A program made the translations under genes and the position numbers. Positions 1 through 5,833 of a stretch of 5,833 nucleotides of DNA are shown here, in pieces. Numbering within the stretch: the stretch's first letter is position 1; each line of letters opens with the position of its first letter. Location: positions 1 through 5,833 of the IMG/VR virus record IMGVR_UViG_3300027933_000048. One strand, 5' to 3'. The notes beneath the pieces were generated by a model. That model searched no databases, had not been told where the DNA came from, and worked only from the letters and a program-made list of their open reading frames with translations.

Positions 1-11
1 TTTAATTAGTT

Positions 12-19
12 GGTGAGGT
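12..19 (+). promoter_or_regulatory. Shine-Dalgarno site for the glycosyltransferase
   Basis: GGTGAGGT ends 4 nt before TTG at 24. Confidence 0.7.
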
Positions 20-23
20 TAAA

Positions 24-1097
24 TTGGAAAAGCCAATTTATTACGTTTATCCTCAGCACCATGATGTTAGTTTCAAATTTGTGGCTAAGGAACATGTAAA
101 AATGTTAAAAGAAAAATATACAGTTTACGAAATACCCGCTTTATCATTTTACCAATTTACTCCTTTCAAATATCCAATTTCAATTATCCACCCATTTTTT
201 TATTCAATGTGGCATTGGACAAATGTTGAATTTTCATTCTTTGAACAATATAGAACTAAAGTTAGTGAAATAATTGGAGTTGAAGTGGCAGACAGTAATA
301 AAATTGCGGAGAAATATATTGAATATGGCAATAATTATGCAGATAAAATAATAGTAAATTCAGAATGGTCAAAAAATGCGTTTAAAAATTCTGGTCTGAA
401 AGTTCCAATTTATAAAGTTGTCCATAATTTTAATGATAGACTATTAGCAAAAGATGAGGAATTAAATGTTGATGAACAAGTGAAATATATTGAAAAAGTC
501 AAAAATGAGAAGAAAATTAAATTAATTTTCATTTCACTTTGGCACTCTGATTTTAGGAAAGGAGGCGATATTTTTCATGCAATTGCTAAGGAAATACAAA
601 AAGAAAGAGACGACATTTATTTTTTAGTTAAAAGCGGAATGCAAAGAACTGATTTCAAAGATATTAAAATGTTTAACTTAACTGGAAATACTGATTTTGA
701 CAATATAATAAAAATGTATAGAATATCCGATTTGTATTTATTACCTTCAAGAGGTGGAAGTTTTGAATTAAACGGTCTTGAGGCTTTTATATCAAAAATT
801 CCAGTAATTGCAACTAAAAACGGGGCATGGGAAGAATATTTTCCTAACGCTTTGAAAGATTTACTAGTTAATAGTTGTGATTTTCCAACAGTTTTACCAG
901 GAAATCCAATTCATATAGGCAAAGGTGTGCAAATGTGTACAAATGAGGCAATAGATAAAATATTAGAAGTTATAGATAAATTAGATGAATATAAGGCAAA
1001 AATTGAGGAGAATTATAATTTCTGGTTAAAAAATTTCGGCTATAATGCAGTTAAAAAACAATTGCTTAATGCTGTAACGCATGAAATGCTGAACTAA
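24..1097 (+). CDS. GT-B fold (GT4-like) glycosyltransferase, rudivirus ORF356-like, 357 aa
   Basis: TTG start at 24 preceded by SD-like GGTGAGGT (12-19). GT4 motifs: ADKIIVNSEW, RKGGD, DLYLLPSRGGSFELNGLEAF..KIPVIAT. Size and sequence style match the rudiviral glycosyltransferase as I recall it. Confidence 0.9.
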   Translation: MEKPIYYVYPQHHDVSFKFVAKEHVKMLKEKYTVYEIPALSFYQFTPFKYPISIIHPFFYSMWHWTNVEFSFFEQYRTKVSEIIGVEVADSNKIAEKYIEYGNNYADKIIVNSEWSKNAFKNSGLKVPIYKVVHNFNDRLLAKDEELNVDEQVKYIEKVKNEKKIKLIFISLWHSDFRKGGDIFHAIAKEIQKERDDIYFLVKSGMQRTDFKDIKMFNLTGNTDFDNIIKMYRISDLYLLPSRGGSFELNGLEAFISKIPVIATKNGAWEEYFPNALKDLLVNSCDFPTVLPGNPIHIGKGVQMCTNEAIDKILEVIDKLDEYKAKIEENYNFWLKNFGYNAVKKQLLNAVTHEMLN

Positions 1098-1112
1098 GTG
1101 CCAAACACATTA

Positions 1113-1134
1113 GAAAAATCTTAAATTAGTCATA
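1113..1134 (+). promoter_or_regulatory. BRE-TATA-GTC promoter, probably giving a leaderless permease+TGT mRNA
   Basis: GAAAAAT-CTTAAATT(1120-1127)-AGTCATA. The TATA ends 23 nt before ATG 1151. GTC just downstream of TATA is a known rudivirus promoter feature. Confidence 0.7.
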
Positions 1135-1150
1135 AAACTCAGACTGTAAT

Positions 1151-2344
1151 ATGGAATTTAAAAGAAAAAGTTCAGGCATAATAAAAAGTTTTAGCTCATT
1201 AGATATTTTTTCTATAAACCTGCTTTACATGGGAATTTTAAGCGGTATAAGTTACCCGCTTTTTGTTTCAGGTCTGTTAAAATCTGTAAATCTATTATTC
1301 GCAGTTTTAATAGCATCAGCTTTTGAAATTCCGCTTTTAGTAATATATTATATTTTAACTAAAAAAATACCGTTAAATGGCGGAGATTATGCTTATATTC
1401 GCTCAGCATTTTCGCCTAAGTTTTATACCGTTTTTGGAATTTCGTTATGGCTGATTTATGTATTTTCAGCACCAGTTTTATCAAACCTTGTATTGTTAAA
1501 TTTCAATATTCCAATATTCGATAAGTTTTTAATTTCAGAACTATTATTTGGAACTGCGTTACTTAGTGTTAGCAAAAAAACAATTTATGCTTATATTGTT
1601 GACGCTATTGCAATTTTACAAATAATTATTTCACTAGTCTTACCAATTTCAAGTTTCCATTTTCAAATTCAAAATTTTACAATATCGAATAGTTTACTTT
1701 CAGCTTTATTATTTGATTTATCCATGTTTTTGTTTTTAAACGCAATTAGTTACATTGCGGGGGAGATAAAAAACATAAGCAAAAACGCTAAAATCGGATA
1801 TTTTGCAAGTTATTTAGTAGTTACTGTATTAGCAATATTAGACAGTTATTCAAATTTAAATATATTGTTTCTACTATTTCCAATTTGGTATATGAGTTAT
1901 ATTTTTGTCACCTCAATGATACAAAGTCGTTTAGTACAAAATTTAGCAATTGATAGAATTTTACCTGAAAAATTTGCGAAAATAACCCCTAACGCACTTT
2001 TATTAATCTTTGTTGCTGATACAATTGCAAATGTTTTAGAAAATATATTTAATTTTTCAATTTCATTCGGTCTTGACGGTCTATTATTTATTTTCTGGAA
2101 CTTTATAATTGTTAGCCTAGCATTCCTAAAATTAACAAATAAGAAACTAATATTTTCAGTAGCAATATCCAGCTTAATTTTACAAATCTTCCTATTCTTC
2201 TATTTAGGATTACAAAATAACATATTCTATAACTTTGTGATTGAGGGAAATGTAATATATACAATATTAAGGATATTAATAATGCCATTTGTAGGCACAA
2301 TTATCTATCTGTTACGGAGAAAAACTGTAAATGTTGATCATTAA
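1151..2344 (+). CDS. APC-superfamily amino-acid/amine permease-like membrane protein (rudivirus ORF399-like), 397 aa
   Basis: Many hydrophobic segments. APC-type motifs FKRKSSGIIKSFSSLD, IPLNGGDYAYIRSAF, IAGEIKN, SRLVQNLAIDRILP. Confidence 0.85.
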   Translation: MEFKRKSSGIIKSFSSLDIFSINLLYMGILSGISYPLFVSGLLKSVNLLFAVLIASAFEIPLLVIYYILTKKIPLNGGDYAYIRSAFSPKFYTVFGISLWLIYVFSAPVLSNLVLLNFNIPIFDKFLISELLFGTALLSVSKKTIYAYIVDAIAILQIIISLVLPISSFHFQIQNFTISNSLLSALLFDLSMFLFLNAISYIAGEIKNISKNAKIGYFASYLVVTVLAILDSYSNLNILFLLFPIWYMSYIFVTSMIQSRLVQNLAIDRILPEKFAKITPNALLLIFVADTIANVLENIFNFSISFGLDGLLFIFWNFIIVSLAFLKLTNKKLIFSVAISSLILQIFLFFYLGLQNNIFYNFVIEGNVIYTILRILIMPFVGTIIYLLRRKTVNVDH

Positions 2345-3234
2345 TGAAATTAATATTTGGAGTTAATGTTTCAACTAGTTATCTTTTTAAAACCAATTTT
2401 CCAGTTTTAATAAATCAATTGAGATTTAGAAAAAGAAAATGGAGAAATGAAACTTGGATAGATAGCGGTGGCTTTCAAATTATTATGTATAATTTAAAAA
2501 TTTCGCCACACGACATTTTAGCAAAATATAAAAGCTTTAACGCTTATGCCTTCTTTTCACTAGATATACCAAGTATTTTTTCACCGCTTAACAAAAAAAA
2601 TTATGAATATTTTGAGTATTTATATACCAAAATTGAATGGATTGAAAAAATTATACCTGTAATTCACATTTATCCAATTCAAGAATTAGATGAAGCAATT
2701 GATTTTTATAAACAATATAGCTATTATTTTGCAATTGGAGGCTTAATCCCGTCAAGCAAAAAGAAAATTCTAATTTATGCATTTCCGTGGGTATATTATT
2801 TAAGAAGAAGAGTTCCCTATCTGCACGTTTTAGGCATGTCAGGCCCATACTTTTTACAAACTTTTAGTAATGTTGATAGCATTGATACCGGAACTTATAG
2901 CAAAACAGCCGCATTTAGGGAAATATTTTGGTTTAATGGAACTGTAAAATATGTAGGCAAAAGAAGACCAAAAAACATAACCAGAGAAGAAAAAGAAGAA
3001 CTGTTTGAATTTTTGGATAAATGTAATTTCCCATTTGAATATGATTTAAGTAATTTCAAAATTCTGGAGCTTATAAATGCATATATGTTACTGTATAACA
3101 ATTGGAAAATTAAGAATAAGTATACAGAATATGCCAAAAAATTAAGAGGAATGGGAATAGATAGTTTAACAATGGAGTTAATTAAAAACTATAAAATTGC
3201 GGCTGAAATATTATCACAAAAAAGAGAAAAATAG
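2344..3234 (+). CDS. tRNA-guanine transglycosylase-like (TGT/DpdA family) protein, 296 aa
   Basis: Catalytic DSGGFQ motif, plus SLDIP, IPVIH, AIGGL, LHVLG and DSID motifs in TGT order. Start overlaps the permease stop (TAATG, 2342-2346). Confidence 0.88.
   Translation: MKLIFGVNVSTSYLFKTNFPVLINQLRFRKRKWRNETWIDSGGFQIIMYNLKISPHDILAKYKSFNAYAFFSLDIPSIFSPLNKKNYEYFEYLYTKIEWIEKIIPVIHIYPIQELDEAIDFYKQYSYYFAIGGLIPSSKKKILIYAFPWVYYLRRRVPYLHVLGMSGPYFLQTFSNVDSIDTGTYSKTAAFREIFWFNGTVKYVGKRRPKNITREEKEELFEFLDKCNFPFEYDLSNFKILELINAYMLLYNNWKIKNKYTEYAKKLRGMGIDSLTMELIKNYKIAAEILSQKREK
3203..3232. repeat. Cassette-boundary repeat, copy 1 (inside the TGT 3' end)
   Basis: CTGAAATATTATCACAAAAAAGAGAAAAAT, 29/30 identical to 3551-3580. 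Confidence 0.85.
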
Positions 3235-3256
3235 GCGATAAAAAAGGAAATTAGAT

Positions 3257-3487
3257 TTATAAACTCTTATAAATTTCTGATAAAACAAAACAATAAAATT
3301 CTATCTTAGACCTTATATCTATTACATCTATATTATCAATATGAAGTTCATTTAATAGTTTCTCTGTTTCTCTCAATTTAATCAATAATTCAAATATATT
3401 ATCAATAGCCTTTTGTAAATCATTACCTAAATATATTTTGCCGTGACCATAAACTAAATAATATCCATTCTCATCTTTCTCTAACAT
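3257..3487 (-). CDS. Small hypothetical protein, 76 aa
   Basis: ORF with its own TATA-GTC promoter, short GTGA-containing leader and a downstream T-rich tract on the - strand. Confidence 0.75.
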   Translation of the reverse strand: MLEKDENGYYLVYGHGKIYLGNDLQKAIDNIFELLIKLRETEKLLNELHIDNIDVIDIRSKIEFYCFVLSEIYKSL

Positions 3488-3512
3488 AGTTTTTCACAAC
3501 TTCAAATTATCG

Positions 3513-3530
3513 TATGACAAATTTAAGAAT
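3513..3530 (-). promoter_or_regulatory. TATA-GTC promoter of the 76-aa gene
   Basis: The - strand reads ATT-CTTAAATT-TGTCATA, nearly identical to the CTTAAATT-AGTCATA promoter at 1120. Confidence 0.65.
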
Positions 3531-3550
3531 AAGAGATAAAAAACTCATGA

Positions 3551-3595
3551 CTGGAATATTATCACAAAAAAGAGAAAAATTATAGATAAAAAAAA
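3551..3595. repeat. Cassette-boundary repeat, copy 2 (contains - strand TTTTTCT terminator-like tract)
   Basis: CTGGAATATTATCACAAAAAAGAGAAAAATTATAGATAAAAAAAA, immediately after the stop of the 70-aa gene. Confidence 0.85.
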
Positions 3596-3598
3596 TTA

Positions 3599-3811
3599 TT
3601 AAGCCTGAGACCGAGAAGAAAGAGATGAAAATAACTTGTTAGCATATTCGCTATCATAGCCATGGTAATAAAAAATTTTGTCGTTATTGCTAAGGACAAA
3701 AACCCCCCATCTAGGGGGATTGCAGCATGTGCATTTTGCTAAAACTACATTATTTTTAATTTGAATTTGTTGAAAGTTATGGTATTGCACACCTAGGGTT
3801 TGAACCTTCAT
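3599..3811 (-). CDS. Small hypothetical protein, 70 aa (MKVQTLG..., CTCC motif), candidate anti-defense gene
   Basis: The track start 3826 lies upstream of the TSS predicted from the TATA (about 3818). ATG 3811 follows the leader GAGGGAT. Confidence 0.75.
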   Translation of the reverse strand: MKVQTLGVQYHNFQQIQIKNNVVLAKCTCCNPPRWGVFVLSNNDKIFYYHGYDSEYANKLFSSLSSRSQA

Positions 3812-3828
3812 ATCCCTCAATTGCATAT

Positions 3829-3877
3829 ATGTAAACAGTTATATTTAAAGCTTTCTCTAAGTTTTTACCTTTGTAGT
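3829..3877 (-). promoter_or_regulatory. Strong early-type promoter (upstream element-BRE-TTTAAATA-N10-CAT)
   Basis: ACTACAAAGGTAAAAACTTAGAGAAAGC-TTTAAATA(3849-3842)-N10-CAT. Aligns without gaps to three other promoters in the window. Confidence 0.8.
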
Positions 3878-3900
3878 TTACGTTATTAATGGCCCTAGTT

Positions 3901-3930
3901 AAGTAATATTATTACAAACTTGAGAAAAAT
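3901..3930. repeat. Cassette-boundary repeat, copy 3
   Basis: AAGTAATATTATTACAAACTTGAGAAAAAT aligns without gaps to copies 1 and 2. Confidence 0.7.
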
Positions 3931-4010
3931 AGACAATAAAAATAGATGAAAATAGAAAACTAAAACATAAAATTATAAAAAGAAAAATAAAAGATAAAAA
4001 AAGAATAAAA
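3931..4010 (-). terminator. T-rich terminator region after the HTH gene
   Basis: Multiple oligo-T runs on the - strand directly after the stop at 4011. Confidence 0.55.
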
Positions 4011-4178
4011 TTACCAACAATCTTCCATGTATTTCTTGGCTTTTCTTTCAGATATCCCTAAAAATTGGGATATCTCGCTCACTGAGTAGCCCTCTCGGGC
4101 CAACTCGTGAGCTATTGAAATCATATCGTCTTCTGATTCAACCATGTATCTTACACCTCTTACACTTATGCTTTTCAT
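4011..4178 (-). CDS. 55-aa helix-turn-helix DNA-binding protein, SIRV gp1/ORF56a-like (Aca8-like)
   Basis: MKSISVRGVRYMVESEDDMISIAHELAREGYSVSEISQFLGISERKAKKYMEDCW has a classic HTH (GYSVSEISQFLGISERKAKKY). ATG 4178 follows GGGGATAAGAAG. The track's longer N-terminus runs through the promoter. Confidence 0.85.
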   Translation of the reverse strand: MKSISVRGVRYMVESEDDMISIAHELAREGYSVSEISQFLGISERKAKKYMEDCW

Positions 4179-4200
4179 CTTCTTATCCCCAATATACCAT

Positions 4201-4249
4201 ATGCACAAACACATATATAAAGTTTTCTGTGCCTTTTTACCTTTATAGC
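4201..4249 (-). promoter_or_regulatory. Strong early-type promoter of the HTH gene
   Basis: GCTATAAAGGTAAAAAGGCACAGAAAAC-TTTATATA(4221-4214)-N10-CAT. Confidence 0.8.
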
Positions 4250-4277
4250 CCACATCATGCTTTCAATAAAAATGCAT

Positions 4278-4439
4278 TTAGTCCCCATATTTCTTTTTTA
4301 ACATTCTAATTAATTCTTCTTCTTCAATTCGTTTCATTTCCTGTCTTAATTCCAATAAGAAAAAGACAAATAATAATTCGTAAAAGAGTGCAAGAATAAC
4401 TATAAACCATATTGGACTTAATGGTGCATTTAAATCCAT
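4278..4439 (-). CDS. 53-aa single-pass membrane protein (not in the ORF track)
   Basis: Manual translation: MDLNAPLSPIWFIVILALFYELLFVFFLLELRQEMKRIEEEELIRMLKKKYGD. SD-like GGTGTGA at 4450-4444. Starts 15 nt after the stop of the 170-aa gene. Confidence 0.75.
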   Translation of the reverse strand: MDLNAPLSPIWFIVILALFYELLFVFFLLELRQEMKRIEEEELIRMLKKKYGD

Positions 4440-4454
4440 ATTTTCACACCATAT

Positions 4455-4967
4455 CTATTCTTTGCAATTAAGAATTTCCTCTAGTTTATCAGTAAATCTA
4501 ACTTCTATTTCATCAGAACTCAACAATTGATAAACCCTAACGCTAAGCAATTTAGCAACAACATCATTAAAATCGTTAATAATACATTCCTTAAAATAAT
4601 AAGAATCATTGAGCACATTATTTAAATATATTTCTGCAATTTTCTTTTTCTCGTTTTCAGATAAATTAAATTCAACAGTAATTTCCTTAAATTCATAATC
4701 CATTTGATTTGCTTCTCTATTTAACGAAACTGTAATTTTGGAATTTTCCATAAATGAGATAAGCAATTCTTCTTTTTCATCTTCATCAAAATATTGTAAA
4801 TTCCATCCATCTTTTTCCACAATTTCAGAAATCATTTGAATTATAGTATCTATTACAACATCCCTAAAATTAGTATAACAGTTTTGAATAGCATTATCAA
4901 AATCTAATGATGTAATAATATTTTCATTGAATTTTTCTTCATCCAGCTTATCTAAAACGACTGACAT
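4455..4967 (-). CDS. Acidic hypothetical protein, 170 aa
   Basis: Long ORF with its own TATA-GTC promoter. Hand count gives 38 D/E versus 17 K/R. Confidence 0.85.
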   Translation of the reverse strand: MSVVLDKLDEEKFNENIITSLDFDNAIQNCYTNFRDVVIDTIIQMISEIVEKDGWNLQYFDEDEKEELLISFMENSKITVSLNREANQMDYEFKEITVEFNLSENEKKKIAEIYLNNVLNDSYYFKECIINDFNDVVAKLLSVRVYQLLSSDEIEVRFTDKLEEILNCKE

Positions 4968-4991
4968 ATATCATCATTTTCATTCTTCAAT

Positions 4992-5014
4992 TATGACATA
5001 TTTATGTTTCTCTC
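4992..5014 (-). promoter_or_regulatory. BRE-TATA-GTC promoter of the 170-aa/53-aa operon
   Basis: The - strand reads GAGAGAAA-CATAAATA-TGTCATA. Predicted TSS near 4975. Confidence 0.7.
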
Positions 5015-5028
5015 AGTAAATCTTAGAC

Positions 5029-5070
5029 CTGAATTTTTATTACAAAACTGAGAAAAATTGTAGATAAAAA
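5029..5070. repeat. Cassette-boundary repeat, copy 4
   Basis: CTGAATTTTTATTACAAAACTGAGAAAAATTGTAGATAAAAA. 5048-5067 is identical to 5540-5559 (20 bp). Confidence 0.8.
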
Positions 5071-5139
5071 TAAGTGACATAAAATTAAGAACACAAAAAT
5101 TAAAAAGATAAAAAAATTAACTTAATGGAAATAAAAAAA
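5071..5139 (-). terminator. T-rich terminator region after the 98-aa gene
   Basis: Oligo-T runs on the - strand immediately after the stop at 5140. Confidence 0.55.
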
Positions 5140-5436
5140 TTATTGAATGAAGTGCGTTCGTTCGTAAGAATCCTTAATCCTAAAAAGCATGTCATTGACA
5201 ACACTAGTCAGATTGGCCCACACTGACTTCATTTCCTCACATTGAACTCCATCAACTTCATATTCTACCCGTAGATAATACACACTGCCGCCCCATCCGT
5301 CAGGGCCTAAGAGCAGTTTGGCAGAAACAATTTTAACTTCAGTAGGAAAGTTGTGAATTTTTTGGCTGTATTTTATTACATCTTGCGTTAAATCCTTAAT
5401 GACCTGATATATTTTTTCTTCCTCTTGTTTACTCAC
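5140..5436 (-). CDS. Hypothetical protein, probably 98 aa from GTG 5436 (MSKQEEEK...), candidate anti-defense gene
   Basis: The track ATG 5472 overlaps the TATA box and ATG 5454 precedes the predicted TSS (about 5449). In-frame GTG 5436 follows a perfect SD GAGGTGA (5448-5442). Confidence 0.8.
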   Translation of the reverse strand: MSKQEEEKIYQVIKDLTQDVIKYSQKIHNFPTEVKIVSAKLLLGPDGWGGSVYYLRVEYEVDGVQCEEMKSVWANLTSVVNDMLFRIKDSYERTHFIQ

Positions 5437-5458
5437 CTTCTTCACCTCTAACATACAT

Positions 5459-5507
5459 ATGCATCTCCTCATATATAAAGTTTTCTCTACCTTTGTATTT
5501 TTGCATG
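5459..5507 (-). promoter_or_regulatory. Strong early-type promoter of the 98-aa gene
   Basis: CATGCAAAAATACAAAGGTAGAGAAAAC-TTTATATA(5479-5472)-N10-CAT. Confidence 0.8.
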
Positions 5508-5520
5508 TTTATTGTTGTCA

Positions 5521-5559
5521 TAGTATTATTATATCAACTCTGAGAAAAATTGTAGATAA
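5521..5559. repeat. Cassette-boundary repeat, copy 5
   Basis: TAGTATTATTATATCAACTCTGAGAAAAATTGTAGATAA, sharing an exact 20-mer with copy 4. Confidence 0.75.
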
Positions 5560-5628
5560 TCTTAACTACAATTAGAAATAAAATTAGAATTAAATGGCTT
5601 GGAAGTTTTTCATCACATGGTTCAGCTT
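5543..5628 (-). ncRNA. Candidate small non-coding transcript (about 50-85 nt), or an emptied cassette
   Basis: Lies between an intact promoter and T-rich terminators. Only ATG-TGA and a 7-codon ORF are present. Contains CTGA-ACCAT-GTGATGA. Confidence 0.4.
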
Positions 5629-5638
5629 AAAGATACTA

Positions 5639-5687
5639 ATGTAACTTATGGTATTTAAAGTTTTCTGCATCCTTGTATTTTTCTATC
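5639..5687 (-). promoter_or_regulatory. Strong early-type promoter with no downstream protein gene
   Basis: GATAGAAAAATACAAGGATGCAGAAAAC-TTTAAATA(5659-5652)-N10-CAT, same architecture as the promoters at 3842, 4214 and 5472. Confidence 0.75.
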
Positions 5688-5833
5688 TTAGCACCTTTTT
5701 TATCATCTTATCATTTTATCCTTTAACTGGAAAATATATTTCAAATCGTTTCTTTCCTTTTTCTCCTGCTATATGAAATGCGGAGAAATATATCTGCAAC
5801 AACTACCCTGCAAATTGCAACTATTAACTACTA

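What the first reader, a model, noticed from the sequence alone, without database searches (positions are those of the whole stretch)
1113..3234. Permease + TGT/DpdA-like operon: possible viral import-and-insert 7-deazaguanine modification system
Seen: one promoter drives an APC permease and a DSGGFQ transglycosylase, coupled by TAATG, with no que/folE biosynthesis genes in the window. Known: TGT/DpdA enzymes swap guanine for 7-deazaguanines (preQ0/preQ1), viral DpdA proteins modify DNA against restriction, and archaea make preQ0 for archaeosine. Inference: the permease supplies a base or amine precursor and the enzyme modifies viral DNA or host tRNA. As I recall, both genes are annotated in SIRV1/2, but I know of no functional link shown between them.
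Basis: partly seen in the sequence, partly recalled or inferred. Interest (0 to 1): 0.72.

Follow-up and report, generated by a model that had tools for sequence, protein, structure and literature searches.

The report
Rudivirus permease plus DpdA gene pair
This is the known permease and DNA-guanine-swapping enzyme (DpdA) gene pair of Sulfolobus rod-shaped viruses; the enzyme call holds up, but nothing here shows that the permease feeds it.

Summary
The window is a 5.8-kb contig of an SIRV-type rudivirus. A 397-aa permease ORF and a 296-aa ORF carrying DSGGFQ overlap at TAATG, sit behind a conserved TATA-like box, and have no que/folE genes nearby.

The second protein belongs to the TGT superfamily by fold and by profile. 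Its base-exchange aspartates are intact, but it lacks the zinc site and any tRNA-binding domains. Its SIRV and SRV orthologues were already listed as DpdA by Hutinet et al. 2019. The STSV2 homologue (36% identical) belongs to a virus whose DNA carries dCDG (Cui et al. 2023).

The first protein is a compact 12-helix APC-family transporter. It has chromosomal crenarchaeal homologues that are not linked to any deazapurine genes.

The pair is adjacent in every SIRV-type contig with downstream DNA. It is convergent in SRV, in reversed order in two uncultured contigs, and split in SBRV1. About 60% of all SIRV2 neighbour pairs stay adjacent across the same genomes, so this linkage is not above background. 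SSRV1 and ARV2 have the permease alone; STSV1 and STSV2 have DpdA alone. S. islandicus makes preQ0 itself. SIRV2 lost both genes in culture without loss of infectivity.

Verdict: a known gene pair, with the import-and-insert link untested.

The parts
24..1097 (+). Glycosyltransferase gene (context; homologue of SIRV2 ORF356). It marks the end of the conserved core block.
   Evidence: Pfam Glyco_trans_1_4 at 3.6e-9 and PHROG 2170 at 4e-106. 76-84% aa identity to SIRV glycosyltransferases.
1112..1127 (+). Predicted promoter: a purine-rich stretch followed by the TATA-like box TTAAATT (1121-1127), centred 27 nt before the permease ATG. This implies a leaderless transcript.
   Evidence: Sequence. 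The box is conserved as TTAAATT or TTTATTT in 11 aligned viruses while the flanks vary. No transcript mapping was available.
1151..2344 (+). APC-family secondary transporter (397 aa, 12 helices, very short loops); orthologue of SIRV2 gp14/ORF399.
   Evidence: PHROG 8289 at 1e-191. Pfam AA_permease_2 at 22.5 bits, below the cut-off of 27. Family profile versus PDB: GkApcT 1.7e-6, AdiC 4e-4. AF2 model pLDDT 83. Foldseek top hits are AdiC, CAT4, GkApcT and ApcT, with TM-scores 0.65-0.71.
2342..2346 (+). TAATG stop/start overlap between the two genes.
   Evidence: In relatives the junction is an overlap, or a gap of 2-5 nt (US-type) to 8 or 20 nt (SIRV1-3, by start call).
2344..3234 (+). Minimal, zinc-less TGT-superfamily enzyme of the viral DpdA kind (296 aa); orthologue of SIRV2 gp13/ORF310.
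   Evidence: PHROG 887 at 3e-64. AF2 pLDDT 84. Foldseek PDB top hits: ArcTGT 1j2b/1iq8 at 5e-7, QTRT1, bacterial TGT, DpdA 7ui4. BFVD hits are phage DpdA proteins. A profile of relatives hits 1iq8 at 5e-37 and 7ui4 at 2e-17.
2461..2478 (+). DSGGFQ motif. D40 aligns with the Asp of the VDSGSFQ motif of P. horikoshii ArcTGT.
   Evidence: D40, S41 and G42 are invariant in 55 of 55 family members. Alignment to 1iq8.
2563..2565 (+). D74 (LDIP), aligned with the base-binding Asp of ArcTGT (FLDIP).
   Evidence: Invariant in 55 of 55.
2884..2886 (+). D181 (SIDTG), aligned with the nucleophile Asp of ArcTGT (DLFDS).
   Evidence: Invariant in 55 of 55.
3180..3245 (.). First copy of a repeated element that reads as a T-rich terminator on the minus strand. 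It overlaps the last ~18 codons of DpdA and coincides with the end of nucleotide similarity to SIRV4-11.
   Evidence: Repeat families D1, D2 and D4. The megablast match ends at 3245.

Best explanation
This is a two-gene accessory cassette of SIRV-type rudiviruses, probably transcribed from one TATA box as a leaderless bicistronic mRNA.

Gene 2 is a stripped-down TGT-superfamily enzyme of the viral DpdA kind. It most likely exchanges a small fraction of guanines in viral DNA for a 7-deazaguanine that the host already makes (preQ0 or a close precursor such as CDG). The result would be an anti-defence DNA mark that is dispensable in permissive laboratory hosts.

Gene 1 is a compact but complete 12-helix APC-family transporter related to chromosomal crenarchaeal permeases. 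It most likely imports an amino acid or amine during infection, as a separate host-derived metabolic gene. It travels with DpdA because the two were inherited as a block, not because it feeds the enzyme.

Shown: gene structure, fold, conserved catalytic residues, distribution, purifying selection, and dispensability (from the literature).
Inferred: DNA as the target, which base is inserted, co-transcription, the transporter's substrate, and the absence of a metabolic link.
For: Enzyme. TGT fold. D40, D74 and D181 are invariant and the GG(L/V)xP loop is conserved. There are no PUA or other tRNA-binding domains and the protein is only 296 aa. The 36%-identical STSV2 homologue belongs to a virus whose DNA contains dCDG and whose host is reported not to put 7-deazaguanines in tRNA. 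SIRV and SRV orthologues are listed as DpdA-only viruses.

Host supply. S. islandicus FolE, QueD, QueE, Gat-QueC and ArcTGT are listed in Hutinet's supplement.

Accessory status. SIRV2 lost gp10-gp14 spontaneously and kept wild-type infectivity. In SIRV2 the pair lies next to acrID1. In US-type viruses it lies after the glycosyltransferase, where SIRV2 carries Acr genes.

Permease independence. APC amino-acid/polyamine-type fold and profile hits. ~487-aa homologues on long contigs up to 637 kb, so evidently chromosomal, share many conserved residues. The two loci annotated sit among glycosidase or acyl-CoA genes and none has a DpdA within 6 kb. SSRV1 and ARV2 have the permease only, and STSV2 has DpdA only. 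Adjacency equals background synteny: 13 of 22, 10 of 16 and 9 of 15 neighbour pairs are kept, against 2 of 3 for this pair.
Against: All five DpdA-bearing rudivirus lineages also carry the permease. They are adjacent in four of the five, in three different arrangements: tandem, convergent, and reversed tandem with a stop/start overlap. The pair moved as a unit between the left arm (SIRV1-3) and the right arm (US-type). Both genes were lost together in culture. The two trees agree for shared taxa. No modified base has been reported for any rudivirus in the papers I could search. The transporter's substrate is unknown.
Confidence: 0.45

Rival explanations
1. Import-and-insert system. The permease brings in a 7-deazaguanine base, or a direct precursor or amine, which DpdA then inserts into viral DNA. 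The two genes would form one functional module.
For: Co-occurrence in every DpdA-bearing rudivirus lineage, and adjacency kept through an inversion, an order swap and a relocation. Stop/start overlap in both gene orders. Joint loss in culture. Cui 2023 states that the source of the 7-deazaguanine in STSV2 is unknown, and Hutinet 2019 raises uptake as an option for DpdA-only phages. The nearest solved structures are transporters of cationic amino acids and amines. From my own knowledge, not tested here: preQ1 and the archaeosine base are cationic.
Against: The host makes preQ0. STSV2, the one relative with a proven DNA modification, has no such permease anywhere in its genome. SSRV1 and ARV2 keep the permease without DpdA. 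The cellular homologues have no DpdA within 6 kb, and the two neighbourhoods annotated hold no que genes. Adjacency is not above background. One gain at the base of the SIRV/SRV/SBRV1 group would explain the co-occurrence. The known deazapurine importers named in the papers read or recalled here (YhhQ; QueT/QrtT; SLC35F2) are, from my own knowledge, not APC proteins.
Confidence: 0.2
2. The enzyme acts on host tRNA, not on DNA. It would replace guanine in host tRNAs to tune or disable translation, and the permease would be unrelated.
For: The best structural and profile matches are to archaeosine tRNA-guanine transglycosylase. Database annotation says queuine tRNA-ribosyltransferase.
Against: The protein lacks the C-terminal tRNA-binding domains and the zinc subdomain of ArcTGT. 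Viral structural neighbours are phage DpdA proteins. The STSV2 relative is associated with modified DNA in a host without 7-deazaguanine in tRNA. The host already has its own ArcTGT.
Confidence: 0.1
3. The permease supports the modification indirectly, or has a non-nutritional role. It might export released guanine or a toxic by-product, import an amine donor for a further step on the inserted base, or act as a membrane factor such as a superinfection block.
For: The same linkage evidence as for the import model. In bicaudaviruses and in cellular relatives the partner of this DpdA clade is a DUF5591/ArcS-like protein, which acts on the inserted base. The partner slot may therefore be for base tailoring.
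Against: There is no direct evidence. The transporter keeps the canonical APC architecture.
Confidence: 0.12

Closest known systems
Viral DpdA of DpdA-only viruses (Hutinet et al. 2019, PMC6884629), including SIRV1/2/4-11 and SRV proteins
   Same: It is an orthologue of the listed proteins (67-75% identity to SIRV proteins). It has a TGT fold and intact catalytic aspartates, and the virus has no preQ0 genes.
   Different: It is a new sequence variant from a metagenome contig. No rudiviral DpdA has been assayed, and no rudiviral DNA modification was found in the papers I could search.
STSV2 DpdA (STSV2_15) with ArcS2 (Cui et al. 2023, PMC10516641)
   Same: 36% identity over 90% of the length. 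It groups with the cellular TGT-like proteins next to the rudiviral clade. It is the only relative from a virus with a measured DNA modification (dCDG at 0.04% of G).
   Different: Its partner gene is a DUF5591/ArcS-like protein, not a permease. STSV2 has no permease homologue.
Archaeosine tRNA-guanine transglycosylase (ArcTGT, PDB 1iq8/1j2b)
   Same: Best structural and profile match. DSG, LD.P, GG.VP and D.xDS motifs align.
   Different: The window protein has no zinc ligands and no C-terminal tRNA-binding domains. It is half the length (296 versus ~580 aa).
Bacterial DpdA of the Dpd restriction-modification system (PDB 7ui4; NCBIfam NF041059)
   Same: Same superfamily, with DNA as the substrate. 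The profile hit is 2e-17.
   Different: The window protein scores 13 bits against a 200-bit cut-off. It has no DpdB/DpdC partners, and 7ui4 keeps the CxCxxC...H zinc motif.
APC-family transporters AdiC, ApcT and GkApcT (TC 2.A.3)
   Same: LeuT-type 12-helix fold with broken helices 1 and 6. The P..GGDY.Y and GE motifs are present.
   Different: It is about 50-60 residues shorter, with minimal loops. The helix-1 G-S/T-G motif is degenerate. It scores below the Pfam cut-off, and its substrate is unknown.
Phage-encoded YhhQ preQ0 transporter homologues (mentioned in Hutinet 2019)
   Same: A precedent for a virus carrying a transporter alongside 7-deazaguanine genes.
   Different: YhhQ was not compared with the permease here; from my own knowledge it belongs to a different family. 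Hutinet reports no correlation of YhhQ with any phage group.

Membership tests
TGT superfamily (PF01702) | TIM-barrel TGT fold | tested here: met
   AF2 pLDDT 84. The top 39 Foldseek PDB hits are all TGT, ArcTGT, QTRT1 or DpdA, with E down to 5e-7.
TGT superfamily (PF01702) | Catalytic and base-binding aspartates (the DSG, LD.P and D.xD motifs) | tested here: met
   D40, D74 and D181 are invariant in 55 of 55 members and align to the ArcTGT motifs.
TGT superfamily (PF01702) | Score above the Pfam gathering threshold | tested here: not met
   The window protein has no Pfam hit at E<0.1. 35 of 55 more distant relatives do hit PF01702, so membership rests on transitive profile and fold evidence.
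TGT superfamily (PF01702) | Structural zinc site CxCxxC...H | tested here: not met
   The aligned columns hold C/H/T/N, F, and I in the rudiviral clade. Only about a third of the wider family keeps Cys/Cys/His.
Archaeosine tRNA-guanine transglycosylase (ArcTGT) | C-terminal tRNA-binding domains including PUA | tested here: not met
   The protein is 296 aa with no further Pfam domains. The model ends in a helical tail.
Bacterial DpdA equivalog (NF041059) | Score above the NCBIfam cut-off | tested here: not met
   13.4 bits against a cut-off of 200.
Viral DpdA (DNA-guanine transglycosylase) | Orthology to proteins catalogued as viral DpdA | tested here: met
   67-75% identity to the SIRV proteins listed by accession in Hutinet's Supplementary Data. 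BFVD neighbours are phage DpdA proteins.
Viral DpdA (DNA-guanine transglycosylase) | Inserts a 7-deazaguanine into DNA | not testable with these tools
   There is only indirect support: dCDG in the DNA of STSV2, which encodes a 36%-identical homologue.
APC family transporter (TC 2.A.3; PF13520) | 12-helix LeuT-type fold with discontinuous helices 1 and 6 | tested here: met
   AF2 pLDDT 83, with helix breaks at 27/29 and 193/199. Foldseek hits to AdiC, ApcT, GkApcT and CAT4 at TM 0.65-0.71.
APC family transporter (TC 2.A.3; PF13520) | Score above the Pfam gathering threshold | tested here: not met
   The window protein scores 22.5 bits against 27. Cellular homologues score 30.7 and 31.7 bits. 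The family profile hits GkApcT at 1.7e-6.
APC family transporter (TC 2.A.3; PF13520) | Amino acid, polyamine or organocation substrate | not testable with these tools
   The substrate cannot be read from the sequence, and the helix-1 motif is degenerate.
7-deazaguanine import-and-insert module | Transporter from a known deazapurine importer family (YhhQ, QueT/QrtT) | tested here: not met
   All profile and fold hits are to APC amino-acid-type transporters.
7-deazaguanine import-and-insert module | Linkage of the two genes beyond shared ancestry | tested here: inconclusive
   The genes are adjacent in 4 of 5 lineages in three arrangements. Background adjacency retention is ~60%. Each gene also occurs alone.

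The most novel reading that the evidence does not exclude
The rudiviral APC-type permease is a dedicated importer of a 7-deazapurine base (preQ0, CDG, preQ1 or the archaeosine base). This would make the cassette a self-contained viral import-and-insert DNA hypermodification module. It would also define a new deazapurine transporter family, whose cellular homologues could then be salvage transporters in Crenarchaeota.
Probability: 0.12. Interest if true: 0.7.

Novelty: new member of a known kind. Interest (0 to 1): 0.33.

Why it matters
If the permease did feed DpdA, that could bear on a question Cui et al. 2023 left open: where Sulfolobus viruses get their 7-deazaguanine (though STSV2 itself lacks this permease). 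It would also add a transporter family to deazapurine biology. As the evidence stands, the window adds only one more variant of a catalogued DpdA-only virus. The useful outputs are practical. First, the SIRV2 deletion mutant lacking gp10-gp14 already exists and makes the chemistry directly testable. Second, the rudiviral DpdA clade is a zinc-less minimal form. Its sister proteins pair with DUF5591/ArcS-like genes instead of a permease.

Tried and rejected
- Single-sequence searches of the DpdA-like protein found nothing useful: Pfam gave no hit, PDB gave only a chance hit, and NCBIfam DpdA scored 13 bits. A profile of close relatives against PDB also failed. Only the wider profile and the fold search worked.
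- The word-index homologue search for the permease saturated at 8000 hydrophobic candidates and returned only SIRV-like proteins.
- The genome-contig scan for cellular permease homologues returned only two actinobacterial contigs that look like SIRV contamination. Cellular homologues came from the metagenome scan instead.
- I tested whether the 207-aa ORF that follows the permease in SSRV1 and ARV2 is a cryptic TGT. It is not (hhalign probability 4%; no Pfam family).
- I tested whether ARV1, SMRV1, ARV3 and MRV1 hide divergent copies of either gene. They do not (HMM with filters off). Likewise there is no DpdA in SSRV1 and no permease in STSV2.
- I considered DpdA4 as the family. Rejected: DpdA4 is the haloviral DUF6610 group.
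- I considered adjacency as evidence of function. A synteny control downgraded it.
- Literature searches for SIRV2 plus transglycosylase, rudivirus plus permease, and SIRV plus deazaguanine returned nothing relevant.
- Vestergaard 2008, Quax 2013, Kessler 2004 and Baquero 2020 (journal version) are not held. I therefore could not check transcript maps.
- The sigma-70 promoter scanner was not used, because it does not apply to archaeal promoters.
Full report
WHAT IS THERE.

The window has about 27% G+C. Three co-directional ORFs sit on the plus strand: a glycosyltransferase (24-1097), a 397-aa membrane protein (1151-2344) and a 296-aa protein (2344-3234). After them comes a run of small minus-strand ORFs. 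The stop of the second ORF and the start of the third share one base, giving TAATG at 2342-2346. DSGGFQ is residues 40-45 of the third ORF.

The window is the whole of IMG/VR contig UViG_3300027933_000048. Positions 1-3245 are about 80% identical in DNA to Sulfolobus islandicus rod-shaped viruses 4-11. In those records the same three genes are annotated glycosyltransferase, aminoacid permease and queuine tRNA-ribosyltransferase.

THE ENZYME.

On its own the 296-aa protein hits no Pfam family and no PDB sequence. It scores 13 bits against the NCBIfam DpdA model, whose cut-off is 200. It does match PHROG 887 at 3e-64.

I ran an exhaustive HMM search with an alignment of 13 relatives. It found 231 cluster representatives at E<0.001. 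Of 55 sampled members, 35 hit PF01702. A profile of those 55 hits archaeosine TGT 1iq8 at 5e-37 and the DNA preQ0 insertase DpdA 7ui4 at 2e-17.

The AlphaFold model (pLDDT 84) retrieves only TGT-family structures at the top of the PDB search. In the viral library it retrieves the SBRV1 orthologue and then phage DpdA proteins.

D40, S41, G42, D74, G164, D181 and N245 are invariant across the 55 sequences. They align with the catalytic and base-binding motifs of ArcTGT. The GG(L/V)xP loop has no Glu after it. From my own knowledge, that resembles the preQ0-type pocket of ArcTGT rather than the preQ1-type pocket of bacterial TGT.

The zinc ligands are absent in the rudiviral clade, and there are no tRNA-binding domains. 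The protein is therefore a minimal, probably active, base-exchange enzyme.

WHAT IS ALREADY KNOWN.

Hutinet et al. 2019 list the proteins of SIRV1, 2, 4, 5, 7, 10 and 11, further SIRVs, and SRV as DpdA, in the group of viruses that encode DpdA but no biosynthesis genes. They note that such viruses could rely on host preQ0 or on uptake. They also tabulate a complete archaeosine pathway for S. islandicus: FolE, QueD, QueE, Gat-QueC and ArcTGT.

Cui et al. 2023 measured dCDG at 0.04% of G in STSV2 DNA. STSV2 encodes a 36%-identical homologue plus an ArcS-like protein. They report that its host lacks the pathway and that the source of the base is unknown. Their DpdA4 is a different, haloviral family.

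Mayo-Munoz et al. 2018 found that SIRV2 lost gp10-gp14 spontaneously, including the permease gene gp14 and the DpdA gene gp13. The mutant propagates like wild type in a CRISPR-null host.

I found no paper that links the permease to the enzyme.

THE PERMEASE.

It matches PHROG 8289 at 1e-191. It matches Pfam AA_permease_2 only below threshold. A profile of nine viral homologues hits the cationic amino acid transporter homologue GkApcT at 1.7e-6 and AdiC at 4e-4.

The AlphaFold model (pLDDT 83) has twelve helices with very short loops and breaks in helices 1 and 6. Its best structural matches are AdiC, CAT4, GkApcT, ApcT and LAT-type transporters.

A metagenome scan found homologues of about 487 aa on long cellular contigs, one of them 637 kb. 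The two scanned against Pfam pass the threshold. None has a DpdA within 6 kb. The two whose neighbours were annotated lie among glycosidase, PaREP1, thiolase, LigB, amidohydrolase and acyl-CoA genes, with no que genes nearby.

Many residues, including those in helices 1 and 6, are conserved between the viral and cellular proteins. That suggests a shared substrate class.

IS THE PAIR LINKED BEYOND CHANCE?

Distribution of the two genes:
- Every SIRV-type locus with DNA downstream of the permease has DpdA immediately after it. About 25 such loci come from IMG/VR and about 55 from metagenomes, and the two sets overlap.
- In SRV the two genes are adjacent but convergent.
- In SBRV1 they are 4.7 kb apart.
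- In two uncultured rudivirus-like contigs the order is dUTPase, then DpdA, then a 483-aa permease homologue with overlapping stop and start.
- SSRV1 and ARV2 have the permease followed by an unrelated 207-aa ORF, and no DpdA. This was confirmed across the whole genome for SSRV1 by HMM. ARV2 rests on tblastn at E<1e-3.
- ARV1, SMRV1, ARV3 and MRV1 have neither gene.
- STSV2 has DpdA plus DUF5591 and no permease.

Trees. The DpdA tree shows a monophyletic rudiviral clade. The permease tree agrees for the shared taxa, but places SSRV1 and ARV2 with the cellular proteins.

Selection. Both genes evolve under purifying selection.

Synteny control. Of all neighbouring SIRV2 gene pairs with homologues in the target genome, 13 of 22 stay adjacent in SIRV9, 10 of 16 in SRV and 9 of 15 in SBRV1. 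The permease-DpdA pair stays adjacent in two of these three genomes. Adjacency alone is therefore not above background.

By glycosyltransferase identity, the viruses with both genes are also the closest relatives of one another. One ancestral gain can therefore explain the co-occurrence.

What remains in favour of a link: the pair moved as a unit from the left arm (SIRV1-3) to the right arm (US-type), the order swap kept the genes adjacent, and no rudivirus has DpdA alone.

EXPRESSION SIGNALS.

A TTAAATT or TTTATTT box centred about 27 nt upstream of the permease ATG is conserved in eleven viruses. At the junction the permease stop overlaps the DpdA ATG or lies a few nt before it: 2-5 nt in US-type viruses and 8 or 20 nt in SIRV1-3, depending on the start call. 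That leaves no room for a separate intergenic promoter. A-rich TATA-like strings inside the permease 3' end cannot be excluded as internal promoters. Co-transcription is therefore inferred, not shown.

READING.

I put about 0.7 on the enzyme being a DNA-guanine transglycosylase that inserts a host-made 7-deazaguanine. I put about 0.45 on the full best explanation, in which the permease is a separate host-derived nutrient importer. A direct import-and-insert link gets about 0.2, of which 0.12 is for a deazapurine substrate as such. Action on tRNA gets about 0.1. Indirect or non-nutritional permease roles get about 0.12.

The pair lies next to anti-CRISPR genes in SIRV2. In US-type viruses it occupies the slot where SIRV2 has Acr genes. 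That fits an anti-defence accessory role.

NOVELTY AND LIMITS.

The genes and the DpdA assignment are known, and the window adds a variant. The permease association is real, and I did not find it discussed in the papers I could search. However, the evidence here does not lift it above inheritance as a block.

I could not read the older SIRV transcript-mapping papers. I could not determine the transporter's substrate.

Noticed in passing
window 3180-5700: The right half of the window is a series of small minus-strand gene cassettes, each bounded by two repeated elements. The first element is 38-66 nt, with copies at 3180/3207-3245, 3528/3555-3593, 3905-3942, 3963-4000, 5006/5033-5071 and 5525-5559. 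Most copies lie just downstream of a minus-strand stop codon, and on that strand they read as T-runs, so they are probably terminators. The second element is 34-70 nt and TATA-containing, with copies at 3842-3875, 4214-4247, 5472-5505 and 5652-5685, at or just upstream of minus-strand ORF starts; the 4214-4247 copy lies inside the listed 4011-4253 ORF, whose true start may be the internal Met. The first terminator-like copy overprints the last ~18 codons of DpdA. It also marks where similarity to SIRV4-11 stops (3245), so it is a likely recombination boundary.
   Followed up: partly
window 3240-5833: This region matches near-terminal variable regions of other SIRVs at 72-74% identity. The match is at the left end and inverted in SIRV8/9/10, and at the right end in SIRV4/11. 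The permease-DpdA pair therefore sits at the border between the core and the variable terminus.
   Followed up: partly
L034 (Streptomyces gamaensis NZ_JBHSPB010000050.1) and L035 (Planomonospora alba NZ_BAAAUT010000071.1, 31,951 bp): The only hits to the rudiviral permease in the genome collection, searched with a single peptide pattern, are contigs in two actinobacterial assemblies, at 68% identity (SIRV1-3-like). One contig is about the size of a rudivirus genome. This is almost certainly SIRV DNA contaminating bacterial assemblies. It would also explain the NCBI name 'MULTISPECIES ... [Bacteria]' for cluster P0071.
   Followed up: no
L003 (STSV2), L041, L124-L126, L038: Outside rudiviruses, the closest relatives of this DpdA clade sit next to a DUF5591 (ArcS core-like) gene, in either order and often with overlapping or abutting ends. 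Several are on cellular contigs of ~190-210 kb, beside a 1428-aa protein. TGT-like plus DUF5591 looks like a conserved two-gene module in archaea and their viruses. Rudiviruses have the permease in that partner position.
   Followed up: partly
L005:5475-6095 (SSRV1), L006:6264-6884 (ARV2): In the two rudiviruses that have the permease but no DpdA, the permease is followed 9 nt downstream by a 207-aa protein of unknown function (PHROG 17844). It has no significant Pfam family and no similarity to TGT.
   Followed up: partly
L038:6994-7695; SBRV1 gp23 (L130:622-1434): A PP-loop protein resembling PAPS reductase and QueC directly follows a cellular TGT-like relative. SBRV1 has a gene annotated as PAPS reductase about 2 kb from its DpdA. 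This may be a further recurrent partner of the clade.
   Followed up: no
SIRV2 record NC_004086 (L127) 5562-8581 and 28451-31524: In SIRV2 the pair lies two genes away from acrID1 (gp10). In US-type viruses and in this window it lies after the ORF356-type glycosyltransferase, the slot where SIRV2 carries AcrID1-family genes and gp47/gp48 (Acr names from the record and from the abstract listed). Both positions are anti-defence neighbourhoods.
   Followed up: no
Literature versus SRV record (L129 7486-9607): Mayo-Munoz et al. 2018 describe gp13-gp14 as absent from ARV and SRV. SRV in fact has both genes: ORF419 (permease) and ORF294 (putative tRNA-guanine transglycosylase).
   Followed up: yes
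window 4011-4253 (-): This 80-aa helix-turn-helix protein matches PHROG 7067, which is labelled 'terminase small subunit'. The same label appears on SIRV2 ORF83a/b in RefSeq. From my own knowledge, rudiviruses are not known to use a terminase, so the label is probably an annotation artefact for a small DNA-binding protein.
   Followed up: no

What the first reader, a model, noticed from the sequence alone, without database searches (positions are those of the whole stretch)
3203..5560. Array of self-contained gene cassettes delimited by a conserved ~30-40 bp repeat
Seen: five co-oriented copies (3203, 3551, 3901, 5029, 5521) of about CTGRAWWTTATYACAAA.nGAGAAAAAT(TRTAGATAA). Each lies downstream of a - strand unit, and copies 2-5 also precede the next promoter. 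Copies 1 and 2 match 29/30, copies 4 and 5 share an exact 20-mer. Unit lengths are 348, 350, 1128 and 492 bp. Conservation extends beyond the TTTTTCT terminator core. Inference: the repeats act as recombination joints for swapping promoter-gene-terminator modules (integron-like shuffling of anti-defense genes) and/or as protein-binding sites.
Basis: partly seen in the sequence, partly recalled or inferred. Interest (0 to 1): 0.75.

Follow-up and report, generated by a model that had tools for sequence, protein, structure and literature searches.

The report
Shared terminator repeat bounding rudivirus gene cassettes
The five repeats are real copies of a roughly 45-bp terminator-like element that follows small early (anti-defence-type) genes in rod-shaped and related viruses of Sulfolobales archaea; together with the known early promoter it forms repeated intergenic modules at which gene cassettes are sometimes gained or lost.

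Summary
Five co-oriented copies lie at 3203, 3551, 3901, 5029 and 5521, where shuffles give none. The window is the right arm of a Yellowstone SIRV-like rudivirus.

On the sense (-) strand the repeat (R1) carries the Sulfolobus TTTTTYT terminator signal plus conserved flanks. It is not specific to this window. A profile finds it in the terminal arms of SIRV1-11, and in SRV, SBRV1, ARV1, ARV2, a betalipothrixvirus (AFV9) and ATV. It is always co-oriented with the neighbouring genes. 88 of 95 copies lie within 120 nt after a stop codon. Cellular genomes essentially lack it.

No RNA hairpin, no covariation and no recombinase support an integron-like site. R1 also occurs in viruses without Aca8.

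The closest relative of the window lacks exactly one R1-to-R1 unit and has a hybrid R1 at the junction. Other indels end at or next to R1, but some use promoter repeats or paralogous gene ends, and one has no R1 nearby.

Best reading: R1 is a conserved terminator and boundary element. Paired with the published early promoter, it forms modules like the PeSL cassettes of T4-type phages, which ordinary homologous recombination uses to shuffle cassettes.

The parts
3203..3248 (-). R1 copy 1 (terminator-like repeat). It lies 8 nt after the stop of orf76 and overlaps, on the other strand, the last ~10 codons of the TGT-like gene. No promoter follows it.
   Evidence: PWM score 48; pattern hit; context
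3551..3596 (-). R1 copy 2. It starts 2 nt after the stop of the ADG.08-like gene and lies upstream of the TATA+GTC promoter of orf76.
   Evidence: 29/30 match to copy 1
3901..3946 (-). R1 copy 3. It lies after aca8 and a T-rich spacer, and upstream of an R2 early promoter.
5029..5074 (-). R1 copy 4. It lies after orf104 and a T-rich spacer, and upstream of the TATA+GTC promoter of orf170.
5521..5566 (-). R1 copy 5. It lies after an 'empty' promoter-only unit and upstream of the R2 promoter of orf104.
3842..3875 (-). R2 early promoter (BRE + TATA) of the ADG.08-like gene
   Evidence: repeat family D5; matches the published core consensus GAAATAGAAAGKTTTATATA (PMC11065993)
4214..4247 (-). R2 early promoter of aca8
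   Evidence: D5/D3; PMC11065993
5472..5505 (-). R2 early promoter of orf104
   Evidence: D5/D3
5652..5685 (-). R2 early promoter with no gene behind it
   Evidence: D5; sequence
5567..5651 (-). Empty cassette: about 85 nt between an R2 promoter and R1 copy 5, with no ORF longer than 7 codons. It may be a remnant of a deleted gene or a small RNA.
   Evidence: no Rfam match
3513..3528 (-). Promoter of the TATA+GTC class, for orf76
   Evidence: sequence; the same TTTGTCATA-type motif recurs upstream of genes in SIRV2 and SIRV9; that this is a described class is from my memory of Kessler et al. 2004, which I could not read here
4992..5007 (-). Promoter of the TATA+GTC class, for orf170-orf53
3257..3487 (-). 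orf76. This cassette gene is absent from the closest relative L007. Its only homologue in the fetched loci is in L018.
3599..3811 (-). ADG.08-family gene. The likely start is 3811; the longest ORF starts at 3826.
   Evidence: 51% identity to SIRV9 gp02, which is listed as ADG.08; phrog_27628
4011..4178 (-). aca8: a 55-aa wHTH protein, homologue of the short form of SIRV2 gp01/gp54
   Evidence: 53% identity, E 1e-22; phrog_7067; HTH Pfam hits
4278..4439 (-). orf53, a small membrane-like protein syntenic with aca8 and orf170
4455..4967 (-). orf170, the first gene of the conserved orf170-orf53-aca8 block
   Evidence: the block matches SIRV9 2018-3226 at 74%
5140..5454 (-). orf104, an orphan cassette gene. 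The start is ATG at 5454 or GTG at 5436.
   Evidence: no homologue found
3947..4010 (-). T-rich spacer (sense strand) between the aca8 stop and R1 copy 3, with several extra T-tracts
5075..5139 (-). T-rich spacer between the orf104 stop and R1 copy 4
2344..3234 (+). TGT-like (queuine tRNA-ribosyltransferase-like) core gene. It converges on the array, and near-identity to known SIRVs ends at its 3' end, inside R1 copy 1.

Best explanation
R1 is the conserved 3' boundary element of single-gene early transcription units in the terminal arms of rudiviruses and some other Sulfolobales viruses. It most likely acts as a factor-independent or factor-assisted transcription terminator.

Read on the gene strand, it is a phased set of T-tracts. 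They centre on a canonical Sulfolobus TTTTTYT signal followed by CA, and a second TTTCT-like signal lies about 20 nt downstream. R1 stops transcription from the strong early promoter of one cassette before the next promoter, or before a convergent core gene.

With the early promoter that usually follows it (R2, the published anti-defence-gene promoter, or a TATA+GTC promoter), R1 forms a repeated terminator-promoter intergenic module. The module recurs every few hundred bp in direct orientation and is shared between genomes. The general homologous recombination machinery can therefore use it, along with other repeats, to delete, insert or swap cassettes.

Shown here: the sequence, placement, orientation, distribution and virus-specificity of R1, and one clean R1-by-R1 indel. 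Inferred: actual termination at R1, and the role of the conserved non-T positions.
For: 1. The motif is real and non-random.
2. It contains TTTTTCT or TTTTTTT in every window copy and nearly all of the 71 unique copies.
3. Placement. Of 95 non-redundant copies, 88 start within 120 nt downstream of the stop of a co-oriented ORF of at least 40 aa, and 27 of those within 15 nt. In AFV9 the five copies begin 0-8 nt after the stops of co-oriented ORFs; in ATV they begin 8 and 45 nt after. In ARV1 one copy closes each terminal operon. Convergent genes carry back-to-back copies (AFV9 7096+/7177-; L086 5191+/5248-).
4. Eleven copies have no co-oriented gene within 250 nt downstream or none at all, so a promoter is not needed for conservation. 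These include window copy 1 and SIRV9 30936, both abutting the convergent TGT gene.
5. Orientation always follows the neighbouring genes: left arm +, right arm -. A reversed-profile control gives 0 hits.
6. Recombination. L007 is 96.5% identical over window 1-3245. It lacks exactly the 348-bp unit between copies 1 and 2, and its single R1 is a hybrid, with the left flank of copy 1 and the right flank of copy 2. The segment replaced between SIRV9 and SIRV8 is bounded 4 and 21 nt from R1 copies. The 765-nt two-cassette indel between L019 and L020 is bounded 15-31 nt from R1 copies.
7. Copies within a genome are more alike than copies between genomes (0.711 vs 0.644; 0 of 2000 permutations reach this).
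Against: No transcript 3'-end data could be consulted, so termination at R1 is inferred. In many SIRV intergenic regions, T-tracts that could terminate on their own already precede R1. The near-invariant C positions and the 3' block are not explained by a simple oligo-T terminator. Seven copies have no upstream co-oriented ORF of at least 40 aa within 120 nt; SIRV2 5446 is one example, in a divergent intergenic region. Host genomes do not use the motif, which is odd for a purely RNAP-read signal. Recombination is not specific to R1: of about nine indels examined, one used a 118-nt repeat from paralogous gene ends, one used a 44-nt promoter repeat, and one has no R1 nearby. R1 similarity is only weakly linked to either neighbouring gene.
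Confidence: 0.6

Rival explanations
1. R1 is mainly a protein-binding site. It could be an operator, an upstream activating element or an insulator for a viral or host DNA-binding protein that controls early genes. The T-tract would be incidental or secondary.
For: Specific non-T positions are the most conserved (C at columns 25 and 44). Two TTTCT(C)A-like half-sites lie about 20 bp apart on the same strand. The motif is virus-specific and essentially absent from 185,579 cellular genomes. A few copies sit upstream of a promoter with no upstream co-oriented gene (SIRV2 5446). 74 of 95 copies have a co-oriented ORF start within 130 nt downstream. The published work proposes a regulator (Aca8) acting on the conserved regulatory region (PMC11065993).
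Against: R1 occurs in ARV1, ARV2, AFV9 and ATV. blastp found no Aca8 homologue in ARV1 or in the ARV2 and AFV9 stretches searched, and PMC11065993 lists those three as lacking Aca8. So Aca8 cannot be the general reader. The distance from R1 to the TATA box varies from about 25 to 65 nt. Eleven copies have no downstream gene. In AFV9, ATV and ARV1 the copies sit right after stop codons. The TTATC/GATAA arms show no palindrome covariation. Purified short Gp1 (the Aca8 homologue) bound no DNA in vitro (PMC5537682).
Confidence: 0.2
2. R1 is a dedicated recombination site (integron attC-like or another site-specific joint) whose primary function is cassette capture and exchange.
For: Cassettes are bounded by co-oriented copies. 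There is one exact unit indel with a hybrid copy. Homology blocks shared with other SIRVs, in either genome arm, end at R1 copies: 3245, 3550, 3895-3907 and 5084. The element is shared by three virus families.
Against: No integrase or recombinase was found in the window or annotated in the rudivirus genomes. There is no stable fold and no covariation. Each cassette has its own promoter. Junctions also fall in promoter repeats, in paralogous gene ends, or away from any R1. BLAST blocks are expected to end at R1 simply because R1 is conserved between otherwise unrelated cassettes.
Confidence: 0.05
3. The copies are only relics of tandem duplication of intergenic DNA plus AT-rich bias, with no function of their own.
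For: Neighbouring copies are the most alike (1 and 2; 4 and 5). Within-genome similarity exceeds between-genome similarity. The genome is about 27% G+C.
Against: Shuffled controls give 0 matches. A reversed-profile control gives 0 hits in eight genomes. The same roughly 35-nt core is kept across at least six rudivirus genera from four continents, a lipothrixvirus and a bicaudavirus, while the flanking genes are unrelated. Strict patterns hit only Sulfolobales-virus contigs among 2.9 million viral contigs.
Confidence: 0.04

Closest known systems
PeSL (promoter-early stem-loop) regulatory cassettes of T4-type phages (Arbiol et al. 2010, PMC2839356; Comeau et al. 2014, PMC4122927)
   Same: Both are small, conserved, composite terminator/promoter modules. 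Both are repeated between small non-essential early genes in hyperplastic genome regions. In both, indels and replacements between close relatives map to the modules, and ordinary homologous recombination does the work.
   Different: The PeSL terminator is a stem-loop, whereas R1 has no stable hairpin and is an archaeal oligo-T type signal. The promoters are archaeal BRE/TATA, not sigma-70. Terminator and promoter are separated by a variable purine-rich spacer rather than forming one compact unit. Mini-circles have not been looked for. Only some of the indels examined use R1.
Conserved early/anti-defence-gene regulatory sequence of archaeal viruses (Bhoobalan-Chitty et al. 2024, PMC11065993)
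   Same: Same genomes, same terminal gene arrays and the same genes (Aca8, ADG.08). The R2 repeats in the window are this published promoter (core GAAATAGAAAGKTTTATATA). The paper also notes that such sequences are more alike within a genome than between genomes.
   Different: The paper analyses the 100 bp upstream of start codons and describes a BRE/TATA-centred motif. Its text does not mention terminators or recombination. R1 lies about 60-120 nt upstream of the next start codon. It also occurs where no gene follows and in viruses without Aca8. Its logos are figures I could not see, so the 3' half of R1 may be partly included in some of them.
Sulfolobus oligo-T terminator signal TTTTTYT, closely linked to the next promoter (Reiter et al. 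1988, on SSV1; recalled from my own knowledge, not read here)
   Same: The signal lies on the sense strand just downstream of genes, needs no hairpin, and is followed closely by the next transcription start.
   Different: R1 is a much longer conserved block of about 35-45 nt, with fixed non-T positions and a second signal about 20 nt downstream. It is virus-specific and not found in host genomes with the strict pattern.
Integron attC gene cassettes
   Same: An array of co-oriented small genes, each bounded by a repeat, with adaptive gene content.
   Different: There is no integrase and no folded imperfect palindrome. Every cassette has its own promoter. Junctions are not confined to the repeat.

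Membership tests
Sulfolobus-type oligo-T (TTTTTYT) intrinsic terminator | A run of at least 5 T matching TTTTTYT on the sense strand | tested here: met
   All five window copies carry ATTTTTCTC on the - strand. The T-run columns are near-invariant in 71 unique copies.
Sulfolobus-type oligo-T (TTTTTYT) intrinsic terminator | Located shortly downstream of the stop codon of a co-oriented gene | tested here: met
   88 of 95 copies lie within 120 nt of a co-oriented stop, and 27 within 15 nt. AFV9 copies lie 0-8 nt after the stops, ATV copies 8 and 45 nt after.
Sulfolobus-type oligo-T (TTTTTYT) intrinsic terminator | Transcript 3' ends map to the signal | not testable with these tools
   No RNA 3'-end data are available here. 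Kessler et al. 2004 could not be opened.
Sulfolobus-type oligo-T (TTTTTYT) intrinsic terminator | The same signal is used by the host's own genes | tested here: not met
   This holds for the extended R1 motif only. The strict 20-base pattern hits one Sulfolobales contig among 185,579 species genomes. The other hits are chance matches or SIRV3 contaminants. The short TTTTTYT core itself was not surveyed in hosts.
PeSL-type composite promoter-terminator cassette | A conserved terminator joined to a strong early promoter in a repeated intergenic module | tested here: met
   R1 is followed by an R2 promoter at copies 3 and 5, and by TATA+GTC promoters at copies 2 and 4. SIRV2 and SIRV9 have the same architecture.
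PeSL-type composite promoter-terminator cassette | The terminator is a stem-loop | tested here: not met
   MFE is -3.6 to -8.7 kcal/mol at 37 C with z about -1 and no shared structure. There is no covariation.
PeSL-type composite promoter-terminator cassette | Lies in hyperplastic regions of small, variable early genes | tested here: met
   All 14 SIRV2 copies lie in the two terminal arms, as do 9 of 10 SIRV9 copies. Gene content there differs between strains.
PeSL-type composite promoter-terminator cassette | Indel and replacement junctions between close relatives map to the modules | tested here: inconclusive
   There is one clean R1-by-R1 event. Several junctions lie 0-31 nt from R1, and one lies in a promoter repeat. 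One event uses paralogous gene ends and one has no R1 nearby. The number of events is small and no formal null was applied.
PeSL-type composite promoter-terminator cassette | Excised mini-circles formed by recombination between modules | not testable with these tools
   This needs PCR or deep sequencing of virus stocks.
Integron attC cassette array | An adjacent integrase or site-specific recombinase | tested here: not met
   No recombinase domain was found in the window proteins. None is annotated in SIRV2, 4, 8, 9, SRV, SBRV1, ARV1 or SMRV1. Only a Holliday-junction resolvase is annotated.
Integron attC cassette array | The repeat folds as an imperfect palindrome | tested here: not met
Integron attC cassette array | Promoterless cassettes expressed from a common promoter | tested here: not met
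   Each unit has its own BRE/TATA promoter.
Published ADG early regulatory sequence (PMC11065993) | A BRE plus TATA box (TTTAWATA) matching GAAATAGAAAGKTTTATATA, upstream of a small terminal gene | tested here: not met
   R1 itself has no such BRE/TATA. The separate R2 repeats at 3842, 4214, 5472 and 5652 do match it. R2 is therefore a member and R1 is not.
Aca8 operator | Co-occurrence with aca8 in the same genome | tested here: not met
   R1 is present in ARV1 (2 copies), ARV2 (9), AFV9 (5) and ATV (2). blastp found no Aca8 homologue in the whole ARV1 genome or in the ARV2 and AFV9 stretches searched. PMC11065993 lists ARV1, ARV2 and AFV9 among viruses lacking Aca8. ATV was not checked for Aca8.

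The most novel reading that the evidence does not exclude
R1 is a dedicated cis-element read by a specific, still unknown host or viral factor. It could act as a termination or insulator factor, or as a protein that marks cassette boundaries. It travels with early/anti-defence cassettes between at least three families of Sulfolobales viruses. Together with the early promoter it would form a mobile regulatory cassette, the archaeal counterpart of PeSLs, that drives exchange of anti-defence genes, possibly through excised R1-to-R1 circles.
Probability: 0.25. Interest if true: 0.75.

Novelty: new variant of a known kind. Interest (0 to 1): 0.55.

Why it matters
Small orphan genes at the ends of archaeal virus genomes are the main reservoir of anti-CRISPR and other anti-defence proteins, and they are hard to delimit and predict. 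A conserved, virus-specific 3' boundary motif complements the published promoter-based search. A promoter plus R1 brackets a cassette, flags empty or degraded cassettes, and can be scanned in metagenomes.

The motif also offers a defined and unusually conserved substrate for studying archaeal transcription termination, where sequence requirements beyond oligo-T are poorly known. If the recombination role holds, it would explain in concrete terms how anti-defence genes are reshuffled between genome arms, strains and even virus families.

Tried and rejected
1. RNA hairpin terminator or attC-like fold. Folding the five copies gives weak, inconsistent structures with z about -1. The TTATC/GATAA arms do not covary; the informative pair is complementary in 31% of 71 copies.
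2. Known RNA family. No Rfam match anywhere in the window at E up to 1.
3. Aca8 operator. Rejected as the general explanation, because R1 occurs in viruses without Aca8.
4. Generic host terminator. The strict pattern is essentially absent from cellular genomes.
5. Sta1 site. The published consensus ATNT-N8-A/TNAT is too loose to test and was not pursued.
6. Test of whether R1 travels with the upstream or the downstream gene, or splits in the middle. Similarity rises only slightly with either shared neighbour, and there is no half-specific pattern, so the test is inconclusive.
7. Literature. Kessler et al. 2004 (SIRV1/2 transcription) is not held. Searches for rudivirus terminators or repeat-mediated shuffling found nothing relevant. 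The logos of PMC11065993 are images, so I could not check whether part of R1 is drawn there.
8. Similarity of R1 to the Sulfolobus CRISPR repeat. I considered this by eye using a repeat sequence recalled from memory. Only an 8-mer was shared, so I dropped it.
9. Phased T-tracts as bent DNA. The spacing is about 11-13 nt, which is not in phase with the helix. I did not pursue it.

Full report
**What the window is.** The 5,833-bp window is an IMG/VR contig (IMGVR_UViG_3300027933_000048). It is about 80-82% identical over positions 1-3245 to the right arm of the Yellowstone Sulfolobus islandicus rod-shaped viruses SIRV9, SIRV10, SIRV8 and SIRV4.

It encodes, on the + strand:
- a glycosyltransferase (24-1097);
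- a permease-like membrane protein (1151-2344);
- a TGT-like protein (2344-3234).

From 3257 onward all genes are small and lie on the - strand, pointing inward from the genome end:
- orf76 (3257-3487);
- a homologue of SIRV9 gp02, which Bhoobalan-Chitty et al. list as predicted anti-defence family ADG.08 (3599-3811);
- a 55-aa wHTH protein 53% identical to the short form of SIRV2 gp01/gp54, i.e. Aca8 (4011-4178);
- orf53 and orf170;
- orf104, an orphan.

The repeat finder returns a five-copy family with spacings of 348, 350, 1128 and 492 bp. A 31-nt degenerate pattern with up to three mismatches hits only these five sites, all in one orientation, against 0.00 expected in shuffles. GAGAAAAAT occurs five times where 0.24 are expected. 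The 29/30 match and the shared 20-mer are correct.

A second repeat family (R2; 3842, 4214, 5472, 5652) is the BRE/TATA early promoter. It matches the core consensus published for early/anti-defence genes of rudiviruses (PMC11065993). Two other units use a TATA+GTC type promoter (3513-3528 and 4992-5007).

**What R1 looks like on the gene strand.** Read on the - strand, the copies align without gaps over about 46 nt:
- a first T-run ending in TAT(C/G);
- four variable bases;
- A-TTTTT-(C/T)-TCA, which is the Sulfolobus TTTTTYT terminator signal (its status as a terminator is from my own knowledge);
- TTT;
- a 3' block ATA.TA.TTC.A.

**R1 is not specific to this window.** I built a position weight matrix from the five copies and refined it on the hits. 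It finds the element in SIRV9 (10 copies), SIRV8 (9), SIRV4 (4) and the Icelandic SIRV2 (14). It also finds it in SRV (1), SBRV1 (2) and ARV1 (2), but not in SMRV1. A reversed-matrix control gives no hits in any of these genomes.

Exact-pattern scans of 2.9 million IMG/VR contigs return 12 and 27 stretches. All those I could identify are Sulfolobales viruses or their hot-spring metagenome relatives. They include SIRV1, SIRV3, SIRV5, SIRV10, SIRV11, ARV2 (nine copies), the betalipothrixvirus AFV9 (five copies) and the bicaudavirus ATV (two copies).

The same strict pattern scanned over one genome for each of 185,579 prokaryotic species gives 28 stretches:
- most score below the matrix threshold and are chance matches in unrelated AT-rich genomes;
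- one good match is in a Stygiolobus contig;
- three are 99.7-100% identical to SIRV3 and are contaminant contigs in Streptomyces, Planomonospora and Paenochrobactrum assemblies.

The extended motif therefore belongs to viruses, not hosts.

**Where R1 sits.** In SIRV2 all 14 copies lie in the first 5.5 kb or the last 5.3 kb. They are on the + strand in the left arm and on the - strand in the right arm, so always co-oriented with the inward-pointing small genes.

The typical intergenic layout in SIRVs is: stop codon, T-rich tracts, R1, a purine-rich spacer of variable length, BRE/TATA, start codon.

Over 95 non-redundant copies:
- 88 begin within 120 nt after the stop of a co-oriented ORF of at least 40 aa;
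- 74 have a co-oriented ORF start within 130 nt downstream;
- 11 have no co-oriented gene within 250 nt downstream or none at all, including window copy 1 and SIRV9 30936, which abut the convergent TGT gene;
- 7 have no such upstream ORF within 120 nt; for example, SIRV2 5446 lies in a divergent intergenic region.

In AFV9 the five copies start 0-8 nt after the stops of co-oriented ORFs; in ATV they start 8 and 45 nt after. In ARV1 one copy closes each of the two terminal operons. Convergent gene pairs carry back-to-back copies.

This is the distribution expected of a 3'-end (terminator) element, not of an element tied to a promoter. The variable distance from R1 to the TATA box, about 25-65 nt, agrees with that.

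**What R1 is not.**
- It does not fold. The minimum free energy is -3.6 to -8.7 kcal/mol at 37 C, z is about -1, and the structures are inconsistent.
- The weak TTATC...GATAA symmetry does not covary.
- There is no Rfam match.
- It is not an Aca8-specific operator, because it occurs in viruses that lack Aca8.
- No recombinase is encoded nearby or annotated in these genomes.

What a plain oligo-T terminator does not explain is the strong conservation of particular non-T positions (two C positions 19 nt apart, and the 3' block) together with the absence of the motif from hosts. This keeps a protein-binding role alive as the main rival.

**Recombination.** The closest relative, L007, is 96.5% identical over window 1-3245. 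It has a single R1 at the end of the TGT gene, followed directly by the ADG.08-like gene. In a three-way alignment its R1 follows window copy 1 on the left and window copy 2 on the right, and the switch lies inside the repeat. The 348-bp unit carrying orf76 and its promoter was therefore gained or lost by an exchange within R1.

L007 also has aca8 and the ADG.08-like gene 1 nt apart. The window has 185 nt between them (T-rich spacer, R1 copy 3 and an R2 promoter). So the regulatory module itself is gained or lost relative to the genes.

Other pairs of close relatives show:
- SIRV9 vs SIRV8: the replaced segment is bounded 4 and 21 nt from R1 copies;
- L019 vs L020: a 765-nt two-cassette indel is bounded 15-31 nt from R1 copies;
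- SIRV4 vs SIRV5: one insertion starts inside an R1;
- SIRV5 vs SIRV7: one indel is flanked by a 118-nt repeat made of paralogous gene ends, and another by a 44-nt repeat in the promoter next to R1;
- SIRV4 gp45: this indel has no R1 nearby.

The block orf170-orf53-aca8 is shared at about 74% with the left arm of SIRV8/9/10 and the right arm of SIRV4/5/11, and it ends at R1 copies on both sides. BLAST blocks would stop there anyway, though, because R1 is conserved between unrelated cassettes.

Copies within a genome are more alike than copies between genomes (0.711 vs 0.644; 0 of 2000 permutations reach this). This fits local duplication or conversion. R1 similarity rises only slightly when just one neighbouring gene is shared, and shows no half-specific pattern.

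Taken together, these repeats are substrates of ordinary homologous recombination among several kinds of repeat. They are not a dedicated site.

**Comparison with what is known.** The promoter half, the clustering of early/anti-defence genes at rudivirus termini and Aca8 itself were published in 2024 (PMC11065993). That paper analyses the 100 bp upstream of start codons, and its text mentions neither terminators nor recombination. R1 lies about 60-120 nt upstream of the next start codon, so its 3' half may appear in some of their logos, which I could not see.

The closest mechanistic analogue is the PeSL of T4-type phages. PeSLs are composite terminator/early-promoter cassettes between small genes in hyperplastic regions, and they mediate modular shuffling (PMC2839356, PMC4122927). 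R1/R2 works like a PeSL, but it fails the stem-loop criterion and uses archaeal signals, so it is an analogue and not a member. The integron comparison fails on all three defining features.

**Verdict.** Most likely (about 0.6) it is a conserved, virus-specific terminator and boundary element of early gene cassettes, and it doubles as portable homology for cassette shuffling. A specific protein-binding role (about 0.2) is not excluded. A dedicated integron-like joint is unlikely (about 0.05).

I rate it a new variant of a known kind. Interest is moderate: the promoter and the gene arrays are already known, but the extended terminator motif, its spread across virus families and its absence from hosts appear not to be described in the literature I could search.

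Noticed in passing
L044, L055, L060 (genome-contig hits): Contigs in the assemblies of Streptomyces gamaensis CGMCC 4.7304, Paenochrobactrum glaciei JCM 15115 and Planomonospora alba JCM 9373 are 99.7-100% identical to SIRV3. The Planomonospora contig is 31,951 bp with 29% G+C. These look like contamination or a spike-in, not bacterial DNA.
   Followed up: partly
window 5567-5685: A full early promoter (R2, 5652-5685) is followed after about 85 nt by R1 copy 5, with no ORF longer than 7 codons. This is an 'empty' cassette: either the scar of a deleted gene or a small RNA. No Rfam match and no homologue were found.
   Followed up: partly
window 3203-3234: R1 copy 1 overlaps, on the opposite strand, the last ~10 codons of the convergent TGT-like gene (protein end ...EILSQKREK). 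The same overlap is kept in SIRV9, L007, L012, L016, L021 and L022. In L012 and L016 no co-oriented gene precedes the repeat.
   Followed up: partly
L007 5130-5136 versus window 3827-4010: In the closest relative, aca8 and the ADG.08-like gene are 1 nt apart (an operon). In the window a 185-nt module (T-rich spacer, R1 and R2 promoter) separates them. The regulatory module is gained or lost independently of the genes.
   Followed up: partly
window 3513-3528 and 4992-5007: There is a second promoter class: a TATA box followed by GTC (TTTGTCATA-like). I recall this as the virus-specific element of Kessler et al. 2004. It drives orf76 and orf170-orf53, whose homologues checked in the published list (SIRV9 gp05 and gp06) are not listed as anti-defence genes.
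   Followed up: no
L002 (SIRV9) 13988-14033; L003 15035; L068 13585; L069 12988; L032 2309; L025 (SRV) 10481: A single well-scoring R1 copy sits in the middle of the genome, outside the terminal arrays, in several usarudiviruses (after a 117-aa gene in SIRV9). SRV has one such copy after ORF109, near the capsid gene.
   Followed up: no
L005 (SIRV2) 4916-5491: SIRV2 gp09 is the only inverted gene in the left-arm array. It lies between two co-oriented R1 copies (4916 and 5446). Its own 3' flank carries what looks by eye like a degenerate R1 on the other strand with the T-run lost. This suggests a cassette inserted or flipped between two R1 copies.
   Followed up: no
window 3701-3721 (- strand): A G+C-rich perfect hairpin followed by a T-run (terminator-like in the bacterial sense) lies inside the coding region of the ADG.08-like gene. 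It is not conserved in L007, so it is probably a chance feature.
   Followed up: partly
L043 7787-7832 (Stygiolobus sp. CP850M contig): This is the only good R1 match in a cellular genome. It lies just after a stop codon in a 22.8-kb, low-coverage contig. It shows no nucleotide similarity to the rudivirus, AFV9 or ATV sequences tested. It may be an integrated or co-assembled mobile element.
   Followed up: partly

What the first reader, a model, noticed from the sequence alone, without database searches (positions are those of the whole stretch)
5543..5687. Intact strong promoter driving no protein: candidate viral small RNA with a box D'/C' (K-loop-like) motif
Seen: a full early-type promoter with predicted +1 near 5628 gives AAGCUGAACCAUGUGAUGAAAAACUUCCAAGCCAUUUAAUUCUAAUUUU..., ending in T-rich tracts and repeat copy 5. 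Coding capacity is only AUG-UGA and MKNFQAI. CUGA-N5-GUGAUGA matches box D' followed by box C'. Known: such K-loops bind L7Ae in archaeal C/D sRNAs. Inference: an RNA cargo in an anti-defense array (L7Ae/sRNP decoy, guide or antisense RNA). Alternative: an emptied cassette, since GTGATGAAAAACT resembles the leader GTTGTGAAAAACT-ATG of the 76-aa gene.
Basis: partly seen in the sequence, partly recalled or inferred. Interest (0 to 1): 0.7.

Follow-up and report, generated by a model that had tools for sequence, protein, structure and literature searches.

The report
Orphaned early promoter cassette, rudivirus end
An intact early-gene promoter of a Sulfolobus rod-shaped virus is followed only by the stub of a gene's start region, and the supposed small-RNA "box" motif is that stub's ribosome-binding site and start codons, so this is most likely an emptied gene cassette rather than a new viral RNA.

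Summary
The window is a complete 5.8-kb metagenomic contig from the end of a Yellowstone-type SIRV-like rudivirus.

**What is confirmed.**
- A full early-type BRE/TATA promoter lies at 5652-5685.
- The predicted +1 is near 5628.
- No real ORF follows the promoter.
- T-rich tracts and the inter-cassette repeat come next.
- CTGA-N5-GTGATGA lies at 5610-5625.

**Why the K-loop reading is not supported.**
- In 43 distinct gene-driving early promoters from this virus group, a Shine-Dalgarno-like GGTGA/GAGG sits about 32-38 nt after the first T of the TATA box. The start codon sits at about position 44.
- In this cassette, CTGA occupies the Shine-Dalgarno position (GGTGA with G changed to C). GTG-ATG occupies exactly position 44.
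- There is no partner C or D box, no Rfam match and no fold better than shuffled sequence.
- The motif is expected 0.07 times per window by chance.

**Relatives.** Ten hot-spring contigs carry the same stub, with an ORF of 8-10 codons, in front of at least five unrelated genes. Other close relatives lack the cassette entirely.

**Best reading.** This is a gene-less copy of the known early (anti-defence) promoter cassette at the inner edge of the terminal repeat. It probably still makes a short, unstructured transcript. Interest is low.

The parts
5688..5833 (-). Inner part of the terminal-repeat-like region, leading up to the orphan promoter
   Evidence: Near-identical in 9 other contigs that extend further into repeat-rich terminal DNA. 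By synteny it matches the inner ITR of SIRV9, whose ITR (left 1-518 = right end, 97.7%) ends inside the TATA box of the first promoter at both ends.
5652..5685 (-). Early-type regulatory sequence: upstream block gaaaaatacaagg, BRE cagaaaac (5667-5660), TATA TTTAAATA (5659-5652)
   Evidence: One of 4 copies of repeat family D5. The others precede the 98-aa gene, the Aca8 homolog and the 75-aa gene. It matches the published early/anti-defence promoter consensus, strong BRE + TTTAWATA (PMC11065993).
5628..5628 (-). Predicted transcription start (position 32 counted from the first T of the TATA box)
   Evidence: Inferred from promoter geometry and from the position of Shine-Dalgarno-like motifs in 43 related cassettes. 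Not measured.
5622..5628 (-). AAGCTGA at the Shine-Dalgarno position (cassette positions 32-38).
   Evidence: Aligns with GAGGTGA of the neighbouring 98-aa gene cassette, with GTGA changed to CTGA. Of 43 gene-driving promoters, 39 have an SD-like motif starting at positions 30-34.
5590..5616 (-). Stub ORF GTG-ATG-AAA-AAC-TTC-CAA-GCC-ATT-TAA.
   Evidence: GTG is at cassette position 44, the modal start position (25 of the 42 gene-driving promoters with an ORF start in range). All 8 distinct orphan copies start at position 44 and have ORFs of 8-10 codons.
5544..5589 (-). T-rich tracts (5583-5576, 5549-5545) and a weak hairpin (5573-5546): probable transcription stop
   Evidence: Read directly from the sequence. 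The hairpin is the only helix in the fold and is broken in 4 of 10 relatives. Termination is inferred from the known oligo-T rule for archaeal RNA polymerase.
5525..5559 (+). Copy 5 of the inter-cassette repeat that follows each small gene of the array
   Evidence: Family D2, 5 copies, 77-100% identity. A homologous module follows a 65-aa ORF in isolate V65 and gp41 in SIRV1.
5472..5505 (-). Next early promoter, driving the first real gene
   Evidence: D5 family copy, with SD GAGGTGA and GTG at position 44.
5140..5436 (-). First real gene after the orphan cassette (98 aa from GTG 5436; called as 104 aa from ATG 5454)
   Evidence: 18 homologs, many starting MSKQE/VSKQE.
4011..4178 (-). Aca8 homolog (55-aa wHTH), probable repressor of the early promoters, including the orphan one
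   Evidence: 53% identity to the C-terminal 55 aa of SIRV2 gp01, which PMC11065993 identifies as Aca8. phrog_7067 labels it 'terminase small subunit'.

Best explanation
This is an orphaned (emptied) copy of the rudiviral early/anti-defence gene cassette, sitting at the inner edge of the terminal repeat.

The promoter is complete and probably fires immediately after infection, like its sister promoters (inferred). It is probably repressed later by the virus's Aca8 homolog (inferred). The transcribed stretch keeps the standard 5' layout of these cassettes, with a degraded Shine-Dalgarno (GGTGA to GCTGA) at positions 32-38 and start codons GTG-ATG at position 44. The reading frame stops after 8-10 codons and runs straight into the T-rich inter-cassette repeat.

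The product would be a short (about 45-85 nt), unstructured transcript, possibly translated into a trivial peptide, with no demonstrated function. The CUGA-N5-GUGAUGA 'K-loop' is simply the Shine-Dalgarno, spacer and start-codon region.

The cassette most likely arose through cassette turnover, by recombination among the repeated promoter and terminator modules. It persists because it lies in, or next to, the terminal repeat of a young, recombining virus population.
For: Shown:
1. The promoter belongs to a 4-copy family whose other members drive real genes. It matches the published early-gene consensus.
2. In 43 distinct gene-driving early promoters from the window and related loci, 39 have an SD-like motif at positions 30-34 (30 of them at 32). 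The ORF start is at position 44 in 25 of them. In all 8 distinct orphan copies, GCTGA occupies the SD position and GTG sits at position 44, with an ORF of 8-10 codons.
3. Direct alignment with the neighbouring gene cassette is colinear from the upstream block through GTG.
4. Variant B of the cassette has a TATA-to-start spacer almost identical to that of real 98-aa-gene promoters.
5. In relatives L015, L017, L037 and SIRV9, the promoter at the ITR edge drives a real gene directly. In L049-L052 and L007-L009, with the same ITR junction, the orphan cassette is absent. It therefore behaves as a dispensable indel unit.
6. There is no RNA signal: no Rfam match, fold z-scores of 0.13 to -1.4, and a terminator hairpin that is broken in 4 of 10 copies.
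7. The motif is at chance level and has no partner boxes.
Against: - No relative with a full-length ORF in this cassette was found, so the gene-loss step is inferred. The 3' half of the stub (cttccaagccattta) has no identifiable source in any related locus or phage record.
- The cassette is kept intact in 10 contigs from several samples, in front of at least 5 unrelated genes.
- The part that is conserved between the two promoter-proximal variants begins almost exactly at the predicted +1. Selection on the transcript would predict the same pattern.
- The promoter shows no decay.
- No expression data exist.
Confidence: 0.6

Rival explanations
1. DNA-level regulatory element. The gene-less promoter could act as an extra binding site for TBP/TFB and the Aca8 repressor, as a titration site or insulator. 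Or it could act as a tandem promoter whose leaky T-tract lets transcription read into the first real gene. Either way it would tune early expression at the genome end.
For: It carries the complete shared regulatory sequence, not just a TATA box. It always sits directly upstream of a second early promoter, about 180 nt away, whatever gene follows. An Aca8 homolog is encoded in the array, and Aca8 is proposed to bind this regulatory sequence (PMC11065993).
Against: Close relatives do without it. Two T-tracts, including a run of five T, separate it from the next gene. No binding or read-through data exist.
Confidence: 0.15
2. Functional immediate-early small RNA or micro-peptide of unknown mode of action, not dependent on a K-loop. 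For example, a short RNA acting on a host factor, or the 8-10-residue peptide (V/M)MK[N/S]FQAI(YF).
For: The promoter is intact, and conservation of the transcribed part starts at the predicted +1 while the 28 nt between TATA and +1 come in two unrelated versions. The cassette is kept in front of at least 5 different genes. A start codon lies at the canonical position in all copies.
Against: The untranscribed flanks are equally conserved. The only coding changes are non-synonymous (N/S) or move the stop codon. The Shine-Dalgarno is degraded in every copy. The fold is not significant. No Sulfolobales genome in the reference set contains the conserved 20-mer on either strand. The cassette is absent from close relatives.
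Confidence: 0.1
3. One reading: a viral small RNA whose CUGA-N5-GUGAUGA forms a K-loop that binds host L7Ae, acting as a decoy, guide or antisense RNA.
For: The motif satisfies the minimal D'-loop-C' sequence pattern (box consensus RUGAUGA/CUGA as given in PMC5539422). Both boxes are unchanged in all 10 copies, and the one change at the R position (G to A in L019) stays within the consensus. L7Ae is known to bind K-turn-like motifs in Sulfolobus mRNA leaders (PMC5539422).
Against: - The boxes coincide with the Shine-Dalgarno and start-codon positions of the cassette.
- No terminal C or D box exists on that strand, so a box C/D sRNA cannot form.
- CUGA would lie only 3 nt from the 5' end.
- There is no Rfam match.
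- The motif is expected by chance in 7% of shuffled windows and occurs eight times in five unrelated (non-rudiviral) loci.
- Box conservation equals that of the flanks.
Confidence: 0.04

Closest known systems
Early / anti-defence gene (ADG) regulatory cassettes of rudiviruses (Bhoobalan-Chitty et al. 2024, PMC11065993)
   Same: It has the strong purine-rich BRE and the TTTAWATA box. It shares flanking regulatory sequence with other promoters of the same genome. It lies at the genome terminus among small single genes, together with an Aca8 homolog.
   Different: No protein-coding gene follows, only an 8-10-codon stub. The published pipeline starts from annotated ORFs, so gene-less copies were not catalogued.
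ITR-terminal promoter of Usarudivirus SIRV9 (drives gp01 on the left end and gp58 on the right end)
   Same: It has the same position at the inner edge of the terminal repeat. In SIRV9 the repeat ends inside the TATA box and the two ends diverge from there. This parallels the two promoter-proximal variants seen here, TTTAAATA... and TTTATAAA....
   Different: In SIRV9 each copy drives a real gene (112 aa and 65 aa). Here the sequences re-converge after 28 nt into a common stub and terminator repeat.
Archaeal box C/D sRNA C'/D' motif (K-loop) bound by L7Ae
   Same: It has the sequence pattern CUGA, a 5-6-nt loop, then (R)UGAUGA.
   Different: It has no terminal C and D boxes, no guide-length architecture, no structural or comparative support, and a simpler explanation of the same bases.
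Promoter-proximal gene remnants (pseudogene stubs) left by cassette turnover in variable terminal regions of linear viral genomes
   Same: It keeps the promoter, leader and start codon and has a truncated frame. It shows presence/absence polymorphism among close relatives.
   Different: The parent gene could not be identified. The only hints are weak: in 8 of 10 copies the stub begins ATGAAAAGC, like the window's aca8, and the post-stop TAATTTTATT(T)CT resembles the aca8 3' flank.

Membership tests
Archaeal box C/D sRNA | C box (RUGAUGA) near the 5' end, paired with a D box (CUGA) near the 3' end | tested here: not met
   On the minus strand between 5480 and 5720 there is one CUGA (5625-5622) and one RUGAUGA (5616-5610), with the CUGA upstream. 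No CUGA lies downstream of the RUGAUGA.
Archaeal box C/D sRNA | Internal D' followed by C' with a 3-9-nt spacer | tested here: met
   CTGA-ACCAT-GTGATGA at 5625-5610. However, it is expected 0.07 times per window by chance and also occurs in unrelated loci.
Archaeal box C/D sRNA | Guide segments of 10-12 nt complementary to host rRNA or tRNA next to the D/D' boxes | not testable with these tools
   No host rRNA or tRNA set was available. An exact 20-mer scan of reference genomes found no Sulfolobales match, but that scan cannot detect 10-12-nt guides.
Archaeal box C/D sRNA | Match to a curated RNA family | tested here: not met
   No Rfam match at E up to 10 in 5400-5833 apart from an irrelevant lncRNA model. 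None at gathering score in the whole window. Rfam has no generic model for archaeal C/D sRNAs, so this test is weak.
K-turn / K-loop L7Ae-binding motif | GA dinucleotides on both strands able to form tandem sheared G-A pairs, closed by a short loop | tested here: met
   It is sequence-compatible. The source paper itself says K-turn prediction from sequence is unreliable (PMC5539422).
K-turn / K-loop L7Ae-binding motif | Comparative support: motif conserved above background, or covarying | tested here: inconclusive
   The boxes are invariant in 10 copies, but so are the untranscribed flanks. All variation is blocky and biallelic in a closely related population.
K-turn / K-loop L7Ae-binding motif | Binding by L7Ae | not testable with these tools
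   Needs a gel shift or RIP-seq.
Rudiviral early / anti-defence gene cassette | Strong BRE plus TATA (TTTAWATA) | tested here: met
   cagaaaac + TTTAAATA at 5667-5652. The consensus is from PMC11065993.
Rudiviral early / anti-defence gene cassette | Regulatory sequence shared with other early promoters of the same genome | tested here: met
   Family D5, 4 copies of 34 nt. The shared upstream block is aaaaatacaaagg.
Rudiviral early / anti-defence gene cassette | Terminal location among small single genes, with Aca8 | tested here: met
   It is the first cassette after the ITR-like region. The Aca8 homolog is at 4011-4178.
Rudiviral early / anti-defence gene cassette | Drives a protein-coding gene | tested here: not met
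   The longest frame from the canonical start is 8 codons here and 8-10 in relatives, against 25-119 or more for 42 gene-driving promoters.
Gene remnant (pseudogene stub) | Leader and start-codon layout retained, colinear with intact paralogous cassettes | tested here: met
Gene remnant (pseudogene stub) | An intact ortholog or parent gene identifiable in relatives | tested here: not met
   No related locus or phage record holds the stub's 3' half. The C-termini of the neighbouring gene family do not match it. No IMG/VR contig carries the variant-B start with a longer ORF.

The most novel reading that the evidence does not exclude
The gene-less early promoter, probably present in the terminal repeat at both genome ends, produces an abundant immediate-early small RNA. 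That RNA would act in anti-defence or host takeover, for example by binding L7Ae through the K-loop-like CUGA/GUGAUGA. It would have been exapted from a former Shine-Dalgarno/start region. This would be the first RNA-based early effector described for an archaeal virus.
Probability: 0.06. Interest if true: 0.7.

Novelty: new member of a known kind. Interest (0 to 1): 0.2.

Why it matters
Taken at face value, it matters little. It is one more copy of the known rudiviral early promoter, here without a gene.

It has two modest uses:
1. It shows that pipelines which predict anti-defence genes from early promoters, but start from annotated ORFs, will miss gene-less promoter copies. Scanning for such copies could map cassette turnover at rudivirus ends.
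2. It is a worked example of how a Shine-Dalgarno plus GTG/ATG start region in Sulfolobus viruses can mimic box D'/C'.

If the short transcript did prove functional, it would be the first small-RNA effector of an archaeal virus.

Tried and rejected
- **Rfam.** A permissive scan of 5400-5833 and a gathering-score scan of the whole window found nothing relevant. No tRNA or tmRNA was found.
- **Folding.** Neither the 88-nt and 52-nt predicted RNAs of both variants nor an alignment fold of the 7 distinct copies beat shuffled sequence, and there is no covariation to count.
- **Search for a parent gene or full ORF.** These searches found nothing related:
  - blastn of 5583-5640 against 50,697 phage and archaeal-virus records gave only chance hits in Salmonella and E. 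coli phages.
  - blastn-short against all fetched rudiviral loci.
  - An IMG/VR scan for the variant-B start.
  - The C-termini of 18 homologs of the neighbouring gene.
- **Host homolog, target or CRISPR spacer.** An exact 20-mer scan of 185,579 reference genomes gave only three chance bacterial hits.
- **IMG/VR scans.** The window is the only contig there that carries the element. A scan with the ITR-junction motif added one related contig, L037, which has no orphan cassette.
- **CRISPR-repeat mimic.** I considered that the repeat copy at 5545-5570 (plus strand, GATAATCTTAAC...) mimics a Sulfolobus CRISPR repeat. The resemblance was recalled from memory only (an 8-nt seed plus scattered matches), is at chance level for AT-rich DNA, and was not pursued.
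- **Plus-strand 42-aa ORF (5648-5776).** Rejected. It is the T-rich complement of the promoter, and it is truncated and differently initiated in variant B (read).
- **Bacterial-type promoter/terminator scan.** Uninformative for an archaeal virus.

Full report
**What the window is**

The 5,833-nt window is an entire IMG/VR contig (IMGVR_UViG_3300027933_000048).
- Its left 3.2 kb is about 80% identical to the glycosyltransferase / permease / tRNA-ribosyltransferase-like block of Yellowstone Sulfolobus islandicus rod-shaped viruses, genus Usarudivirus (Pfam hits).
- The right 2.6 kb matches these viruses only weakly.
- On the minus strand, the right part holds an array of small single-gene cassettes. 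Each has a BRE/TATA promoter (repeat family D5), a short ORF, and a T-rich inter-cassette repeat (families D1/D2).
- One cassette encodes a 55-aa wHTH protein that is 53% identical to the C-terminal 55 residues of SIRV2 gp01. That protein is Aca8, the proposed repressor of rudiviral early/anti-defence promoters (PMC11065993).

**Checking the observation**

- The TATA box TTTAAATA is at 5659-5652, with a purine-rich BRE directly upstream.
- The 34-nt block 5652-5685 is one of four family copies. The other three precede real genes.
- +1 is predicted at A5628.
- CTGA-N5-GTGATGA is at 5625-5610.
- T-tracts lie at 5583-5576 and 5549-5545, and repeat copy 5 at 5525-5559.
- No ORF of any size follows. 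I add only that GTG at 5616 opens an in-frame 8-codon frame.

The promoter is clearly non-random. The box motif is not. It is expected 0.07 times per window, with 15 of 200 shuffles containing one.

**What the two 'boxes' really are**

I collected 54 distinct early-type promoters (GAAARN-TTTAWAWD) from the window and from related rudiviral loci, then extended the set to about 60. I lined them up on the first T of the TATA box. The layout is strikingly fixed.
- Among 43 promoters that drive genes, 39 have a Shine-Dalgarno-like GAGGTGA/GGTGA/GGGGA starting at positions 30-34, and 30 of those start exactly at position 32.
- The ORF start is at position 44 in 25 of them, with a range of 37-46.
- The ORFs run 25 to more than 119 codons.

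The cassette of the finding has AAGCTGAACCAT at positions 32-43 and GTG-ATG at 44-49. The neighbouring real gene has GAGGTGAAGAAG and then GTG at the same positions.

So 'box D'' CTGA is the GTGA of the Shine-Dalgarno with one base changed. 'Box C'' GTGATGA is two start codons at the canonical start position. The 5-nt 'loop' is the normal spacer between the Shine-Dalgarno and the start codon. This fully accounts for the motif without any RNA-structural role.

The same geometry shows that the neighbouring gene probably starts at GTG 5436, giving 98 aa. This agrees with the many homologs that begin MSKQE or VSKQE.

**No RNA-level support**
- On the minus strand from 5480 to 5720 there is exactly one CUGA and one RUGAUGA, so a terminal C/D pair cannot form.
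- Rfam gives nothing.
- The predicted 88-nt RNA folds no better than shuffles (z = 0.22). In my own runs the z-scores for the short and long forms of both variants were 0.13, 1.0, -0.8 and -1.4.
- The only helix is the hairpin in the T-rich repeat, and it is destroyed in 4 of 10 relatives.
- No Sulfolobales genome among 185,579 reference genomes contains the conserved 20-mer on either strand.

**Relatives**

A metagenome scan with the conserved 21-mer found the same element in seven further hot-spring contigs, besides the window's own JGI record and chance matches in unrelated metagenomes. Two more copies came from look-ups of the neighbouring protein. That makes ten contigs in all, the window included.

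Four points stand out.
1. None has a real ORF. All have the stub (V/M)MK[N/S]FQAI, ending there or after two more codons (YF).
2. The element is always the first cassette after repeat-rich terminal DNA. It is always followed, about 180 nt on, by a second early promoter. Behind that promoter lie at least five unrelated genes.
3. The 28 nt between TATA and +1 come in two unrelated versions. Version B is almost identical to the spacer of real 98-aa-gene promoters.
4. The transcribed part is no better conserved than the untranscribed DNA upstream. All variation is blocky and biallelic, as expected for a recombining population of very close relatives. The conservation of both boxes is therefore uninformative.

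**The cassette is dispensable, and it sits at the edge of the terminal repeat**

Contigs L049-L052 and L007-L009 share the same terminal junction, near-identical up to window position 5707. After that point they have a different spacer of about 125 nt and a single promoter directly in front of the 98-aa gene. L015, L017 and L037 have an even shorter junction. The orphan cassette (about 5706-5510) thus behaves as an insertion/deletion unit made of promoter, leader, stub and T-rich repeat.

In SIRV9, the inverted terminal repeat (518 nt, 97.7% identical between the two ends) stops inside the TATA box of the first promoter at both ends. There that promoter drives two different real genes. By synteny, the window's orphan promoter is this ITR-edge promoter.

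In the window's lineage, the sequence shared by all contigs continues to the TATA box of the second promoter. The orphan cassette probably therefore lies inside the terminal repeat and is present twice per genome. This is an inference; no complete genome of this lineage was available.

**Best explanation and rivals**

| Reading | Confidence |
|---|---|
| Emptied early-gene cassette | about 0.6 |
| DNA-level role (extra TBP/TFB/Aca8 site, or tandem promoter for the first gene) | 0.15 |
| Functional small RNA or micro-peptide of unknown mode | 0.1 |

Under the best reading, the promoter and translation-start region are intact, the body of the gene is lost, and the frame runs into the terminator repeat. 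The cassette probably still gives a short early transcript.

The gene-loss step is inferred. I found no parent gene for the 3' half of the stub. There is one weak hint. In 8 of 10 copies the stub begins ATGAAAAGC, like the window's aca8. The bases after its stop codon also resemble the aca8 3' flank, and in SIRV2 aca8 is the gene inside the terminal repeat.

Three observations keep the RNA readings alive:
- The promoter is undecayed.
- The cassette persists in front of different genes.
- Conservation between the two variants resumes almost exactly at the predicted +1.

**Comparison with what is known**

The promoter is a member of the early/anti-defence regulatory family described by Bhoobalan-Chitty et al. 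(PMC11065993). That study started from annotated ORFs, so gene-less copies were not reported. I found no paper describing small RNAs of rudiviruses.

The element fails the defining tests for a box C/D sRNA. It meets only the minimal sequence pattern of a K-loop, and the L7Ae literature itself regards such sequence patterns as unreliable predictors (PMC5539422).

**Verdict**

The feature is real but ordinary: an orphaned member of a known promoter family. The eye-catching motif is explained by the standard Shine-Dalgarno/start-codon layout. Interest is about 0.2. The most novel reading that is not excluded, an immediate-early viral small RNA, has a probability of about 0.06.

Noticed in passing
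L013:8-90 (+); also L015:625-710, L020:653-735, L022, L024, L031:702-785, L037, L001 (isolate V65) and L043 (SIRV9). The element lies outside the window, about 300 nt beyond window position 5833.: A second gene-less promoter-like element lies deeper in the terminal repeat and is conserved across Usarudiviruses, including SIRV9 and V65. It reads gaagaaaga-TTTAWAWA, then AGAAGAAAG, a variable loop of about 27 nt, and the inverted arm CTTTCTTCT. It has no Shine-Dalgarno-like motif and no start codon (9 distinct copies). The arms are invariant and the loop is variable. It could be a protein-binding site or a real non-coding transcript, and it is a better ncRNA/regulatory candidate than the finding itself.
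   Followed up: partly
window 5140-5472 (-): The first real gene is called as 104 or 110 aa from ATG 5454 or ATG 5472. Promoter geometry (SD GAGGTGA, GTG at cassette position 44 = 5436) and homologs starting MSKQE/VSKQE indicate a 98-aa product. The family has 18 relatives, no Pfam/PHROG/NCBIfam match, and a conserved LLLGPDGWGG...SYERTHFIQ core.
   Followed up: partly
window 4011-4178 (-): This 55-aa wHTH protein is labelled 'terminase small subunit' by PHROG 7067 and in RefSeq rudivirus records. It is an Aca8 homolog (53% identity to SIRV2 gp01; PMC11065993). The terminase label looks like a propagated misannotation.
   Followed up: yes
window 3207-3244, 3555-3592, 3905-3942, 5033-5070, 5525-5559: A 35-38-nt inter-cassette repeat (AT-TATCACAAAA-GAGAAAAAT-TAGATAA on the plus strand) follows every small gene of the array. 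Its first copy overlaps the 3' end of the converging 296-aa ORF. Homologous modules occur between genes in SIRV1 and isolate V65. It could be a terminator, an upstream operator of the next promoter, or the recombination substrate for cassette shuffling.
   Followed up: partly
window 3701-3721 (-), inside the 75-aa ORF 3599-3826: A G+C-rich perfect hairpin (CCCCCTAGATGGGGGG followed by TTTTT) sits in otherwise roughly 28% G+C DNA, within a coding region.
   Followed up: no
window about 5629-5651 versus L013:353-375: The 28 nt between TATA and +1 of the orphan promoter exist in two unrelated versions in the population, and contig L024 is a recombinant of the two. This mirrors SIRV9, where the left and right ends diverge exactly inside the TATA box of the ITR-edge promoter.
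   Followed up: partly
L007:1-187, L009:3-125, L049-L052 (about 125 nt between the ITR junction and the promoter): Relatives that lack the orphan cassette carry a different spacer of about 125 nt in its place. Gene callers read this spacer as part of a 40-61-aa ORF running into the promoter. Whether it is another gene remnant was not examined.
   Followed up: no
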